A stretch of 64,000 nucleotides of DNA from Acidobacteriota bacterium (GTDB lineage: Bacteria > Acidobacteriota > Blastocatellia > Pyrinomonadales > Pyrinomonadaceae). The position numbers were made by a program, and so were the translations under genes. Positions 1 to 64,000 of the stretch are shown here, piece by piece; positions within the stretch are counted from its first letter, which is position 1; each line of letters starts with the position of its first letter. The notes beneath the pieces were generated by a model that saw only the letters and a program-made list of their open reading frames with translations, was not told the DNA's origin and did not search any database. The stretch is taken from contig QHXQ01000039.1 of assembly GCA_003223935.1 (NCBI GenBank), positions 2,535 to 66,534 on the forward strand, given 5' to 3'.

Positions 1-433
1 CCTCGATGCGGCGGGCCTTGACCTCTTCGCGTTTCTGGAGCACGACGCGCAGCACGCCGTTCTTGTACTCGGCAGTTGCGTTCTCAGCCGAGACCGTCTG
101 CGGCAACGTGAACGAGCGTGTGAACGAGCCATAGGCGCGTTCGACGCGGTGATAGTTGTCCGTCTCATCCTGCTTCTCGAAACGCCGTTCGCCGCGCAGG
201 GTGAGCACGTTGTTCTCGATGGTCAACTCGAAGTCTTCGCGGTTCATGCCCGGCAGTTCGGCTTCGAGCACGATCTGATCCTTGTTCTCGTAGATGTCCA
301 CGCTGGGCGTCCAAGCGCCGCGCATCAGCCCTTCGTCGTCGAAGGAGCGGGACAGATTGGAAGAGAACAGGCGGTTGACTTCATCTTGCAGCATCCGCAG
401 TTCGCGGAACGGGTCGTAACGTGTGATTGACAT
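1..433 (-). CDS. Hsp20/alpha-crystallin family small heat-shock protein (C-terminus cut by window edge)
   Basis: Not in the ORF track because it runs off the window edge. Reverse-strand ATG at 433..431. Hand translation gives MSITRYDPFRELRMLQDEVNRLF...AWTPSVDIYENKDQIVLEAELPGMNREDFELTIENNVLTLRGERRFE...YGSFTRSFTLPQ...AEYKNGVLRVVLQKRE, a classic alpha-crystallin domain. The listed + ORF 149..430 is its antisense shadow. Confidence 0.9.
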   Translation of the reverse strand, partial: MSITRYDPFRELRMLQDEVNRLFSSNLSRSFDDEGLMRGAWTPSVDIYENKDQIVLEAELPGMNREDFELTIENNVLTLRGERRFEKQDETDNYHRVERAYGSFTRSFTLPQTVSAENATAEYKNGVLRVVLQKREEVKARRIE

Positions 434-541
434 GACGTAGTTTCTCCTCTCAACAAAAATAGGGTCTTTTGTCGGACGCTCACGCCGACCACTGAAATCG
501 GGCCACGTTGCTGACGGCTTGTGGTAGCTGAGCGTAGTTGC

Positions 542-570
542 ATAATAAAGGTTGAGTGGATTTTTGTCAA
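542..570 (-). promoter_or_regulatory. Candidate sigma70-type promoter for the hsp20 gene
   Basis: The minus strand reads TTGACA (570..565), a 17-nt spacer, then TATTAT (547..542), about 100 nt upstream of the hsp20 ATG. A GAGGAG RBS sits just before the ATG. Motif match only. Confidence 0.35.
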
Positions 571-712
571 GTCATGAATTTAAACTGTTAAGTTGTTGTC
601 TCTGAGTGGGATTTGCTGGGGCGTTTGAGATGCGGCAAGGCGAAAATAGAAGCCAAGACGGCGTTCTCTGGGGCAGATTAGACTGGCTTGAGACAGGTCT
701 GAAGGCTGTGGT

Positions 713-2149
713 TTAGCCGAGACCGAAGAAGCGTCTGATCGCAGAGATCAACCCTTCGGACTCCTCTTCGACCGTCCGTGTGGCGGCCGTTGCGGCCAGC
801 GCCGCGCGTCGTTCAGCGATGATGTGGCTGAGCGATTCGACCAACTCAGGATTGGTCTTGAACAGTTGTTTCATCGCGCGATGGCCGATCTCCAAGACTT
901 CTGTCTCTTCGACGGCGACGACGCTGGCCGTGCGCGGCTCGCCCGTGAAGAGCGCCATCTCGCCGAAGAAGTTGCCCTCAGAGAGCGTGGCGACGGTGCG
1001 TTGTTCATAGCCATTGTTCGCATCCGCGATTCGCACCTCGACGCGCCCGTCATGGACGACGAACATCGAATCGGCCGCATCGCCTGCGCGTATGATCGTC
1101 TCGCCCGGCGCATAGATATGGCTCTCCGAGTCAGCCGCGAGGCGCGCAAGTTCTTCTGCCGTGAGTGGCGAGAAGATGTCCACAGCGGCGAGGCGATCCG
1201 TGAGACCATCAACGCCGGTTGTGCGCGTCGGCTTGGAGCGCTCGAAGTAGAGCGTCTGCGTCGGGAAAGGAAAGCCGAGACCGGCGCGGCGGAAGGCATA
1301 CCAGATGCGTTGGCGCACGAGTGCGTCGGTGTCGTTATGGCGTGCGTAGTCTTCGAGCCAATACTTGCACTCATAGTCCACGCCGCTTGCGCCCAAGTCG
1401 CGGATGCGGACGACGGGCGTGATGTCGCGCACGACGTTCTCAGTCTCGCGCACGGCCTCGCGCACAACGTGGATGACTTTCACGGGCGAGTCTGTGTAGA
1501 GCGCGCTGAAGAAAACGATGCGCGCGTTGTTGTTATCGCGCGGGCAGACTTCGACATACTCTTTGGCCGTCTGGCTGTTGCTCACCAGCACAATGTGATT
1601 CTGAAACGTCCTGAGCTTCACCGCGCGCCAAGTCACGCTCTCGACCACGCCCGTCCACTTGCCGACCGTGATCACGTCGCCCACCTCAAACGGCTTGTCC
1701 GCGTGCAGAGAGATACCGGCGAAGAGATTGCCGAGCGTGTCCTGCAAAGCGAGACCGAGGATGACGCCCAAGAGGGCCGAACCGGAGAGGAGCGGCCCCA
1801 ACGAGAGATCGAAATAGTATTTCAGCAGCGAGACGATGATGACGACATAGGCGATGATGGCGAAGATGTCGCGAATCAGGCGCGGCGCTTCCTGTCCTTT
1901 GCGCAGGCGGAAGACGAAGCTGAAGATGAAATGGCCGATGAGCCGGACGATGAGGAACATGAGGCTCAGCCAGAGTGCGATCTGCACGAAGAGCAGGACG
2001 CGCAGGTAAGCGGTCTTGGCCGCAGCGACCGGCAGCCAAAAATACTCGGCCAGCGTGAGCGGCTGCGGCGCGAAGGCGGCGAGCAGATAGATCACCAACA
2101 GACTGAGCGTCGTCGTGACAAGCGGGATGATTAACTGTCTGCGATTCAT
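713..2149 (-). CDS. Mechanosensitive ion channel (MscS family) with C-terminal cyclic-nucleotide-binding domain
   Basis: 478-aa ORF. The N-terminus has several hydrophobic helices. MscS beta-domain signature: GDVITVGKWTGVVESVTWRAVKLRTFQNHIVLVSNS. The C-terminal cNMP-binding fold carries FFGEMALFTGEPRTASVVA. Confidence 0.85.
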   Translation of the reverse strand: MNRRQLIIPLVTTTLSLLVIYLLAAFAPQPLTLAEYFWLPVAAAKTAYLRVLLFVQIALWLSLMFLIVRLIGHFIFSFVFRLRKGQEAPRLIRDIFAIIAYVVIIVSLLKYYFDLSLGPLLSGSALLGVILGLALQDTLGNLFAGISLHADKPFEVGDVITVGKWTGVVESVTWRAVKLRTFQNHIVLVSNSQTAKEYVEVCPRDNNNARIVFFSALYTDSPVKVIHVVREAVRETENVVRDITPVVRIRDLGASGVDYECKYWLEDYARHNDTDALVRQRIWYAFRRAGLGFPFPTQTLYFERSKPTRTTGVDGLTDRLAAVDIFSPLTAEELARLAADSESHIYAPGETIIRAGDAADSMFVVHDGRVEVRIADANNGYEQRTVATLSEGNFFGEMALFTGEPRTASVVAVEETEVLEIGHRAMKQLFKTNPELVESLSHIIAERRAALAATAATRTVEEESEGLISAIRRFFGLG

Positions 2150-2159
2150 GGATGCGGAC

Positions 2160-3470
2160 TCAACCGAAGAACGGCACGATGATTAAGAGCAGCGAGAGCG
2201 CCGAGATGATAATGACCGTTAGCCATGCGATCAAATTATAGACCGGGCCGTTGGCGCGCGCACCCATAAGTTTGCGGTCGCTGGCCAGTCGCGTGATGGC
2301 GACGAGCAGCACGGGCAGCAGTAGCCCGTTGATCAGTTGCGTGATGACCAGCACACGGATGAGCGGCAGCCCCGGCAAGATCGCGACGAGCGCGCCGACG
2401 GCGACCAGAAACGTGAAGATGCCCAAAAAGATCGGGGCTTCACGAAAACTGCGCGAGACGCCTTTCTCGAAGCCTAATGCTTCGCTGATCGAGTAAGCCG
2501 TCGCCAAAGGCAGCACACCGGCGGCGAGCATCGAAGCGCCGAGCAAGCCGATGGCGAATAACATCTCGGCATAACGGCCTGCGAGCGGCGCGAGTGCTTC
2601 GGCGGCTTGGGTCGCTGTGCTCAGTTCGCCTGTGAAGCCGTGCGCGTGCAGGGTCGCGGCGGTCGAGACGATGATGAAGAAGGCGATCAGGTTGGCGAAG
2701 AGTGTGCCCGTCCACACGTCTGCGCGCGTCATTGGATACTCCTCTTCGGTCACGCCTTTTTCGACGACGGACGATTGCACAAAGACCTGCATGTAAGGCG
2801 AGATGGTTGTGCCGATGAGCGCCATGACCATGAAGAGGTAGCGCGTCTCGAAACTGAAACTTGGGCGCACCAGCCAGTGCGCGACCTCGCCCCAATGCGG
2901 GCGCGCCATAAACGCCGACACGATGTAAGCGAGAAAGACGAACGACATGACGAGAAAGACGCGCTCGACACGCCGGTACGATCCCTTAACGACGAGCCAC
3001 CAAACGAGCAGCGCCGCCACAGGCACGGTCAGATATTTCGAGACGCCGAACAGTTCGCTTGCGGCGGCGATGCCGACGAATTCAGAGACGGTCACGCCGC
3101 CGTTGGCGACGAGGAGCGCGAGCATGACGAGCATCGTCCAACGCACGCCAAACTGTTCGCGGATCAGATCGGCCAAGCCCTTGCCCGTCACCACGCCCAT
3201 GCGCGCGCACATCTCTTGAATCAGACCGAGACTGATCGTGATCGGGATGAACGTCCACAGCAGTTGATAACCGTAAGCCGCGCCCGATGAAGCGAAGGTC
3301 GCAATGCCGCCCGCGTCGTTGCCTGCGTTGGCGGCGACCATGCCGGGGCCGATGATGGCTAGATACGCAAGGAGGCCCCGCCGCGTCGCCACCGTGCGCC
3401 GCACACGCCGCGCCCCGCGTCGCCACAGACGCCGCCCCGTCTCCCGCACATCTGCGCCCGTCTGCGCCAT
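2160..3470 (-). CDS. mntH: Nramp family divalent metal (Mn2+/Fe2+) transporter
   Basis: 436-aa polytopic membrane ORF. N-terminal Nramp signature: GPGMVAANAGNDAGGIATFASSGAAYGYQLLW. About 11 hydrophobic segments. Confidence 0.85.
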   Translation of the reverse strand: MAQTGADVRETGRRLWRRGARRVRRTVATRRGLLAYLAIIGPGMVAANAGNDAGGIATFASSGAAYGYQLLWTFIPITISLGLIQEMCARMGVVTGKGLADLIREQFGVRWTMLVMLALLVANGGVTVSEFVGIAAASELFGVSKYLTVPVAALLVWWLVVKGSYRRVERVFLVMSFVFLAYIVSAFMARPHWGEVAHWLVRPSFSFETRYLFMVMALIGTTISPYMQVFVQSSVVEKGVTEEEYPMTRADVWTGTLFANLIAFFIIVSTAATLHAHGFTGELSTATQAAEALAPLAGRYAEMLFAIGLLGASMLAAGVLPLATAYSISEALGFEKGVSRSFREAPIFLGIFTFLVAVGALVAILPGLPLIRVLVITQLINGLLLPVLLVAITRLASDRKLMGARANGPVYNLIAWLTVIIISALSLLLIIVPFFG

Positions 3471-3537
3471 CGGCTTGGGTCTCCGTCAGACATAAGAAGT
3501 TGAAATTTCGGAAATGATCTAAATGTCCAATTTTAAG

Positions 3538-4641
3538 CTATTGATAATATGGATTATCAATAGAGTAATGAAGATTTGTTTTAAGAATCCCCTCGCGTTC
3601 AAGAACCTGCCTGATCTCCTCGAACTTTGCGCTGATATTGCCTTTCGGAAATCGTATTTGCGAAATCCCCTGCACATTTGAAAACTCGGTACAACCTTCT
3701 TCTAATAAAATGATCGCACGCTCGAAGCCAAGCCTGCCCTGAAATAACCCAGCCTCATGAATAACATTTTCCCTAGCGTGTGTAGTTTGATCAGTGTGCT
3801 GATCTTCTCCGGTCATGACTAAAAAAGTAAATTTAGCGTTACTCAACTTTTCAGAGAGCACTTCTTTAGTACTTCGTCCGGCGACAGGTTCTCTATTAAA
3901 TTCATCCCATTCCAAGTGGAGGCGGTCGTGAAGAAAGTCTTTTAAGTCTTTCCAAACATGCGAGCGACCGTGACCAATAAAAATTTTGCCGTTTTCATTA
4001 GGTATGATTAATGAAGGGCTTTGCTTCTGCTGTAAATAAGCCGTCCTTTCTGTATAGGTGCAGGGTGCGTTAGGATCATAATCTTTCAGTGCCCGTCGTT
4101 CGACAAAGGGTCTAAGATCATCCTCGAAAAGAAAGTCGTCCATCCAAGAGGTAGCACTCAAAGTCCAATCTAGTCTATTACCGCTGACGTTCCCTAATTG
4201 GCTAAGTTCTAAAAGCTCGTTCAGCAGCTTTAATTTATCTTCAGATAAATTGAGCATCCTCGCTAACTCCTCACTGCGGATATTCATTCCTTTTAAATCT
4301 TGACCGGCATCGTATTTAGCTTGGAAGAGTTCAAGGCAGCGCACAAGAAGGTCTATACCGTCACGCCCGTCATCGGTAAGAAGTACGCCGAGGAATGTTA
4401 AGGCGTAGTAATGGTCTTGGTGCTCATAAATAATGCTGGCGTTAAGAGAGCGAAGAATTGCCAAAACATAATCTTTGCCTGACCTCCGAGATACTGTTAA
4501 ATCAGCAAACTTTCGGTAAAGTGCGGCTGTTGGCATCCACGACCAACGATCATCTTTTCTGATATGGTATTCCCATACTGCGTTCAAAGCTTCGCGCTGT
4601 GGGGCAGTAAGGCTTGCTCTGATCTCATTAACTGTAGTCAT
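3538..4641 (-). CDS. TIR-like domain protein (Cap12 / Pycsar-effector-type TIR, PF10137-like) with unassigned ~215-aa N-terminal domain
   Basis: 367-aa ORF filling a visibly AT-rich island. The C-terminal ~150 aa read KIFIGHGRSHVWKDLKDFL...FTFLVMTGEDQ...HARENVIHEAGLFQGRLGFERAIILLEEG...VQGISQIRF. This matches my memory of the PF10137 consensus (FIvHG...TpDD...RARQNVifElGyFiGkLGrerV...PSDisGv), including the candidate catalytic Glu (IHEAG). I do not recognise the N-terminal domain. AAGGA RBS upstream of the ATG at 4641. Confidence 0.7.
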   Translation of the reverse strand: MTTVNEIRASLTAPQREALNAVWEYHIRKDDRWSWMPTAALYRKFADLTVSRRSGKDYVLAILRSLNASIIYEHQDHYYALTFLGVLLTDDGRDGIDLLVRCLELFQAKYDAGQDLKGMNIRSEELARMLNLSEDKLKLLNELLELSQLGNVSGNRLDWTLSATSWMDDFLFEDDLRPFVERRALKDYDPNAPCTYTERTAYLQQKQSPSLIIPNENGKIFIGHGRSHVWKDLKDFLHDRLHLEWDEFNREPVAGRSTKEVLSEKLSNAKFTFLVMTGEDQHTDQTTHARENVIHEAGLFQGRLGFERAIILLEEGCTEFSNVQGISQIRFPKGNISAKFEEIRQVLEREGILKTNLHYSIDNPYYQ

Positions 4642-4682
4642 AATCTAAATCCTTTGAGCAATCTCATATCTGAAATTTGAGA

Positions 4683-5918
4683 TCAAAAGATTTTCGGCAA
4701 TCTCTGCCGCCAGCCTTTCGGCAATAGTAACTCCATCGCGTCGTCAACGGTGACGATGCCGGCGATGTCGCCTTCGTCGTCCACGACGGGCAGGGCGAGC
4801 AGGTTGTATTCGGCGATCTTTTGCGCGACCTCTTTGGCGGAATCGTCCGGGTGCGCCGCTTGAAACTCTTCGCGCATCACGGCGGCGAGCGGCGCGTCTG
4901 GATCGCCAAGAATCAGACTGCGCAGCGCGATCACGCCGTTCAATTTCCAAGAGCCTTCCTGTTCGACGACGTAGAGGTAATAGATCATGTTCGGCGTCTC
5001 AGCCATCTCGCGCAGGCGGGCGAGGGCTTCGCCGACCGTCAGATTCTTCGGCAGCGTGACGAACTCCGTCGTCATCAAGCCGCCGGCCGTGTCGTCTTCG
5101 TAAGGCAGTAGCTCGGCAACGTCTGCTTGCTCTTCGTCCTCCATGCGATTCAAGAGGTCTTCGGCCTTCGCTTCGGGCAGGTCGCCGAGCACGTCCGCCG
5201 CTTCGTCGGGCGACATCCATTCGAGTATGTCTGCGGCGCGCTCCTCGTCCATGTCGCCGATGATGCGCGCCTGACTCTCTTCGGGCATCTCCTCCAAAGT
5301 CTCTGCCGCCGTCTCGTCATCCAAAGCCGCGACAACCTCCGCGCCTTGATGAATTGACAAAGCCTCCGCGAGCCGCGCGATCTCGACCGGATGAAGGCGC
5401 GCGAGTTTGTCGCGTGAAGATTTCAAGCGGACGGTTGCCGCGTCGGTCGCCAAGTAACCAACGTCGGCCCAATCAATCACCTCGACAGGGTTGCGCGTGC
5501 CGGCGACGCCTGCGGGCGCGAGTCTGCGCCACAAGCCTTGCAGGCTCACGTCCGCGCCGGTCACGCGCCACTCGCCGCGCACTTCGATCAGTTGCACGTC
5601 GTTCACGCGCACGACGCGCTTGCCATCCACGTCAATCAACTGTTTGTCGAGCACATCACGTGCGAGCAAGACTTCGCCCTCGCGGCGGGCGAACGGACGC
5701 AGGTCGAGCGTGTCCGAGTTGAGTTGCGCGCCGCGCTTGTCCATGTGTGCGAGGCGCGCGCGCGGCAGATAGAAATCGCGGCGGGCGAAGCGCGCGACAA
5801 GCCCCGTCACCGGCGGATGATCTTCACCGAGACGCACGATGACATCCTTGATCGACGCGACGCGATCACCTTCAACGTCGCGCAAGGGCCGACCCAACAT
5901 CTGCGACAGATAGAGCAC
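4683..5918 (-). CDS. Soluble PRC-barrel / MgtE N-terminal domain / CBS-pair protein (no MgtE membrane domain)
   Basis: 411 aa. N-terminal PRC-barrel-like region: MLGRPLRDVEGDRVASIKDVIV. Acidic MgtE_N helical repeats: LAEALSIHQGAEVVAALDDETAAETLEEMPEE...DEAADVLGDLPEAKAEDLL. A CBS pair follows (GGLMTTEFVTLPKNLTVGEAL...LPVVDDEGDIAGIVTVDD). The ORF ends without hydrophobic helices. Confidence 0.75.
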   Translation of the reverse strand: MLYLSQMLGRPLRDVEGDRVASIKDVIVRLGEDHPPVTGLVARFARRDFYLPRARLAHMDKRGAQLNSDTLDLRPFARREGEVLLARDVLDKQLIDVDGKRVVRVNDVQLIEVRGEWRVTGADVSLQGLWRRLAPAGVAGTRNPVEVIDWADVGYLATDAATVRLKSSRDKLARLHPVEIARLAEALSIHQGAEVVAALDDETAAETLEEMPEESQARIIGDMDEERAADILEWMSPDEAADVLGDLPEAKAEDLLNRMEDEEQADVAELLPYEDDTAGGLMTTEFVTLPKNLTVGEALARLREMAETPNMIYYLYVVEQEGSWKLNGVIALRSLILGDPDAPLAAVMREEFQAAHPDDSAKEVAQKIAEYNLLALPVVDDEGDIAGIVTVDDAMELLLPKGWRQRLPKIF

Positions 5919-5991
5919 GAGAAGAATATAAAGGCAAAGCCGCGAAAGGTGAAAGCGTGTCGGCTCGAAAAGCGATCTCAGCGTGATTGAC

Positions 5992-7314
5992 TCAACGCGC
6001 TTGCAGTATGACGAGTGCGCGTGCGAGTGCTGGATCGCGGCCGTTGCTGAGATCGGCGCGCGTTGGCGTGATGGTTTCGTCGGGCGTGAGACCTGTGCCT
6101 TCGAGGCGTGTGCCGCCTGCGGTGTGGAAGTCTAATTCGCTGAGGTCGAGCGCGCCACCGTCGGGCAGCAGATGACGTTGACGCACGCCCAACACACAAC
6201 CGCAGGTCGCTTCACCGATGATGCGCGCGCGTGTGTGTTCGCGTAGTGCGGCGGCGAAGATTTCGGCGGCACTGGCGGTGCGCGCAGAGGTGAGCACGAC
6301 GAGCGGGCCATCGAAATGTGCGATCTCGTCGGCGGCTAAGAGCATCGTCGCGCGCGTCTGCGGCGTGGAGGTGATTTGACCTGCGCGGTCGTTGAAGCGG
6401 CCCAAGTTCGTGCCGGTTGGGAGAAAGGCGGAAGCGATGTCGGTCAACGCTTCGGCGTCGCCGCCGCCGTTGTCGCGTAGGTCTAGGATGAGACCGCGCG
6501 CGTGACGCAGGTTCGTGCGCAGGGCGCGCGACAGCGCAAGTGCAAGCTCTTGCGTGAACGTGTTGAAGTGAACGATTGCGAACGAGCCTGCGCGTTTGAT
6601 GTTGAGCGTGGGCGCGCGCTCAGCCCATGTGCGCCGGAGTTGCACGGTCTTCGTGCGGCCGCGCTCGTCTGCAAAGACGGCCGTAACGGACGTGTCGCGC
6701 GGGCCGTCGAACAGACGCGCAATGGCTTCGAGATGTGCCGCGCGCACGGTCGAACTACTGATGAACTCCGCGTTGCGCTGCGCAAGCAGTGAAGCGGCCG
6801 GCACATCATCAACCCTCAACAGCGCGTCACCTGCGCGCACGCCTCCTGCGCGGGCTGCATCGGAGTTGCGTTCGACGCGGGCGACGATGAGCGCGCCGTC
6901 AAGTTCGCGTAGAGAGACGCCGGCCGTCTGATAGCGCGTGTGCTGCCAGTCCGTATACTCGCCGGGCGCATAGACGCGCGTGTGGGCATCATGGAGCGGC
7001 GCGACGAGGCGGCGCAAGGTGGCGTAGAACTCAGCTTGCGTGTGCGCTGCGACCGCAACTGGTCGCAGTGCCGCGCCCCACGCCTGCCAGTCAACGCCGT
7101 GCAGCGACGGATCGTAGTAACGCTCGCGCACAGTCGCCCATACATCATCGAAAACGGCGAGCCGGCCCGCGCGCGTCTCCGTCGAGAGCGCAGCGTTAGT
7201 GTCGGCTCGCGTCGTTGTGTTCCACAGCGAGAGCAACCAGCACACGCAGAGCAACACGGACAGCAATAAGCTGCGTCGTGCAACTCGCTTCATATAATGC
7301 TTGCTGCGACTCAT
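5992..7314 (-). CDS. S41 family peptidase (C-terminal processing / tail-specific protease-like), secreted
   Basis: ORF 5992..7401. I place the start at the internal ATG 7314 (MSRSKHYMKRVARRSLLLSVLLCVCWLL, a signal peptide), with 7293 as an alternative. The first 29 codons overlap the upstream gene end and a palindromic repeat. S41 motifs: LILDLRDNGGGD and VVLTSARTASAAEIFAAALRE. Confidence 0.8.
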   Translation of the reverse strand: MSRSKHYMKRVARRSLLLSVLLCVCWLLSLWNTTTRADTNAALSTETRAGRLAVFDDVWATVRERYYDPSLHGVDWQAWGAALRPVAVAAHTQAEFYATLRRLVAPLHDAHTRVYAPGEYTDWQHTRYQTAGVSLRELDGALIVARVERNSDAARAGGVRAGDALLRVDDVPAASLLAQRNAEFISSSTVRAAHLEAIARLFDGPRDTSVTAVFADERGRTKTVQLRRTWAERAPTLNIKRAGSFAIVHFNTFTQELALALSRALRTNLRHARGLILDLRDNGGGDAEALTDIASAFLPTGTNLGRFNDRAGQITSTPQTRATMLLAADEIAHFDGPLVVLTSARTASAAEIFAAALREHTRARIIGEATCGCVLGVRQRHLLPDGGALDLSELDFHTAGGTRLEGTGLTPDETITPTRADLSNGRDPALARALVILQAR

Positions 7315-7379
7315 ATAACTTTTGCTTCGCTGCCGTTGCGTCTTTGCGCCTTTGCGTGAGGTAATTTCTTTCGTAAGCA

Positions 7380-8348
7380 TTAGCCGCACGCAAAGACGCA
7401 ATGGCGCAAAGCAGAACGCGAAGAGGTCGAGCTTTGTTTCTCCTTCGGCGGCTTGCGGAAGTTGTAACGCAGGAGCACGCGCATCGGGACGGGCGCGCCG
7501 TCGCGTTGCGCTGGAAAGAAGTGTAATTGGCGCACGGTGGCGAGCACAGACTCGTCCAAGCCGTAACCGGCCCAGCGCACGATTTCGACCTGCGCGACCT
7601 CGCCGCTCGCATCAATCTCAGCGAGCACATCAACCGTCGCGGCGATTTCCATGCGCGCGGCCGTCTCAGGATACTTCGGTTGCAAGCGACGATAGGGGCG
7701 CGGCGCGCGTAGGTGCGCGGCATCAGGGCCATCAGCCGCTGGCACGTCCGCGATGACCGGCGTGTCGCGCGCAAGCGCCGACAATTTCTCGTCCCGCTCG
7801 GCTGCACGTTTGGCGCGCAACAACTCGGCGTAGAGATTGATACGGCGGTCGAGTTCCGCGAGCATGAGTTGTTCCGCTTGCGTTGGGGTGGCAGCTTCGG
7901 CGCTCGGTTGCTCCCAAAGCAAGAGCCGGCCCGTGCGCGCGCTGATCAGAAAGAGTGAAGCGTAAGACTCGAAGTAGTCCACGTGTTCAGCTTTCGAGCG
8001 CTTGAGCGTCTGCGCTTCGCCCGTGATGAAGAAGTCGCAGCCGACGGCCGCGCCTAAGTCGCGCGCCTCTTCGAGCGACAGATTGAGCGAGCCTTTGTAG
8101 CCGATGCCGCGCGCCGCCGCGCGGGCCTGCGCGCGATTAACCACCGCGAAGTCTGCTTGCTTGGCGAACGATTGCGCTAACTGTTCGGCCGCATGCTCGG
8201 CCGTCTGCGTCTCGCCGAGAGCAAGTACGGCAAGCAGCGACGGGCGCGCAGCAGCGACGGGCGCACACGCAAAACATAAGAGCAGCAACGCGCCGATGCG
8301 CGGCAACAGGCGCAAGGCGAGGTTTGATTTCAACCGGCGCGATGGCAT
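7380..8348 (-). CDS. Secreted protein with C-terminal TonB-type domain
   Basis: 322 aa. Signal peptide: LLPRIGALLLLCFACAPVAA. C-terminal TonB_C-like segment: YPETAARMEIAATVDVLAEIDASGEVAQVEIVRWAGYGLDESVLATVRQLHFFPAQRDGAPVPMRVLLRYNF. Confidence 0.65.
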   Translation of the reverse strand: MPSRRLKSNLALRLLPRIGALLLLCFACAPVAAARPSLLAVLALGETQTAEHAAEQLAQSFAKQADFAVVNRAQARAAARGIGYKGSLNLSLEEARDLGAAVGCDFFITGEAQTLKRSKAEHVDYFESYASLFLISARTGRLLLWEQPSAEAATPTQAEQLMLAELDRRINLYAELLRAKRAAERDEKLSALARDTPVIADVPAADGPDAAHLRAPRPYRRLQPKYPETAARMEIAATVDVLAEIDASGEVAQVEIVRWAGYGLDESVLATVRQLHFFPAQRDGAPVPMRVLLRYNFRKPPKEKQSSTSSRSALRHCVFACG

Positions 8349-8354
8349 GAAATT

Positions 8355-9665
8355 TTAATCGGTTGTGACGGCGTGCGTGGCTGGCGCGGCTGTGTGGTAG
8401 AGCGCATAAATCTCGTCTTTCACTTCGGGCGGGAAGCAGATGCGATGTAGTTCATATCGTTGCAGGCCGCGCACGGCGTCGCTCACTTCGCTGATCTCGC
8501 GGATGCGCGGGCGCGCATAGCCATCCTCCACATAGATGCGCGCTTTGGGTTCGGCGTCGGCGCGATAGTAGTTGTAATAGGGCACGTCGCTCGCGTGGTC
8601 TTCAATGAAATAGTATTCGGGTGCGAAGCCCGCGCGGGCGACCACATCGCGCGCGGCGTTGAGAAAATCCGCGCGCTCGGCTTCGGGCATGTCCAAGTCA
8701 ATCGCTTTGAAGAAGCGGCGCGCGATGAAGCGCGTGCTCAGGTCGCGCAAGACGTGGTCGCTCGCGCGCCGCCACTGCTTGAGATGAAAGAGCACGTCCG
8801 AGTCGTCCATCTCAAGATGGTCTGCGAGCGTGAGCGGGATGCGATGGAGCATGCGCGCGAAAGCTGTGCCGGAAGCACACCACACGTCGGCGTCGGCGGC
8901 GACGAGTTCGAGCGCGCGGCGCAAGGTTGAACGCAGGACGGCTTCGGCCGAGCGCAGTGTGCGATGAAAATAGACTTGGCGAAACATGTAGTAGCGCGCT
9001 TGCAGATACTCTTCGACGGCGTAGAGTCCGCGCGCCGCGACATAGATGCGATCATTCTCTTCGTCCACCGCGAGCGCATTGATGATCCATTCGAGATCGT
9101 AGATGCCGTACTTCGCACCAGTCATCAGCGAATCGCGCAACAGGTAATCCATCCGGTCAACGTCCAACTGTGACGAGACGAGTTGCGCCAGCCACGCGGG
9201 TTGAAAACGACCCTCGATGATCTCTGCGACGCGCTCCGGCAGTTGCGGCGCGAACGCTCGCAGCACGCGGTTGATCTCCGTCGCTTCGTCGCGCACGGCG
9301 CGCGCCGTCCAATGTTCATGATGATAGCCGAGCACGTGCTCCATGACGTGTGAGAAAGAGCCGTGCCCGATGTCGTGCAAGAGCGCGGCGGCGCGGGCGG
9401 CGGCGCGCTCTTCGTCTGCGATTCCGTAATGCTCGCTCAAACGATCAAGCACGCGCGTGATCAGGTGCAGCACGCCTAAGCTGTGCGTGAAGCGCGAATG
9501 CTCCGCGCCTTGATAGGTGTAGAGCGCGAGGCCCAACTGCTTGATGCGGCGCAGGCGTTGAAACTCTGGCGCGTCGATCAGATCGATCATCAGACGCCCC
9601 TCGCGCGTGTCTGTGCGCAGGCGGATGATGTTGTGCACGGGATCGCGATAGATGCGTTCGCTCAC
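8355..9665 (-). CDS. HD-domain phosphohydrolase (COG1078 / SAMHD1-like family)
   Basis: 436 aa. Family-typical N-terminus: [12 protein letters not shown]...[12 protein letters not shown]...[13 protein letters not shown] metal site: [14 protein letters not shown]. Confidence 0.85.
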
Positions 9666-9718
9666 GCGGGTGAGTCTAGCATAGAGCAGGGATGAGGGCG
9701 GAAATGGAAATGATGAAT

Positions 9719-9770
9719 GATGAACGCCACAACGATGAACAGTCTTTCATTCATCGTTGTGGCGTTCATC
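9719..9770. repeat. Perfect 21-bp-stem palindromic element (GATGAACG family); probable terminator for ribA
   Basis: gatgaacgccacaacgatgaa (9719..9739) pairs perfectly with ttcatcgttgtggcgttcatc (9750..9770) across a 10-nt loop. It starts 3 nt after the ribA stop codon. A decayed second copy lies at 50082..50154. Confidence 0.8.
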
Positions 9771-9772
9771 GT

Positions 9773-10435
9773 TTACTCAATGGAGTCCAACAGGTGACCG
9801 AGTTTCTGTTTCTTCGTGCGCAGGTAGTGGCGCGCGGCATCGGACGATTCGACTTCGATTGGGACGCGCTCGACGATTTGCAAGCCCGCCTCTTCGAGCG
9901 CGCGCAGTTTCAACGGGTTGTTCGACAGCACCCGCACCTTACACAAGCCCAGATCGAACAAGACCTCTGCGCATTGACGGTACTCGCGCAGGTCAACCGC
10001 CAAGCCCAGCCGCTCGTTCGCCTCGACCGTGTCCGCGCCTTCATCCTGCAAGGCATACGCGCGAATCTTGTTGATGATGCCGATGCCGCGTCCCTCTTGC
10101 AGTTGATAGACAACTGCGCCGCGTCCTTCGCGCTCGATCATTGTGAGCGCGCGATGGAGTTGCGGCCCGCAGTCGCACTTCAAAGAGCCGAACACGTCGC
10201 CCGTCAGACACTGCGAGTGAATCCGCACGAGCGTCGGCACGCCCGCCTCCAGCTCGCCTTTGAAGATGACGACGAACTCTTCGCCGGTGTCGCGGGAACG
10301 ATAGCCGCCGATCTGAAACTCGCCATACTCGGTCGGCAGACGCGCCACCGACACACGCTCAACCGATAGCTCGGCGCGCGCCCAAGGGCACTCCGCGCTC
10401 TGCGCTTCTTCCAACACTCCGGATTTCTCAACCAT
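9773..10435 (-). CDS. ribA: GTP cyclohydrolase II
   Basis: 220 aa. Motifs: [24 protein letters not shown] (zinc/GTP site), [32 protein letters not shown] and RVLSNNPLK. Confidence 0.9.
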
Positions 10436-10530
10436 AAAGAAAAAACTCCCGCGCCGACAAAGAATGAACGCTGGCTGGCGCGATTGATTAGCTACCGCAA
10501 ATTATAAGAGCAGCGTATGGCTCGCGACAA

Positions 10531-10567
10531 GTCAGTGATTCAGTTAAAAGAAGAACTGATCACTGAC
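10531..10567. repeat. Short palindromic element related to the GGTCAGTG repeat family
   Basis: gtcagtgattcagtt (10531..10545) pairs with aactgatcactgac (10554..10567) with one bulge. The string tcagtgat(t)cagttaaa(a)gaa recurs in the loop of the 50958..51039 element. It lies in a divergent promoter region, so it is not simply a terminator. Confidence 0.6.
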
Positions 10568-10638
10568 CACTGCTACTTTCTGTTTTTCTTTTTCCGCAGG
10601 CGCGTTAAGATAAGCCCGCTCGTCTCCCCGCACGAGCA

Positions 10639-11643
10639 ATGCTAATGACCGGCGACGAAGATACTATCCCGCAAGATACGCCACCGCCGACGCAGGAGCG
10701 CCGGCCCGCGCTCGTCTTTCTGCGCGGCGAATTGTTGGCTGCGCCGATTCCGCTCGACCGCAGCGAGGTCACGCTCGGGCGCGCGCTCGAAGCCGACATA
10801 CGCATCAACGATCCGCGTGCCTCGCGGCTGCACGCGCGTATCAGCGTCGTGCATGAAGGGGACGCGCCGCCCACGTATCGCATCGCCGATCTCGGCTCGA
10901 CCAACGGCACGCTCTTGAACGGTCGCCCTGTGACCGAAGCTGTCTTGCAGGACGGCGACAAGGTGACTATCGGCGAGCACTTGCTCCGCTTCGAGTTGTT
11001 AGACGACATAGACCGCGAGTATCAACGCCAGATTTATCGTCTGCTCGCGCACGACGAGTTGACGGGGCTGCTCACGAGTAAATCTTTCTTCTCTGAACTG
11101 CGGCGCGAGGCCGGGCGCGCCGCAGCCGACAACCGACCCTTCTGCGTCTTGATGATGGACTTGGATCACTTCAAGCAGGTCAACGACACATACGGCCATC
11201 TCGTCGGCAGTCAGACGCTCGAAGATGTCGGCACGCTCATTACGCGCGCGCTCAGAGCGGGTGACGTGGCGGCGCGTTTCGGCGGCGAAGAGTTCGCGGC
11301 GTTTCTGTTGGATGCAGACAGCGCGCAAGCGCTCGTCGCCGCCGAGCGTGTGCGTGCGACAATCGAAGCACACATGTTTGCGTCTGTGCGGCGCGGCGCG
11401 GCGACGGACGAAGCATCGAGCTTTCACATCACCATCAGCATCGGCGTCGCCTCGTTCCCCAACGATGGGCGCGACCCGATTGAACTGATCGAACTCGCAG
11501 ACACGGCGCTTTACCGCGCCAAACAGTCCGGGCGCAACCGCGTCATGGCTTACGCCCAAGCATCCGATAGCAGCGCAAACCGCGCCCTGCCCGCGCGCAA
11601 CATCACACCCGTGCCGACGCAGTCAAAGGATGAACAAGACTGA
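10639..11643 (+). CDS. FHA-domain diguanylate cyclase (FHA + GGDEF)
   Basis: 334 aa. FHA motifs: VTLGRALEADIRINDPRASRLHARI...LGSTNGTLLNGRPV. GGDEF domain: LMMDLDHFKQVNDTYGH...ARFGGEEFAAFL...SIGVASFP...ADTALYRAKQSGRNRV. Confidence 0.9.
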   Translation: MLMTGDEDTIPQDTPPPTQERRPALVFLRGELLAAPIPLDRSEVTLGRALEADIRINDPRASRLHARISVVHEGDAPPTYRIADLGSTNGTLLNGRPVTEAVLQDGDKVTIGEHLLRFELLDDIDREYQRQIYRLLAHDELTGLLTSKSFFSELRREAGRAAADNRPFCVLMMDLDHFKQVNDTYGHLVGSQTLEDVGTLITRALRAGDVAARFGGEEFAAFLLDADSAQALVAAERVRATIEAHMFASVRRGAATDEASSFHITISIGVASFPNDGRDPIELIELADTALYRAKQSGRNRVMAYAQASDSSANRALPARNITPVPTQSKDEQD

Positions 11644-11899
11644 AAGCCGCGCGCGTTGGGTGGTTGGAAGCTACTCGGATCAGTTCAAGCTCAACTCAAA
11701 CCGACTACTGACCGCCTACTGCTTTCTGCCCGCTGTTTCCCACTTTTCCGCAACTTGGCAAAGGCGCGCGCGTGTAATGCTTACGGTCGGTTGCGCCGCC
11801 CGCTTACAGGCGTTATGCTTTTCGTTGAGCCTACGGTAAGCGTATCCCGACTAAAGCAACTGCAAGGCATCACATAAACGAACGACAGCGCGAAAGCCA

Positions 11900-12544
11900 T
11901 TGATCGATCAACTCAATCTTGCCAGTCAGCCGTTTCGCAACCGGACACTACCATGGACGGTCGCGGTCGTCGTCGCGTGTGCGTCCGTCGTCGCGCTCAT
12001 CCTCGTCGTCGGTGCGGGCCGACAGGCGCGCGCCCAAGCTGATCGCGTCGAACATGACGTGCAGGACTTGCGCGGGCGTGAGCAGGCTTTGCAGCAGAAG
12101 GCTGAAGAGGTCAGGAACACTCTGACGCCGGATCAACGTTTCGTGCTCGATGCCGCGCACGAGATTGTGGATCGCAAAAACTTCTCTTGGTCGCGTCTGC
12201 TCGCAGACCTCGAAAGCACTCTATCGGGTAACGTGCGTGTCGCGCGCATCAGCGTGCGCGACACACATCAGGTCAATGGGCAGACGCAGGCCGATCTGGA
12301 GTTGACGGTCGTCGGCAAGACGCCCACAGACATCGTGCACATGATCGGCGAGATGGCGCGCACCGGCATCTTCGATGCAGAGTTGTTGACGCAGCAGCCG
12401 CGCGCCGCCAAAGGCGAACCCGGCACGGAGGCCACTCTGCGCGTGCGCTATACGCCGCGCACAGGCGCGAGCGCCAAGCCGGAAGAGAGCGCATCATCCG
12501 CGCGCCTCGTCAACCCACAGCACGACACGACGGAGACGCAATGA
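11900..12544 (+). CDS. PilN-like type IV pilus assembly protein
   Basis: 214 aa with a TTG start. N-terminus INLASQPFRNRTLPW followed by one TM helix, a coiled coil, then FSWSRLLADLESTLSGNVRVARISV, which is typical of PilN-domain proteins. The stop overlaps the next gene (ATGA). Confidence 0.6.
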   Translation: MIDQLNLASQPFRNRTLPWTVAVVVACASVVALILVVGAGRQARAQADRVEHDVQDLRGREQALQQKAEEVRNTLTPDQRFVLDAAHEIVDRKNFSWSRLLADLESTLSGNVRVARISVRDTHQVNGQTQADLELTVVGKTPTDIVHMIGEMARTGIFDAELLTQQPRAAKGEPGTEATLRVRYTPRTGASAKPEESASSARLVNPQHDTTETQ

Positions 12545-13356
12545 AGCAGCAGCCCAGCGCGGAAGAACCGCACACGACGAGCGGGGGTGCGCAGTTGCGC
12601 ACGCGGCTCGTGACCGTGCGTCGCACGCGACGAGCGGGCGCGCTCGGCCTGCCAGAGATCATCGCGCTCGCCGTCGCCGCGCTGCTCTTCGTCGGCGCGC
12701 TCGCAGCCTACTCGCTCTATCTCGTGCCGCAGCGCACGCGCCTCGCCAATCTCGGACAGGAGCGCGAGCGGCTGGAGAAGCGTCTGCGCGATGTGAATCA
12801 GATAGCGGAGGAGCACAAGAGTAAAGATGCGCTCGTCGCGGACATCGTTAATAGTCTCGAAAAGTTTGAGACGGGCACGCTCGCACAGCGCGATGCGAGC
12901 AGCACCGCGATCATCGAAGAGTTGAACGAGAAGACCGCGCACAATGGTCTCGCACGCGCGCAGTTCTCCTTCACGCATCAAGAGGAGTTGACGGGCGAGC
13001 AATTGGAGAAACAGCAGCAACGCCTCGCCGCTTCGGGCGGGACGGCGACAGGCACAGGCATTGCGGCGCGCAAGCGGCAGAGCGTCTTTCCCGGCATTGA
13101 CATCAGCCTGACGGTCGAAGGCTCTTACGCGAGCATACGCCGCTTCATCCACGACATCGAGGCCAGCCGCCACTTCATCGTCATTGACGGCGTCGAACTG
13201 GAGAGCGTGTCGGACGCAAGCGCACAGCGCACCGCCGAGAGCAAGGTCGAGCGCGGGCAACTCGTTAGCCTGCGCTTGGACATGTCCGCCTACTTCCGCC
13301 GCGCCGCAGCCCAGATGGGCGGCACAACGAACAACGCTGACGGCACATCACACTAA
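12541..13356 (+). CDS. PilO-like pilus assembly protein
   Basis: 271 aa. Single TM helix (LPEIIALAVAALLFVGALAAY), a coiled coil, then a C-terminal alpha/beta part (IDISLTVEGSYASIRRFIHDIEAS). Translationally coupled to the pilN-like gene. Confidence 0.5.
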   Translation: MKQQPSAEEPHTTSGGAQLRTRLVTVRRTRRAGALGLPEIIALAVAALLFVGALAAYSLYLVPQRTRLANLGQERERLEKRLRDVNQIAEEHKSKDALVADIVNSLEKFETGTLAQRDASSTAIIEELNEKTAHNGLARAQFSFTHQEELTGEQLEKQQQRLAASGGTATGTGIAARKRQSVFPGIDISLTVEGSYASIRRFIHDIEASRHFIVIDGVELESVSDASAQRTAESKVERGQLVSLRLDMSAYFRRAAAQMGGTTNNADGTSH

Positions 13357-13379
13357 GCGGCGGAGGCATTAGAAAGATC

Positions 13380-14333
13380 ATGCCACTCTTTGCAGGCAAG
13401 ACTCCCACGGAACGCTACCAGACCATCGCCGCGCTCGCGCTCGGTCTCGTCGCCGTGCTCTTTCTCGGTCGTATGTTCTTCAGCTCATCGTCTTCCACGA
13501 CGAAGACGCCGCCGAAAAATCCGCCCATCGTGAGAGGCACGCCAGCCGATGGCGCACACTCTCCGGCTGCGCCTGACGGTACGTTTCCCGATATAAATCC
13601 AGTTCCGCCCATCAGAACTATTTCGTTTGATGGCGGCGACGGCGGGCGCAATATCTTCGCGTTCTACGAAAAGCCTGTGCCGACGCCAACCGTAGTGAAT
13701 ACGCCGCCACCCACGCCGACCCCAACGCCGCCTTTAACGCTGAGCGCCGTCTCGCCCACAAACGTCTTCGCGCAGACCGATGCCTTCACGCTCAATCTTA
13801 ACGGCGACAAGTTCACGCCGCAGGCGCGCGTCTATGTGGACAGCCAAGAACTGCCGACCACTTACACGAGCGCGCAGCAACTCTCGGCGCAAGTGCCCGC
13901 CGCGCTCATCGCCGCGCCCGGCACGCGCCAAGTGATCGTGCGCACGCCCGACGGGCAACTCTATTCCAACCCTTTGACGGTCAGCGTCGCCGATCCGCCC
14001 AAACCGCAGTTCACTTATATCGGCCTGCTCGGCGGTTCGCACTACAACGACAAGGCCATGATCAAGTCACCGACGACCGGCGGCATCATCGCCGTGCAAC
14101 GCGGCGACCAGAACCTACAGGCGTCTGAAGTGGCCACAGTGCAACGCGGCGACGTGGTCGGCGGGCGCTTCCGCGTGACCAGCATCTCCGAACGCTCGAT
14201 TGACTTGGTGGACACGCAACTGCGCATCAAACACACGCTCCCCTATGTCGAGTCGCGCAACACGGGCGCGCCCGGCATGCGCCCCTACACGCCGCAACCG
14301 CCCACAGCAGACGACGATGAGGAGCCGAACTAA
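13380..14333 (+). CDS. Membrane-anchored Pro-rich protein with IPT/TIG-like domain and PilP-like C-terminus
   Basis: 317 aa. N-terminal TM helix, a PTPTP linker and an IPT/TIG-like repeat (LSAVSPTNVFAQTDAFTLNLNGDKFTPQARVYVDSQEL...VIVRTPDGQLYSNPLTVSV). The C-terminus VQRGDVVGGRFRVTSISERSIDLVD resembles the PilP/GspC HR-domain motif. Confidence 0.45.
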   Translation: MPLFAGKTPTERYQTIAALALGLVAVLFLGRMFFSSSSSTTKTPPKNPPIVRGTPADGAHSPAAPDGTFPDINPVPPIRTISFDGGDGGRNIFAFYEKPVPTPTVVNTPPPTPTPTPPLTLSAVSPTNVFAQTDAFTLNLNGDKFTPQARVYVDSQELPTTYTSAQQLSAQVPAALIAAPGTRQVIVRTPDGQLYSNPLTVSVADPPKPQFTYIGLLGGSHYNDKAMIKSPTTGGIIAVQRGDQNLQASEVATVQRGDVVGGRFRVTSISERSIDLVDTQLRIKHTLPYVESRNTGAPGMRPYTPQPPTADDDEEPN

Positions 14334-14970
14334 ACAGCCCGTACAAGCGTCTGCTCGGCGCGATGAGCACGGCTATGCGCTCGTCGCGCTACTCGCGTTG
14401 ATGACGATCATCGCGCTCGTCATGATGAGCGCCGCGCCCTCTCTGCGCCAACAATCCTTGCGCGAGCGCGAGCAAGAGTCCATCGCACGCGGCGAAGAGG
14501 TGGCCGACGCCATCGCGCTCTACACGCAGATCAAAAACGCGCCGCCGACCGATTTTCAACAACTACTTGACGGCGTGGAGCGACCGGGCAGCATCAAGAA
14601 GATTCAACTGCTGCGCCCGAGCGCCGCGCACGATCCGCTCTCGAAGTCGGGCGAGTGGAAGATGGTGCATCCGGGCGACAAAGTCTTAAATGAATTTCAG
14701 GATCGCGTCGTGAAATACGCGAACGTGCCCAACGTGCAGGCCCTCCCGCCTTCGACCGTGAAATTCTTTGATACGTTCCGCGTCCAGATCAGCAACCTCA
14801 CCGATCTCAATAGCGATACTGACAAACCTGATTGCAGCGAAGACTCCGATCCAAACACGTCGGGCGGTCAGATCATCGGCGTCGTCAGTCGCAATCGCTG
14901 CGCTTCGGTCGTCACTTATTACGGCATCGAGCGCCACGACCTTTGGGTCTTCACCCCGCTCTTCCGCTAA
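14317..14970 (+). CDS. Pseudopilin-like protein (prepilin-type N-terminal hydrophobic segment)
   Basis: I place the start at the internal ATG 14317 of ORF 14200..14970, overlapping the previous gene end. MRSRTKQ...RRDEHGYALVALLALMTIIALVMMSA resembles a G|(F/Y)xLxxLL prepilin leader, but it lacks the canonical Glu at +5. Confidence 0.5.
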   Translation: MRSRTKQPVQASARRDEHGYALVALLALMTIIALVMMSAAPSLRQQSLREREQESIARGEEVADAIALYTQIKNAPPTDFQQLLDGVERPGSIKKIQLLRPSAAHDPLSKSGEWKMVHPGDKVLNEFQDRVVKYANVPNVQALPPSTVKFFDTFRVQISNLTDLNSDTDKPDCSEDSDPNTSGGQIIGVVSRNRCASVVTYYGIERHDLWVFTPLFR

Positions 14971-15123
14971 CTCGATCTCAACACAGCAAGCAAACGAAAC
15001 CAGCAACATATCTGTTGTGTGCTTCGCGTGATTTGATCGTGATCTGCAACGCGATCACCTGGGCATGTGCATGTGCATGTGATCATGTGTGAAAATTTTT
15101 TTGATCGAGAGTGAAATAAGTTA

Positions 15124-15152
15124 TTGACAACTGATCGCTTTATGTTTATAAG
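15124..15152 (+). promoter_or_regulatory. Near-consensus sigma70 promoter (TTGACA-17-TATAAG)
   Basis: TTGACA at 15124..15129, a 17-nt spacer, TATAAG at 15147..15152, in an AT-rich gap. A 9-bp stem (gaccacaag 15181..15189 with cttgtggtc 15209..15217) lies in the predicted 5' UTR. Confidence 0.55.
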
Positions 15153-15255
15153 TCCAATATGTTGTGCGCTGTTTAGTCTAGACCACAAGACAAACATCAA
15201 CACAGCATCTTGTGGTCATAACCAAACCAACTCAGAAAAGGAGCAACGAAGACTT

Positions 15256-15357
15256 ATGGCAACAAAGAAAGCAGGCGGTTCCAAAAAGGGTGGTGCCAAG
15301 AAGGGCGGCAAGGGCGGCGCGAAGAAGGGCGGCAAGAAGGGCGCGAAGAAGAGATAG
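15256..15357 (+). CDS. 33-aa Lys/Gly/Ala-rich highly basic micro-protein
   Basis: Internal ATG of track ORF 15124..15357, preceded by an AAAGGAG RBS. Sequence: MATKKAGGSKKGGAKKGGKGGAKKGGKKGAKKR. It is flanked by its own promoter and an intrinsic terminator. Confidence 0.6.
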   Translation: MATKKAGGSKKGGAKKGGKGGAKKGGKKGAKKR

Positions 15358-15437
15358 CGACCGCTTCAACCTAAGGTACTTAACAACCTTTCAAGGCGCA
15401 CACAAATTCCTGCGGTCTCAAGCGAGACCATCAAAGC

Positions 15438-15478
15438 GGACGGCGATTGCTCAAGCAGCGCGCCGTCCAAATTTTTTG
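15438..15478 (+). terminator. Intrinsic terminator
   Basis: The ggacggcg (15438..15445) and cgccgtcc (15461..15468) stem is followed by aaATTTTTTg. Confidence 0.7.
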
Positions 15479-15579
15479 TCCGTCGTCAGGGGTCAGTTGT
15501 TCTTTCTTTCATCAGTTGCTCGTTATATCTTCAGCATGCAACTCACATGAGAAGCACAACGGACAACTGACAGCTTCTT

Positions 15580-16035
15580 ATGCTTCGCGTCGCGCTGGTT
15601 GAGCCAGAGATACCGCCGAACACGGGTAACGTTGCGCGCTTGTGCGCGGCGACGCGCACGCCTTTGCACATCGTCGGCGTGATGGGGTTTCGCTTGGACG
15701 AGCGCGCGGTGCGGCGGGCCGGGTTGGATTATTGGCCCGAAGTCGAACTTCATCGGCAACGCGATCTGGCTGCGTTGCGCGCCGCATTGCCCGTCGCGCG
15801 CTTCGTCTATCTCACCACTAAAGCGGCACGTCCTTACACCGATTGGCGTTTCTGTGCGAACGATTGCCTCGTCTTCGGGCGCGAAACGGCGGGATTGCCC
15901 GAAGAACTCTTGCGCGCCAACTGGTCAAACTGCATTACCATTCCGATGCTCAATCCAAAAGTCCGCAGCCTCAATCTCGCCACCTCAGTCGCCATCGTGC
16001 TCTACGAGGCGCTGCGCCAAACGAACGCTTTTTAA
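15580..16035 (+). CDS. trmL: tRNA (cytidine/uridine-2'-O-)-methyltransferase, SpoU/TrmL type
   Basis: 151 aa. Motifs: VALVEPEIPPNTGNVARLCAAT...LVFGRETAGLPEE...IPM...RSLNLATSVAIVLYEALRQ. Confidence 0.9.
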   Translation: MLRVALVEPEIPPNTGNVARLCAATRTPLHIVGVMGFRLDERAVRRAGLDYWPEVELHRQRDLAALRAALPVARFVYLTTKAARPYTDWRFCANDCLVFGRETAGLPEELLRANWSNCITIPMLNPKVRSLNLATSVAIVLYEALRQTNAF

Positions 16036-16137
16036 GTTGCAATTGTCAATCCGGGTGTAAACGCGCCGCGCGTGTTAAGATATTCGTTTCTAAAAGCGGG
16101 CGCATTTTTCGCGCGCGTCATCTATTGCGGGGGCATC

Positions 16138-17955
16138 ATGGCTGAAGAGCGACAGGATATACGCAACATCGCGATCATCGCGCACGTCGATCACGGCAAG
16201 ACGACGCTCGTGGACGCGATGCTCAAACAAGCGGGCACGTTTGGCGCGCACGAGCACGTGCGCGACCGCGTGATGGATTCGATGGACTTGGAGCGCGAGC
16301 GCGGCATCACGATCATGGCGAAGAACACGGCGGTGCGTTATGGCAACGTGAAGATCAATATCGTGGACACGCCCGGCCACGCGGACTTCGGCGGCGAGGT
16401 CGAGCGCGTACTTAAAATGGTGGACGGCGTGATGCTCTTGGTTGATGCGGCCGAAGGGTGTCTGCCGCAGACGCGCTTCGTCTTGCGCAAGGCTTTGGAA
16501 GCGCGGCTGCCGGCCATCGCCGTCGTCAATAAAATTGATCGGCAGGACGCGCGCCCCGAAGAAGTGGTCAACGAAATCTACGAACTGTTCATTGACCTCG
16601 ACGCGACCGACGAGCAGATCGAGTTTCCCATTCTCTACGCCATCTCGCGCGACGGTGTGGCGAAGAAAAATTTGGCTGATGATTCAACCAACCTGCGCCC
16701 GCTCTTCGATCAGATCGTCGAGACGATCCCTGCGCCGCGTGCGCTGCGCACAGACGCGCTGCAACTCTTGGTCGCCAATCTCGATTACAACGAGTACGTC
16801 GGCCGGCTCGCCATCGGGCGCATCTTCTCAGGTGAGATCGCGACGGGCGACACGGTTGCCATCATCCGGCGCGACGGCACACAAACGAAGACGCGCGTCT
16901 CGCAGCTTTATGTGTTCGAGGGTTTGAAGCGCGAGGCGGTCGAGCGCGCTGGCATCGGCGAGATCGTCGCGCTCGCTGGCATCGAAGAGATCGAGATCGG
17001 CGAGACGATCACGAGCGCGGATAATCCACACGCCTTGCCAGTCATCGCGGTGGATGAGCCGACCATCTCGATGATCTTCGGCGTCAACAATTCGCCGTTC
17101 GCCGGGCGCGAAGGCAAGTACGTCACGTCGAGACAACTGCGCGAGCGCCTGGATCGTGAAGTGTTGGGCAACGTCGCGATCCGCGTTGAAGCGACCGACT
17201 CGCCCGATCAGTTCAAAGTTTCGGGGCGCGGCGAATTGCAACTGGCGATCTTGATCGAGATGATGCGGCGCGAAGGTTATGAAGCTCAGGTCTCGAAGCC
17301 GGAAGTGATCACGCGCGTGCGTGACGGCGTGACCTACGAGCCGATTGAGCAAGTGGTGATTGATTGCCCAGAAGAGTTCATCGGTGTGGTGACCGAAGCG
17401 TTGGGCCGGCGCAAAGGGCAGATGACGAAGATGGTCAATCACGGCACGGGGCGCGTGCGGCTTGAGTTCGACGCGCCGTCGCGCGGTCTCATCGGTTTTC
17501 GCGGCGAGTTTCTGACGGAGACGAAGGGCACGGGCCTCTTGAACACAGTCTTTGCGCGTTGGGACGTGTGGCAAGGCGCGATGCGCGGGCGTTCGACCGG
17601 CTCACTCGTCGCCGACCGCACGGGCGAGGCGACGACTTATGCGATCTACAATCTGCAAGAGCGCGGCACGATGTTCGTGCGCCCGACGACGAAAGTCTAT
17701 GAGGGCATGATCGTCGGCGAGAACGCGCGCACGGTTGACCTGGACGTGAACATCGTCAAAGAGAAGAAGCTGACAAACATGCGCGCCTCGACCTCCGAAG
17801 AGGCCATACGCCTCGTGCCGGTCAAAGAGTTGTCGCTCGAACAGGCGCTTGAGTTCATCGCTGACGACGAACTGGTCGAAGTCACGCCGCAGTCAATCAG
17901 ATTACGCAAGCGCGTGCTCGCCGCGAATCAGCGGCCGAAGAAGAAAGAGGCTTGA
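16138..17955 (+). CDS. typA: Translational GTPase TypA/BipA
   Basis: I place the start at ATG 16138 ([26 protein letters not shown]). G-motifs: [14 protein letters not shown] and NKIDR. The C-terminus has the BipA-specific length. Confidence 0.95.
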
Positions 17956-18107
17956 TGAATTGCCCGCAAGCCGACTTGTTGTCTTGACTTGCCGCTTAAC
18001 TTGACGAGACAATCCCCGCGCTCTGGCGTGCTTCCTTTTGCTGCGTCCCGACGCAAGCTAATCTGCCGTCGTTCGTTCTCGCGCAACTCTCAATTGGATC
18101 ATCAATC

Positions 18108-21100
18108 ATGCGCCATCTCTCGCTCTCGCTCGTCTGTTTTGCGCTGCTCATAAGCGCTGCTGCAAGTGCGCCCGCACAGACACCGACCGCAGCCCAACCA
18201 ACCTTGGCGGTGCAGACGGGGCACGTGAAGAACATCGTGGCGGTCGCCGTTAGCCCGGACGGAAAAGTGATCGCCAGTGGCAGCGAAGATCAGACAGTCA
18301 AACTGTGGGAGACGGGGACGGGGCGCGAATTGCGCACCTTCAAAGGCTACGCTGCCGACCTAGACGCAGGCCCGCGCAACCGGCTCATGTTCACGCCGGA
18401 CGGGCAAGTCTTAATCGGCGGCGACCCGAAAGGCATCACGTTCTGGAGCGTGCCGACGGGTGAAGTGTTGCAACGGATCGAGAAGAACTACCGGCCCGCG
18501 CTCAGTGCCGACGGCCGTTTGCTGGCGTGTGAAGAGAGCGGCGTGAAGATTCATCTGCGGCGCGTGCCGACGGGCGAGCTAGTGCGTGATCTAAACGTCG
18601 GTTGGGAAGAACTCATCTATGCGTCCGATCTCGCCTTCACGCCCGACGGCGCGCAGTTGGCGTTGGCGAACGACAAGGGTGTGCGACTCTACAACCTTGA
18701 GTCCGGCGCGCTCGCGCGCACCATTGCGCCCGGCACGCGGTTATTCCAGATTGCTTTTAGTCCGAACGGGCAGTTGCTCGTCGGAGCGACATTCAACACG
18801 CTTACCGTCTGGGACTTTACGACGGGGCGCGAGCTACGCCGCATGTCGCTGCCTACAGTCGTCGCCGCCGACACCAAACAGACGTTCGACAACAGGCTCT
18901 ATCGCATCGCCTTCGGTGCCGACAATCAACACGTCGCGGTCGCCACGTTGTTTGGCATGCAACTGTGGGACGCGACGACGGGTCAACTCGTGCGCACGTG
19001 GGGCGACGAGCGCATGACTGTTGATCGCTTCGACGGCGTCGCCTTCAGTGCCGATGGCAAGTTGCTCGTGGGCGGCGCGCTCGCCGGCAGCGTCTATCTG
19101 TGGGACGTGGCGAGCGGGCGCGAGTTGAATCGTTCGGCCACGCGCGCAGCCAAGCTAACCTACGTGGCCTTCAGCGCTGATGGCCGGTTGATGGCGACCG
19201 AAGGCGGCACGACCAACATCTGGGACTTGACGGCCGGCGCGGTCACGCAAAGTTACAAGGGCGGCTACAACACGCTCTTCTTCACGCCCGATAATCAATC
19301 GCTCGTGCGCGGCTTTCTAGGCGTTGATCGGCTCAGTCTCGCTACAGGCCGGAGCGATCGTCTGAGCGGCAGAGGTTCGGCCGGTCTCTGGCAGACCGAC
19401 GAGGCCTTTGCGCTCAGTCCCGACGGCGAGTTGGTTGCGGGACAAGGCGAGACGGGCTTCGATGGCGCGAAGTTCGACGGCTCAGGTACGGGAAAGATCG
19501 ATCTGTTGAGCGTGCGGACGAACAGTCGTGTTAAACGTCTGGACGGACACCTCGGCGTGCGCTGTCTGGCGTTCAGTCCCGACAACAAGTTGTTGGCGAG
19601 CGGCGGCCTCGACGGCGTCATCAAGTTGTGGGATGTGACGGCGGGGCGCGTCGTGCGCACGCTCGCCGGACATAAGAATTGGGTGGACACGCTCGCGTTC
19701 AGTCCCAAAGGTGAGTGGCTCGCAAGCGCCGGCCTCGATGGCGACGTGAAAATCTGGGACGTGCAGAGCGGCGCGGAGGTGCGCACACTTGAGACCGGCG
19801 CAGTGATCGAATCGGTCGCCTTCAGTCCAGACGGGCGCACGCTGGCCGCGGGCGTCTGGGATAACACGATCAGACTTTGGGACGCTGCGACCGGCGCGGA
19901 GTTGTTCACTTTGAGCGGGCACACGGACAAAGTTCGGCGCGTCGTCTTCACGCCCGACGGGCGAATTTTGGCCAGCATCGGTTATGACGACACGATCAAA
20001 TTGTGGCGCATGTCCGACAATCAACTCTTGGCGACCATCATCGTGACGGGCAACAACGATTGGCTCGTCGTCACGCCTGACGGTCTGTTCGATGGCACGC
20101 CCGCCGCTTGGGGTCAGATTCAATGGCGCTTCTCGCCGGCGCTGTTCGACGTTGCGCCGGTCGAATGGTTCTTCAACGACTTCTATTATCCGGGGCTGCT
20201 CGCAGACATCTGCGCCGGCAAGAATCCGCGCGCTAAGCAGAACATCGCGCAGAAAGATCGCCACCAACCGCAGTTGACGCTCGCGCTCGCGGCCGGTCAA
20301 ACGGCGTCTGAGGCGAGCACGTCGCGCACGGTGAAACTCACAGTCGGCGTCGGGCAAGCTGAAGCGGGCGCGCAGGACGTGCGCCTGTTTCGCAACGGGT
20401 CGCTCGTGAAAGTGTGGCGCGGCGATGTGCTGCAAGGACGGGCGAGCGCGCTGCTTGAGACGGACGTGGCACTCGTGGCCGGTGCGAACCGCTTCAACGC
20501 TTACGCCTTCAACCGCGACGACATCAAGAGCGCAGACGCCACGCTCGTCATCAAAGGCGCGGACAGTCTCAAACGTCAAGCGACGGCTTATGTGTTCGCA
20601 GTTGGAGTCAACATTTACGCCAACCCGGAGTACAAACTGTCATACGCCGTCGCCGATGCGCAAGAGTTCGCGGCCGAGACCAAACGCCAGCAAGAAGCTT
20701 TGGGCAATTACGCGCGCGTCGAAGTTACGACACTCTTCGATGCGGACGCGACCAAAGCGAACATCATGCAACAACTCGCGCAACTCGCGGCGCGCGTCCA
20801 GCCCGAAGATACTGTGCTCATCTACTTCGCCGGACACGGCACGGCGCACGGGCGGCAGTTCTATCTCATCCCGCACGACCTCGGCTACGCGGGCGCGCCC
20901 GCACGGCTTGATGCGGCGGGCCTGCAAGAATTGTTGGCGCACAGCATTTCGGATCGCGAGTTGGAGGCGGCGTTTGCCAAACTCGACGCCGGTCAACTCC
21001 TGCTCGTCATTGATGCCTGCAACTCCGGGCAAGCTTTGGAAGCCGAAGAGCGACGGCGTGGGCCGATGAACAGTCAGGGCCTCGCGCAACTAGCTTACGA

Positions 21101-21476
21101 GAAGGGCATGTACATACTGACCGCCGCGCAGAGTTTCCAATTAGCGAACGAAGCAAAAGACCTCGGTCATGGTTACTTGACCTTCGCGTTGATTGACGAG
21201 GGTTTGCAGAAAGCTGCGGCCGATGCTGCGCCGAAAGATGGCGCGGTGACAGCGCGCGAATGGTTCAACTATGCGGTCGGGCGCGTGCCGCACATCTTCG
21301 CAGAGGAGCGCGCGAAAAAATCTGAGGACGTGTTGGCGAAGCTGCGAGGCATGAAGCTCATCATGGGCTTGGCTGATGTCAACGACGTGCAGCAACCGAG
21401 AGTCTTCTATCGCCGCGAACTGGAAACACAGACGCTCGTCATCGCCCGCCCGGCCGCGTCTGCGGCGCATCCTTAA
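18108..21476 (+). CDS. Secreted WD40-repeat protein with C-terminal caspase-like (peptidase C14) domain
   Basis: 1122 aa. Signal peptide: MRHLSLSLVCFALLISAAASAPAQ. More than 12 WD40 repeats (e.g. SGSEDQTVKLWE, SGGLDGVIKLWD, SAGLDGDVKIWD, WDNTIRLWD, GYDDTIKLWR). The caspase fold has an intact His/Cys dyad (VLIYFAGHGTAHG at ~20826 and LLLVIDACNSGQA at ~21011). Confidence 0.85.
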   Translation: MRHLSLSLVCFALLISAAASAPAQTPTAAQPTLAVQTGHVKNIVAVAVSPDGKVIASGSEDQTVKLWETGTGRELRTFKGYAADLDAGPRNRLMFTPDGQVLIGGDPKGITFWSVPTGEVLQRIEKNYRPALSADGRLLACEESGVKIHLRRVPTGELVRDLNVGWEELIYASDLAFTPDGAQLALANDKGVRLYNLESGALARTIAPGTRLFQIAFSPNGQLLVGATFNTLTVWDFTTGRELRRMSLPTVVAADTKQTFDNRLYRIAFGADNQHVAVATLFGMQLWDATTGQLVRTWGDERMTVDRFDGVAFSADGKLLVGGALAGSVYLWDVASGRELNRSATRAAKLTYVAFSADGRLMATEGGTTNIWDLTAGAVTQSYKGGYNTLFFTPDNQSLVRGFLGVDRLSLATGRSDRLSGRGSAGLWQTDEAFALSPDGELVAGQGETGFDGAKFDGSGTGKIDLLSVRTNSRVKRLDGHLGVRCLAFSPDNKLLASGGLDGVIKLWDVTAGRVVRTLAGHKNWVDTLAFSPKGEWLASAGLDGDVKIWDVQSGAEVRTLETGAVIESVAFSPDGRTLAAGVWDNTIRLWDAATGAELFTLSGHTDKVRRVVFTPDGRILASIGYDDTIKLWRMSDNQLLATIIVTGNNDWLVVTPDGLFDGTPAAWGQIQWRFSPALFDVAPVEWFFNDFYYPGLLADICAGKNPRAKQNIAQKDRHQPQLTLALAAGQTASEASTSRTVKLTVGVGQAEAGAQDVRLFRNGSLVKVWRGDVLQGRASALLETDVALVAGANRFNAYAFNRDDIKSADATLVIKGADSLKRQATAYVFAVGVNIYANPEYKLSYAVADAQEFAAETKRQQEALGNYARVEVTTLFDADATKANIMQQLAQLAARVQPEDTVLIYFAGHGTAHGRQFYLIPHDLGYAGAPARLDAAGLQELLAHSISDRELEAAFAKLDAGQLLLVIDACNSGQALEAEERRRGPMNSQGLAQLAYEKGMYILTAAQSFQLANEAKDLGHGYLTFALIDEGLQKAAADAAPKDGAVTAREWFNYAVGRVPHIFAEERAKKSEDVLAKLRGMKLIMGLADVNDVQQPRVFYRRELETQTLVIARPAASAAHP

Positions 21477-21494
21477 CCGCGCGCTAACACCCGC

Positions 21495-21671
21495 TCAACG
21501 AGTTGCCGCATCGCGCTCCGCGTTGCTCTCATCCGCTTCGTCTTCATCTTGTGCCGGATCGTAAACTTCGTAGCCGGTCGCGTCGTCGTAATAATAATCG
21601 CCCGGCGCGCGTTCGCGTCTGGCGGGCGCGCGCTCCTGCGCGTCTGTTGTATCATCACGGCGTTCGCTCAT
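21495..21671 (-). CDS. Possible 58-aa acidic small protein
   Basis: Below the track size cut-off. Hand translation: MSERRDDTTDAQERAPARRERAPGDYYYDDATGYEVYDPAQDEDEADESNAERDAATR. The third-codon-position GC bias looks coding-like, the RBS is weak and I recognise no homology. Confidence 0.3.
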   Translation of the reverse strand: MSERRDDTTDAQERAPARRERAPGDYYYDDATGYEVYDPAQDEDEADESNAERDAATR

Positions 21672-21858
21672 GGCACACTCTCTTGCGCAGTTCGGCGCGT
21701 GAAACCCTGCGGCGCGGCGGCGCGTATGCCGCTTGCGTTGTGCTTAACGTGCGCGTTCGATTATAACGCTTGTGCTGCAACACGCGAGATCAGCGTTGCT
21801 GATCTTCGCGTGTGATTTGCCGTTGCAACACCAACTCCGCTCCAGACAAAAGACGAAT

Positions 21859-24477
21859 ATGAACATCAATCATCTCCGCCGTGCGGCGTGTGCGCTCTGC
21901 CTTCTGTCGCTCCTGACTACTCAACTCGCGGTCGCGCAACAGCCGGCCACGCAGACCGCGCCGCCGAAACAGTTCGAGTTGACGGTTGACAGCATCATGC
22001 GCGGCCCGCGTCTTGTCGGCTATCAACCGACGGGCGTCTATTGGTCGCAGGACAGCCAGCGCGTCTATTTCCGTTGGAAGCAGGCGGACGAGCCGCGTCT
22101 GAAGGAGATGGATTTGTACGTCGTGAATCGCGACGGCACAGGCTTGCGCAAACTGTCGGAGGATGAGGCGCGGCAAGCGCCGCCCGCGAACGGCGAGTTG
22201 TCGAAAGACAAAACAATGACCGTCTTCACAGACGACGGCGACATCTTCATCTACGACCACGCGAAGGGCGAGCGCAGACAGATAACACGCACAACAGACG
22301 TAGAGACCAATGCACACTTCACCGCCGATCAGAAACACATCTACTTCACGCGTCTGAATAATCTTTATGTCATGGCGCTCGACGGCGGCTCGCTCGTGCA
22401 GTTGACCGACATACGCGCGGGCGGCGCGCAAACTGCGGGCGGCGGCGCACAGAGACAGGGTGGCAGTGAAGGACAGCAGCGCGGGACGGAGAGTCAAGAG
22501 TACGTTAAGAAAGAGGAGCGCGAGTTGATTGACGCCGTGCGCGAACGCGCGGAACAGCGCGAAGAGCAGGAGGCAAAGCGCAAGGCGCGCGAGCGGCGTA
22601 AGCCTTACAACTTGCCTGCGGGTCAAGCGGTCACGGGTCTCGCGCTCGCGCCCGACGGTGGTTATGTGCTCGCCACCATCGGCGAGCAGCCCACCGCCGC
22701 GCGCAATACCTTCGTGCCGAACTTCGTCACCGAGTCGGCCTACACCGAAGATATTCCGGGGCGCACGAAGGTTGGCGACGCGCAACGGCGCACGCGCCTT
22801 GTCGTCATCAACACGGAGACGGGCGACGCGAAGAACATAGAGCACGGGCAGCACATAGAGGTCGCGCCGCAAGTGCAGACACGCACCGAAGCGAACGCGA
22901 CCGAGCAAGCGCAACGCGAGCGCGGCGTCGTGCCGCAGACAGGGCAGCAGCAACAGACCACGCAACAGGGGCAGCAGACGCAACAAAGTGGTCAGCAAGG
23001 ACAACAACCGCCGCGCACGCAGACCGAGCAGGCGCAGACGCGCGACCGTGATGTTGAGTTAGAAGGTTTGCAATGGTCTGAGGACGGCAAGCACGCCGCG
23101 CTGCTCGGCTTCTCAACCGACAACAAAGATCGCTGGGTGCTCTTGCTCGATCCCGCGACGGGCAAGACGAAAGTGCTCGCGCATCAGCACGACGACGCAT
23201 GGATTGATGGCCCCGGCGCGTTCACGCTCGGTTGGCTGCCGGACAACGAGCACATCTATTTCGAGTCGGAGCAGACGGGCTACGCGCATCTCTACACCGT
23301 TTCAATCAACGGCGGCGAGCCGGTGCAATTGACATCGGGGCAGTTTGAGGTCAGCAGCGTGCGGCTCTCGCAGGACAAGACAAAGTTCTATTTCATCTCC
23401 AGCGAAGGTAGCCCGTTCGAGCGTCATCTCTATTCGATGCCGATCACGGGCGGCCCGCGCACGCGCATCACGCCGATGGCGGGCAATAACTTGGCGGACA
23501 TCTCGCCCGACGAGACGCTGCTCGCGGACGTGCGCTCGTACAGCAACAAGCCTTGGGAGTTGTATCTCGTGCCGAACAAGACGGCGGACACGACGCCGCC
23601 CTCTGAGATCAAGCAGGTGACCACCTCGCCCATTCCAGAGTTCTTCACTTACAACTGGATCGATCCGCCCATCGTGAATTTCAAAGCGCGCGACGGCGCA
23701 ACGGTCTATGCGCGGCTCTATAAACCTGACAACTGGCGGCGCGGCGGCCCGGCTGTCGTCTTCGTGCACGGCGCAGGCTACTTGCAGAACGTGCATAAGT
23801 GGTGGAGTCAATACTCCCGCGAGTACATGTTTCATCACCTGCTGATGGCGCGCGGCCTTTTGGTGATTGATGTGGACTATCGCGGCTCGGCCGGCTACGG
23901 GCGCGACTGGCGCACAGGCATCTATCGCCACATGGGCGGCAAGGATTTGACCGATCAAGTTGATGCTGTCCAGTATCTCGTCCGCGAACACGGCGTTGAC
24001 CCGCATCGCGTCGGCATCTACGGTGGCTCATACGGCGGCTTCATCACGCTGATGGCGATGTTCACCGAAGCCAATGTCTTTGCGGCCGGCGCGGCCCTGC
24101 GGCCCGTCACCGACTGGGCGCACTACAATCACCCTTACACCTCGAACATCCTCAATCTGCCGCAGACCGACCCGGAGGCTTACAAACAAAGCTCGCCGAT
24201 CTATTTCGCTGCGGGCTTGAAAGGCGCGCTCCTCATCTGTCACGGCATGGTGGACACGAACGTGAACTTCCAAGACACTGTGCGGCTGGTTGAAAAATTG
24301 ATCGAGCTGCGCAAAGAGAACTGGTCGGTCGCACCCTACCCGGTCGAAGACCACACCTTCGACCGCGACGCGAGTTGGGCCGACGAGTACAAGCGGATTC
24401 TCAAACTGTTTTCGGAACAACTACACCCTGACGCTGGCGTGCCAGCCGTCGGGCAGCGCAAGGCGCGCAAGCGTTAG
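21859..24477 (+). CDS. S9 family serine peptidase (DPP-IV / prolyl oligopeptidase type) with low-complexity insertions
   Basis: I place the start at ATG 21859 (MNINHLRRAACALCLLSLLTTQLAVAQQ, a signal peptide). N-terminal beta-propeller, then a C-terminal alpha/beta hydrolase with nucleophile elbow VGIYGGSYGGFITL. DxxV and His regions: ICHGMVDTNV and VEDHTF. Confidence 0.85.
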   Translation: MNINHLRRAACALCLLSLLTTQLAVAQQPATQTAPPKQFELTVDSIMRGPRLVGYQPTGVYWSQDSQRVYFRWKQADEPRLKEMDLYVVNRDGTGLRKLSEDEARQAPPANGELSKDKTMTVFTDDGDIFIYDHAKGERRQITRTTDVETNAHFTADQKHIYFTRLNNLYVMALDGGSLVQLTDIRAGGAQTAGGGAQRQGGSEGQQRGTESQEYVKKEERELIDAVRERAEQREEQEAKRKARERRKPYNLPAGQAVTGLALAPDGGYVLATIGEQPTAARNTFVPNFVTESAYTEDIPGRTKVGDAQRRTRLVVINTETGDAKNIEHGQHIEVAPQVQTRTEANATEQAQRERGVVPQTGQQQQTTQQGQQTQQSGQQGQQPPRTQTEQAQTRDRDVELEGLQWSEDGKHAALLGFSTDNKDRWVLLLDPATGKTKVLAHQHDDAWIDGPGAFTLGWLPDNEHIYFESEQTGYAHLYTVSINGGEPVQLTSGQFEVSSVRLSQDKTKFYFISSEGSPFERHLYSMPITGGPRTRITPMAGNNLADISPDETLLADVRSYSNKPWELYLVPNKTADTTPPSEIKQVTTSPIPEFFTYNWIDPPIVNFKARDGATVYARLYKPDNWRRGGPAVVFVHGAGYLQNVHKWWSQYSREYMFHHLLMARGLLVIDVDYRGSAGYGRDWRTGIYRHMGGKDLTDQVDAVQYLVREHGVDPHRVGIYGGSYGGFITLMAMFTEANVFAAGAALRPVTDWAHYNHPYTSNILNLPQTDPEAYKQSSPIYFAAGLKGALLICHGMVDTNVNFQDTVRLVEKLIELRKENWSVAPYPVEDHTFDRDASWADEYKRILKLFSEQLHPDAGVPAVGQRKARKR

Positions 24478-24711
24478 CTGAAATGAAGAGGCCAACGCCG
24501 CTCGCGTCTCGCAGCTTCCAAGCACGCGCGCGCCGATTAGTTTCTTGACAGCGAAGGGGCGGCAGGCATAGATTCTGCATGATCTTGCAATTGTCCACAC
24601 CTCGCCAGATTTGAACCTGCTGCCCGGAGTCTTCCATTGTCAGTTGACGGCCGCGTTAAGCATACCAAGCTTTCCGGTAGCTGCAATCACGGCCACGCTC
24701 GGAGGCAAGCG

Positions 24712-25479
24712 ATGAACGTAGATAAATTGAAGCGGACGGTCAAGCCACTCGTCTTGACGTGTTCATTATTGGCCGGCGTCGTGATCGTTTCGGTCGCAAC
24801 TGGCCATGCGCAGGGCCGGCACGGTGGCGGCAGCGAGAGCCATAGCGGCGGCGGTGGTGGCCGGAGTAGCGGCGGTAGCAGTCATAGCAGCAGCAGTCAT
24901 AGCAGTAGCGGCCGTAGTAGCAGTGATCACAGTAGCAGTCGCAGTAGTAGTGATCACAGCCGCAGTGGTCGGAGTCGTGGGAGCGACGACAGTGGGCACG
25001 CGCATCGGGAGCGCGGCGGCGATGACAGCGCACGGAGCAGTGGTAGTAGCTCACCGACTTGGAGACATCATCACGGCCGAGATCACGACCACGACCATGA
25101 TCGGGATCATGACCGAGATCGCGATCATCACCGCGAGCACAAGCATCGGCGGGATCGGGATCGAGATGATCGCTATCGCGCCTATCACAACACGCGCGTT
25201 TACCAGTCCTCGAATTATGGCGGCTATGGTTATAGCTCGAACGCTTACGAGCGCGGCTACCAAGATGGCTTGCACACGGGCGCGAAGGATGCGCAGCGCG
25301 GGCAAAGCTATGACCCGGAGCGTTCCCATTTTTACCAGCATGGCACGTCCGGTTTCTTCTCTATTTTCGGCAGCCGGGGCACGTACCAACAGGCTTATCG
25401 AGATGGCTTCCTGCGCGGCTATGAAGAAGGCTATCAGCACTATGAAAGCTACTTCACCGGCGGGCATTTTCACCGTTAG
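24712..25479 (+). CDS. Secreted low-complexity Ser/His/Asp/Arg-rich protein
   Basis: I place the start at ATG 24712, preceded by a GGAGG RBS at 24701. Signal/TM segment LVLTCSLLAGVVIVSVATGHA, then SHSSSSHSSSGRSSSDHSSSRSSSDHS and RHHHGRDHDHDHDRDHDRDRDHHREHKHRRDRDRDD. The Tyr/Gly-rich C-terminus has repeated (E/D)RGYQDG and RDGFLRGYEEGYQ motifs. Confidence 0.65.
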   Translation: MNVDKLKRTVKPLVLTCSLLAGVVIVSVATGHAQGRHGGGSESHSGGGGGRSSGGSSHSSSSHSSSGRSSSDHSSSRSSSDHSRSGRSRGSDDSGHAHRERGGDDSARSSGSSSPTWRHHHGRDHDHDHDRDHDRDRDHHREHKHRRDRDRDDRYRAYHNTRVYQSSNYGGYGYSSNAYERGYQDGLHTGAKDAQRGQSYDPERSHFYQHGTSGFFSIFGSRGTYQQAYRDGFLRGYEEGYQHYESYFTGGHFHR

Positions 25480-25772
25480 CGATTCCAGCAAGCGGCGACC
25501 GGCACAGGGTCAGACGCAAGCGAGTTAGATCATTCGGTACATACGCACGGCGCTCGCGGAAGCTATCGCTTCGGGCCGGTCGGCGCTTGTCGAAATGGTG
25601 GTTGATCCGAACGAGCCGCCGCTGCCGTCGAAGGTCACGTTGGAACAGGCGACGCATTTTGCGCAGGCGCTCGTGCGCGGGCAACCTGAGGGCGGCAAGA
25701 TCGCTTTGACTCTATTCCGCGATAAGTTGAATGAGTTGCTTTGAAGAACAGTCGAACGGTTGCGCGCTCGCG

Positions 25773-27191
25773 TTAGCTTAAAGGTAGCGTCACGATGAAA
25801 GAACTGCCGCGACCGGGCGCGCTATTGACTGCGAGTGTGCCGCCGTGCGCGGCGACGATGTGGCGCGCGATGGCGAGACCTAGACCAGCGCCGCCGGCTG
25901 CGCGCGTGCGCGCCCTATCCACACGATAGAAGCGATCAAAGACGTGCGCTTGATCTTCAGGCGGGATGCCGATGCCTGTGTCTGTGACGACGACCTGCGC
26001 CGCGTGATCGTGCGTCGTCAATGAGACGTTGACCCGGCCGCCTGCGGGCGTGTACTTGACCGCGTTGTCGAGCAGGTTGAGCAGCATGCGTTTGAGCGCC
26101 TCTTCGTCGCCCGTCAACGTAAGCTCCGGCAGCGGCCCGACTTTGAGCGTGATGCTTTTTCGCGTCGCCAGCACGACGGCCGAGCGCGTACATTCCGCGA
26201 TCAGATCGTTCAAATAAAATCGTTCGCTCGTCGCTGCACGCGCGCCGCCGGCCCCGCGCAATAGCATGAACAAATCTTCGACGATGCGCGTCAGCCGCTC
26301 AGCCTCATCTTTGATGAGCGCGAGCGCGTCCTTGTAATCAGCCGTCGAGCGCTCGTGTTCGAGCGCAACTTCCGTCTCGCTGCGGATGACGGCGACGGGC
26401 GTGCGCAGTTCGTGCGAAGCGTCTGCGACGAAACGCTGCTGCTCGTTGAAGGCCGTGTCGAGGCGCGCGAGCAGTTCGTTGATCGTGCGGGCCAGCCGGC
26501 CGAGTTCGTCGCGCGGGTTTGCGACATCGAGCCGCGCCGATAGATTCTCGGCCGTGATGCGCTCGGTCTGCCGGTTCATCAGCGCAATCGGCGCGAGGCT
26601 CTTGCGGGCGAGGAAGTAGCCGCCGAGCGCGGCGAGGAGCAGACTCAAGGGCACACCCGCATAGAAGTTGTGGCGCAGGCGCGCAAGGTCTTCGTCCACT
26701 TCGCCGAGCGATTCGGCGACGAGCGCGAAACCTGTCGGCTGAACGCTTGCGCGCGTGAGCGGCACGGCGGCCACGCGCAAACCTGCGCGCGCTTCCGAAT
26801 CATCTTGTTTGAAGCCGGATTGCACGTCGTAGCTCGCGCCGCGCACGCGCGCTTCAGTTAATTTCTCCGGCGACAACATGAGCGCGTGGCCCGCGAGGTT
26901 GTCGGCTGCGGCGATAGGTCGGCCCTGCGCGTCCGTGATCTCGACGTAGCGATCTGGATAAACTATCTGCGCGAGCACTACGTCGTTAGCTTTAGCCTCC
27001 GATCCTTCTTCGTTCAACTCTTGCATGTAGGCGCTCGCGACCGTCTCCGCAGTCGAGCGTAGGGAATCGTCTTGGCGCGCGTGGAAGGCGCGCGTCGCGC
27101 CATAGTAGGTGAGCGCGCCGAAGCTCAAGAGCGCGAGCGCAAGGACGCCCGCGTACCAGAGTGTCAGACGTGCGCGCACAGAGTTGAGCAT
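25773..27191 (-). CDS. Sensor histidine kinase (periplasmic loop, HAMP, HisKA, HATPase_c)
   Basis: 472 aa. Two TM segments. H-box [15 protein letters not shown] boxes: [24 protein letters not shown] and [14 protein letters not shown]. Confidence 0.9.
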
Positions 27192-27194
27192 CGC

Positions 27195-28373
27195 TTAAGT
27201 CACCGTGTCGTCGGCGCTGCCCTTTTTGAACGTGACGCGCACGAGTTGGCGCGTCAACAGACGCATGATGCCGCCGGGCGCGATGGCGCGAATGAAGGCA
27301 TAAGCCACGCGCGGCGGAATCGTCATGCCGCGCGGCACGAGCACGTATTCGCTCTCCCACCAACTTGGCACGAACTTGGCCTTGAAGCGGCGCACGCCCG
27401 CGAAGTTGTAGAATGTGCCCAACCGCGCAGCCATCATTTGCAGCACGCGCTCAACCTGCCGGTGCTCGCCCGGCGAGATGTCAACGCCGTCCGGCGCTAA
27501 AGGCGATGTGCCGAGCGTGGCCAACCCAGCGCCTTCTGCGCGCAACTGCCGGAGCGCCTCGACCACTAAGAGATCGGCCGTGCCCGTCGGCGCGTCGGGC
27601 ACGCGCAGCACATCTTCCAGATACCAACCGTCGCGCGCAGGGATCGCGCTTGCGGCGAGCAGCCCGACCAAGCGGCCTTTCTGATCGCGTGCGGTGAAAA
27701 ATCTTTTGTGCGCGGCGTGGCGGAAGGGATCGAGCGCGAGCAACCAACCGAAACTTGTGACCGCGCGGCGCGTGCGCAGCCAACGTTGACAGAGTTGCAC
27801 GGTCTCCTCTCTGAGTTTGTCCGTAACTGTATCAACGACGGTTACAGTTACGCCGGCTCGTTGCGCTTGATTCACGCCGCCACGCATCTTCTTGGCGCGG
27901 TCGCCACGCGGATTCCAAGACTTCAGATCGAAATACGGCGTTGCTCCGGCCTTCACCGCGATCAATCCGGCTGCCGCAGCTTGGGCCGCAAAACGCGCGG
28001 ACGTGGGAATGAAGGCCGCGATCTTTTTGCGTCGTCTGGCGGCGATGACGAACCGGCGTGCGAGTTCGCATACTTCATCTTCGTGCGCCATCGGGTCGCC
28101 TGCGGCCAGCCACACGCGGCCGAACTCGCCGTAGATGATCGCGCCGTCAAGCTCAGGCACAGACCAGACTTTCGCGCCGGGGGCAATGCTCACAAGCGAG
28201 TGCTCGTTGTAACCGTAGAGCGTTTGCAGGCGCAGCAACTCGCCGGTCGGGTCGGGCACGTGCGTGCGCGCGGCCCGCGCCAGACGCAGACGCAAGCGCG
28301 CATAACGCACGCCGTAGCTTGCACTGCCTGCGGCCAGCCACCAGAGATCACGGGCCGGAATATGGGGATGCAT
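27195..28373 (-). CDS. Stand-alone DUF2156 / MprF C-terminal (aminoacyl-phosphatidylglycerol synthase-like) domain protein
   Basis: 392 aa. Motifs: LQTLYGYNEHSLVSIAPGAKVWS...GAIIYGEFGRVWLAAGDPM and C-terminal FKAKFVPSWWESEYVLVP, typical of LPG_synthase_C from memory. No flippase TM domain. Confidence 0.7.
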   Translation of the reverse strand: MHPHIPARDLWWLAAGSASYGVRYARLRLRLARAARTHVPDPTGELLRLQTLYGYNEHSLVSIAPGAKVWSVPELDGAIIYGEFGRVWLAAGDPMAHEDEVCELARRFVIAARRRKKIAAFIPTSARFAAQAAAAGLIAVKAGATPYFDLKSWNPRGDRAKKMRGGVNQAQRAGVTVTVVDTVTDKLREETVQLCQRWLRTRRAVTSFGWLLALDPFRHAAHKRFFTARDQKGRLVGLLAASAIPARDGWYLEDVLRVPDAPTGTADLLVVEALRQLRAEGAGLATLGTSPLAPDGVDISPGEHRQVERVLQMMAARLGTFYNFAGVRRFKAKFVPSWWESEYVLVPRGMTIPPRVAYAFIRAIAPGGIMRLLTRQLVRVTFKKGSADDTVT

Positions 28374-28388
28374 GTCGTCTTGCCTCAG

Positions 28389-29336
28389 TTAAAAATTCCA
28401 AGCGAGGGCTGCGCCGTAAGCGCGCTCACGGCGGTCGTAGCGCGGCGCGATGAGCGGCCAACGTTTTGCGCGTGCATGTGCAAGCGTGTCGCCGCCGTCG
28501 CCCATGCTTGGATTATGGTGCGTGCGATAGACGTAACGACCGATGCCGTAGCCGAGTGCGCTGCCGATCAGTATGTCAGAAGGAAAATGATTGCGCCCCG
28601 TGTAGCGCGCCACACTCACCGCGCTGGCGAGACCATAAGCGACCACTTGGACGAGCGGCCGACCTCTGTATTCTTGTGCGACGACGGTCGCCACAGACCA
28701 AGCTGAGATAGCGTGCCCGGACGGGAAAGAGCTGCCGCCGGTGAAAAATTCGCCCGCGTCAGGACGTGCGCGCGGCCGCCGCCGCTCGGTGGCGAGCTTG
28801 AGTGCGCCGACGACTATCTGGCTATCAATCAAAGCTTCGCCGGCGAGCAGTCCCGTCTCGCGGGCGCGCTCGTCATGGCGTACACGACCATAGAGATAGA
28901 AGGCGGCGGCGATGCCGCCTGTGCCGTAAGCCGAACCGAGACGGCTGACGCTTCGGCTCACGTTCAAGCGTGTGCGGTTATCGTTGAGCGCTTCGGCCGC
29001 CTCTTGATCGGTGACGAAGAGCGCGCCCGCGCCGAGTCCGAGCGGCAAGAGCCAATGCGCATCGCGGTTGTGCAAGCGAAACGGCGCAGTCCAGATGGCG
29101 CGCTGGTCGTGCAAGATATTTTTGAAGAACTGTCGTTCGAGCGACGGCGTGGGCGCAGCTTGCGGCGACGGCGTGGGCGCGGGTTGCGTCTGTGCGTGCG
29201 CGATGGCGGTGGCAAACAGCAATGCGACGAGCGGCAGTGCGCGCAGGAGTCGGTTGGCTCGCGCGCCATTCGAACCAATACGTTGATTGCGCAAGGCCCG
29301 CGTTGAAACAGCGGCGGTCTGCTGTAAGCAGCTCAT
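28389..29336 (-). CDS. PAP2 superfamily lipid phosphatase
   Basis: 315 aa. Acid-phosphatase motifs: KLATERRRP, FPSGHAISAW and RYTGRNHFPSDILIG. Confidence 0.85.
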   Translation of the reverse strand: MSCLQQTAAVSTRALRNQRIGSNGARANRLLRALPLVALLFATAIAHAQTQPAPTPSPQAAPTPSLERQFFKNILHDQRAIWTAPFRLHNRDAHWLLPLGLGAGALFVTDQEAAEALNDNRTRLNVSRSVSRLGSAYGTGGIAAAFYLYGRVRHDERARETGLLAGEALIDSQIVVGALKLATERRRPRARPDAGEFFTGGSSFPSGHAISAWSVATVVAQEYRGRPLVQVVAYGLASAVSVARYTGRNHFPSDILIGSALGYGIGRYVYRTHHNPSMGDGGDTLAHARAKRWPLIAPRYDRRERAYGAALAWNF

Positions 29337-29339
29337 TTT

Positions 29340-32300
29340 TTAATCCTCCATTTTCGTCGGCTCGCGTCTGAGCAGCGCATAGACCGTCGGCGTCACGACG
29401 AGCGAGAGCAACAGCGCCACGGCGAGACCGCCGATAACGGCGATGGCGAGCGGTTGCAGCAACTCTGCGCCCGAACCGATGGCGAGCGCAAGCGGCAGCA
29501 TGCCGAGTATGGCCGCGAGCGAAGTCATGAGCACGGGCCGGAAGCGACGGCGACCTGAACGCAAAAGCGCCTCACGCAAGGTGTCGCCCGCCTGCAAATG
29601 ATCTTCAACCGCGTCGAGCATCAGGATGCCGTTCTTGGCCACGATGCCGACGACCATGATCATGCCCATGAAGGAGACGACGTTGAGCGTCGTGCCCGTA
29701 ATGAACAGACCGAGCAGCACGCCTGCGAGCGCAAGCACCGCGCCGGCCACAATCGAGACGGGATGCGCGAACGAACGAAACTCGATGAGGAGTGTGATGA
29801 AGACTAACACGACGGCCAAGATGAGCGAGATGGCCAGTTCACGAAAGCTCGCCTGCTGTTCGCCGTAGAGGCCACCATACTCGACGGTCATGCCGGGCGG
29901 GAATTTTACGTCTTTCGCTAACTGCGTCTTGATCTGGCCGATGACTGTGCCGAGGTCGCTGCCTGTGATGCGTCCCGTCACAGCCACAGTTTGTCGCAAG
30001 CCCTCGCGTGCGATCTCGGTCTGCCCTTTGTCGTAGTCCACATCGGCCACTTGATCCACGCGAAAGAGCACGCCGGTCGCAGACCGAACTTGCAGCGCGC
30101 GCAGGGCGTCGAGCGACGTGCGCAACTCTGCGGGGAAGATGACGCGGACGGTGATGAGCCGATCTTGTTGGAGAATTGATGACGCGGCGTCGCCGGACAT
30201 GGCGGTCGTGACCGTGTTGGCTACGTCTGTGGCCGTCACGCCGAAGCGTGCGGCGCGTTGCGGATCGATCTGAAAGGTCACGGCCGGGCCGCTCACGACC
30301 ACGCCGTTTTTAGTGTCCACAACGCCGGACACTTTCTTGATCGCCTCTTCGACTTCGCTGGCCTTCTCGTGCAGCGCCTTCGTGTCTTCGCTGAACAGTT
30401 TGATCTCAATTGGTTCGGGCGAACTGGTCAGGTCGCCGATCATGTCGGACAGAATGCCGACGAACTCAATCTCCAGACGAGGCTCTGACGCTTCGATCTG
30501 TTTGCGCAGATCGTCCATCACTTCTTCGGTCGCGCGCTTGTGGCCGGGTTTGAGCTTGACGGCGAAGTCGCCTCTGTTCGGCTCGGTGGTGAAGAGTCCC
30601 AACTCTAAGCCTGTGCGCCGCGAAAAGCTTTCGACCTCCGGCGTCTTATTCAGCAAATCTTCGACGTGATTGAGCATGCGGTCAGTCTCCGTGAGCGACG
30701 AGCCGGCGGGTGCCCAATAATCAAGGACGAAGGCGCTCTCATCAAACTCCGGTAGAAACTCCGAGCCGAGCGCGCGATAGAGCACGTAGGAACCGGCGAG
30801 CACGCAGACGATGAGGACGAGCACCAACGAGCGATTATCGAGCGCGTGGCCGAGCACCCACTCGTAGCGCCTGATGATCGCGCGCAGGAATGGGCCGCCT
30901 TGCGCTTCCCCCTCCTCAAGCGCATCGGCGCGCGTCTTACCATCGCGCCTGCCATGCGGCGCACGCACTTCATCTTCGTCTGCGTCATCTCTCCGCTTCG
31001 CTTTGACGAAACGCTCGGCCAGCACGGGCGTGAACGAGAGCGCCAAGACGAGCGAGGTCAGGAGCGCCACGGACATTGTGAGCGCGAGCGAGCGAAAGAA
31101 GACGCCGGTGACGCCCGTCAATAGCGTCAACGGCAGAAAGACCACGACGGGCGTGATGGTCGAGCCGATGATCGGCACGGTGATCTCAGAGACCGCGCTC
31201 TCGACAGCCGCACGGCGCGACTGCCCGCGCGCGATATGCGTGAAGATATTTTCGACCACCACGATGGCATCGTCAATCACCAACCCGATAGCCGCCGCCA
31301 CGCCGCCCAGCGTCATCAGATCGAAACTCAAACCGGCAAGCCACATTGCGAGGAAGGTGACGAGGATCGTGACCGGGATCACGAGAATGGCGACGAACGT
31401 CGTGCCCCAGTTGCGCAGAAAGGCGTAGAGGATGACGACCGAAAGCAGCAGCCCGATGATGATCGAGTCGCGCACAGATTTCTGCGACTCGCGCACGAGC
31501 AGAGACTGATCGTAATACGGCTTGATCACAATATCTTTCGGCAACTGCGGGCGTATGGCGGCCAACTCGGCCTTTACTTCATCCACGACCGCGACCGTGT
31601 TGGCATCGGGTTGGCGGTTGATGTTGAGCAGCACGGCCGGCTGCCCGTCAGCCGTGACGATGGTGTATTGCGGCTCGACGCCTGCGCCGACGGTCGCAAC
31701 GTCTGCGAGCGTCACGGGCGCATTATTGACCGTAGCGACGACGATGCCGTTCAACTCTTCTGGCTTCTGCGCCTGTCCGCTGATGAGCGCGAGTTCGAGT
31801 TGATGGTTCTCTTCGATCAGTCCGGGCGAGGCGATGATGTTCGAGTTGTGCACCGCATCAACGACCTGCTGCACGGAGACGCCGTGCGCCGTGAGCCGCG
31901 CGGGATCAACGCGGACGTGATACTCGCGCACCTTGCCGCCGGCCACGCCCACAGACGCGATGCCGGGCAGACGCGCGAGGCGCGGGCGGATCATGTAGGT
32001 CGCAATGTCGCGCAGGCTCGCTTGGTCGCGCGCGGTCGAAGTGAGGCTGTAGCCCGTCACCGGAAAGACGGCGAACGTCAAACGCTCGACGTTGCGAATC
32101 TCGGCGGTCGGCGGCAGCGTGGCAGAGAGTTGCGACAGGCGCGCTCGGACGAGTTGCAGCGCCTGTCGGATATCAACGTTCCAATTAAAGAAGAGACTGA
32201 TCTCGGAAGCGCCGCGCGAGGTCTTCGACCTGATGTGCGCGATGCCGGGAATACCGTTCATCGCCTCTTCAATCGGGCGCGTGACCGAGACGAGCGTCTG

Positions 32301-32471
32301 CGGCGCAGGCACGACGCCGTTGTCAACGATGATGACGATGCGCGGGAAATCCGTTTCCGGGAAGATGGCGATGGGCAGTTGCCACGCGGCGTAGAGACCG
32401 GCAGCGCAGAGCAGTGCGACGACGACGACGACCGCGCGCTTTTGGTTGGAGATGGTGCGGGCAAGGCTCAT
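29340..32471 (-). CDS. RND family efflux transporter permease (AcrB/CzcA superfamily)
   Basis: 1043 aa with 12-TM RND topology. N-terminus VVVALLCAAGLYAAWQLPIAIFPETDFPRIVI. Conserved TM4 region: GGVAAAIGLVIDDAIVVVENI. Its start overlaps the upstream MFP gene stop. Confidence 0.9.
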   Translation of the reverse strand: MSLARTISNQKRAVVVVVALLCAAGLYAAWQLPIAIFPETDFPRIVIIVDNGVVPAPQTLVSVTRPIEEAMNGIPGIAHIRSKTSRGASEISLFFNWNVDIRQALQLVRARLSQLSATLPPTAEIRNVERLTFAVFPVTGYSLTSTARDQASLRDIATYMIRPRLARLPGIASVGVAGGKVREYHVRVDPARLTAHGVSVQQVVDAVHNSNIIASPGLIEENHQLELALISGQAQKPEELNGIVVATVNNAPVTLADVATVGAGVEPQYTIVTADGQPAVLLNINRQPDANTVAVVDEVKAELAAIRPQLPKDIVIKPYYDQSLLVRESQKSVRDSIIIGLLLSVVILYAFLRNWGTTFVAILVIPVTILVTFLAMWLAGLSFDLMTLGGVAAAIGLVIDDAIVVVENIFTHIARGQSRRAAVESAVSEITVPIIGSTITPVVVFLPLTLLTGVTGVFFRSLALTMSVALLTSLVLALSFTPVLAERFVKAKRRDDADEDEVRAPHGRRDGKTRADALEEGEAQGGPFLRAIIRRYEWVLGHALDNRSLVLVLIVCVLAGSYVLYRALGSEFLPEFDESAFVLDYWAPAGSSLTETDRMLNHVEDLLNKTPEVESFSRRTGLELGLFTTEPNRGDFAVKLKPGHKRATEEVMDDLRKQIEASEPRLEIEFVGILSDMIGDLTSSPEPIEIKLFSEDTKALHEKASEVEEAIKKVSGVVDTKNGVVVSGPAVTFQIDPQRAARFGVTATDVANTVTTAMSGDAASSILQQDRLITVRVIFPAELRTSLDALRALQVRSATGVLFRVDQVADVDYDKGQTEIAREGLRQTVAVTGRITGSDLGTVIGQIKTQLAKDVKFPPGMTVEYGGLYGEQQASFRELAISLILAVVLVFITLLIEFRSFAHPVSIVAGAVLALAGVLLGLFITGTTLNVVSFMGMIMVVGIVAKNGILMLDAVEDHLQAGDTLREALLRSGRRRFRPVLMTSLAAILGMLPLALAIGSGAELLQPLAIAVIGGLAVALLLSLVVTPTVYALLRREPTKMED

Positions 32472-33913
32472 GGCTCGTCCTTCTGGTCGGCGGCCTTCTT
32501 CTCCTTATCACCTTTCTCGTCCGACTCCGGCTTCTCCCCTTCGCTCACTTCAACCTTCATCCCATCGGGCAGCGCATAGTTGCCTTCGATGATGACAGTC
32601 TCGCCCGCTTGCAGGCCTTCTGTGATTTCAAGCTTATCGCCCGCGCGAATGCCGACCGTCACTTTATGTTCGTGCGCGACCGACTTTTCGTCAACGACCA
32701 TCACCGTGCCTTCGTTCGCGTTGCTCGCGTCGAGCGTGACGGCCGAAGCGGGCACAACGAGCGCATCCGTTTTCGAGTTGGTCGAGATAGTGACCTGCGC
32801 TGCGCCGTTCGCGCGCAGCCGCCCGGCTTCATTCGCCAGCGTGACCCAGACTTCGACCGTGCGACTGGTCGGATCAGACGCGCGACTGATGAGCGTGATC
32901 TGCCCGTGCATCGCTTCGCCGGGCAGGTCGGTCGGCAGCACGGCGGCCGTGTCGCCCAACTTCAACTGCGCGGCGACCGTGTCGGCAAACGGCGCTTTGA
33001 CGATCACTTGACTGATGTCTGCGATGTCAACGATCTTCGTGCCCGCCGCCGCGAAATCGCCTTGAAACATAAACTGATCTGTGACGACGCCCGTGAACGG
33101 CGCGCGGATGAGCGCGTAGCCCATCTGCGCATCGAGCGCGCCGAGATGCTGCTCGGCTTGATTGACGCGCGCGGCCGCCTGTGCGCGTTCGTTCGGATTG
33201 AGCGCGCTCGTGCGCAAAGCGATTGTTTGCTCCGCGAGTCGCAGGTCGTCCTGCGCTTTGGTCAGTTCGAGTTGCGACTGCTCAAGCTCTTTCTTCGAGA
33301 TGCCGCCCTTTTGATAAAGAGCAAGTCGGCGGTCATAAGTTGCTTGCGCGTTGGCGACGGCGGCGCGGGCGTCGCGCAGGGCTTTTTGATCCTGCGCGTT
33401 GTTCTGCGGGATCGTGCCGGTGACGGTGCTGCGCTCGCCTGCGCGCGCTTCGCCGAGCGCGGCGGCAGCCTCTTGGCGTTGCGACACAAGGTCGCGCGAT
33501 TCGAGCACGGCGAGCACTTCGCCCGCTTGCACGACCTTATTCTTCAAGAGCGACATCTGCTTGATCTGCGCGCTGATCTTCGGCGCGACGCTCGCCTCCT
33601 GATGCGGAAAGATCGTGCCGAGCGCCGAGACCTGCGCGGCAATCGCTTGCTGCTCAACTTTGGCCACGCGCACGCTGACGACCGGCGCAGTCTCTTCTTC
33701 AGTTGTCGTGGTTGTTCGGCGCTCGCGCCAGACGAGCGCGCCGACGAGCAAGATAACGAGCAACGCGAGCGCTGAGACGATCAGGAGTTGTCTGCGTCTG
33801 CGTCGTTGCCCATCAGCCGCAACAACTTCCGTCGCTTTGATCGTCAGCGTTCGCTGCGCTGTCTGCTGCGCCCCGTCTGCTGCACCTTTGTGTTCCGCCG
33901 GTTCGTCGTTCAT
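32468..33913 (-). CDS. RND efflux periplasmic adaptor (MFP/HlyD family)
   Basis: 481 aa. TM anchor, coiled-coil hairpin, then lipoyl and beta-barrel motifs (IRAPFTGVVTDQF and VVPASAVTLD). Overlaps both neighbours by 4 nt. Confidence 0.85.
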   Translation of the reverse strand: MNDEPAEHKGAADGAQQTAQRTLTIKATEVVAADGQRRRRRQLLIVSALALLVILLVGALVWRERRTTTTTEEETAPVVSVRVAKVEQQAIAAQVSALGTIFPHQEASVAPKISAQIKQMSLLKNKVVQAGEVLAVLESRDLVSQRQEAAAALGEARAGERSTVTGTIPQNNAQDQKALRDARAAVANAQATYDRRLALYQKGGISKKELEQSQLELTKAQDDLRLAEQTIALRTSALNPNERAQAAARVNQAEQHLGALDAQMGYALIRAPFTGVVTDQFMFQGDFAAAGTKIVDIADISQVIVKAPFADTVAAQLKLGDTAAVLPTDLPGEAMHGQITLISRASDPTSRTVEVWVTLANEAGRLRANGAAQVTISTNSKTDALVVPASAVTLDASNANEGTVMVVDEKSVAHEHKVTVGIRAGDKLEITEGLQAGETVIIEGNYALPDGMKVEVSEGEKPESDEKGDKEKKAADQKDEP

Positions 33914-35439
33914 CGTCCTGCCGCCTGTCGGAGGCGCGCGAGCGCCGTCTGGTAATCGAAGATCGCTTGATAGAGGGCCGCGCGTTGCGCCGCCAGCGTC
34001 GTCAACGCATCCGTCACTTCGATGATCTGCGCTTCGCCCGCGCGATAACGCGCGATGGAAGCGTCGAGGTTGCTCTGCGCTTGCGCTAACCCAGTGCCGG
34101 CCAATCTGATGCGCGTGGCGGCCGACACAGCCTGCGTACGCGCCGTGTAGAACTGTTGCGCGAAGCCGCGCAGAGCTTGCAGGCGTTGCGTCTCAGTAAG
34201 CTGCGCACGCAACTGCGCCTGTCGTTCGCGGCTACGGCTTGCGCCGAAGTCGAAGATCGGGATCGAAAGGTTGAATGCGGCGGCGACGCCCGTGTGCTCT
34301 TTCAAACGCACCGGCTTTACGGAATCGGTATCGAAGCCGCCGCTCAACGAGTAGGAGAGTTGCGGCAGACGTTCCGCGCGCGCGACGCGCACATCCTGCT
34401 CGGCCGCGCGCCGCTCGGCCTCGAACTGCGCGAACTCAGGCCGGCGCGCGATCATGTCGGCGGTGTACTGTTCAATCTCGCCGGTCGCGGGCAGCGCCAC
34501 AGACAGATCGCTCGCCGTGATCGGCTGCGTGAAATCGTAGCCGACGAGCACGCGCAAGGAATCGGCGGCGACCATTTCCTCAGCGCGGGCCTTCTCTAGT
34601 TCATCGCGCCGCGTCGTCGTCTGCACCTGCGCGCGGATCAGATCAACGGGCGCAACTTCGCCGCCCGTCAACAGCAGGTTTGTGATCCGCTCGAACTCTT
34701 CAGCCGCGGCCAAGTTCAACTCCGCCGCGCGGCGCTGAGCAGTGGACAGAGCCAAGCCGTAGTAAGCCGCGACGACCGCTTGATTGAGCGCACGACGCGC
34801 GACCTCTGTGCCCGCGTGCGCGGCGGCGAGCAACGCGCGATTGCGCTCAAGCGTGGCGCGCAGACGGCCGGCGATGTCAACGTCGCCCGCGACGTTGACC
34901 AGACTTTGATACTCGCCGATGGCGTTCGCGTTGATAAAACTCTGCGTGCGCGGCTCGCCCGGTCGCAGACCAATCAGTGGCGAGGTGTAGATGTAGGCGT
35001 TGGGGCTGGTCACGCGCGGCAAGAACGCAACCTGCGCTTGCCGCACGTCTTCGGCCGCGATGCGTTCGTTCAACTGCGCCTGCGTGTAATCGGATGCCGC
35101 CACGCCGGCCAGACGGAGCGCTTCGTCGAGCGATAGCGCGCCGTTGGCTTGCATCGGCGTCTGCGTTATCAACGATGTCGGGGGCAGCGCGGGAGTTGTC
35201 GGCGAAGAGGCGGGCGCGGCCGGACTCGCAATGGGCGATGCGCTCGGTGGCGACGCGGGCTTCGTCTGCGGTGGCTGAATGGTTGGCGTCTGGGTTGGCT
35301 GCGCGGGCGGCGGTTGACCCGGCACAGACTGTTGGCTATGCACACCGCGAGCCGCCACCGTCGCGAGCGCAACTGCCAGCACGAACTTCACGAAATGGAG
35401 TGGGGGCGACCATCGCGTTTCGCTGATCGGGAGTTCCAT
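33910..35439 (-). CDS. TolC family outer-membrane efflux protein
   Basis: I place the start at ATG 35439 (MELPISE...FVLAVALATVAARGVHSQ). The longer track start would overlap the PepSY gene. Two TolC repeats with typical LSLDEALRLA... and ...AQRAALYQAIFDYQTALARL. Confidence 0.85.
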   Translation of the reverse strand: MELPISETRWSPPLHFVKFVLAVALATVAARGVHSQQSVPGQPPPAQPTQTPTIQPPQTKPASPPSASPIASPAAPASSPTTPALPPTSLITQTPMQANGALSLDEALRLAGVAASDYTQAQLNERIAAEDVRQAQVAFLPRVTSPNAYIYTSPLIGLRPGEPRTQSFINANAIGEYQSLVNVAGDVDIAGRLRATLERNRALLAAAHAGTEVARRALNQAVVAAYYGLALSTAQRRAAELNLAAAEEFERITNLLLTGGEVAPVDLIRAQVQTTTRRDELEKARAEEMVAADSLRVLVGYDFTQPITASDLSVALPATGEIEQYTADMIARRPEFAQFEAERRAAEQDVRVARAERLPQLSYSLSGGFDTDSVKPVRLKEHTGVAAAFNLSIPIFDFGASRSRERQAQLRAQLTETQRLQALRGFAQQFYTARTQAVSAATRIRLAGTGLAQAQSNLDASIARYRAGEAQIIEVTDALTTLAAQRAALYQAIFDYQTALARLRQAAGR

Positions 35440-35458
35440 GCGATTTGTCAAAAGCGCG

Positions 35459-35839
35459 CTAGTGCTTCCGATGCGACTTGTAACTGCGCACCTCGGCTCG
35501 CTTCTCCGCCGCTTCCTGTCGCTTGTTTTCGTGTTCGACGCGCACGATTCTACCAGTGATGGCGCTGACCTGCACCTCTGTGATCGTGCCCTTTGCGTTG
35601 CGTATATCGAACGAATAGACGAGCCGGCCGTGCTCACGCTCCAACTCGCCGCTCTCGACCTTGCCCGGTGCGCGCTTGAGCGCCGTCGCGCGCGCCTCCT
35701 CCATCGTGATCTTCGTTTGGCTCTGAAGCGCCTTGCGCCCGTTCTGCCCTTGCGCGACGTGGTACGGGCCGGCGGCGATGATGCCGGTCACACAGGCCGT
35801 CAACAACAACCCGCACATGAAACCGCATACTCTTTTCAT
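35459..35839 (-). CDS. PepSY domain-containing secreted protein
   Basis: 126 aa. Signal/lipoprotein-like N-terminus MKRVCGFMCGLLLTAC. PepSY core: ITMEEARATALKRAPGKVESGELEREHGRLVYSFDIRNAKGTITEVQVSAITGRIV. Confidence 0.75.
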   Translation of the reverse strand: MKRVCGFMCGLLLTACVTGIIAAGPYHVAQGQNGRKALQSQTKITMEEARATALKRAPGKVESGELEREHGRLVYSFDIRNAKGTITEVQVSAITGRIVRVEHENKRQEAAEKRAEVRSYKSHRKH

Positions 35840-35957
35840 CTATCACACAACTCCCTGTAGCTTTTAATTCATTTGCGCCGGAGAGACTTAAACGGCAGAA
35901 ATATACCGGGTGCAACCTTAATGGAAGATTAAACCGCGCCGGGAAGATGGGCGAGTT

Positions 35958-36611
35958 TTAGATCAGCCCCAACTCTTTAGCTTTGAGGGCCGCCTGTGTC
36001 CGGTCGCGCACGGCCAGCTTGCCGAGGATATTCGTGACGTGATTCTTGACCGTCCCTTCGGCCAGAAAGAGCGCGTGGGCGATCTCTCGATTGCTCGCGC
36101 CCGTGGCCAGCAGGCTGAGTATCTCGCGCTCGCGTTGCGAGAGCGGTTCGATTAAAGTCTGTGCGTGCGCCGCCGGCTTATTGGTCAGACGCGCGAACTC
36201 CGCGACCACTTTCGCCGCCACCGAAGGTTGCAGAAAAGATTCGCCGCGCGCCGCCACCCGAATCGCTTCGCCCAATTTCTCCGACGGCGCATCCTTCAAC
36301 AGATAACCGACCGCGCCGGCCCGCAAGCCGTCGAAAACTTTTTCGTCGTCGTCAAACGTGGTCAACACGATGACCCGGCAATCGGGTTGTTCCGCGCGCA
36401 GTTGTCGTGTGGCCGCCACGCCATCGAGCACAGGCATCTGTAAATCCATCAAGACAACTGCGGGCTGGAGCAGGCGCGCGAGTCTGATCGCTTCTGCGCC
36501 GTTGCCCGCTTCGCCGACCACCGCGAAATCGGCTTGCACCGAGAGCAACGTGCGCAAGCCCTCGCGAAAGAGCGGCTGATCGTCCACGAGCAAAATTTTG
36601 ATCGGCCTCAT
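35958..36611 (-). CDS. NarL/LuxR family two-component response regulator
   Basis: 217 aa. REC domain: ILLVDDQPLFREGL...VVLMDLQMPVLDG. LuxR HTH: LSQREREILSLLATGASNREIAHALFLAEGTVKNHVTNILGKL. Confidence 0.95.
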   Translation of the reverse strand: MRPIKILLVDDQPLFREGLRTLLSVQADFAVVGEAGNGAEAIRLARLLQPAVVLMDLQMPVLDGVAATRQLRAEQPDCRVIVLTTFDDDEKVFDGLRAGAVGYLLKDAPSEKLGEAIRVAARGESFLQPSVAAKVVAEFARLTNKPAAHAQTLIEPLSQREREILSLLATGASNREIAHALFLAEGTVKNHVTNILGKLAVRDRTQAALKAKELGLI

Positions 36612-37780
36612 ACGGGCAACTCCACTTCAAGCGTAAAGCCTTTGTCCAACGCTGTGCGCACACGCACTGCGCCACCTAAAAGTTGCGCGCGCTCGCGCAC
36701 ACCGAGCAAGCCAAAGCCGCCATTCGAGTCGGCGCTGCCAATGCCATCGTCTGCCACCGTCAACTGCACAGACTCCGCGTGGCCGTAATCGAGTGTGACG
36801 CGGACGTGCGTGGCGCGCGCATGTTTGCCGACATTGGTCAGCCCTTCTTGTGCTGCGCGATAGAGCGTGAGATCGGCCTGCGGGGTGAGCGGGCGCGGCA
36901 CGCCTGCGACTGTCAGTTGGACGCGCAGACCCGTAGCCTTCCATTGCTCAACCAACTTGGCTAACGCTTCCGCAAGCGGCCGGCTCTCGGTCGGCGCAGC
37001 CCGAAGGGCCGCAACCGAACGGCGCACCTCCGCCAGCCCTTCCTGCGTCAGACTCTGCGCCTTCGAGAGATGATCAAGCGCGCGTGCTTCGTCTTGCGCG
37101 AAGATCGCTTGCGCTGCGCCGATCTGCACGTTGACCACCGTCAGATAGTGACCGAGACTGTCGTGTATCTCGCGCGCCAAGCGGTTGCGCTCTTTCGTTG
37201 TCGCCAACTCTTCGACTTGCGCAGCGTACTCACGCAACCGGCCGTTAGCTGCGCCCAACTCTGCGCGCGCCTGACGCTCACGTGCAGCGATCCGCGTAAA
37301 GACCACGACGAAGACGATGCCCGTGCCGTAAGTGAGTGCGACGGCAATAGCGTCGATCCAACGACTGCGCAAAATGAGCGGCAGCACTAGATTCAGATAG
37401 ATCAACACGCAGACCGCAACCATCCAACGCGGCGCAAGCACGAGCGCGCTCTGGCCCGCGAGCGGCAGCAAGATGAGCGACAACTCGCCGGCCGAGCCGC
37501 GCAATTGGATGAGCGTCGCGGCGAGCAGCAGTTGAATGATGAAATAGACGGCCGCGGCGCGCCCTGTGCCCAAGCGTCGGCAGAGCGCGAAGCCATATGT
37601 GCCGACGAGCAGGTACGCTGAGCCGACTGCGAGCAGTAGTCCGATCTCTAACGGAGGCAACGCACGCCGCGCATAGATGAGCGCCGTGATAGCGGAGACG
37701 TAGGCCGCACCCACGACGATCACAAAGGCTAGGTTGCCGCTCGCGGCGAGGTTGATGCTTGAACGGGGCGCGAACTTCAT
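36608..37780 (-). CDS. Membrane sensor histidine kinase, HisKA_3 (DesK/NarX-like) type
   Basis: 390 aa. About 5 TM helices. H-box RLAREIHDSLGHYLT. HATPase region: QEGLTNVGKHARA...DDGIG...GFGLLGVRERAQLLGG. 4-nt overlap with the regulator gene. Confidence 0.9.
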   Translation of the reverse strand: MKFAPRSSINLAASGNLAFVIVVGAAYVSAITALIYARRALPPLEIGLLLAVGSAYLLVGTYGFALCRRLGTGRAAAVYFIIQLLLAATLIQLRGSAGELSLILLPLAGQSALVLAPRWMVAVCVLIYLNLVLPLILRSRWIDAIAVALTYGTGIVFVVVFTRIAARERQARAELGAANGRLREYAAQVEELATTKERNRLAREIHDSLGHYLTVVNVQIGAAQAIFAQDEARALDHLSKAQSLTQEGLAEVRRSVAALRAAPTESRPLAEALAKLVEQWKATGLRVQLTVAGVPRPLTPQADLTLYRAAQEGLTNVGKHARATHVRVTLDYGHAESVQLTVADDGIGSADSNGGFGLLGVRERAQLLGGAVRVRTALDKGFTLEVELPV

Positions 37781-37958
37781 GGCTGTACGCCAACTCTAAT
37801 ATAAATCCGCCGCGTAGGGACAGTGACTTTCGTCATGTTTCGGCGCAGCCGGTCACATTAAAAACGTGCCGCCGCTTCGTGACCGACGGCACGTCCGGCA
37901 AGACGTAAAAAGTTGTATTCATCTCGTCGTTGGCAAATTTCACAAAGGAGCGATAAAG

Positions 37959-38723
37959 ATGAGAACGAGAGCGCGAATCATTCGTTTGACGTGGGCGATC
38001 TTTTTAGGCGGCGCGATCTGCTGTGCGCCTGCGGCACGTGGGCAGCAGACGAGCGCCAGCTTAACTCCCGATCAGGAGTTTGTCGCTGCGATTAGGCGCG
38101 GCGAGACGGCAAAGGTGCGTGAGTTGTTGCAACAAAATCCTGCGCGCGCCAAAGCCAGCAACGAGCGAGGCATCACGGCCGTGCTGATGTCGGTCTATGC
38201 CGAGCAACCGGAGATCACCAAGCTGCTCCTCGCCTCAGGCATGGAACTCAACATCTTCGAGGCGGCGGCGACGGGTAACATCGAGCGTGTGCGCACGTTG
38301 CTCAAAGAAAATCCGGCGTTGATTAGCGCCTACTCGGCGGACGGTTGGACGGCGCTCCATCTAAATTTCGGACACATGGAGATCGCGGAACTGCTTTTGA
38401 ATAGCGGCGCGGATGTTAACGCCGTCTCGAAAAATAAGTTCGTCGCCACGCCGCTCCAAGGCGCAGTCGTGAGGAAGCGTCTAGACCTCGCCCAACTCCT
38501 GCTCGCGCATGGCGCGAAGGTCAATGTGCGCGGCGAAGGGGGCGACAGTCCGTTGCACGAGGCGGCCGGCAGCGGGCAGATAGAGTTCGCCAAGCTGTTG
38601 CTCGCACACGGCGCGGACGTGAACGCAAAGGATGATGACAGCAAGACGCCGTTGACGATTGCGCTTGAATATAAACAGCCGGAGATGGCCAAGTTCTTGC
38701 GCGCACATGGCGCGGTGCAATGA
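37959..38723 (+). CDS. Secreted ankyrin-repeat protein
   Basis: I place the start at ATG 37959 after an AAAGGAG RBS. Signal peptide: MRTRARIIRLTWAIFLGGAICCAPAARG. About 6 ankyrin repeats (GWTALHLNFGHMEIAELLLNSGADVNA and DSPLHEAAGSGQIEFAKLLLAHGADVNAKD). Confidence 0.85.
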   Translation: MRTRARIIRLTWAIFLGGAICCAPAARGQQTSASLTPDQEFVAAIRRGETAKVRELLQQNPARAKASNERGITAVLMSVYAEQPEITKLLLASGMELNIFEAAATGNIERVRTLLKENPALISAYSADGWTALHLNFGHMEIAELLLNSGADVNAVSKNKFVATPLQGAVVRKRLDLAQLLLAHGAKVNVRGEGGDSPLHEAAGSGQIEFAKLLLAHGADVNAKDDDSKTPLTIALEYKQPEMAKFLRAHGAVQ

Positions 38724-38771
38724 GGATGGCGCGCCCTGCACATTCGTCGTCCTGTCTTGAGCGACGATTGC

Positions 38772-39446
38772 TCAAGCACGCGGTTCAAGGATGTAGCCTT
38801 CGCCGCGCCGCGTGTGCAGGAGTTTGACGGCGTGCTGCTCGTCAATCTTTTTGCGCAGGCGATTGATATAGACCTCGATGGTGTTGGAGAACGGATCGAA
38901 CGATTCATCCCAGACGTGCTCGGCGATCTCTGCGCGCGTGACGAGCCGGCTCGCGTGACGTGCCAAATATTCCAGCAGCGCGTACTCTTTGGCGGTCAGT
39001 TCGATCTCTGACTTGCCGCGCACGACGCGATGGCTCGCCGTGTCAAGCATAAGATCGGCGACCTCAAGTTGTGTAGGCAACAGTTCACGGCTGCGGCGTA
39101 GCAGCGCGCGCAGCCGCGCGAGCAGTTCGCGGAAGGCGAAGGGCTTGGTGAGGTAATCGTCCGCGCCGCTGTCGAGGCCAGCAATGCGGTCGTCAACGGT
39201 GGCGCGCGCCGTCAGCATCAGGATGGGAAGCGTTTGCCCGCGCGCGCGCAGTTCGCGGCAAATCTCGAAACCGTCGCGGCCGGGCAGCAAGCAATCGAGG
39301 ATGATCAGATCGTAGTCGTTGATCGCCGCTTGATAGAGCGCCGCCTCGCCGTCGCCGCACACGTCAACGGCATAAGCGTGTTCGCGCAAGCCCCGCGCAA
39401 TCACACGCGCCATGCGCGGCTCATCTTCGACGAGCAGAATCCGCAA
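38772..39446 (-). CDS. OmpR/PhoB family response regulator
   Basis: 224 aa. REC domain: RILLVEDEPRMARV...LIILDCLLPGRDG. Winged helix: LTAKEYALLEYLARHASRLVTRAEI...VYINRLRKKID...IHTRRGEGY-like. Confidence 0.95.
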   Translation of the reverse strand: MRILLVEDEPRMARVIARGLREHAYAVDVCGDGEAALYQAAINDYDLIILDCLLPGRDGFEICRELRARGQTLPILMLTARATVDDRIAGLDSGADDYLTKPFAFRELLARLRALLRRSRELLPTQLEVADLMLDTASHRVVRGKSEIELTAKEYALLEYLARHASRLVTRAEIAEHVWDESFDPFSNTIEVYINRLRKKIDEQHAVKLLHTRRGEGYILEPRA

Positions 39447-39516
39447 ATGTTAGCTCTCCTTACTTCATGACGCGCGCCTCTTTGGCCCAGATCAATACTT
39501 GCACGGAGCAATTGCA

Positions 39517-41790
39517 TCATCTGAAATCTTTGATGATCACGACGCCTGTTGTCTCGATGCCGCGCGCGCAGGCGAGCGTGCCATCGCGCGACCAATCGTA
39601 GGCGAGGACGCCGTCGGTTTTGAAGTCGGTCACTTGACGAGGCGCGCCGCCGTCGAGCGGTTGCGCCCAGATGTTGGCGGGGCCCGCGCGATTGTCTAGG
39701 AAATGAATCGCGCGCCCATCGGGCGACCAGACGGTGTTGGCGCGGAAGGTCTGCGGCACGTCGAACAACTTCAAGGGCGCGCCGCCGTCAATAGAGAAGA
39801 CCGCAAGCTTCGGCGGCGCGTTCGCGTCAAGCTGATAAGTGCAGACGAACTGCTTGCCGTCGGGCGAGGGAAACGGCCAAGAAGAGTTTTTGTCGGTCAG
39901 ACGCACGGGCGGGCCGCCGTCAATCGGCACTTTCCAGATGTAGTTCGCTTGCGCGAAATCAACCGAAGCGTAGATCACCCAACGACCATCGGCCGTCGTG
40001 TGCGCGAAATTTTCTTCTTCGTTGAAGGTCAGTTGTTTCTGCTCGCTGCCATCCGCGTTCATACGCCAGACGTGAAACGCGCCGCCGCCGCGATTCGAGA
40101 CGAAGACGATGTAGCGGCCATCGCTCGACACGGACGGGCCGTAGTTCGAGCGCGCATCCGATGTCAACTGTTTCGCGTTCGTCCCATCCGCGTTCATCTG
40201 CCAGATGTCCCACGCGCCGCTCGCAATCGAGGCATAGACGATCTTACCGTCAGGTGTCCATGTCAGCCCGTAATAGCCATCGTACTTGCCCGGCCCTTGC
40301 GTCACTTGCGTGGCGTGCGGCGCGTCGCCTTTGGGCGCGACCCAGACGTTCGTGACGAGATCGGTCTGCAAAGTCAAAAGCGTGCTTGCGTCCGCCGTGA
40401 GACTAACGCCCGCGTAGCCATTCAGATCGTTTGTGATCCGGCGCGGCTCGCCGCTCGGATAAGCGATGAGCCAGAGTTGCGTCGGACTCAACTCCTGTTC
40501 GGTGAGCGCCGCGACCAGGCCGCTCCCATCGGGCAGCCACTCAAGGTCTGCGATATTGATCCAGCCTTGCGCGTCGTTATATGGACGTTGCGTGTTCAGA
40601 GGTTGTTCCACGCCGTCGCTCGCGCGCACCGTGATGAGCGCGGCATGACCGGGACTCGGCTCGGCGCTGTTGGCCACGCAGGCGATCAGTTGACCATCGG
40701 GCGACCAAGCGAGTGCATTCAAATAGTCGGGGGCCGTGCGCTTGATGAGCACGCGCTCGTGGCTGCCGTCGGCGTCCGAGATGACGACCGAAGATTCAGG
40801 TTTGGGTTGATGTACGTCCACGCGCACGACGGCGACTTGCCGGCCGTCGGGCGAGAACGTGGGCTTGCTGTTGAGACCTGCGAGCAGATGCTTCGGCGTG
40901 CCGCCTAACGGCACTTGCACGCTGTAGAGCGCGGGCGGTTGGCTGCCATCCTTCGGGGCTGCGCCGTAATAGAGCGACTCGCCGTTGCGCGAGAACATCA
41001 GACCGCCGAAATCGAGACTGCCGGGCGCGACGAGTTGTTCGGCGCGACTCGTCGCGTTCGTCTGTCTGATCCAAATGCTGCGCTGGCCGGCGTCGTTAGC
41101 GATGTAAGCGACGTACTTGCCGTCGGGCGAGATGGCCGCCGCTTCCACCTTGCCGTTGATCGGCAGCCGCATCAACTTCATCGCTTGCGCGGGCGCGACG
41201 GCCGGCTCATGCGTCCGCCGCCGCACAGAGAACTTGAGCAGCGCGAAGACCGCGAGCGCCAACACGAGGACGAGCGCCGTGCCGATCACAAACGCGCCCA
41301 AACGCGGGCGTGGCGCGCGCGCCATTGGTTGCGCCGTCAGTCCGGCAGCGGCGATGGGTGCGGCTTCCGTGCTTGCACGTTCGGTCGCGTGGGAGACTAA
41401 GGCTTGCGTCTCGTCTCCATCGGCTGCTGCTGTGACTGACGCGGGCGCGCGCTCGTAAGGCAACTCGTGCACGGGCGCAACGAAGCGATAGCCGCGTCGC
41501 GGGATCGTCTCGATGTACTTCTGCCCGTCGTCTTGCCCTTCGCCGAGCGCCTTGCGCAGCGTGAAGATGTTCTGCGCCAGCGTCGCCTCTTCGACGTAGG
41601 TGTCGGGCCAAACCGCCTTCAGTAGTTCCTCTTTTTCCATCACGCGCCCGCCATGACGGACGAGCGCGACGAGCGTCTCAAGCGCCTTGGGCGTCAGGGG
41701 CACGAGCGCGTCGCCGCGTTTGAGCAGCCGCTCGCCCGTGTCCAAAAGGTACGGCCCGAAGGCGAATAACTGTTTGACTTGACTACTCAT
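39517..41790 (-). CDS. Membrane-anchored winged-helix (OmpR/CadC-type) transcriptional regulator fused to a TolB-like PD40 beta-propeller
   Basis: 757 aa. N-terminal Trans_reg_C: FGPYLLDTGERLLKRGDALVPLTPKALETLVALV...IETIPRRGYRFVAPV. One TM helix (FVIGTALVLVLALAVFALL). Repeated PD40 units follow (ISPDGKYVAY, FSPDGRQVAV, WSPDGQLIAC, VSSDGRYIVFVSNR, SPDGKQFV, WSPDGRAIHF). Confidence 0.85.
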   Translation of the reverse strand: MSSQVKQLFAFGPYLLDTGERLLKRGDALVPLTPKALETLVALVRHGGRVMEKEELLKAVWPDTYVEEATLAQNIFTLRKALGEGQDDGQKYIETIPRRGYRFVAPVHELPYERAPASVTAAADGDETQALVSHATERASTEAAPIAAAGLTAQPMARAPRPRLGAFVIGTALVLVLALAVFALLKFSVRRRTHEPAVAPAQAMKLMRLPINGKVEAAAISPDGKYVAYIANDAGQRSIWIRQTNATSRAEQLVAPGSLDFGGLMFSRNGESLYYGAAPKDGSQPPALYSVQVPLGGTPKHLLAGLNSKPTFSPDGRQVAVVRVDVHQPKPESSVVISDADGSHERVLIKRTAPDYLNALAWSPDGQLIACVANSAEPSPGHAALITVRASDGVEQPLNTQRPYNDAQGWINIADLEWLPDGSGLVAALTEQELSPTQLWLIAYPSGEPRRITNDLNGYAGVSLTADASTLLTLQTDLVTNVWVAPKGDAPHATQVTQGPGKYDGYYGLTWTPDGKIVYASIASGAWDIWQMNADGTNAKQLTSDARSNYGPSVSSDGRYIVFVSNRGGGAFHVWRMNADGSEQKQLTFNEEENFAHTTADGRWVIYASVDFAQANYIWKVPIDGGPPVRLTDKNSSWPFPSPDGKQFVCTYQLDANAPPKLAVFSIDGGAPLKLFDVPQTFRANTVWSPDGRAIHFLDNRAGPANIWAQPLDGGAPRQVTDFKTDGVLAYDWSRDGTLACARGIETTGVVIIKDFR

Positions 41791-41982
41791 AAGTCCGTTT
41801 TGATAACTCTTTGAAAACTCTTTCAGCCCAATTTAGCAATCCTTTGAACGAAATCTAAAGACCTCAGTTCCAACTAGCGCCGTATGGCTTGGCGCACGCG
41901 GGCAAAACTAAGGTCGCAAGCGCGACCAACTTATCAGCCTAGCGTGACTGAAGATTATAACGCGATTGACCTGAGGAGGTTC

Positions 41983-42432
41983 ATGATGAAAAAGCAGACG
42001 TTGAGCGCCTTCATACTGATCGGTCTCATACTCGCCGCCGCGTTCGCGGCCCAAGCGCAGACGACACGCCCGCTCGTCGTCAACGTGCCCTTCGATTTCG
42101 TCGTCGGCAAAAAGACGCTGCCCGCCGGCCAGTACACGATCAAGCGGCTCGTGCGGGATAACGACAAACTGTTGTTGGTGCAGAGCACGGACGGGCGCAC
42201 GGCGCAGAGCATCCAGACCAGCGTGGTCGAAACGAACGCGGCCACAGCCGCGGCACAACTCAAATTCCACCGCTACGGCGACAAATACTTTCTCTTCCAA
42301 GTCTGGACGCCGGGCACGCAGACGGGGCGCGAACTGCCCAAATCGCGACTTGAGCAGATCACCATCCGCGAATTGGCGCAGTCTAACGCGACACGGCAGC
42401 AGACGGTCTCTGTCAGCGGCCGTCTGGAATAA
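41983..42432 (+). CDS. Secreted hypothetical protein
   Basis: I place the start at ATG 41983 after a GAGGAGG RBS. Signal peptide: MMKKQTLSAFILIGLILAAAFAAQAQ. I recognise no domain. Confidence 0.6.
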   Translation: MMKKQTLSAFILIGLILAAAFAAQAQTTRPLVVNVPFDFVVGKKTLPAGQYTIKRLVRDNDKLLLVQSTDGRTAQSIQTSVVETNAATAAAQLKFHRYGDKYFLFQVWTPGTQTGRELPKSRLEQITIRELAQSNATRQQTVSVSGRLE

Positions 42433-42492
42433 GTCCGAACCGTTCGGCGGCCACGTCTTAGCTGGGCCTCGGCCGCCGACATCGGACTAAGA

Positions 42493-42530
42493 GAGGGCGG
42501 GATAATCGGTGTACCGATCATTCCGCCCTC
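42493..42530. terminator. Hairpin between convergent genes (terminator-like)
   Basis: gagggcgg (42493..42500) pairs with ccgccctc (42523..42530), with an inner atcggt/accgat stem. Followed by cTTAATT. A second stem, cggcggcc/ggccgccg, lies just upstream (~42446..42478). Confidence 0.45.
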
Positions 42531-42634
42531 TTAATTCGTTACGTCGTTCAACGACTAGCGTGGCGGCGCACAACTTGAGCGATAACAGGATAACGAATGA
42601 ACACGCGCTTCAACGAGTTTTGCGCATGATGAGT

Positions 42635-43075
42635 TTAAGGCAGCAGCCGGCCCAAGAGGTCTATGAGCCAGTCGAAGTCAATCGGTTTGGTGAGGTAGGC
42701 GTCGCAGCCGGCGGCGAGGGCGTTGGCGCGATACTCTGTCTCGTGGTGTGCGGTCAGGGCAACGATGAGCATGCCGCGGGCCGCTTCCTGCGCGCGGATG
42801 CGGCGCGTGGCTTCGATGCCGTCCATAACGGGGAGGCCGATGTCCATCAACACGATGTCAGGTTGATCGCTCGCGGCGACCGCGACGGCCTCCGCGCCAT
42901 CGGTTGCTTCGAGCACGCGAAAACCGCGCCGTTCGAGTTCGAGTCGCATCAAGTAGCGCGTGTCCTCGAAATCCTCGACGATGAGGACGGTCAACTCCTG
43001 CGCGTCATGTGCGTCTGCATCCGTGTGCGTAATGGTTCTAAGCCCTTTCGCCGACCCTGCACGCCCGCCAAACAA
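42635..43075 (-). CDS. Single-domain response regulator (CheY-like receiver)
   Basis: 146 aa. VLIVEDFEDTRYLM...DIVLMDIGLPVMDGIEATRRIR...IVALTAH...GCDAYLTKPIDF. Confidence 0.9.
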   Translation of the reverse strand: MFGGRAGSAKGLRTITHTDADAHDAQELTVLIVEDFEDTRYLMRLELERRGFRVLEATDGAEAVAVAASDQPDIVLMDIGLPVMDGIEATRRIRAQEAARGMLIVALTAHHETEYRANALAAGCDAYLTKPIDFDWLIDLLGRLLP

Positions 43076-43264
43076 CGCTTGGATGAGAACCGGGCGCGAA
43101 CTGTTTTTAGAGCGCGCTTAGTTTTGACTATTTCGCCGCTCGCGGTCAACCATTAAAACACAGGCCGACAAAACGGCTCTGTCCGCCAACGAACAAGCGG
43201 CACGGCCGCACCTGACCGCCGCGCCGCCAGCAATAAAGAGATAAAAACTCCGAGTCGCTTCAAA

Positions 43265-43309
43265 GTACGAAGATTTTCGTTGACGCTACGAAGCGCTTCG
43301 TAGTAAAGT
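43265..43309 (+). promoter_or_regulatory. Candidate blaI/blaR1 promoter with embedded dyad operators
   Basis: TTGACG (43280..43285), an 18-nt spacer, then TAAAGT (43304..43309). The whole spacer is a perfect 18-bp palindrome, CTACGAAGCGCTTCGTAG (43286..43303). A second dyad, ACGAA-N4-TTCGT (43267..43280), abuts the -35 element. The region lies 40 nt upstream of the blaI-like ATG. Confidence 0.5.
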
Positions 43310-43349
43310 GCGCGCCGTCGTGATTCTTCGCTAGAAGGACGAGCAGCCG

Positions 43350-43739
43350 ATGGGGAAACAAAAGGGGCCGCGCCCGACCGACGCGGAGTTGGCAATCTTG
43401 AACGTGCTCTGGACGCGCGGCGCTTCGACCGTGCGCGAGGTGCATGAAGCGTTGGCCAAATCTAAGACGATTGGCTACACGACCATTTTGAAGTTGTTGC
43501 AGATTATGACGGAGAAGGGGCTGGTGCGCCGCGATGAGCGGCAACGCGCGCACGTCTATGTGGCGCGGTTCGCGCAAGAGCAGACGCAACGCGAACTCGT
43601 CGGCGATCTCTTAGAGCGCGCCTTCGGCGGCTCGGCCGCGAAGTTGGTCATGCATGCACTCGCGTCGAAACGCACGTCGGACGAAGAGTTAGCGCAGATT
43701 CGCCAACTGCTCGCAGAGTTTGAGCGAGGCAAGAGATGA
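43350..43739 (+). CDS. BlaI/MecI/CopY family transcriptional repressor
   Basis: 129 aa. PTDAELAILNVLWTRGASTVREVHEAL...GYTTILKLLQIMTEKGLVRRDERQRAHVY, a Penicillinase_R winged helix. Overlaps the next gene (ATGA). Confidence 0.9.
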   Translation: MGKQKGPRPTDAELAILNVLWTRGASTVREVHEALAKSKTIGYTTILKLLQIMTEKGLVRRDERQRAHVYVARFAQEQTQRELVGDLLERAFGGSAAKLVMHALASKRTSDEELAQIRQLLAEFERGKR

Positions 43740-45784
43740 GCGCACTCGACACTTTGCTCGCGCACAAGCTGTTTCAGGCGCTCGGCTGGGCGCTTGTGCA
43801 TTTCATCTGGCAGGGCGCGCTCGTCGCGCTGACTTACGCGGGCGCTGAGTTGTGGCTGCGGCGTGCGTCGGCGCAGGCGCGTTACGCAGCCGGTTGCGTC
43901 GGCCTGCTGTTGATGCTCGCGTGTCCCGTCGGCACGCTGTTGTGGTGCAACGCAACACAGCCGTTAAGCGCACATGTGCAGGCCACATCGGTGCTCGGCA
44001 GCACGTCAGCCACCGCGTTGCGCGTGTCAACAAGTAATGTAACCGTGCGCGACGGTGCGCTCGTCCAAGCAGACGATTTCCTAGACGACACGCTCGATGC
44101 ACCTGCGCCGTTTCGCCTCTGGCTGGCGGAACGTTTTCCGTCCGCGCTGCCTTGGCTGGTGCTCGCGTGGCTCGCGGGCGCGTGTGTGTTGTCGCTGCGG
44201 CTGGCCGGAGGTTGGTTGTTGGCGCGGCGACTCAGACGTGAACCCGCGCCGCTCGCGTCGCGCGCTTGGCAGGAGACGGCTGCGCGGCTGGCGCGGCGGC
44301 TGCGGGTTTCACGTCCCTTTCGTCTGTGCGAATCGGCATTGATTGAAGTGCCTGCGGTCATCGATGTCTTGCGCCCCATCATCCTGTTGCCAGCGTGTGC
44401 ACTGACAGGCTTGAGCGCGCCGCAACTCGAAGCTCTCATCGCGCACGAACTCGCGCACGTCGGACGACATGATTATCTGGTCAACCTGTTGCAGACGTGC
44501 ATCGAGACGCTGCTCTTTTATCACCCGGCGGTCTGGTGGCTCTCGCGGCGCGTGCGCACAGAGCGCGAGCATTGCTGTGACGACGCCGCTGTCGCGGCCA
44601 CAGGCGATGTGCTCGTCTATGCGCACGCATTGACCGCGCTCGAACAACTGCGCCGCCGTCCCGTTCATCGGTTCGCTATCGCTGCCAATGGAGGTTCACT
44701 CATGCAACGCATTCAGAGACTTTTGCAACCGCACAGAAACGCGCCGCGTCGTGCACCGGCAAGCGCCGGTCTCTTGCTCATGCTCATCGCGCTCCTGAGT
44801 ATTCTCGCGGGCGCGCAAGGCCTCGCTTCGCTCAGACGCTATGACGCACCCGAAGCGTCTGCGCCGCAACGCCCCGTGCTCGTGCCAGCGCAGCGCAAAG
44901 TGGCCGTCACTTTCGTCAGCATGCCGGCCACTTGGATCTATTACGACCCGCGTGCCGAACGCGAGTTGCGCAAACTCATCGCCAGCTTGAACGCGCACAA
45001 CATCCCGGCCACGGGCTTTGTCAACGAGAGTTCGCTCTACCATGAAGGCCAATTAGACGAACAGCGCGTCGCGTTGCTGCGCCTCTGGCTCGATGCGGGC
45101 TTCGATCTCGGTGCACAGCCGAACCCACACGCGAGTCTCTACGACACGCCGCTCGCAGACTTCGAGCAGGACGTGTTGCGCGGCGAAGAGATCACAGGGC
45201 AACTGCTCAAAGAGCGCGGCCGCTCGCTGCGCTATTTCAGCTATCCATTCCTCAACACGGGCCCCGATGCGGCGACCAAAGAGGCGGCCGAGAAATTCTT
45301 GGCCGCACGTCATTACCGCATCCATCAGGTCACGATAGATAACATGGACTGGCTCTTCGGCAAGGTCTATATGGACGCGCGGCGGCGCGGCGACGAGGCG
45401 ACGATGCAGCGCGTCGCCGACGAGTATGTGCCTTATATGGAACGCATGTTCGAGTTCTACGAACAACTCTCGCGCGACACGCTCGGCCACGAGCCGCCGC
45501 AAGTCTTGCTGCTCATGGCGAGCGCCTTGAACGCCGACAAGATGGACGACCTCGTGGCGATGTTGCAGCGACGCGGTTATCAGTTCGTCACGCTCGATGA
45601 GGCGCAGCAAGACAAGGCTTACAGTCTGCCCGATACCTACACAGGCCCGATGGGCATCTCTTGGTTGCAACGCTGGGCTATGGCCAAAGGCGCGTCCTTC
45701 CGCAAAGAACCCTACCTGCCCCCTTACATGCAGCAGTACGACTTCCGCCAGAGCGGCTCGGATTTCAAGACCAATCTCAAGTGA
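43736..45784 (+). CDS. BlaR1-like M56 family membrane metalloprotease/signal transducer with C-terminal polysaccharide-deacetylase-like (degenerate) domain
   Basis: 682 aa. TM helices and HEXXH zinc site HELAHVGRHD (~44444), followed by ETLLFYHPAVWW, as in M56 peptidases. An extra TM helix follows. The ~280-aa C-terminal domain reads VAVTFVSMP...IPATGFVN...WLDAGFDLGAQPNPHAS...LRYFSYPF..., resembling CE4/NodB deacetylases with the catalytic residues substituted. Confidence 0.75.
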   Translation: MSALDTLLAHKLFQALGWALVHFIWQGALVALTYAGAELWLRRASAQARYAAGCVGLLLMLACPVGTLLWCNATQPLSAHVQATSVLGSTSATALRVSTSNVTVRDGALVQADDFLDDTLDAPAPFRLWLAERFPSALPWLVLAWLAGACVLSLRLAGGWLLARRLRREPAPLASRAWQETAARLARRLRVSRPFRLCESALIEVPAVIDVLRPIILLPACALTGLSAPQLEALIAHELAHVGRHDYLVNLLQTCIETLLFYHPAVWWLSRRVRTEREHCCDDAAVAATGDVLVYAHALTALEQLRRRPVHRFAIAANGGSLMQRIQRLLQPHRNAPRRAPASAGLLLMLIALLSILAGAQGLASLRRYDAPEASAPQRPVLVPAQRKVAVTFVSMPATWIYYDPRAERELRKLIASLNAHNIPATGFVNESSLYHEGQLDEQRVALLRLWLDAGFDLGAQPNPHASLYDTPLADFEQDVLRGEEITGQLLKERGRSLRYFSYPFLNTGPDAATKEAAEKFLAARHYRIHQVTIDNMDWLFGKVYMDARRRGDEATMQRVADEYVPYMERMFEFYEQLSRDTLGHEPPQVLLLMASALNADKMDDLVAMLQRRGYQFVTLDEAQQDKAYSLPDTYTGPMGISWLQRWAMAKGASFRKEPYLPPYMQQYDFRQSGSDFKTNLK

Positions 45785-45843
45785 ACAGATGCTGCATTAA
45801 CCTGTATGTCGGCGGTTGCATGCACCGAGAGAGCAACTCACAG

Positions 45844-45924
45844 CAGAGACGCAGAGGGCACAGAGTTAACGCAGAGAGTTGATCAGTTCTTCTCTGCGCC
45901 CCCTCTGCGCCCTCTGCGTCTGCG
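45844..45924. repeat. Imperfect palindromic REP-like element (CAGAGACGCAGAGGGC family)
   Basis: gagacgcagagggcacagag (~45846..45865) pairs with ctctgcgccctctgcgtctg (~45903..45922) with 1-2 mismatches. An inner pair is gcagagag/ctctctgc. It lies downstream of the blaR1-like stop. Confidence 0.6.
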
Positions 45925-46091
45925 GCGGTGAACCAACCGCTCGTTAATTTCAACCGCCGATCACGCCTAGGACAGACCGCAAAACAAGCATTGCGCAAAA
46001 AAAATTGCAAGGCGTGACCGTCAAGCGCGTTCAAGGGGCAGGTCAACGCCGCGCCAATTGGTCGCGGCCATTTGAAGGAGGTCTGAAATCC

Positions 46092-47306
46092 GTGCTGCAA
46101 CGTCTATCGCTCAAATTCCTCGTCGCGTGCTTAACTTTTCTCGTCAGCATCAGCGTCACCGCCGCCGTGCTCGTCAACTCGCGCCCCGCCGTGCCGAACG
46201 AACCACTCACAGCCGACCCGACACCTATCGCCAACGCAAACGACAACACGCTCGAAATGGTCTTTGTGATTGACACGACCGGCTCGATGGGCGGTCTGAT
46301 CGAGGGCGCGAAGCAGCGCGTCTGGGGCATCGTCAACGAAGTGATGCAGTCGCCCGCGCACCCGAACGTGCGCGTCGGCCTCGTCGCTTATCGTGATGTC
46401 GGCGACGAGTACGTGACCAAAGTGCTGCCGCTCACGAGCGACTTGGACAAGGTCTATACGACTTTGATGGACTATCACGCGGACGGCGGCGGCGACACGC
46501 CCGAAGACGTGCGCCGCGCCTTGGCCGAAGGTGTCGCGCAAGCCGGTTGGGCAAAGGACGCGACCCAGTTGCAGCACACCGCGCAGATTCTCTTCCTCGT
46601 CGGCGATGCGCCGCCGCACGAAGACTACAAGCAAGAGCCTGCGACGACCGAGACGGCCGCAATGGCGGCCAAGCGCGGCATGATCGTCAACACAATTCAG
46701 TGCGGGCAGGCCGAAGACACGCGCGCTGTCTGGCAGACGATTGCGCGCGAAGGGCACGGGCAATACTTCGCCATCGCGCAGGACGGCGGCGTGCAAGCGA
46801 TCACGACGCCCTATGACGACGAGTTAAGCACGCTCAGTCAAAAACTCGGCCACACCACAGTCGCTTACGGCGGCGGCGCGGGGCCGGCGGGCGAGGCGTA
46901 TCGCAATGAGATCGCAGCGGCAACAGTTATAACCGAATCGCGCGTCGCTGCCGCCGCGCCGAAAGCGGCGCAAGCTGACCGCGCGCTCAACAAGGCGCTG
47001 AACAAAGAGGCTTACGCCAACGATCTGCTGCAAGGGATCGAGAACGGCTCAGTCAAACTCGACGCCGTGAAAGACGAAGACCTGCCCGACGACCTGCGTA
47101 AGCTCTCGCCCGAAGCGCGCAAGAAAGAGATCGACAGGCGTTTGGCCGAACGCAAGCAACTACGCGAGCAGATCGTCGCCGTCGCCAAAAAACGCGACGA
47201 CTACATCGCCGCCGAACGCCGCAAACAGACCGGCCATCAAGACGGTTTCGACACCGCCGTCGCCACCGCGCTCAAAGAACAGCTTTCGCGTAAGGGCATA
47301 AAGTAA
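46092..47306 (+). CDS. von Willebrand factor type A (vWA) domain protein, membrane-anchored
   Basis: I place the start at GTG 46092, 8 nt after a GAAGGAGG RBS. The track ORF starts at TTG 46005. TM helix: FLVACLTFLVSISVTAAVLV. vWA MIDAS motif: VFVIDTTGSMGG. The C-terminus is a charged coiled coil. Confidence 0.8.
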   Translation: MLQRLSLKFLVACLTFLVSISVTAAVLVNSRPAVPNEPLTADPTPIANANDNTLEMVFVIDTTGSMGGLIEGAKQRVWGIVNEVMQSPAHPNVRVGLVAYRDVGDEYVTKVLPLTSDLDKVYTTLMDYHADGGGDTPEDVRRALAEGVAQAGWAKDATQLQHTAQILFLVGDAPPHEDYKQEPATTETAAMAAKRGMIVNTIQCGQAEDTRAVWQTIAREGHGQYFAIAQDGGVQAITTPYDDELSTLSQKLGHTTVAYGGGAGPAGEAYRNEIAAATVITESRVAAAAPKAAQADRALNKALNKEAYANDLLQGIENGSVKLDAVKDEDLPDDLRKLSPEARKKEIDRRLAERKQLREQIVAVAKKRDDYIAAERRKQTGHQDGFDTAVATALKEQLSRKGIK

Positions 47307-47323
47307 TCAGGCGAATAAAAGCT

Positions 47324-47388
47324 GAACCGCGAAGCCACAAGAAATAACACGAAGGAAGCAGCGCGCCTCTTTCGTGTGGCTTCGTGGT
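47324..47388. terminator. Hairpin between convergent vWA and efp genes
   Basis: aaccgcgaagccacaagaaa (47324..47343) pairs with tttcgtgtggcttcgtggtt (47369..47388), a 20-bp stem with 2 mismatches. Confidence 0.5.
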
Positions 47389-47473
47389 TACTGCCGTTGC
47401 GCCTTCAGACGCGCGTCGCTTAGATTCCAAGCGCCTTACACTAATCGGCGCTTAAGTATATTCGTCTTATCGT

Positions 47474-48046
47474 TCACGCTCTTCCTGCTACTTCGCCGGT
47501 CTGCGTGTTGACGCGCACGACCTCGCCTGCTTTGATGAAGAGGGGCACGCGAACGGTCAAGCCGGTTTCGAGCGTGGCGGGTTTGGTTGCGCCGCCCGCG
47601 GCCGTGTCGCCGCGCAGACCCGGCTCGGTGGCGGTCACAGTTAATTCCACGAACTGTGGCAACTCAAGCGAGATGGGCGCGCCGTTGTACTTCAAGACCT
47701 GCACCGTCGTGCCTTCCTTCAAATAGCCACGCGCATCGCCGATCTGTTCTTCATCGAGCATGAACTGTTCGTAAGTAGTCTCGTCCATAAAGTGCAAGCC
47801 GTCGCCATCGGCGTAGAGAAATGAAGCGGGCGTGAGTTGCACGTCCGGCTCGGCGAACTTTTCGCTCGCCTTAAAACTCTTCTCCTGCACCGCGCCCGTC
47901 AACAGATGACGCAAGCGCGTCCGCACCATCGTCGCCGCGCCGCGCGCCGAAGGGGTGGCGAAGAAGACTTCGAGCACCGTGTAAGGTTGCCCGTCAACTG
48001 TGATGAGCGTGCGCCGTTTGAGTTCGTTAGCTCCGATCAAGGCCAT
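47474..48046 (-). CDS. efp: Elongation factor P family protein with EfpL/YeiP-type loop
   Basis: 190 aa with three EF-P domains (ITVDGQPYTVLE..., FMDETTYEQF, PGLRGDTAAGGATKPATLETGLTVRVPLFI). The beta3-beta4 loop reads ATPSARGAATMVRTRL and the C-terminus reads GEVAGRA. From memory these resemble E. coli YeiP/EfpL (SPTARGAATLY...MGRAD) rather than the canonical KPGKGQA loop. Confidence 0.85.
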   Translation of the reverse strand: MALIGANELKRRTLITVDGQPYTVLEVFFATPSARGAATMVRTRLRHLLTGAVQEKSFKASEKFAEPDVQLTPASFLYADGDGLHFMDETTYEQFMLDEEQIGDARGYLKEGTTVQVLKYNGAPISLELPQFVELTVTATEPGLRGDTAAGGATKPATLETGLTVRVPLFIKAGEVVRVNTQTGEVAGRA

Positions 48047-48075
48047 TGGTTTATCCTCTGCTTGCTGATGACAAG

Positions 48076-48732
48076 ATGATAGACAGGATCATGCGTGCGC
48101 TTCAACTGCCGAAACTTTATCCGCTCACCGATGGCGCGCACGAGCTAATGCACGCCGAGCAGGTCGCGCGTCTGTGCGCGGGCGGCGCAACGCTCATACA
48201 GTTGCGCGCGAAGCACGCCAGCCCGCGCGAGTTCTATGCGGCGGCCGAAGCGGCGTTGCGCGTCGCACGCGCGCATGGCGCACGGCTCATCATCAACGAC
48301 CGCGCCGACATTGCGCTCGCGCTCCGTGCGGACGGCGTGCATCTCGGTCAAGATGATCTTGCTCCAACGGCCGCGCGTCGCCTGCTCGGCCCCGATGCCA
48401 TCATCGGCTACTCGACGCACAACCTTGAACAAGCACGGGCCGCCGCCCATCTGCCCATCAACTACATCGCCATCGGCCCCGTCTTCGCCACCAAGACGAA
48501 AGCGAACCCCGACCCGTTCGTCGGTCTCACAGGCGTCACGCGCGTCCGCGCCGCGCTCCCGCCCACGCTCCCGCTCGTCGCCATCGGCGGCATCACGAAA
48601 GAGAACGCACGCGCCGTGCTACGGGCCGGCGCGGACTCGGTCGCCGTCGTCAGCGCGTTACTCGATGAGCCGGAGTTGATCGCCGCACGCACCGCAGAAT
48701 TTTGGCAAAGCTTGGAGCACGAGCGCTTATAA
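48076..48732 (+). CDS. thiE: Thiamine-phosphate synthase
   Basis: LYPLTD..., ATLIQLRAK..., LIINDRADIALALRADGVHLGQDD, IGYSTHN, YIAIGPVFATKTK and VAIGGI are ThiE motifs. The start is ambiguous between ATG 48076 and 48091 (track start 48046). Confidence 0.85.
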   Translation: MIDRIMRALQLPKLYPLTDGAHELMHAEQVARLCAGGATLIQLRAKHASPREFYAAAEAALRVARAHGARLIINDRADIALALRADGVHLGQDDLAPTAARRLLGPDAIIGYSTHNLEQARAAAHLPINYIAIGPVFATKTKANPDPFVGLTGVTRVRAALPPTLPLVAIGGITKENARAVLRAGADSVAVVSALLDEPELIAARTAEFWQSLEHERL

Positions 48733-48891
48733 TTTTGCGGTCAAAACTTTTCACTTGCGTTTGCGCGTTCGATTAGCGACAATGCCAAAGGAGCAGGCGG
48801 TCTCTTATTTTCCGCCTGTCGCATCAATCAACCCCGCCTCTCTTCGGTCTCCCCGATCAAATTATTCTGGCCACGTGGAGTTAACTACGGC

Positions 48892-50076
48892 ATGAGTTTC
48901 CTTGATTTGCCGCCGATTATCGAGCGCATGCTGCTTGTCTCGGACAAGATCAGCGATCTGAACTTCTCGGTCGGCCAACAGCCGCAGGTCGAAGTCAACG
49001 GCAAACTGACGAGTGTGCAGCCTTTGGGCCTACAAAAGCTGACCCCTTACCAGACAGAGGTCATTGCGATGACTCTGCTCGAAGGGCACCCGGACGCCGC
49101 CGCGCGGCTCGCGCACACAGGCTCGGCCGATCTCAGCTATTCGCTCCCGACGCACATACGCTTCCGCGTCAATATCTTTCAGCAGCGCGGTTCTTACTCC
49201 ATCGTCATGCGCGTCATCCCGACCGAAGTGCCGACGCTCGACTTGTTGAATTTGCCGGCGCACCTCGGCGAGATCGCCGGTTTGCGCAACGGCCTCGTGC
49301 TCGTCACCGGCCCCACAGGCGCAGGTAAAACCTCGACGCTTGCCGCGATCATTGATCGCATCAATAGCGAGTATCACTATCACATCATCACCCTCGAAGA
49401 CCCGATCGAGTTCTTGCACTCGCACCGGCGCTCCACCATTAACCAACGCGAGATCGGTTCGGACGCGAAAGATTTTCCGTCGGCGCTGCGCGCGGCTCTC
49501 CGCCAAGCGCCGAAAGTGATCCTCGTCGGCGAGATGCGCGACTACGAGACGACCGAGATCGCTTTGGAAGCGGCCGAGACGGGCCACCTTGTCCTCTCAA
49601 CCTTGCACACGATTGACGCCTCAAAAACCGTTGACCGCATCATCGGTCTCTATCCGAAGAACGAAGAGCCGGTGATTCGCACGCGGCTCGCGCAGACGTT
49701 CCGTTACATCCTCTCGCAACGGCTCATCCCGCGCGCCGATGGGCAGGGGCGCGTCGCCGCGCTCGAAATCCTGAAGTCCACGCCGCGCACGCGCGAGTAT
49801 TTGCAGAACGGCGAGTCGGAGGGCAAGACCCTGCTCGACGCGATGCGCGATGGCAAGTTTGAAGGCATGCAGGACTTCGATTCTGTGATCAAAGATTTCA
49901 TCCAGCGCAAGGTCGTCTCGCTTGAAGATGGGCTGGCCTTCGCCACGAACCAGAACAACCTGCTCTTGACGCTCAAAGGCGTCACCGCGCAGGACGACTT
50001 CCTCCGCGCCGAAACCGCCACCACGCCGCCGCCCCAACGCGCACACAGTGGCGCGCACATGCTTGATCTAACATGA
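48892..50076 (+). CDS. pilT: Type IV pilus retraction ATPase PilT family
   Basis: 394 aa. Walker A: GLVLVTGPTGAGKTSTLAA. Asp box: IITLEDPIEF. Walker B: ILVGEMRDYETTEIALEAAETGHLVLSTLHT. AIRNLIRE-like region. About 40 extra C-terminal residues. Confidence 0.9.
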   Translation: MSFLDLPPIIERMLLVSDKISDLNFSVGQQPQVEVNGKLTSVQPLGLQKLTPYQTEVIAMTLLEGHPDAAARLAHTGSADLSYSLPTHIRFRVNIFQQRGSYSIVMRVIPTEVPTLDLLNLPAHLGEIAGLRNGLVLVTGPTGAGKTSTLAAIIDRINSEYHYHIITLEDPIEFLHSHRRSTINQREIGSDAKDFPSALRAALRQAPKVILVGEMRDYETTEIALEAAETGHLVLSTLHTIDASKTVDRIIGLYPKNEEPVIRTRLAQTFRYILSQRLIPRADGQGRVAALEILKSTPRTREYLQNGESEGKTLLDAMRDGKFEGMQDFDSVIKDFIQRKVVSLEDGLAFATNQNNLLLTLKGVTAQDDFLRAETATTPPPQRAHSGAHMLDLT

Positions 50077-50081
50077 AAGAA

Positions 50082-50154
50082 AACGATGAACGCCGCAACG
50101 ATGAACGATGACTAGAAAAACAGTTCATCATTCCGCGCTCATCCTTCATCGTTA
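50082..50154. repeat. Decayed copy of the GATGAACG palindromic element
   Basis: gatgaacgccgcaacgatgaac (50085..50106) matches 9719..9740 at 21 of 22 positions. The right arm (gttcatcattccgcgctcatccttcatcgtt) is degenerate. It lies between pilT and the next gene. Confidence 0.6.
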
Positions 50155-50159
50155 CGCTT

Positions 50160-50954
50160 ATGGTTATCACTTGCCAGCAATGCAGCGCACGTTTGCAACT
50201 CGATGATGCGAAAGTGCCGGCGCGCCCGTTCACCGTCCGCTGCCCGAAGTGCCAGCACATCATCAACGCGCAACCGCCCGCGCCGGAGCCGGATTACAGC
50301 GCCTTCGGCAGCGGCGAAGCGCCCTTGTCCGCGCCGACGCGCTTTGGCCGGCCGATGGCTGCGCCGCCATTTCGGATCGACGCGGCCGGCGAGGGCGCGC
50401 CGACTGACAGTCCCATCGCGTCGAACCGTGACGAAGTTGCGAACCTGCTCTCGGCTTTGTTGCAACAGGCGATGACGGCGGCGGCGTCTGAGGCATCGCA
50501 GAAGACCGCAGGCCGGCGCGGTTGGGGCAATCATCGCCGCGCGCTCGTCTGCGCCGCATCCGATCATCGCTTCACGGTCGCGCGCGTGCTGGTCGAGAAC
50601 GGCTACGAATGTTTCGTCGCCGAAGACACAACGCAGGCCATCGAACGCATGCGCGAGGATCGGATAGACATCATCCTGCTCGCGCCCGATTTCGATCCGG
50701 TCGAGCAGGGCGCGGCCTTCATCAACCGCGAGATCAGCGCGCTGCGCCCCGCCGAGCGCCGCCGCACCTTCTTCATCCACATGACGCCCGATGTGCGCAC
50801 AGGCGACCCGCACGCCGCCCTCGTCCGTAGCGCCAACTTCGTCCTTAACCCCGCAGACATCGAAGACCTCCCGCCCGTCCTCGACCGCGCCGTCCGCGAC
50901 TTCAACGAACTCTACCGCAACTACAACGCCGCGCTGCAACTGCAAGGAATCTGA
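50160..50954 (+). CDS. Zinc-ribbon (MJ0042-type) protein with C-terminal pseudo-receiver domain
   Basis: 264 aa. N-terminal zinc ribbon: MVITCQQCSARLQLDDAKVPARPFTVRCPKCQH. A Pro/Ala linker follows. The REC-like fold reads ALVCAASDHRFTVARVLVENGYECFVAEDTTQAIERMREDRIDIILLAPDF, and the position expected for the phospho-acceptor Asp is Ala. Confidence 0.65.
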   Translation: MVITCQQCSARLQLDDAKVPARPFTVRCPKCQHIINAQPPAPEPDYSAFGSGEAPLSAPTRFGRPMAAPPFRIDAAGEGAPTDSPIASNRDEVANLLSALLQQAMTAAASEASQKTAGRRGWGNHRRALVCAASDHRFTVARVLVENGYECFVAEDTTQAIERMREDRIDIILLAPDFDPVEQGAAFINREISALRPAERRRTFFIHMTPDVRTGDPHAALVRSANFVLNPADIEDLPPVLDRAVRDFNELYRNYNAALQLQGI

Positions 50955-50957
50955 AGA

Positions 50958-51039
50958 GCAGTGGCCAGTGGTCGGTGGTCAGTGATCAGTTAAAGAAAAA
51001 GTCTTTACTGCCCACTGACCACCGACCACTGGCCACTGC
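50958..51039. repeat. Perfect 27-bp-stem palindromic element (GGTCAGTG family), upstream flank of the CDF gene
   Basis: gcagtggccagtggtcggtggtcagtg (50958..50984) pairs perfectly with cactgaccaccgaccactggccactgc (51013..51039) across a 28-nt loop. It shares the 19-nt core cagtggtcggtggtcagtg with 52046..52121. Confidence 0.85.
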
Positions 51040-51106
51040 TCCTCATTGACGCTTGTCCGACGCCGCTTGTATCTTACAGGTCACGTTTGTCTCGGAGCGT
51101 TGTAGG

Positions 51107-52057
51107 ATGGCCACTGCGCACGACAATCACGTGCACCCGCACGGGCATCATTATGCGGCGCGCAGCCAACGGCGTCTGGCGCTCGTGCTCGTGCTGATCA
51201 CGCTCTACATGTTTGCCGAGGCGGTCGGCGGTTGGCTCTCGAATTCGCTCGCTTTGCTTGCAGACGCCGGGCACATGTTGACAGATGTGGGCGCGCTGTT
51301 GCTCGCGCTCTTCGCCGCTTGGTTCAGCGCGCGCCCGGCCACGCCCGACAAGACATTCGGCTACTATCGGCTTGAAATCCTCGCCGCGTTTACGAACGGT
51401 GTGGTGCTCGTCGCCATCTCGCTCGGCATCTTCTATGCAGCTTATCGTCGTTGGCTCGAACCGAAAGCGGTTGAGAGTCATCTGTTGATCTTGGTCGCCT
51501 CAGGCGGCCTCGTCGTCAATCTGATCTGCGCTTGGTTGCTGCACGGCGCGCACGAGGGCGATCTAAATGTGCGCGGCGCTTGGTTGCACATCATCGGCGA
51601 CGCGCTCGGCTCAGTCGGCGCGATCATCGCCGGCATCCTGATCGCCACGCGCGGTTGGTATGCCGCCGATCCACTCATCAGCGCCTTTATCAGTTGTTTG
51701 ATCATCTGGAGTTCTTGGCATCTGCTCCGCGAAGCGACGAACGTGCTCTTAGAAGGCACGCCCGCGCACATCAATCTCGCGTCGGTCGAAGAGGCGATCT
51801 TAAAAACTGACGGCGTCGCAGGCGTCCACGACCTGCACGTCTGGACGATCACTTCGGGGCGCGAAGCGCTGAGCGCGCACGTCGTCCACGCGCACACAGT
51901 CGCGCAGCCCGCGCTCTTACATGCGTTGCGCGTCAAACTGCACGACCGCTTCGGCGTTGACCATCTCACGATCCAGATGGAGATGGCTGACAACGAAGAC
52001 GACACGTTCCACTTCTGTCACGCAGGCACGGATTGTTATCAGAAAAGTGGTCAGTAG
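51107..52057 (+). CDS. czcD: Cation diffusion facilitator (CDF) family Zn/Co/Cd efflux transporter
   Basis: I place the start at ATG 51107 (MATAHDNHVHPHGHHYAA, a His-rich N-terminus). TM2/TM5 metal sites: LLADAGHMLTDV and WLHIIGDALGSVG. C-terminal dimerisation domain: VHDLHVWTITSG. Confidence 0.9.
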   Translation: MATAHDNHVHPHGHHYAARSQRRLALVLVLITLYMFAEAVGGWLSNSLALLADAGHMLTDVGALLLALFAAWFSARPATPDKTFGYYRLEILAAFTNGVVLVAISLGIFYAAYRRWLEPKAVESHLLILVASGGLVVNLICAWLLHGAHEGDLNVRGAWLHIIGDALGSVGAIIAGILIATRGWYAADPLISAFISCLIIWSSWHLLREATNVLLEGTPAHINLASVEEAILKTDGVAGVHDLHVWTITSGREALSAHVVHAHTVAQPALLHALRVKLHDRFGVDHLTIQMEMADNEDDTFHFCHAGTDCYQKSGQ

Positions 52058-52121
52058 TCAGTGGTCGGTGGTCAGTGAGAACAGGCTTTTACTGACCACC
52101 GACCACTGACTACTGACCACT
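52046..52121. repeat. Perfect 31-bp-stem palindromic element (GGTCAGTG family), downstream flank of the CDF gene
   Basis: agtggtcagtagtcagtggtcggtggtcagt (52046..52076) pairs perfectly with actgaccaccgaccactgactactgaccact (52091..52121) across a 14-nt loop. The left arm overlaps the last codons and stop of the CDF gene. Confidence 0.85.
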
Positions 52122-52128
52122 GACCATC

Positions 52129-52371
52129 ATGGAGATCAATCTTCTGCTCACACTCGATCTGCGCGAGCAAGCGGCGTTGCAAGCGGCGCTCGTGACGCAC
52201 GGCGCGCCGGATCATCTGGTCACGCTGGCGCTCACCGGCGCGTGTCGCATTCAGACGCTCGCGGAAGCGCGCCGCTTGCGTCTCTGGTTGGTCGAAGCGC
52301 GTGCGGCGGGCGGCGCAGACTTCGCCGCGTGCGATGTGATCGAGCAGGCGCTCGCGCGCTTCGGCGTGTGA
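52129..52371 (+). CDS. Hypothetical 80-aa protein
   Basis: The ATG ORF lies directly between the palindrome and the larA-like gene, and its stop abuts the next gene's RBS. The composition (Ala/Leu-rich) is plausible for this genome. No recognisable domain. Confidence 0.4.
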   Translation: MEINLLLTLDLREQAALQAALVTHGAPDHLVTLALTGACRIQTLAEARRLRLWLVEARAAGGADFAACDVIEQALARFGV

Positions 52372-52383
52372 GTGAGGAGCGTC

Positions 52384-53652
52384 ATGGCGCAGATCGAACT
52401 CGGTTACGGGCGCGGGGCGCGAGTGGCGTTTGCGTATGATGAAGCGCGCTTCGCATTGCTTGCGCCGGCAGAAACGGAAGCGTTGCAGCCGTTGTCGGAT
52501 GCAGAACTGGGCGCGTTGATTGATGATCCGTTTGATGCGCAGCCGCTCGAAGAGTGCATCAGCCCCGGCGAGAGCGTGCTGGTCGTCGTCTCGGACGCGA
52601 CGCGCGCAACCGCGAGCGCGCAAGTCGTCCACTTGCTCGCGCGCCGTTTAATTCAACTCGGCGTCGCGCCGTCGGACTTGCGGATCATCTTCGCCACCGG
52701 CATACATCGCCCCGTCACCGCGCAAGAGAAGAACGAACTGCTCACGCCCTTCATCACGCAGCGCCTGCGCACGCTCGATCACGATGCGAATGATCCGGCG
52801 CAACACGTCCAACTCGGTGTGACCGAGCACGGCACACCCATCGAACTTAACCGCGCGCTCGTCGAACACGATCACGTCATTCTCACCGGCGCGATCTGTT
52901 TCCATTACTTCGCGGGCTTCACGGGCGGGCGCAAGAGCATCTGTCCCGGTCTCGCCTCGGCGCGCACGATTGCCGCGACGCACCTTCAGGCGCTCGACAC
53001 AGAGCGCGGCGGCCGACGCGCGGGCGTCGGCACGGGCCGGCTCGACGGCAACGCGGTGCATGAAGAGTGCGAACGTGTGGCGGCCGAGGTTGCGCCTTCG
53101 TTTCTGCTGAACACGGTGGTTGACGAACGCGGGCGCGCGGTGAAGTTGTACGCGGGCCACTGGCGCACGGCGCACCGACTCGCGTGCGCCGAGTATGCGG
53201 CCGCACACACGCTCAAGATCGCGGAGCGGCGTCCGCTCGTCATCGTCAGTTGCGGTGGCGCGCCTTACGACATCAACCTGATTCAAGCGCACAAAGCGCT
53301 CGACATGGCCGCGCATGCTTGCACGGACGGCGGCGCGATCATCCTGCTCGCCGCATGTCCCGACGGCACTGGGCGCGCAGACTTCCTGCAATGGTTCGAC
53401 GCCGCCGACTCGCGCGCCCTCGCCGCGCGCCTGCTCGATGCTTACGCCGTCAACGGTCAGACCGCTTGGGCGCTCCTCACCAAAGCCGAACGCTTCCACG
53501 TCCAACTCGTCTCACAACTCGCCGATAAGGACGCACGCCACATGCGCCTCCAACCTGCACGCACGCTCGCCGAAGCACTCGCTCGCGTGGACGCACACGC
53601 GCACGGCTACATCATGCCGCTCGGCGCACGCTACCTGCCCGTCGTAGAGTGA
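52384..53652 (+). CDS. LarA-like lactate racemase domain (DUF2088) protein
   Basis: I place the start at ATG 52384 after a GAGGAG RBS. Motifs: VVVSDATRAT, IFATGIHRPVT, FHYFAGFTGGRKSICPGLA and GNAVHEE, typical of the nickel-pincer LarA family from memory. Confidence 0.75.
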   Translation: MAQIELGYGRGARVAFAYDEARFALLAPAETEALQPLSDAELGALIDDPFDAQPLEECISPGESVLVVVSDATRATASAQVVHLLARRLIQLGVAPSDLRIIFATGIHRPVTAQEKNELLTPFITQRLRTLDHDANDPAQHVQLGVTEHGTPIELNRALVEHDHVILTGAICFHYFAGFTGGRKSICPGLASARTIAATHLQALDTERGGRRAGVGTGRLDGNAVHEECERVAAEVAPSFLLNTVVDERGRAVKLYAGHWRTAHRLACAEYAAAHTLKIAERRPLVIVSCGGAPYDINLIQAHKALDMAAHACTDGGAIILLAACPDGTGRADFLQWFDAADSRALAARLLDAYAVNGQTAWALLTKAERFHVQLVSQLADKDARHMRLQPARTLAEALARVDAHAHGYIMPLGARYLPVVE

Positions 53653-53728
53653 TAAAAGATTTAGCGCAGCGCGCAGGTCTGTAGCGGCGTGGCTGGCCCT
53701 TGTCCCCTGATTTACCGTCTGGAAATGG

Positions 53729-54148
53729 TACAAACGGGGCAAGAAAAGGCGTTTTTGCCCATTTCGCAGGGGCAAACAGGGTTTCGTTACGAGCATTTGA
53801 GGTTTCATTTGGAGCAAACGGAGTTCCGTTAGGAGCAAACGAACATCCAAACAGACCAAACGGAACTTCGTTTGGAGCAAACGGAACTCCAAACAGACCA
53901 AACGAATGTTCGTTTGCTCCAAATGAAACCCCAAACAGAGCAAACGGAACTTCAAACAGAGCATTTGGAGTTTCGTTTGCGCCTAACGGAACTCCAAATG
54001 CTCGAAACGGAACCCCGTTTGCTCGTAACGAACCTGCAAAAGCTCTTAACGAACGTCCGGCAAGAGCAAACGAACTCCCGTTCTCGCTAAAAGTGAGAAA
54101 ATTGAGGTTCAAAGTGAGACCGATGAGGTGCAAAGCGAGACCGACGCC
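53729..54148. repeat. Array of ~20 phase-locked degenerate 21-bp repeats with internal CAAACG/CGTTTG dyads
   Basis: The region splits by hand into consecutive 21-mers with no phase slip, e.g. agcaaacggagttccgttagg, agcaaacgaacatccaaacag, accaaacggaacttcgtttgg, agcaaacggaactccaaacag, accaaacgaatgttcgtttgc, tccaaatgaaaccccaaacag, agcaaacggaacttcaaacag, agcatttggagtttcgtttgc. It decays at both ends. Several overlapping track 'ORFs' on both strands span it. Confidence 0.85.
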
Positions 54149-54185
54149 GCTTCGAGCGCGAATCATCGCACTTTTGGCCCAGTCT

Positions 54186-54367
54186 GCCGCGCGAGCGGCA
54201 CTTGAATTTAGCCCGGCGTTTCAACGCCGGGAAAACGTAACCAAACCGCCGCGTCGCGGCAGCGACGCCTGAACCGGCGCGCACAATTCAGGCGTCGCGC
54301 GAGCGACGCCGGGCATATTCATCGTTCTGTTCCCGGCGTTGAAACGCCGGGCTAAATTCAAGTGCCG
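54186..54367. repeat. 182-bp nested palindrome with perfect 46-bp inverted arms (MITE/REP-like)
   Basis: Arm 54186..54231 (gccgcgcgagcggcacttgaatttagcccggcgtttcaacgccggg) is the exact reverse complement of 54322..54367. Each arm holds its own hairpin (cccggcg-tttcaa-cgccggg). The centre holds a second imperfect inverted repeat (gcgtcgc..gacgcctgaa / ttcaggcgtc..gcgacgc). Confidence 0.85.
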
Positions 54368-54431
54368 CTCGCGCGGCGGGTTTGTGCGCAGCCTTCAATG
54401 CCAAGTAGCGGACATTAATTGCGGCCGTGGC

Positions 54432-54758
54432 TTAACGGCGCTTGCTGCGGGCGGGCGATTTGCGCCGCACGCCTGCACTCTGCGCCCGACTTGGCAACTT
54501 ATCGGGCAAGTCCAATTCATCATCAATCAAAACGTCAGTCGAAATCCCCGCCAGCTTCGCGTAAGCCAACAAGACAGGTAGCGGCGGTTCACCCGTCCCT
54601 AACTCGTAGTTTGAGATTCTGTGGTATGCAATCACGTCCGCGAATCCCAAACGCTTGAGCAGGTCGGTTTGAGACAGACCAAGAGTCAAGCGAATCTGGC
54701 GCAACTTCTCAGCCAGACGCTTCGGCTTAATCCGCGCTGCCGCTCCCATCAAGTACAC
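54432..54758 (-). CDS. XRE family helix-turn-helix transcriptional regulator
   Basis: 108 aa. HTH_3 core: LAEKLRQIRLTLGLSQTDLLKRLGF...ISNYELGTGEPPLPVLLAYAKLAGISTDVLIDDEL. Confidence 0.85.
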   Translation of the reverse strand: MYLMGAAARIKPKRLAEKLRQIRLTLGLSQTDLLKRLGFADVIAYHRISNYELGTGEPPLPVLLAYAKLAGISTDVLIDDELDLPDKLPSRAQSAGVRRKSPARSKRR

Positions 54759-55033
54759 CCTCCCGATGGAATGGACGGCGGATTTAGCTTGCTTCTATGC
54801 GGGATTCCGCATAAACTATGGTTGCGTAACCTATTCGCCGTGAGTATGAACCTCTCATGCTCAACGGCGGCGCTCATTACTCCCTTGAGATTGAGGCCGA
54901 GTTACGCATCCGACCGTTGCCTAATTTTCAAAGACTAGAACGCGGGCATGATAGCAAACCACGCGCCCGCCTGAATACCTGAATGTGTGATAATCTCACC
55001 AATTTACGCTGTCTCTTAAGTGGCCGTCACCGG

Positions 55034-55318
55034 ATGCCGATCTATCGTTATAAAGTCCTCTACGTCGGCACGAATCACGCCTTAGCCGCTTGGCTCAAGA
55101 CTGCGCTTGCAGCCAGAGATTGCTTCCTTGACTACTGCCCCGCCGCTTGGCTCGCGCGATCCCTGTTAGAGCACGACATTTATTACTCGCTCTGCTTGTT
55201 CGATGAACTACCCGATGCGACAGGGGCCGAGTTGGCCGCCTTTACCCGCACGTTAGCAAATCGTCAGAGTGTGCCGCTCATCCTTGTCAAAGCACTGATT
55301 AAGGATGAGGCGGCTTAA
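55034..55318 (+). CDS. Small receiver-like (degenerate REC) protein
   Basis: I place the start at ATG 55034 inside ORF 54983..55318. MPIYRYKVLYVGTNHALAAWLKTAL...YSLCLFDELPDATGAELAAFTRTL...VPLILV follows a REC beta-alpha pattern, but the N-terminal acidic pair is missing and the domain is short (94 aa). Confidence 0.45.
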   Translation: MPIYRYKVLYVGTNHALAAWLKTALAARDCFLDYCPAAWLARSLLEHDIYYSLCLFDELPDATGAELAAFTRTLANRQSVPLILVKALIKDEAA

Positions 55319-55501
55319 CTTCTGCCGGCCACTTAGACGCCAGTGCACATGTCCCCGATTTGCAAAATCTATTGCGCTTTCAAAACGAAGCGCCAGAGAA
55401 AACCTTGCGCATCCGTCGCCGCGTGGCATAATGCACGGCACTGGCCCGGGCGCGCTCGATGCAAGCGCGTTTGAAAATTGATGACAAAGAGGAGCATAGA
55501 C

Positions 55502-56158
55502 GTGAAAGCAGGAAGCAGCGTGTGTTGGCTGATCGTGTTCGTCTGTTTGTCTGTCGTTAGTGTGCGCGCGCAGCAGCCGACGGCGAATACGGCGGGCGTA
55601 ACGAACGAGCCGCGCGTGGGGTTGAGCGAAGCGGCGTCGGCGTTCGATGTGGCGGGGCGCGAGGCGCTCGGCGGGCACCTGCGCACGACGCAACTTGCGG
55701 GCACGCAGGATGCGCCGGTGCGCAATGTGCTGATCGTCGTCGAGAATCGCAGTCAGTTCTTCTACAACTACGTCTCAGGCTACGCGACGTTCTATGGCAA
55801 CGACGGCGTGCGTTGCGGCGAAGGTTTGTGGAAGGCTGACGCGCTCGCGCCGGGCGAGTCGGCGGAAGTTGATGCGCCGAGCTTGCGTCTGACCTGCACG
55901 CCGACGAGTTGGCGGCTCTCGGCGCTGAATCTGTTGACCCGCACGACCGACGTGGCCAAACCGGCCGCGGCCGCGTCTGCGCCAAACGCTGCAACGCCGC
56001 CCGCAAGTGAAACGTCGCCGACGAGCGCACCGCCGCCTACTGCGCAAAGGCTTGAGATCAACATCAACGGCAAGACGTTGCCGTTGCAACTCGGCAATCC
56101 GATTGATGTGGTCGTCGGCAAAGAGCGCATGCTGATCGTCGTCCAGCCCGCGCCTTAA
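55502..56158 (+). CDS. Secreted hypothetical protein
   Basis: I place the start at GTG 55502, 7 nt after an AGAGGAG RBS (track start TTG 55478). Signal peptide: VKAGSSVCWLIVFVCLSVVSVRAQQ. Ala/Pro-rich linker near the C-terminus. I recognise no domain. Confidence 0.6.
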   Translation: MKAGSSVCWLIVFVCLSVVSVRAQQPTANTAGVTNEPRVGLSEAASAFDVAGREALGGHLRTTQLAGTQDAPVRNVLIVVENRSQFFYNYVSGYATFYGNDGVRCGEGLWKADALAPGESAEVDAPSLRLTCTPTSWRLSALNLLTRTTDVAKPAAAASAPNAATPPASETSPTSAPPPTAQRLEININGKTLPLQLGNPIDVVVGKERMLIVVQPAP

Positions 56159-56270
56159 AGTTCGCGACTCGCGCGCTGATGACTTTGATCTATGTCCTGT
56201 GCACGTTACACTGTTAGTCACACACAGCCCCCAACAACTTAAGGGTTCGTTGAGCAAGGAGTAAGACGTC

Positions 56271-56423
56271 ATGGCAGACGACAACGCGCGCAAGTGCAAA
56301 CACGGCGGCTGTAGCTGCACGGTCTCAGGCGACAGCGACTATTGCAGCGAATACTGCGAGAACGCACACAAGAGCGGCGTCACAGAGATCGGCTGCGGCT
56401 GCGAACACGATCCTTGCCGCTAA
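56271..56423 (+). CDS. Bacterial metallothionein-like Cys/His-rich micro-protein (SmtA/BmtA-like)
   Basis: Not in the track (50 aa). AAGGAG RBS at 56257, ATG at 56271. Hand translation: MADDNARKCKHGGCSCTVSGDSDYCSEYCENAHKSGVTEIGCGCEHDPCR, with 8 Cys and 3 His. The pattern CxHxxCxC...YCSxxC...H...CxCxHxxC resembles SmtA (KCACEPCLC...YYCSEACADGH...CGHTGCNC, from memory). Followed by a hairpin terminator. Confidence 0.7.
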   Translation: MADDNARKCKHGGCSCTVSGDSDYCSEYCENAHKSGVTEIGCGCEHDPCR

Positions 56424-56447
56424 CTGCAACTCAAGCCGCAACTAAAG

Positions 56448-56482
56448 CGACCCGCGATGATTCTGAGCATGGAGCATCGCGG
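56448..56482 (+). terminator. Hairpin terminator after the metallothionein-like ORF
   Basis: acccgcgatg (56448..56457) pairs with catcgcgggt (56473..56482), a 10-bp stem, followed by tcagcTTTc (a weak U-tract). Confidence 0.45.
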
Positions 56483-56502
56483 GTTCAGCTTTCAAATATC
56501 TG

Positions 56503-56532
56503 TTGACAGTGCCTTCCGACCAAGCGTACAGT
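56503..56532 (+). promoter_or_regulatory. Candidate sigma70-type promoter upstream of the large OMP gene
   Basis: TTGACA (56503..56508), an 18-nt spacer, then TACAGT (56527..56532). It would give a ~180-nt leader before ATG 56713. Motif match only. Confidence 0.3.
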
Positions 56533-56712
56533 CTGCGCGCACTAACACGAACGCCGCTTCGGCTAGCGCATGAAACCTTGCAGGCATAAGCCCGGCTTTT
56601 CCTCTCGTTCAATTGTCTTGAGTGTGCTGTGATTCAGCGAGCACGGCTTATCAGTTCGCTGCTCAGCGCACCGTCAACGGTTTTGCCGAAACCCTTCACA
56701 TGAGGGAGAATT

Positions 56713-59700
56713 ATGAATCGCTCTCCGGCGCTCCGCCCAATCGCACTTCTCTTCACCTTGCTCGTCATGCACCCATTGCTCTGGCCCGCTCGCACACGTG
56801 CGCAAGACACTGTGACCGGAGCTTTTGAAGGCACGGTCACAGACACGCAGACGGGCGCAGCCATCGCGGGCGCAACGGTCGAGGTCATCAACCAGCAGAC
56901 CGGACTGACCTTTACGCTACGGTCGGATGCACGCGGGCGCTTCTATCAAGGACTGCTCGCGCCCGGCATCTACTTGATCCGTGTTTCGCATGCGGGCTAC
57001 AGCACCGCAGAAGTTTTGCAGCGCCTGCTGATCACGCGCGCCGGCGAAGTCGTGCCCGTGCCCGTCGGGCTTGAGCCGGTTGGCCCAACACCTATCGCTA
57101 CGCCAACGCCGAGCGTTAATCCGCCGCCGGCTGCGACGCCAATCGCGCCCCCTTTGAGCGTCGAGGAGACTGAGATTCGCGCGCAGCTTTCCGCTAAGGA
57201 CGGCCGACGTAGCGGCTCGTTCACAGACGTTGACCTTGTGACTTTGCCGCTCGGTTCAGTCACGCTGACGCGCACGTTCGACGAGTTGGCGCTCTTGCTG
57301 CCCGGTGTTGCGCCGCCGCCGCAGACCATCGGCAACGGCTCAGGCCCCGGCGTCGGCGCGGGCGTCGGCTCGGCCGGACAGTTCGCCATCAACGGCTTGC
57401 GCTCGCGCGCCAACAACTTCACGGTTGACGGTTCGGACAATAACGACGAAGACATCGGTGTGCGCCGACAAGGCTTCGTCGCGTTGAACTCGCAGCCCAT
57501 CGAGTCTGTGCAGGAGTATCAGATCATCACGCTCTTAGCGCCCGCGCAGTTTGGGCGCAACATCGGCGCGCAAGTCAACGCGGTCTCCAAATCAGGCGGC
57601 AGCGCGACGCACGGCACGCTCTACGGTTTCTTCAACTCCAGTCAGTTGAACGCGCGCAATGCGTTCGATACGACGAACGGCACGGCCCGCACGCCCTTGC
57701 GTGTGGGCAATCAAGCGGTGCTCTTAGATAATCAGCCGCTCGTGGTCCAGAATCAGAGCGGCGGCAAAGATTCGTTCACGCTCGGGCAAGCCGGGTTCGT
57801 GCTCGGCGGCCCGATCAAACCGCGCCGCCTCTTCTACTTCATCGCGGCGGAAGGCGAGCGGACGATTGCCAGTCAAGAGGCGAGTTTCGCCGTGCCGACG
57901 GTCGAGCAACGCGGCCTGTTTCGGACGGGCGCGACCGGCCTCTTCCGCGACCCCTTCACCGGCAATCTGATCATAGACGAGGACACGAACAATCCGACCG
58001 TGGCCGTGCCCAGCACGCGCAACGGCTCCGCAATCTTCAGTCTCTTCCCGTTTCCCAACAACCCGCAAGGCGTCTATGGCCCGAACACCTTCACGCAAGT
58101 TTTGCCGGCGAGCGGGCAAGGCAAAATTCTGTCGGCGAAGCTTGACGGCAACTTCAAATACAAGGGGCGGCAACAGGCCATCACCGAACGCTACAACTTC
58201 ACGGACGACTTTCGGATCATTCCGGTCACAGGCGGCGCGCTCTTCTCCTCCTTGCGCCCGCGCGTGCGCACGCAGAACAACTCCTTCTTCCTGAACAGCG
58301 AATTAAGCGCGCTCAACTCTGCGCGCCCCATGTTCAATCAAGTGCGCTTGTCTTACGGGCGCACGCGCCTCGTCTTCGACGAGATACGCGACCGCAATTT
58401 CTTAGTGCCCAGCGCACGCCTGCCGAACGCACCGTTTCTGTTGAATGCGCCGCTCCTGCTGAACGCGACCACGCCGCCCGCGCCGGGGCAACCCAACACC
58501 GGCCCCGTCACCTTCGTCCGCGACCCGTCCGTCCCCACAGTCGAGCAAGAGATCGGCCCGCTAGGCCAAGTCATCGTGGCGGGCTTCAGTCCCATCGGCG
58601 TTGATGTCTATAACTTTCCGCAGCAGCGTGTGAACAATACTTATCAGGTGGCCGACGAGTTGACGTGGCGCGTCGGCGCGCACAGCTTGGGCTTTGGTGC
58701 GGACATACGCCGCAGCGAACTCAACAGCGATCTGCCGCGCAACTCGCGCCCGCTCGCCACGTTCAACGGCGGCCCGCGCCTGATCTTTGAGAACGATGCG
58801 TTTCGCTTGCCCACGAGCAGCGACCTCAACCGCTTCATCCGCCCGGAAGACCTCGCGGCGCTCGGCGCGGCCAGCAATTTCTATCTGACGCTCAACACGA
58901 CGCAAGATGCGCGCAACAGCCTGCGTTATTATCAACTGAACTTCTACGGCCAAGACGCTTGGCGCGTTCGCCCGAACCTCTCGCTCTCTTATGGACTGCG
59001 CTACGAATACAACACGCCGGTGCGCGAACTGAATCGGCGCATCGAACAGACCTTCACCGATCCCAAGTTGAAGCTCGCGCCGGGCTTGCGCCAATTCATC
59101 GAAGGGCGCACGCGCATCTTCGAGCCTGATCGCAACAACTTCGCGCCGCGCGTCGGCTTCGCCTATTCGATCAGTCCGTTCGGCAAAGATCGGTTGACGG
59201 TCGTGCGCGGCGGTTACGGCGTCTTCTACGATCAGATTCTCGGCGCGGTCGTGAGCCAATCGCGCAACGTCTTCCCCACCTTTATCACGCTCAACTTCGG
59301 CGGGCTGAACGCCCAAGATCAGACGACCTCGCTGACCTTCTTCAATCCGGCGACGGTTAAGGTGTTCGCGCAGGGCGAAGATATTCCGCTCGTGCGGCCC
59401 GGCACGCTCAACAGCTTCAACCCGCGGCTTACGCTGGGTGATCTGATCGACCTCATCTCGGATAACTTTCCCAGTGCTCTCGGCGCGACGCTGCCCGCCC
59501 GCCGCCTCGTCACGCCCCTCGCGCATCACTACACGTTGACCTTCGAGCAGCAACTCAGTCGCAACCTGTTCTTCAGCGCCGCATACGTCGGTACGCAAGG
59601 TCGTCAACTGCTGCGCTTCACGACGCCCAACCTCGGCCCCGGCTCGACGCTCGTGCCCGTTGACCTACACGTGTTGACGCGCGACTTCATCATCCCCGAA

Positions 59701-60489
59701 GTGAACGGCCGGGTGCTGTCGCCGACGCGCCCCGTGAGCGGCGTCGGCGCGATCAATCGCTTCGAGACGAGCGCGAGTTCGCGTTATGACGCCTTGCAGT
59801 TGCAGATGCGCGGGCGCTTTCGCCGCACGCTGCAATATCAAATGAGCTACACGCTCTCGAAAGCGACCGACGACGTGTCGGACGTGTTCGATCTGGCCGG
59901 CGCTGCGGCTTTGCCGCAAGACAGTTTGACGCTCGCGGGCGAGCGCGGCCCCGCCAACTTCGACGCGCGCCATCGTTTCACATATCAGTTCATCTACGAC
60001 CTGCCGCGCCCGGCCCGACACGATGGCGCTTCAGGTCTGCTGCGCGACGGTTGGCAGATCGCAGGCACGGGTCGTTTTCAAACGGGGCAACCCTTCACGG
60101 TCAACTCGATCTTCGACGTGAACCTCGACGGCAATCTGACTGATCGCTTGAACACGACGAACGGCATCGTGGTCACGGGCAACCGCCGCCAACCCTTGCG
60201 TCTGGCCGTTGATCCGCTCACACTGTTGGCTCCGATTGGCCGGGATGGCAACGTCGGGCGCAACACGTTCCGCGCGGGCAATGTGCTCGAACTCGATATG
60301 ACCGTGCTGAAGCGTTTCGCCATCTCCGACCGGCAAAGCTTGACCCTGCGCATGGACATTTTTAATTTCATCAACCGCGCCAACTACGGCATCCCCGTCC
60401 GCTATCTCGAAGCGCCCGGCTTCGGGCAAGCGACCAACACCGTCACGCCGGGGCGGCGTGTCCAGTTAGCGCTAAAATATTCGTTCTAA
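56713..60489 (+). CDS. Large TonB-dependent-receptor-like outer membrane beta-barrel with N-terminal carboxypeptidase-regulatory-like domain
   Basis: 1258 aa. Signal peptide. CarboxypepD_reg fold: GAFEGTVTDTQTGAAIAGATVEVINQQTGLTFTLRSDARGRFYQGLLAPGIYLIRVSHAGYS. Plug-like region: FAINGLRSRANNFTVDGSDNND. Long alternating beta-strand region. C-terminal OMP signature: RRVQLALKYSF. Confidence 0.8.
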   Translation: MNRSPALRPIALLFTLLVMHPLLWPARTRAQDTVTGAFEGTVTDTQTGAAIAGATVEVINQQTGLTFTLRSDARGRFYQGLLAPGIYLIRVSHAGYSTAEVLQRLLITRAGEVVPVPVGLEPVGPTPIATPTPSVNPPPAATPIAPPLSVEETEIRAQLSAKDGRRSGSFTDVDLVTLPLGSVTLTRTFDELALLLPGVAPPPQTIGNGSGPGVGAGVGSAGQFAINGLRSRANNFTVDGSDNNDEDIGVRRQGFVALNSQPIESVQEYQIITLLAPAQFGRNIGAQVNAVSKSGGSATHGTLYGFFNSSQLNARNAFDTTNGTARTPLRVGNQAVLLDNQPLVVQNQSGGKDSFTLGQAGFVLGGPIKPRRLFYFIAAEGERTIASQEASFAVPTVEQRGLFRTGATGLFRDPFTGNLIIDEDTNNPTVAVPSTRNGSAIFSLFPFPNNPQGVYGPNTFTQVLPASGQGKILSAKLDGNFKYKGRQQAITERYNFTDDFRIIPVTGGALFSSLRPRVRTQNNSFFLNSELSALNSARPMFNQVRLSYGRTRLVFDEIRDRNFLVPSARLPNAPFLLNAPLLLNATTPPAPGQPNTGPVTFVRDPSVPTVEQEIGPLGQVIVAGFSPIGVDVYNFPQQRVNNTYQVADELTWRVGAHSLGFGADIRRSELNSDLPRNSRPLATFNGGPRLIFENDAFRLPTSSDLNRFIRPEDLAALGAASNFYLTLNTTQDARNSLRYYQLNFYGQDAWRVRPNLSLSYGLRYEYNTPVRELNRRIEQTFTDPKLKLAPGLRQFIEGRTRIFEPDRNNFAPRVGFAYSISPFGKDRLTVVRGGYGVFYDQILGAVVSQSRNVFPTFITLNFGGLNAQDQTTSLTFFNPATVKVFAQGEDIPLVRPGTLNSFNPRLTLGDLIDLISDNFPSALGATLPARRLVTPLAHHYTLTFEQQLSRNLFFSAAYVGTQGRQLLRFTTPNLGPGSTLVPVDLHVLTRDFIIPEVNGRVLSPTRPVSGVGAINRFETSASSRYDALQLQMRGRFRRTLQYQMSYTLSKATDDVSDVFDLAGAAALPQDSLTLAGERGPANFDARHRFTYQFIYDLPRPARHDGASGLLRDGWQIAGTGRFQTGQPFTVNSIFDVNLDGNLTDRLNTTNGIVVTGNRRQPLRLAVDPLTLLAPIGRDGNVGRNTFRAGNVLELDMTVLKRFAISDRQSLTLRMDIFNFINRANYGIPVRYLEAPGFGQATNTVTPGRRVQLALKYSF

Positions 60490-60522
60490 GTTTAGACCGA
60501 CGCAAAAGGAGAGCTGAGTCGT

Positions 60523-60834
60523 ATGGCAAGCACACATAACGCAGCCGCGAACCTCGTGGCGGCGACGGTCACGGGTAAAGTAACTGATGTTGTGACAGGC
60601 GCAGGTCTTGAAGGGATCGAAGTGCACGCCTCGCCTACGGATGACAGTGGCGGCACTGAAGGGCACGCCACCACCGGCCGCAACGGCAACTACCAGATCA
60701 CAAATCTGAACACCGGCAAATATGAGTTGCACGTTTCCACGGCCGGCAAATTCGAGCCGCCTCATTACATGCTTAATCTGACGCAAAGCGACAATCTGAT
60801 GGGGCGCAACTTTAAGCGCATAGAGGTTGGCTGA
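60523..60834 (+). CDS. Small carboxypeptidase-regulatory-like domain protein
   Basis: 103 aa, with an AAAGGAGAG RBS at ~60505. ATVTGKVTDVVTGAGLEGIEVHASP...TTGRNGNYQITNLNTGKYELHVSTAGK is a single CarboxypepD_reg-like beta-sandwich. No signal peptide is evident. Confidence 0.55.
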   Translation: MASTHNAAANLVAATVTGKVTDVVTGAGLEGIEVHASPTDDSGGTEGHATTGRNGNYQITNLNTGKYELHVSTAGKFEPPHYMLNLTQSDNLMGRNFKRIEVG

Positions 60835-61137
60835 AACCCACTTGTAACAGACACCCTCAGCGCTAACAGTCTGCCGCGCCGCGCTAGCCGGCCGCGCATG
60901 CGATGGACGTGTGCCGCTTATGCCACTCGCCTCTGCTGCGCGCTGTCGCGGCTTTGCTCGGAACTGCCAAATTATTATCAAATTGCAATACCGCATTGGG
61001 CGCAACTTTCCTTATCATCATCATCAAAAAGCCGGAAGCTTTGGTCAGACAAACTGCGAGCGCGCGACCCCGACGCGCCGGTCTGTCATGAAGCCCTGAT
61101 AACTTATCTACAACGCGCCGGCAAACGTCGGCGCTTA

Positions 61138-61965
61138 ATGGGGGATAAAATGAAGAGAACATTTTTGATCGTAACGCTCGCGCTCGGCTGTGCTGCGAGC
61201 GCGCTGGCGCAGACGCATAAGGCGCAGACCTCGACTTCGGCCAGCAGCGACACGAGCGCGCACGCTTCCGCCCAAGGAGGCCAGCGCAATGTCGAGATCG
61301 TTTCGGGGACGCGCCTCGCGGCGCAGTTGCAGAACACGCTCGACGTGCGCCGCGCACACGTCGGCGATCAAGTCGTGCTCAAGACCACCGAGGCCATCAA
61401 GCAGAACGGGCATACGATGGTCAACAAGGGCGCGCGGCTCATCGGACACGTAACCGAAGTGCAGCAACGCGCGCAGGGCAACGCGGAATCGCGCATCGGT
61501 CTCGTCTTTGATCGCTTGGAGAGCGGCTCGCTCACGACGCCCATCTCGGCCACGATCACTTCGATCACGCAAGCCACGACACACACGAGCGCATCGAACG
61601 ACGACTTCACGAACGATACGAGCGCGTCAAGCACAACGACGACGAGCACTAGCGCCGGTTCATCAAGCGGTGGCGGTCTGCTCGGCGGCGTCGGCAACAC
61701 GGTCGGCGGTGTGATGAACACTGTGGGCGGCGTGGTCAACACGACGACGCAGGCGACCGGTCAAGTCGTCTCAGGCACGACAAGTGCGGTCGGGCGCACG
61801 GTCGGCGGGCTGCACATCTCGCAATCGGGCAGCGCCTCAGCCGAAGGCGGCTCGACGCTCTCGCTGACGGGCGGCAACCTGCGGCTTGAGAAGAACACGA
61901 CGTTCAATCTCACGCTCAACGAATCGGCCGCAGTCGGGCACGAGCGCGATGACAGAGAGCCGTAA
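61138..61965 (+). CDS. Secreted Ser/Thr/Gly-rich hypothetical protein
   Basis: I place the start at ATG 61138 or 61150 within ORF 60898..61965 (MGDKMKRTFLIVTLALGCAASALAQ, a signal peptide). The central part is low-complexity: [43 protein letters not shown]. Confidence 0.6.
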   Translation: MGDKMKRTFLIVTLALGCAASALAQTHKAQTSTSASSDTSAHASAQGGQRNVEIVSGTRLAAQLQNTLDVRRAHVGDQVVLKTTEAIKQNGHTMVNKGARLIGHVTEVQQRAQGNAESRIGLVFDRLESGSLTTPISATITSITQATTHTSASNDDFTNDTSASSTTTTSTSAGSSSGGGLLGGVGNTVGGVMNTVGGVVNTTTQATGQVVSGTTSAVGRTVGGLHISQSGSASAEGGSTLSLTGGNLRLEKNTTFNLTLNESAAVGHERDDREP

Positions 61966-62118
61966 CAGATAAGTCGGGCGGAAGGCCCGCGCGCAGGCGA
62001 CGAGGTGAGCGCAAGTTCATCTCGTCGCCTGCGTTTTTTGTGCGGAGATAAGACTCTGTGTTGCTGCGATACGGAGGCGCGCGTTAAAGTAGAGCACGCC
62101 TGTTTGGTGTCTTAGATC

Positions 62119-63546
62119 ATGAGCCTGCATCACGACAGACCGATGCGCACGGGCCGCACGACGACGACTGCGTCCGCGCCGGATGTGCTCGCGCGTGTGC
62201 GCGAGATCGTCGGCGCAGAGAATGTTTTGGTTGACGCGGACAAGGTTGAACCTTACGCGCAGGATGCGGTCAAAGAAAAATTTCCGCCCGAAGCGGTCGT
62301 GCTGCCACAGACGGCGGAAGAGATCGCTGCGATCATGCGGCTCGCCAACGAGCGTCTGTTTCCGGTCACGGCGCGCGGCGGCGGCGTTGGTTACAGTGGC
62401 GGCGCTGTGCCGGTTGACGGCGGCATCGTCATTGGCACGGATCGCATGAACCAGATACGCGAGATCAACGTGAACGACTCTTACGTCGTGACCGAGCCGG
62501 GCGTGACGACTTACGCGCTGCAACAAGCGGTCGAAGAGCACGGACTTTTCTATCCGCCCGATCCTGCGTCTTACAAAAACTCTTACATCGGCGGCAACAT
62601 CGCAGAGAACGCGGGCGGCATGCGCTCCGCGAAGTACGGCGTGACGAAGCACTACGTGCTCGGTCTCGAAGTCGTCACCCCGACCGGCGAGATCATGCGC
62701 ACGGGCGGGCGTGTGAGCAAGAACGTCGTCGGCTTCGATCTCACAGGTCTCATCTGCGGCAGCGAAGGCATGCTCGGCATCATCACCGAAGCGACGCTCA
62801 AACTCCTGCCTTTGCCGGAAGCGACGCGCACCGTGCGCGCGACCTTCAAGACGATGACGGAGGCTTGCGCCTGCGTGCCGCGCTTCAATCGCGCGCGCGT
62901 CGTGCCCGTTGCGATTGAAGTTTTAGATCGCAACTCGATCCGCGCCGTCGAAACCGAATACGCCTTCGGCTTAGACGCAGATGCGGGCGCGCTCTTGCTT
63001 GTCGCTGTTGACGGGCACGTGGCAGAGGTCGAACGCGCGGCGCAGATCGTTGAACAGGTTGTGCGCGAGGGCGGCGGCTACGACGTGCTGCGCGCCGCGA
63101 CGCGCGAGGATGAAGAGAAACTCTGGGACGTGCGCCGCGCGCTCTCGCCCGCGATCAAACGCTTCGGCACGATGAAGTTCAACGAGGACGTGGTCGTGCC
63201 GCGTTCGCGCGTGCCGGAACTCATCGAGCGCGTCGAAGAGATCGGCCGCGAGTTCGACACCTTCGTCGTCAACTTCGGTCACGCGGGCGACGGCAACATC
63301 CACGTCAACTTCATGTGCGACCGCGACGACCGAGACGCGATGCAGCGCGCCCGCGCCGCCGTGCGCGCTACCTTCGCCATCGCCGTCGCGCTTGGCGGCA
63401 CGATCAGCGGCGAGCACGGCATCGGCTACGTTAAAGCCCCCTACATTGACATGGCGCTCGACGCCGCCACCATCGCAGCCATGAAGCGCATCAAGCACGC
63501 GCTCGATCCGAACGGCATTCTGAATCCGGGCAAGATGTTTGTGTAA
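62119..63546 (+). CDS. glcD: FAD-linked oxidase (GlcD / D-lactate dehydrogenase family)
   Basis: 475 aa. FAD_binding_4 motifs: VVLPQTAEEIAAIMRLANERLFPVTARGGGVGYSGGAVP and FYPPDPAS...IGGNIAENAGG. C-terminal FAD-oxidase_C: ISGEHGIGYVK...DPNGILNPGK. Confidence 0.85.
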   Translation: MSLHHDRPMRTGRTTTTASAPDVLARVREIVGAENVLVDADKVEPYAQDAVKEKFPPEAVVLPQTAEEIAAIMRLANERLFPVTARGGGVGYSGGAVPVDGGIVIGTDRMNQIREINVNDSYVVTEPGVTTYALQQAVEEHGLFYPPDPASYKNSYIGGNIAENAGGMRSAKYGVTKHYVLGLEVVTPTGEIMRTGGRVSKNVVGFDLTGLICGSEGMLGIITEATLKLLPLPEATRTVRATFKTMTEACACVPRFNRARVVPVAIEVLDRNSIRAVETEYAFGLDADAGALLLVAVDGHVAEVERAAQIVEQVVREGGGYDVLRAATREDEEKLWDVRRALSPAIKRFGTMKFNEDVVVPRSRVPELIERVEEIGREFDTFVVNFGHAGDGNIHVNFMCDRDDRDAMQRARAAVRATFAIAVALGGTISGEHGIGYVKAPYIDMALDAATIAAMKRIKHALDPNGILNPGKMFV

Positions 63547-63551
63547 TTCAG

Positions 63552-64000
63552 ATGATCAGAGCCATCATTTTTGATCTAGACAACTGCTTGAGTGCGGCTG
63601 ACGAAGTGGGGCGCGGGCTACTCGAACCTGTGTTCGATGCAATCAGATGGACGAACAAGGGCAAACTCTCCGACGAGGCGCTTGCACAAGCGTTTGAAGC
63701 TTGCTGGCGTCATCCGTTGGATTGGGTTGCACGCGAGTATGGCTTTTCTGATGAGATGCTGGCCGCCGGTTGGGAAGTAGCCGCACGCACAGAGGTCGAA
63801 GCCCCAATGCAGGGCTATCCTGACCTCGGCGCGTTGGCGGAACTTCCGGCCATGCTGTTCCTTGTAACTTCCGGGTTTCGTCGCCTGCAAGACAGTAAGA
63901 TCAAGGCGCTTCAGTTCGCGTCGTTGTTCGAGGCGATCTACGTTGACGCGATTGACGAGGCCGACCGAAAAGGTAAGGAAGGACTCTTCAATGAGATTCT
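63552..64000 (+). CDS. HAD superfamily hydrolase (3' end cut by window edge)
   Basis: Not in the track because it runs off the edge. ATG 63552. Hand translation: MIRAIIFDLDNCLSAADEVGRGLLEPVFDAIRW...MLFLVTSGFRRLQDSKIKAL. It carries HAD motif I (DxDxx) and motif II (VTSG). Confidence 0.7.
   Translation, partial: MIRAIIFDLDNCLSAADEVGRGLLEPVFDAIRWTNKGKLSDEALAQAFEACWRHPLDWVAREYGFSDEMLAAGWEVAARTEVEAPMQGYPDLGALAELPAMLFLVTSGFRRLQDSKIKALQFASLFEAIYVDAIDEADRKGKEGLFNEI

Follow-up and report, generated by a model that had tools for sequence, protein, structure and literature searches.

A putative stand-alone sensor-effector in Pyrinomonadaceae: a Cap12/Pycsar-type TIR domain joined to an undescribed double winged-helix module in a horizontally acquired gene

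What is a single AT-rich gene, whose product ends in a TIR-like domain, doing between two transporter-related genes of an acidobacterium, and could its one protein constitute an immune system by itself? The question arises from a stretch of 64,000 nucleotides of a Pyrinomonadaceae contig, here called the window, in which a preliminary description had pointed to a sharp fall in GC content coinciding with one 367-residue ORF on the same strand as its neighbors. Sliding-window analysis and the ORF list bear out both observations. In 200-nt windows GC ranges from 0.375 to 0.465 across positions 3501-4700, against 0.58-0.72 on both sides, and this is the sole strong GC dip in the 64-kb window. The low-GC block is 1.15 kb long, has a GC content of 0.43, and holds one ORF, at 3538..4641 on the minus strand (stop codon included), with a GC3 of 0.41 versus 0.71-0.80 in four neighboring genes. 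On the upstream side of the insertion site lies a native PRC/MgtE_N/CBS gene (4683..5918, minus strand, identified by Pfam), and on the downstream side native mntH (2160..3470, minus strand; Pfam Nramp, 316 bits). Because the three genes share the minus strand, position 3470 is the start of mntH, where its stop had been placed by mistake, and 4683 is the end of the stop codon of the MgtE_N/CBS gene. Transcription therefore runs from MgtE_N through the TIR gene to mntH, the two intergenic gaps being 41 and 67 nt long. The peptide strings quoted in the earlier description are present in the translation of the ORF, for which a full-length AlphaFold2 (AF2) model has a pLDDT of 90.1 and which comprises an N-terminal double winged-helix module, a linker, and a C-terminal PF10137 TIR domain.

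The gene is an insertion. Orthologs of the MgtE_N/CBS gene with 82-93% identity occur in 80 Pyrinomonadaceae/Acidobacteriota genomes, and mntH adjoins MgtE_N in related genomes, yet not one of 80 related Pyrinomonadaceae species carries the TIR gene at this junction. The closest of these species have an empty site of 57 bp; in loci L012 and L013 MgtE_N and mntH are 57-59 bp apart, and alignment to these empty sites delimits about 1150 bp of inserted foreign DNA, to which no strand is assigned, with an approximate extent of 3508..4657. Besides the ORF, the insert comprises 16 nt on the 5' side of the gene, with a Shine-Dalgarno-like AAAGGA, and some 30 nt on its 3' side. All of the former and roughly the first 12 nt of the latter are similar to the sequences flanking the closest homologs (L001, L002), and the composition of the ORF matches the contigs of about 43-46% GC on which the closest homologs are carried. 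Horizontal acquisition, as first suggested, is thus upheld both by composition and by absence from the junction in 80 related species, and the synteny comparison that had been proposed for this junction returned an insertion together with its empty sites. A 100% identical protein is found on six metagenome contigs, each time in the MgtE_N/Nramp context, which shows recent spread and has no bearing on function. In other species the MgtE_N/mntH junction holds other small accessory cargo, with a RelB/ParE pair, a DUF433/DUF5615 pair and Ser/Thr kinases confirmed by Pfam; a HicB-like reading of some of this cargo (an ORF in L014) found no Pfam support.

Two short words had been noticed in both flanks of the ORF, and their positions are as described: 3501 and 4671 for TGAAATTT, 3517 and 4643 for ATCTAAAT. 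Each occurs four times in the window, where whole-window shuffles lead one to expect 1.16 and 0.47 occurrences, respectively, an excess that is weak evidence because the local sequence is AT-rich. By comparison with the empty sites, both copies of TGAAATTT lie in native intergenic DNA, while both copies of ATCTAAAT lie just inside the ends of the insert. Neither a target-site duplication nor a terminal inverted repeat was found at the insert ends in the empty-site and repeat comparisons, and the two 8-mers form no such structure, so that a transposon-type insertion signature is rejected.

How the gene would be expressed is a separate matter. A scan of positions 3300-4900, with acidobacterial promoter types outside its repertoire, found no sigma-70-like promoter, and terminator-like matches in the same analysis were at chance level; the candidate idea that the insert carries a promoter or terminator of its own was dropped. 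The MgtE_N/CBS gene is the likely source of transcription. With no promoter on the insert, expression is only assumed, and this counts against the explanation favored below. The homologs invite another account of regulation, in which an XRE-type HTH protein ancestrally accompanied a module-effector gene, and the window copy, having left its HTH behind, might be misregulated or silent, or might come under trans control of an HTH encoded at 54432-54758. Genes for 91-residue XRE HTH proteins, 53% identical to each other, do lie directly upstream of one TIR-type gene (L003) and of one gene with an alternative effector (L095/L096), and the HTH in the window is 47-52% identical to them. The latter, however, is unlinked, 50 kb away and beside unrelated sequence; no such HTH lies upstream of homologs in L002, L004, L091 and L093, and the inserted DNA has just 16 nt upstream of its ORF. 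We regard the lost-regulator account as distinctly unlikely. It deals with regulation and could hold true alongside the explanation favored below.

The C-terminal part of the protein, residues 219-354 (3580..3987, minus strand), is a true TIR domain of the Cap12/Pycsar type by Pfam, PADLOC, PDB and Foldseek comparisons, and a putative NADase effector. As the preliminary description had proposed from family knowledge, it belongs to PF10137, which scores 80.4 bits in a Pfam search against a cut-off of 24.7, with residues 219-331 covering profile positions 1-117 of 119. PADLOC models for a TIR effector, PycTIR and PDC-S35 match residues of the TIR part only. Matches in the PDB by sequence are to Cap12 (9lmq, 7un8) and PycTIR (8jsj), and the top Foldseek matches are chains of 7un8 and 9lmq, with E-values from 2.5e-5 to 5e-4; the best structural match is the SfSTING TIR domain, 7un8_A, at an rmsd of 3.2 A over 140 columns. 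The fold is thus the flavodoxin-like one of TIR domains, and closest to that of Cap12. The conserved glutamate that had been noted in IHEAG is E296 (codon 3754..3756, minus strand), read from the sequence as the predicted catalytic residue. Its surroundings, ENVIHEAGLF, align with DNVVFEFGLF in Cap12/SfSTING, placing E296 opposite the catalytic-loop glutamate, and 103 of 104 homologous TIR domains retain the motif N-x-x-x-E-x-G. Which glutamate is catalytic in SfSTING is taken from the literature (10.64898/2026.04.30.722052). In the full-length model, a beta-hairpin of residues 280-288 separates strand C from the catalytic helix; such a hairpin is reported to be characteristic of the Cap12/Pycsar TIRs, a group activated by oligomerization (10.64898/2026.04.30.722052).

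The N-terminal part, residues 1-208 (4018..4641, minus strand), is a tandem winged-helix module, undescribed and putatively a sensor, characterized by AF2 modeling, Foldseek and family searches. It had been said to resemble nothing recognizable. That statement holds for family libraries, since searches of Pfam, NCBIfam, PADLOC and PHROGs with residues 1-215, and of the PDB by sequence, gave no match, but not for the fold: the AF2 model of the module (pLDDT 94.5, pTM 0.89) has two helix-helix-helix-hairpin units. Foldseek comparison of the module with the PDB and BFVD returned generic MarR/ArsR winged-helix matches only (E>=0.06, TMq<=0.3). The structural check proposed at the outset therefore yields a recognizable winged-helix fold with no close neighbor, and the module is, as modeled, two winged-helix units in an arrangement that lacks a close structural match. 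Between module and TIR lies a flexible linker, residues 209-218 (3988..4017, minus strand), marked by a drop in pLDDT (about 70 over residues 201-220, less than 50 at 209-211) and by being the point at which partner domains change among homologs. Positions conserved across the family, all of which the window protein fits, are W23, W35, G68, Y79, L81-G85-L88, W159 and Y188-D-P..P193. Among orthologs, identity falls from 73 to 52% in the module while the TIR domain stays at 93-85%, making the module the faster-evolving part.

The median pI of the module is 5.2, all 43 aligned modules are acidic with net charges of -1 to -16, and only four columns in the alignment of these 43 are conserved as basic. 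Judged by its acidity and its few conserved basic columns, the module is unlikely to be a DNA binder. Small molecules are common ligands of MarR-type winged-helix domains, so the trigger may also be a small molecule.

The module is far from confined to this protein, and the orphan status initially assigned to the gene has to be given up: its N-terminal module is found again in 231 representative clusters, joined to a wide range of other effector domains (phmmer, E<=1e-3; 83 clusters at E<=1e-10). An exhaustive search of representatives was needed to recover the family, as a word-indexed search with the module alone added few sequences. The module is N-terminal in 159 of 168 homologs, 139 of which continue into a C-terminal region of more than 80 residues, and these partner regions group into 54 clusters by sequence. 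Among the partners to which Pfam gives a name are PF10137, TIR_2, TIR, ThsB_TIR, SEFIR, DUF4062, Hypoth_Ymh, DUF4145, Abi_C, Mrr_cat, a 2-TM domain, protein kinase, GGDEF, the Cas10 palm, and PNP_UDP_1 with or without NACHT. DUF4062, now known to be an NADase, is the partner in seven clusters, where it lies C-terminal to the module. In all there are at least 15 alternative partners, most of them recognized toxic effector domains. The module thus defines a rare, unnamed family, a constant N-terminus on which effectors are swapped, and its recurrence with so many effector domains strengthens the sensor-effector reading that the preliminary description had offered.

In the closest relatives that lack the TIR domain, the module is 55% identical and the C-terminal domain is a different one of 145 residues. 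This 145-residue domain, unannotated and with an invariant D, E and R-N-x-x-H, is the commonest of the alternative partners. Its identification as HEPN was not accepted: the matches to DUF4145 are weak (three members, E about 0.02-0.08), ten further members have no Pfam match, no PDB match was found by sequence, and R-N-x-x-H falls one residue short of the classical Rx4-6H, except when an upstream Arg is taken as its start. A HEPN-like nature is unproven.

These pairings bear on whether the protein has to do with immunity at all. It might instead be a DNA- or ligand-binding regulator whose TIR-like domain processes or binds nucleotides, for example as a nucleoside/CMP hydrolase-like enzyme, or it might be an inert recent passenger. 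Relatives are annotated at source as "predicted nucleotide-binding protein", one phage homolog of the TIR part is annotated as "CMP/hydroxymethyl hydrolase", and the gene lies between two metal-transport-related genes. Against this stand the foreign composition and the absence from all 80 related species, the conserved catalytic glutamate, the acidity of the module, which speaks against DNA binding, and the pairing of the module elsewhere with toxic effectors (HEPN-class domains, the Mrr nuclease, the 2-TM domain, NADases). A role outside immunity appears very unlikely.

The list of partners also contains signal-generating domains, namely GGDEF, the Cas10 palm and kinase, which means that the module could be a general input or adaptor domain and not a phage sensor. 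One form of this idea is that the module docks the effector to a separate receptor, a STAND/NACHT NTPase, in the manner of effector-associated or death-like domains, the window copy being a detached effector. Fusions of the module to PNP_UDP_1 plus NACHT in one homolog (P0196) and to a KAP NTPase in another fit such a role, as do an nSTAND NTPase gene directly downstream of a further homolog (P0013), with a NACHT gene nearby, and a range of partners like that of effector-associated domains. An NTPase partner is not conserved in the other contexts, however, and none flanks the gene in the window. Its size of about 208 residues and its two winged helices, moreover, set the module apart from known small helical adaptor domains, and in the stretches examined, which were checked in part, it was not found separately in neighboring receptor genes. 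A docking role consequently strikes us as rather improbable.

Homologs in eight distinct loci, a small sample, were compared for their contexts, and no partner gene is conserved, the neighbors differing in every one. Many of these contexts are of a defense or mobile kind: homologs adjoin SIR2-TPR, nSTAND/NACHT, integrase, TIR and methyltransferase genes and toxin-antitoxin pairs, while two members, the window copy included, sit among housekeeping genes. In the window itself, a PADLOC scan of all 52 ORFs (E<=1e-6) found no cyclase, CD-NTase, SAVED or ThsA gene, in agreement with the initial survey. An apparent Pycsar-like pair was discarded, the PycC match and a second PycTIR match being the cNMP-binding domain of an MscS-type channel encoded at 716-2149; the PycC match spans channel residues 334-473 and profile positions 26-162 of 374. 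PF00211 was absent from the 10 largest ORFs of the window, and local phmmer searches of the window with the TIR domain and with the real cyclase from L001 added nothing further.

In an alternative reading the protein answers to a nucleotide signal: a cyclase, CD-NTase or TIR encoded elsewhere in the genome would produce a cyclic or linear nucleotide, the module would bind it, and the TIR domain of the protein would then deplete NAD+, after the style of CBASS, Pycsar or Thoeris. The TIR is of the clade used by the CBASS effector Cap12 and the Pycsar effector PycTIR, Guanylate_cyc and CYTH genes lie 3.5-5 kb downstream of one homolog (P0006, in L001), another homolog has a SMODS-like gene at a distance of about 5 kb, and MarR-like winged-helix folds can bind small ligands. 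Set against these observations, the module shows no detectable similarity to cNMP-binding, STING, SAVED, CARF, SLOG or Macro sensors by family libraries, PDB sequence search or Foldseek; neither cyclase nor CD-NTase is encoded within the 64 kb; the gene moved alone, in a 1.15-kb insert; neighbors change from one homolog to the next; and the NCBIfam Cap12 equivalogs NF050171 and NF050172 match the TIR part only, at 38.8 and 38.5 bits where the cut-off is 450. Dependence on a signal made elsewhere is, on balance, unlikely.

The explanation we favor is that the gene encodes a stand-alone, single-protein sensor-effector of the abortive-infection type, recently acquired as a bare ORF into the MgtE_N-mntH tandem and probably expressed from the host promoter; we give it a probability of roughly 0.55. 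The acidic double winged-helix module would recognize a phage-derived ligand, a multimeric phage protein being likelier than DNA. Binding would gather the C-terminal TIR domains, which, as in other PF10137 TIRs, would become active as NADases only on oligomerization, and the resulting depletion of NAD+ would cause the infected cell to stop or die. There are precedents for single-protein NADase defense: Swarozyc joins DUF4062 to an AUX domain, HTH/winged in fold, which recognizes the portal protein of the phage by binding it (10.64898/2026.05.01.722283), and Evangelion likewise has a winged-helix-type sensing domain (10.64898/2026.06.25.731849). For the family as a whole, we tentatively suggest that a constant, fast-evolving sensor, joined to at least 15 interchangeable killing or signaling domains, senses a conserved phage protein assembly as the Swarozyc AUX domain does, to which it may be distantly related, with the 145-residue partner as a new effector domain; this broader proposal is possible, though the odds are somewhat against it.

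If the favored explanation is right, the locus is a natural one-gene immune cassette in a host operon, with an exact empty site for comparison. The module would represent a small, unnamed family of sensor domains missed by the libraries used to find defense systems; PADLOC and Pfam see the TIR half only. That the family has no PADLOC model, and hence no flag of enrichment in defense islands, counts against the favored explanation. Because the module is joined to many types of effector, the commonest of them unannotated, the identity of its trigger would explain a set of candidate systems, and could also reveal a new effector domain. The protein would also be informative on the activation of Cap12/Pycsar-type TIRs when no nucleotide second messenger is involved. 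Should the explanation fail, the gene is simply a passenger with a TIR domain, acquired recently.

Among known systems, MarR/ArsR-type regulators are the only structural neighbors of the module, one winged-helix unit at a time, and do not reproduce its two-unit arrangement; the module differs further in being acidic, with few conserved basic residues. Thoeris uses a TIR of the ThsB type (PF08937), to which the protein has no match, and the window lacks ThsA and any SLOG or Macro effector. Cap12 (SfSTING; PDB 7UN8, 9LMQ), the best PDB match by sequence and by structure, has in common with the window protein the PF10137 clade, the catalytic glutamate motif and the beta-hairpin that precedes the catalytic helix, and its NADase is switched on by sensor-driven oligomerization, as we propose here. 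Its TIR, however, is N-terminal where that of the window protein is C-terminal, and it has a STING domain and an adjacent CD-NTase, whereas Pfam finds no STING domain in the window protein and the 52 window ORFs include no CD-NTase. PycTIR (PDB 8JSJ) agrees both in TIR clade and in the order of sensor and TIR, but the PADLOC model matches residues 213-345 only, at profile positions 147-273 of 288, which is the TIR half, and the cNMP-binding sensor and adjacent PycC of Pycsar have no counterpart in the protein (Pfam) or in the window. PDC-S35, a candidate single-gene system of PADLOC, likewise has a C-terminal TIR of the same clade, and five of its models match residues of about 205-352 (E from 1e-11 to 1e-7), from profile position 70-130 or so onward; their N-terminal parts do not match the winged-helix module, so the protein falls outside full-length membership. 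Literature searches on PDC-S35 and COG4271 found nothing useful, and no paper on PDC-S35. Swarozyc, Evangelion and Vulcan (DUF4062/NIR) are built on a different core, DUF4062 (PF13271) in the first two, to which the PF10137 window protein has no match; Swarozyc places its effector first where the window protein, like the DUF4062 members of the module family, places its putative sensor first. The AUX domain of Swarozyc is activated by assembling on the phage portal (10.64898/2026.05.01.722283), and these systems, like the window protein, combine a TIR-like NADase, in our case a predicted one, with a variable sensing domain in one polypeptide.

Across 200-nt windows the GC fraction falls to 0.375-0.465 at about 3500-4700, against 0.58-0.72 on either side, and the composition profile shows no comparable dip elsewhere in the 64-kb window. 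According to the ORF lists, this low-GC island is one ORF of 367 amino acids, 3538..4641 on the minus strand, with a GC3 of 0.41 versus 0.71-0.80 for the four neighbouring genes. The preliminary description had reported both the sharp drop between mntH and the MgtE_N/CBS gene and its coincidence with a single ORF on the strand of its neighbours, and both observations hold. The transcription order is PRC/MgtE_N/CBS (5918->4683), the ORF (4641->3538), and mntH/Nramp (3470->2160), with intergenic gaps of 41 nt on the MgtE_N/CBS side and 67 nt on the mntH side; because all three genes lie on the minus strand, position 3470 is the start of mntH, and not the stop for which it had been taken. An inverted repeat at 3533-3568 (16 nt, 88% complementary, 4-nt loop) covers the last codons and stop of the ORF; no T-run follows it, and the C-terminal tail of the encoded protein is not conserved among homologues.

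The flanking MgtE_N protein has orthologues with 82-93% identity in 80 species genomes from Pyrinomonadaceae/Acidobacteriota, which identifies the host lineage, and the ORF, a TIR gene, occurs in none of the 80 orthologous loci. In two close relatives (L012 and L013), MgtE_N and mntH are spaced just 57-59 bp apart. When the occupied site is aligned with the empty ones, the insert spans ~3508-4657, roughly 1150 bp consisting of the ORF, 16 nt upstream that include a Shine-Dalgarno-like AAAGGA, and ~30 nt downstream; the upstream 16 nt and the first dozen downstream nt are similar to the sequences that flank the closest homologues (L001, L002). The transferred DNA is essentially a bare ORF, presumably expressed by read-through from MgtE_N. 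No target duplication, terminal inverted repeats, or promoter-like site was found at the insert, and two 8-mers noticed earlier in both flanks are indeed present but form no recognisable insertion signature. The contigs that carry the closest homologues (63-79% identity) have 43-51% GC, a background that the gene's own 0.43-0.44 equals or approaches. The copy in the window has kept this donor-like composition, and its acquisition therefore seems recent. The horizontal origin proposed at first reading is thus supported by composition together with absence from the 80 related loci. Six soil-metagenome contigs of different origin encode the identical protein with the same flanks.

The MgtE_N/mntH junction is itself variable among Pyrinomonadaceae species (L011-L090), with gaps ranging from 57 bp to 5.3 kb. 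Its cargo, 0.4-5 kb and mostly of lower GC, includes a RelB-like/ParE pair (L015), a DUF433/DUF5615 pair (L042), Ser/Thr kinase genes with or without ECF-sigma-like genes (L039, L043, L060, L065, L083), and several unannotated small ORFs. Given such variety across species, the junction behaves as a recurrent insertion spot.

Residues 219-331 match Pfam model PF10137, the effector TIR of Cap12 and Pycsar systems, at 80.4 bits (cut-off 24.7), as the preliminary description had anticipated, and by this measure the protein is a member of that domain family. Matches to the PADLOC TIR-effector, PycTIR, and PDC-S35 models and to the NCBIfam Cap12 models are confined to the same part. The only solved relatives by sequence are Cap12/TIR-STING (9LMQ, 7UN8) and PycTIR (8JSJ); alignment of ARENVIHEAGLFQGRLG in the ORF to PRDNVVFEFGLFLGAAG of Cap12/SfSTING places Glu296 on the catalytic-loop glutamate, so that the conserved Glu recognised earlier is present, and 103 of the 104 TIR domains homologous to it retain the motif. 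In the full-length AlphaFold model (pLDDT 90.1, pTM 0.69) both domains are well folded, the linker between them (~205-218) is of low confidence, and a beta-hairpin at 280-288 lies ahead of the catalytic helix. Structurally it is nearest to the TIR domains of SfSTING (7UN8, 140 columns at an rmsd of 3.2 A) and 9LMQ; the TIRs of SPARTA and SARM1 come next. According to a recent preprint, PF10137 TIRs form a distinct clade in which such a hairpin is typical and NADase activity depends on oligomerisation (10.64898/2026.04.30.722052).

The TIR half is 62-75% identical across thousands of proteins that match only ~40% of the query and have unrelated N-termini (including P0017-P0120), and is a cassette of unusually high conservation. 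It occurs in stand-alone proteins of ~375 aa beside IS elements and toxin-antitoxin pairs on Klebsiella and Ciceribacter plasmids (L097, L098), and in phage protein family phrog_16442; in Microcystis phage MT855965.1 the gene is annotated "CMP/hydroxymethyl hydrolase". Some other N-termini attached to the cassette, such as that of P0088, look winged-helix-like by eye.

Residues 1-215 have no match in Pfam, NCBIfam, PADLOC, or PHROGs, and a profile of the module (residues 1-208) has none among PDB sequences. A structure prediction run with a 43-sequence alignment is of very high confidence (pLDDT 94.5, pTM 0.89) and contains two winged-helix-like units in succession, the first with helices 13-29, 38-44, and 54-65 and hairpin 71-81, the second with helices 123-129 and 134-147 and hairpin 151-162, plus connecting helices. 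Foldseek against PDB and viral predicted structures gave nothing beyond weak matches to single winged helices of the generic MarR/ArsR type (E>=0.06, TMq<=0.3), so the fold class is familiar while the two-unit module is without a described relative. The initial impression that this region resembles nothing known therefore stands for sequence families and fails for fold class. The module is acidic (median pI 5.2, net charge negative in 43 of 43 aligned members) and has only four conserved basic columns, a combination that speaks against classical DNA binding and argues for binding of a protein or other ligand.

When 1.84 billion representatives were searched exhaustively with the module alone, 231 clusters matched at E<=1e-3, 83 of them at E<=1e-10. 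The module profile finds 64 clusters in a 90%-clustered database, nearly all metagenomic and every one labelled "hypothetical protein" or unnamed. The module is N-terminal in 159 of 168 homologues, with more than 80 residues following in 139, and the regions partnering it form 54 sequence clusters. The commonest partner (53 clusters) is an unannotated helical domain of ~145 aa with invariant D, E, and R-N-x-x-H, seen for example at residues 214-355 of P0011; it has only weak similarity to DUF4145 and no PDB match, and may be a new effector domain of HEPN-like type. PF10137 TIR as in the ORF follows with 18 clusters and DUF4062 with seven. Further Pfam-named partners are TIR_2, TIR, ThsB_TIR, SEFIR, Hypoth_Ymh, DUF4145, Abi_C, Mrr_cat, a cyanobacterial 2-TM domain, PNP_UDP_1 (with NACHT or Kelch), protein kinase, GGDEF, Cas10 palm, and KAP NTPase. 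In the nearest non-TIR relatives (P0011-P0016), 51-58% identity through the module changes abruptly at the linker to the 145-aa domain; among TIR-type orthologues, module identity drops from 73 to 52% while the TIR holds at 93-85%. Such an arrangement, in which a constant but faster-evolving module is joined to exchangeable toxic domains at the C-terminus, is what one would expect of an immune protein of the sensor-effector type. The novelty lies in the module family and its partner repertoire.

In a PADLOC scan covering all 52 ORFs of the window, neither a CD-NTase, SAVED, or ThsA gene nor a true cyclase turned up, in agreement with the first reading. An MscS-type channel two genes from the TIR gene (716-2149, minus strand) could pass for a Pycsar component; its PycC, PycTIR, and TIR-effector matches (E 1e-6 to 5e-15) come from a C-terminal cNMP-binding domain alone, and it was rejected as a source of PycC or an extra PycTIR. 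The ten largest ORFs encode housekeeping-type proteins, and the PADLOC dGTPase match is an HD protein (8358-9665). Other ORFs of the window gave domain-level PADLOC matches to caspase, HEAT-ARM, Ankyrin, CARF3, PDC-M72A, PDC-M43B, and mad8. A 1122-aa WD40 protein (18108-21473) has an uncharacterised N-terminal region of ~450 aa.

Homologue neighbourhoods, in a small sample of contexts, are all different. One holds ParA, radical SAM, guanylate cyclase, CYTH, and methyltransferase genes; here (L001) Guanylate_cyc and CYTH genes at 4786-6873 lie 3.5-5 kb downstream of close homologue P0006, past the ParA-like and radical-SAM genes. This sole context with a cyclase is the main support for an orphan effector answering a nucleotide signal, which we consider unlikely. 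Another has nSTAND, NACHT, and PD-(D/E)XK genes. That the protein serves a separate STAND receptor as its adaptor seems rather improbable. Others show SIR2-TPR; XRE-HTH, S8 peptidase plus AAA, and integrase; Phd/ParE, transposase, and SMODS; XRE-HTH, integrase, and several TIR genes; or housekeeping genes. A non-immune role is judged very improbable. Only one neighbour recurs: in two loci (L003, L095/L096) a gene for a 91-aa XRE-type HTH protein stands immediately upstream of the module-effector gene, and the two copies are 53% identical. The window encodes a 108-aa XRE-type HTH (54432-54758, minus strand), 47-52% identical to these, unlinked at 50 kb from the TIR gene and without an adjoining module-effector gene. 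That the ORF is a unit minus its XRE regulator likewise seems rather improbable, though it is compatible with a ligand-driven sensor-effector. Adjoining the window HTH gene, a low-GC stretch (0.45-0.48) carries degenerate 21-bp tandem repeats at ~53770-54140 (some 15 units with a consensus close to GAGCAAACGGAACTCCAAACA, in part grouped into 42/63-bp super-units), possibly iteron-like or operator-like, with short GC-rich palindromes after them at 54212-54350.

The reading we favour, at a probability of about 0.55, is that a ligand would drive clustering of the TIR domains, whose predicted NADase activity would then deplete NAD+ and lead to abortive infection. It is preferred because the module is acidic and because NADase defences made of one protein that includes a variable sensing domain have experimental precedents in Evangelion (10.64898/2026.06.25.731849), Vulcan (10.64898/2026.09.04.749371), and Swarozyc. 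In Swarozyc, an AUX domain of HTH/winged fold assembles on the phage portal and activates a DUF4062 NADase (10.64898/2026.05.01.722283).

Stand-alone TIR proteins were expressly left aside in a survey of TIR signalling systems (10.64898/2025.12.03.692087). The ORF protein, a PF10137 member, fails the defining features of both Cap12 and PycTIR: it has neither the STING domain nor the CD-NTase of the former, with an equivalog score far under cut-off, and neither the cNMP-binding domain nor the PycC of the latter. It matches PDC-S35 in the TIR only. From the single-protein sensor-NADase systems it differs in effector family and in having no demonstrable sensor homology to them, and it is these systems that it is proposed to resemble in its manner of working.

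Follow-up and report, generated by a model that had tools for sequence, protein, structure and literature searches.

Genomic context of the array

The window, the whole stretch of 64,000 nucleotides analyzed here, contains a tandem array of 21-bp repeats located between convergent genes. On one side is a larA-like gene on the plus strand (52372..53652; Pfam Lar_N and LarA_C), which lies outside the module described below and whose 3′ end is the point at which that module is cut. The same larA-like/array junction is found in two other loci, L025 and L031. On the other side, on the minus strand, is the first gene of the module, which encodes an XRE-family HTH regulator (54432..54749; Pfam HTH_3, HTH_19 and HTH_31). 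The gap between the two genes (53653-54431) measures 779 bp, in agreement with the ~780 bp originally estimated. Neighbors elsewhere in the window include housekeeping genes (EF-P, ThiE and a CDF transporter).

When the larA-like and XRE ORFs were looked up by exact sequence with the boundaries given by the ORF finder, no match was returned, probably because their start codons were wrong. For the XRE gene, translation likely begins at the ATG at 54749 and yields a product of 105 aa; P0018, a protein 97% identical, has this start too. Homologs of this regulator number 5324, many of them from named Pyrinomonadaceae. Divergent from the XRE gene is a degenerate receiver-like ORF (54983..55318, plus strand), identified from tblastn and gene tables; it has no match in Pfam, and the response regulator of locus L027 matches positions 55055-55297 in tblastn (28% identity, E 4e-4). 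A single-domain response regulator occupies the place of this ORF in L002, L040 and L027.

The interval from the XRE stop codon to the array contains a composite palindrome (54186..54377), defined by inverted-repeat analysis, with perfect 48-nt arms and inner hairpins. It was first described as 182 bp long and abutting the array; it is in fact 192 bp long and starts 37 bp beyond the array. L024, L026 and L028 also have this palindrome after their arrays, and a different palindrome is found at the same place in other modules. The palindrome of the window probably serves as terminator of the XRE gene or represents a REP-like insertion. The Rfam model Acido-Lenti-1 (RF01687) scores 32.9 bits (54332-54378, plus strand) and 32.0 bits (54185-54231, minus strand) on its arms, against a gathering score of 37.

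Anatomy of the 21-bp repeats

When cut into 21-mers, positions 53729-54148 (420 bp) yield 20 units in a single register. Self-identity of the array at lags of 21, 42, 63, 84 and 105 is 0.53, 0.56, 0.50, 0.48 and 0.51, respectively, and about 0.25 at other lags, whereas the best lag (5-59) in 300 dinucleotide shuffles never exceeded 0.35 (mean 0.311, sd 0.011). Tandem Repeats Finder (TRF) likewise reports periods of 21, 42 and 63. The original prediction of 20 phase-locked units is thus confirmed, and its remark that the tract is no simple microsatellite was right; so was its exclusion of CRISPR, which is defined by unique spacers between repeats, since the units here are contiguous with zero spacers. 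The cores CAAA[CT] and [AG]TTTG are confined to two residues modulo 21 with zero slip. The spacing of these half-sites alternates between 12 and 9 bp rather than being 10-11 bp as first described. GC content is 0.45-0.48 in the array versus about 0.63-0.69 in its flanks.

Three parts of the array can be distinguished, all read on the minus strand. The core (53771..54085), defined by unit stacking together with inverted-repeat and core-position analysis, consists of 15 class-1 units, each being GAGCAAACGGAACTCCAAACA or its reverse complement in unchanged register, with CAAAC/GTTTG cores. The core is also a long imperfect palindrome, with arms at 53783-53851 and 53964-54032 that are 81% complementary. 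Distal to it are three units of another sub-type, AAAGTGAGACCGATGAGGTGC (54086..54148; TRF rows and stacking), which keep the 21-bp register; TRF calls this sub-type separately (rows 54090-54140 and 54103-54144), and it is missing from the arrays of L024, L026 and L028. The promoter-proximal end (53720..53770), delimited by eye in an alignment with L001, L002, L040 and L027, corresponds to the first 2-3 units as originally numbered and is degenerate. Units occur in both orientations: 40% of the 7-mers of the array have their reverse complement within it, and most of the 15 inverted-repeat pairs detected in 53400-54800 fall inside it. Sorting of whole units into forward and reverse was dropped in favor of the core-position analysis because half-units flip independently, which makes whole-unit sorting too coarse. 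The palindromic units at 53856 and 53899 and the six AACGGA[AG] sites are present as first described.

Intact modules in relatives

Homologous arrays were recovered from soil metagenomes; the loci compared are designated here by L-numbers, and most belong to one bacterial family. In Pyrinomonadaceae the gene order of the module is XRE gene, hairpin, 21-bp array, promoter and a gene encoding a coiled-coil protein of 118-124 aa. Intact modules comprise L001, L002, L033, L038, L040, L043-L052, L053, L055 and L056, although L053 and L056 consist of array and gene without the XRE gene. The arrays fill the 300-550 bp that separate the XRE gene from a conserved predicted promoter, TTGAAT/TTGCCA-N16-TATACT (also given as the sigma-70-type forms GCTTGAAT/TTGCCA-N16-ATATACT), and reach right to its -35 box. 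Both this promoter and its start of transcription are predictions based on conservation alone. The -35/-10 pair on the 3′ side of the array is followed by a 70-74-nt leader, AGGAGG and the protein gene. An apparently perfect repeat in L050 proved to be a run of N.

Unit sequences vary among lineages, and the 21-bp period is constant. The phase lock is also seen in 10 homologous class-1 arrays, this class having been collected by searching with the window array itself. In six loci of classes 2-4 (L033, L038, L043, L053, L055 and L056) the register to the -35 box is 0 mod 21, and this holds across different unit sequences and 12-24 units; common descent, rather than selection, could explain the shared register. 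Class 1 differs in showing a 1-bp offset between L002 and L040. Array and gene are associated: a 168-nt window with lag-21/42 identity of at least 0.50 lies upstream of 10 of 10 distinct gene loci, compared with 7 of 2360 background windows (0.3%).

The encoded protein is a predicted coiled coil with no assigned family. An AF2 model (pLDDT 84.6) shows a short helix at the N-terminus, a second helix of 54 residues and a basic tail that is disordered. Basic segments at both termini are conserved, and the invariant residues are R3, R6, R17, K22, R103, K108 and R109. Searches of Pfam, PHROGs, NCBIfam, PADLOC, PDB sequences and Foldseek assigned it to no family and revealed no recognizable DNA-binding fold, and no viral contig was found to encode a relative. 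The family has 825 members in the protein database, in addition to cyanobacterial plasmid homologs. These are two proteins (hhalign probability 99.3-99.4%) encoded on one plasmid of Kovacikia minuta; a 21-bp array abutting TTGATA-N17-TACGAT lies upstream of one, and a 42-bp array upstream of the other.

The array family has not been described before. A GTDB genome scan with CAAACGNNNNNNCAAACAGNNCAAACG gave 21 single matches, all lacking 21-bp periodicity and attributable to chance; no representative genome carrying the unit was found in that scan, and DNA searches of plasmid and phage collections with the array found no match. Literature searches on Acido-Lenti-1, on 21-bp helical-turn repeats and on Pyrinomonadaceae tandem repeats turned up no account of such arrays, in line with the earlier statement that no described element has this architecture.

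The window array as a truncated module

Members of the family have a strict 21- or 42-bp period over 250-550 bp, which is the case for the window array. It is also homologous to the arrays of intact modules: blastn identity to L001, L002/L030, L026 and L027 is 74-80%, the intact module L040 has its unit class, and it shares the promoter-proximal end TGGAAATGGTRCAAACGGGG...CCATTTCGCAGGGG with L001, L002, L040 and others. An XRE gene lies upstream on the same strand, a feature that is frequent but not obligatory in the family. The module runs along the minus strand of the window as XRE gene (54749 to 54432), composite palindrome and array (54148 to 53720).

Homology to intact modules ends at about 53719/53720, facing the 3′ end of the larA-like gene. 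In those modules the counterpart of segment 53720-53770 lies upstream of the -35 box, at about -33 to -105, which places the cut about 33 bp short of the expected -35 box. No homolog of the coiled-coil protein was detected in the window by tblastn, and neither a promoter-like site nor a TATACT promoter was found after 53720. Because the module is cut at the larA-like gene and the abutting promoter and gene are missing, the window array is a truncated, orphan member of the family. In practical terms it is the stranded remainder of a module that has lost its target gene. Membership in a minus-strand module and the missing promoter and target gene lay beyond the view of the original prediction.

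Arrays lacking the gene persist at the larA locus, in L029 and in L027, at least three contexts in all. In orthologous larA loci, with flanks about 90% identical, the array has been kept and the XRE gene lost. Such arrays fit a relic, and equally well an element that maintains itself or is useful on its own.

Proposed role of the array

We favor, at a probability of roughly 0.45, the reading that the tract is a cis element acting at the level of DNA, orphaned in the window, and that in intact modules it forms a phased binding platform. The most likely function there would be a helically phased platform for protein that controls the promoter. Each 21-bp unit, spanning two helical turns, would place a site on a single face of the helix, and a multimerizing protein could coat the array and thereby control the adjacent promoter. 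The most probable binder would be the coiled-coil product itself, with its conserved basic terminal segments. Array class and protein subfamily do match, but adjacent DNA and gene are co-inherited, so this is no proof of recognition. Left without a promoter to act on, the window array is probably a relic whose register was kept by unit-wise duplication and deletion.

Among the ideas first proposed, an iteron-like or cooperative binding array is, together with curvature, the best fitting: the period equals two helical turns and intact arrays abut a conserved -35 box. Replication-origin iterons such as those of R6K, RK2, pPS10 and P1 are 17-22-bp repeats about two helical turns apart that are bound by Rep proteins, and the array resembles them in its tandem two-turn units, degenerate copies and strict spacing. 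Unlike iterons, it has 20 units rather than the usual 3-7, no Rep gene among its neighbors, no match in plasmid, phage or viral-contig collections, and housekeeping genes nearby. DnaA boxes are also lacking, with 0 matches to TTWTNCACA in the 64 kb.

A second precedent is found in partition centromeres (parC/ParR of R1 and pSK41, and the inc18 omega heptads), where arrays are bound by small autoregulatory proteins. The likenesses are helix-phased short repeats at or next to the promoter of a small-protein operon (binding being putative in the modules), repeats that are direct or inverted, as in the omega heptads, and a unit sequence that varies among related systems while the architecture stays constant. 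Unlike these centromeres, the modules are chromosomal in context, the gene tables of the loci and a Pfam scan of the window neighbors show no ParA, ParM or TubZ NTPase gene, the partner is a predicted long coiled coil without a ribbon-helix-helix or HTH fold, and the arrays, with their 21-bp units and 300-550 bp, are several times longer.

Activator arrays provide a third comparison. At the Bordetella ptx promoter, BvgA~P dimers bind at intervals of about 22 bp as far as the -35 region. As in the modules, there are many weak sites, two helical turns apart, upstream of a -35 box; however, ptx has six sites and the arrays here have 12-29. Furthermore, BvgA is a DNA-binding response regulator, whereas the response regulator of the module is a receiver domain only and is absent from several loci. 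Action of BvgA~P on the ptx promoter is the subject of PMC7250471. REP/BIME elements are also intergenic, with units in both orientations that form hairpins, a likeness limited to class 1. They differ in having alternating Y/Z units with linkers instead of a strict 21-bp register, and in occurring as hundreds of dispersed copies with an associated RAYT transposase; the arrays of classes 2-4 are purely direct repeats, and the family is tied to one gene family. The 64-kb window holds one array, at least four flank contexts are seen in metagenomes, and no transposase was seen beside the array.

A bolder extension, which we regard as doubtful, is that array and coiled-coil protein form a self-contained DNA-protein device, present in at least two phyla, in which the protein would polymerize into a filament along the array. 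Such a device might serve as a switch, or in a centromere-like or insulator-like manner, in variable regions rich in defense genes; array and protein would be fast-evolving specificity pairs, and orphan arrays could be decoys or titration sites for protein encoded elsewhere. Different unit sequences do accompany different protein subfamilies, and the Kovacikia plasmid carries two paralog-array pairs.

If the binding platform is real, it would represent an unrecognized way of building a bacterial regulatory region and a natural case of long-range, face-of-helix organization of promoter-upstream DNA. It would also offer a testable function for an unannotated protein family.

Alternative explanations

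The first alternative is a neutral or selfish minisatellite, produced by slippage, unequal crossing-over and inversion at a site prone to recombination, which would be functionless at least in the window and a decaying remnant there. We consider this unlikely, even though several observations agree with it. Copy number varies from 12 to 29 units among relatives, and the pseudo-protein P0005, 99% identical to a minus-strand ORF of the window, lacks exactly 231 bp, or 11 units. Variants are homogenized within arrays (GAAAACCT in L025 and L031 versus GGAACTCC in the window), orphan arrays occur in several contexts, and in the window the promoter and gene are missing. Against it, units at lag 21 are just 50-77% alike, yet the register is unbroken by indels in about 20 arrays. 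Moreover, the 21/42-bp period recurs in six unrelated unit classes from two phyla, always beside the same gene family, and useless DNA is normally deleted from bacterial genomes.

Alternatively, the array could be structural DNA, either curved and supercoil-sensitive upstream of a promoter or a cruciform-prone palindrome, with no sequence-specific protein involved. We judge this quite improbable. The curvature postulated originally is predicted to be strong for the unit class of the window: in wedge models the estimated ratio of end-to-end distance to contour length is 0.21-0.40 in the window array (L024, 0.15-0.24; L029, 0.11-0.18), compared with about 0.9 for shuffles and flanking genes and 0.13-0.28 for a phased A6 control. 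AA/TT power at 10.5 bp is 2.7 in the array versus 0.17 in shuffles, and the A/T tracts stay in place when a unit is swapped for its reverse complement. However, a tract of A3 is short if DNA is to bend strongly, the cores are spaced by 12 and 9 bp rather than 10.5, and elsewhere the ratio is high (L033, 0.82-0.88; L043, 0.75-0.94; L054, 0.88-0.98). Because predicted curvature is weak or model-dependent in the other unit classes, it is not the conserved property of the family.

The adjacent XRE regulator had been named as a possible binder, and the array could then be its operator, with dimers bound cooperatively to CAAACG-N6-CGTTTG dyads. In most modules the XRE gene immediately precedes the array, and some class-1 units are dyads of 18-20 bp, the size expected for an HTH dimer. 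The comparison of loci nevertheless makes this role very unlikely. The recognition helix AYHRISNYELG is common to the window, L033 and L038, yet the arrays of L033 and L038 consist of unrelated, purely direct units; L034 has the same helix and no array. Conversely, L002 and L040 combine the unit class of the window with other recognition helices, and L053, L056 and Kovacikia have array and gene without an XRE gene. Each XRE variant instead has its own palindrome in its promoter region, 50-67 bp before the start codon, and this palindrome co-varies with the recognition helix. In the window this is TATGCGggattcCGCATA (54796-54813), recognized by positional conservation among loci and differing wholly from the array units. 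It occupies an equal position in L033, L038 and L034, and other palindromes replace it where the helix differs (L040, L002 and L043). This palindrome is the probable XRE operator, and the regulator itself is probably not the binder of the array.

Transcription of the array, from its own promoter or as the XRE 3′ UTR, could produce a multi-hairpin RNA or protein sponge, for which CsrB and RsmZ had been cited as models. Folding energies are -177.7 and -173.4 kcal/mol for the two strands, far below those of shuffles (z about -11), and the palindromes between XRE gene and array are hairpin-rich and terminator-like. The array also resembles CsrB/RsmZ in its length of about 400 nt, its roughly 20 short repeats and its many possible hairpins. 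The chances of such an RNA are nonetheless slim. Rfam has no family for the array, with nothing at the gathering score and just weak miRNA-like hairpin matches over the array at an E-value threshold, and no promoter-like site for an array RNA or promoter/terminator pair was found. Among 11 arrays folded, neither strand was consistently better; helices are not conserved, and the long perfect arms of L001 look like recent inverted duplications. Inverted repeats are nearly absent from classes 2-4 (0-11% of 7-mers versus 40% in the window). Nor is the GGA motif conserved: of 13 A-rich half-sites in the window, 5 are followed by it, and in relatives, where GAA replaces it, the count is 2-8 of 9-24; it is absent from unit classes 2-4. 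A 21-nt register in fixed phase to the -35 box makes no obvious sense for an RNA. The CsrB-like sponge is accordingly not supported. A type III toxin-antitoxin repeat RNA was considered and discarded, as such an RNA would need longer units and a toxin gene downstream, which is lacking. A candidate sigma-54 promoter in TGGAAATGGTGC was discarded on inspection by eye because its GG-GC spacing is wrong.

Finally, a real or decayed heptad-repeat coding region (FGANGTP/PFAPNET repeats) is almost certainly the wrong explanation, even though the period is a multiple of 3, the frames are open on both strands and gene callers have predicted such array ORFs in metagenomes. The four overlapping ORFs are present as first described, but open frames are expected by construction because none of the six frames of the consensus unit contains a stop codon. 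The tract is non-coding, as was originally stated, and the suggestion of decayed coding sequence fails: GC3 of the array frames is 0.38-0.40 versus 0.65-0.79 in neighboring genes, Pfam has no family for the ORFs, whose sole homologs are translations of other arrays, and no frame is open throughout the homologous L029 array. Units in both orientations would also switch the peptide repeat. Hence conserved frame, gene-like codons and protein homology are all lacking, and the ORFs over 53512-54272 should be annotated as non-genes. If the proposed binding platform is correct, it would also account for the spurious heptad-repeat "proteins" predicted in soil metagenomes.

A 21-bp array without register slips

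The original observation of 20 consecutive 21-mers without slip is upheld by stacking of the units, by lag identity and by Tandem Repeats Finder. When cut into 21-mers, 53729–54148 yields 20 contiguous units in a single register, with base identities of 0.53, 0.56, 0.50, 0.48 and 0.51 at lags of 21, 42, 63, 84 and 105 and about 0.25 at other lags. Across 300 dinucleotide-preserving shuffles, the best identity over lags 5–59 had a mean of 0.311 (sd 0.011, maximum 0.35). Tandem Repeats Finder reports periods of 21, 42 and 63. The CAAA[CT] and [AG]TTTG cores are confined to two residues mod 21, and their spacing alternates between 12 and 9 bp rather than the 10–11 bp first given for the half-sites. 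The array has a GC content of 0.45–0.48, versus 0.63–0.69 in its flanks. It forms a long imperfect palindrome, and its last three units (54086–54148) are a distinct sub-type. The original finding is genuine and its description good; the other sequence details hold apart from small corrections. No second copy of the motif occurs elsewhere in the 64-kb window. A 21-periodic signal at 24760–25075 (identity 0.54; Tandem Repeats Finder periods 15 and 27) lies within a 240–280-aa ORF and is probably a coding repeat unrelated to the array.

Relatives were gathered by a pseudo-ORF search and then by a scan of metagenome contigs; a scan of GTDB genomes with the unit pattern gave chance matches only. 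Eleven homologous arrays were recovered from soil metagenomes (L001, L002/L030, L024–L029, L031 and L032), with zero slips of the 21-bp register and with variation in unit number, unit order and the choice of forward or reverse-complement units. Three of them, L025, L031 and L032, come from the orthologous larA locus, whose flanks match at about 90% identity. The array persists there and window positions 54150–55355 have no counterpart; an N-terminal XRE gene fragment is retained in L025 and L031. A database pseudo-protein (P0005) is 99% identical to the window's minus-strand ORF, with exactly 231 bp (11 units) missing.

A conserved module in Acidobacteriota and a cyanobacterium

On the best-supported reading, the array is helically phased DNA upstream of a promoter and is part of a conserved, undescribed module, of which the window holds a truncated remnant. 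The family of the window XRE protein is very large (5324 matches, many at about 80% identity and several in named Pyrinomonadaceae). In the XRE-homologue loci L033, L038 and L039, another 21-bp array, with the unit TAAAGTTCAAGGTCAATCAAC, directly follows the XRE gene, on the same strand, and precedes a 118-aa gene. The order XRE–array–gene is identical on the minus strand of L001 and L002, where the 121–124-aa protein is homologous to the 118-aa one (35–36% identity). A search with this helical protein returned 825 homologues, every one labelled "hypothetical".

In L040–L053, L055 and L056, a 21-bp periodic array occupies the 300–550 bp upstream of the helical-protein gene. The interval between them holds a conserved promoter-like element, GCTTGAAT (or TTGCCA)-N16-ATATACT, followed by a 70–74-nt leader and AGGAGG. 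The units fall into at least four sequence classes. Class 1, the CAAAC/GTTTG mosaic of the window, has the reverse complement present for 40% of its 7-mers, and classes 2–4 are pure direct repeats (0–11%). The arrays of L033, L038, L043, L053, L055 and L056 all stand in register 0 mod 21 relative to the -35 hexamer, despite having 12–24 units and barely similar promoter-proximal units.

Two further homologues of the helical protein were found by tblastn against plasmids on plasmid pA of the cyanobacterium Kovacikia minuta (both full length, hhalign probability 99.3% and 99.4%). Ahead of the first stand twelve 21-bp units reaching TTGATA-N17-TACGAT, and ahead of the second four to five 42-bp units; an XRE gene is absent upstream of either. 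At all ten distinct loci of the gene family, identity at lag 21 or 42 reaches 0.50 or more in a 168-nt window upstream, a level attained by 7 of 2360 background windows. Plasmid pA (L057, NZ_CP083583.1) has a third array of 21-bp period at 44752–45100, flanked by an Mrr-like restriction gene and a GXGXG-domain gene; no helical-protein homologue adjoins it, and it may be an orphan array.

The modules of L043–L049, L053, L056, L002, L038 and L057 sit amid defence-type and conflict-type genes, including an N6/N4 methyltransferase with a NotI-like enzyme, UvrD-like helicases, Uma2, a TIR-pentapeptide protein, SocA/Panacea, DDE transposases and TPR-CHAT proteins. The helical-protein gene and the UvrD-like gene, neighbours in L053, are separated in L043 by insertion of the restriction-modification pair.

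The truncated module in the window

In the window, the module starts with the XRE gene (54749–54432, minus strand). It continues through a composite palindrome (54377–54186; 48-nt perfect arms with inner hairpins) to the array (54148–53720, minus strand). The palindrome, originally described as adjoining the array, is present, but it spans 192 bp and stands 37 bp off. Against Rfam Acido-Lenti-1, whose gathering score is 37, each arm reaches 32–33 bits. The arrays of L024, L026 and L028 are followed by this palindrome too, and a different composite one lies between XRE stop and array in L002 (1293–1500) and L040 (7413–7579). Homology to intact modules stops at about 53720, some 33 bp upstream of the -35 hexamer position, and gives way to the 3′ end of the larA-like gene. 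Since no promoter-like site was found and no helical-protein homologue exists anywhere in the window, the array is an orphan. The truncation is common to orthologous larA loci, some of which later lost the XRE gene too. We infer a function for the array in intact modules; the window copy may have none remaining.

A receiver-like ORF (54983–55318) is a degenerate version of the response regulator divergent from XRE in L002, L040 and L027. The surrounding genes are ordinary chromosomal ones (CDF transporter, EF-P, ThiE, T2SSE-family secretion ATPase and outer-membrane beta-barrel protein). At 52046–52126, abutting heptamer arrays in opposite orientation (AGTGGTC ×4.6, then ACTGACC ×5.1) together make up a hairpin around the CDF cation-efflux stop codon (52057), each arm being about 35 nt long. 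About 4 kb from that gene, a 50-aa cysteine-rich ORF without Pfam match (56271–56423; MADDNARKCKHGGCSCTV...CGCEHDPCR) may encode a small metal-binding protein.

Curvature, candidate binders and other readings

Intrinsic curvature, also proposed originally, is predicted for class 1 but is not conserved across the classes. In a wedge model, class-1 arrays have a predicted end-to-end/contour ratio of 0.11–0.40 (about 0.9 for shuffles and flanking genes), roughly equal to a phased A6 control. Other classes are predicted to curve weakly or inconsistently. Curvature may therefore contribute in the window's unit class, and the conserved property is the 21-bp period.

The adjacent XRE protein, the binder first suggested, is an unlikely one. 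Its recognition helix is identical in the window, in L033 and L038, whose arrays are unrelated, and in L034, which has no array; L002 and L040 carry the window's unit class but differing helices. Each variant also has its own palindrome 50–67 bp ahead of the start codon (window, L033, L034, L038, L040, L002 and L043), resembling no array unit: TATGCG-N6-CGCATA at 54796–54813 in the window, and TACCGACA-tt-TGTCGGTA, TTTACA-ac-TGTAAA and TTATGTATA-tt-TATACATAA in others. Palindrome and recognition helix co-vary (four helix–palindrome pairs), as expected of autoregulatory operators. An inverted repeat at 54836–54869, CGCCGTGAG...CTCAACGGCG, is kept in the response-regulator/XRE intergenic region of all modules examined.

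It is the helical-protein gene that shows a constant linkage to the array. Its product has no known fold or family that we could find. In the AlphaFold model (pLDDT 84.6), a short helix at the N-terminus is followed by a single 54-residue helix and a basic tail that is disordered, and the invariant residues include R3, R6, R17, K22, R103, K108 and R109. This linkage, these features and the way in which unit classes pair with protein subfamilies suggest that the helical protein would coat the array.

In the way it would work, the array comes closest to centromere arrays, iterons or activator arrays, with repeats spaced by two helical turns next to a promoter, but it does not qualify as a member of any of the three. 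Unlike iterons it has no Rep gene or DnaA boxes, unlike partition centromeres it has no partition NTPase, and the window copy is not in the plasmid or phage context of either. No published description of such arrays was found in the literature searched.

The array matches no known RNA, and the proposed GGA sponge RNA is not supported. Both strands fold strongly and nearly equally (-177.7 and -173.4 kcal/mol, z about -11), as follows from the long imperfect palindrome that the array forms, and no strand is consistently favoured across the 11 arrays. Rfam gave no match to the array at gathering score, only weak hairpin-type matches otherwise. A minority of units carry GGA after the A-rich half-site, and most relatives have GAA.

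A gene, including the decayed heptad-coding region once suggested, is ruled out by the low GC3 of the two long ORFs (0.40 and 0.38, against 0.65–0.79 in neighbouring genes), by their lack of a Pfam family, by database relatives that are solely translations of other such arrays, and by the lack of a continuous open frame across the related 29-unit L029 array. Because all six frames of the consensus unit are free of stop codons, the ORFs arise as a side effect of composition. Five predicted "proteins" (P0008, P0009, P0013, P0015 and P0017), built of 7-aa or 14-aa repeats (GVPFALS, GIPFTTK and FAPNGIQFTPNETE, for example), may represent additional 21- or 42-bp DNA arrays in translation.
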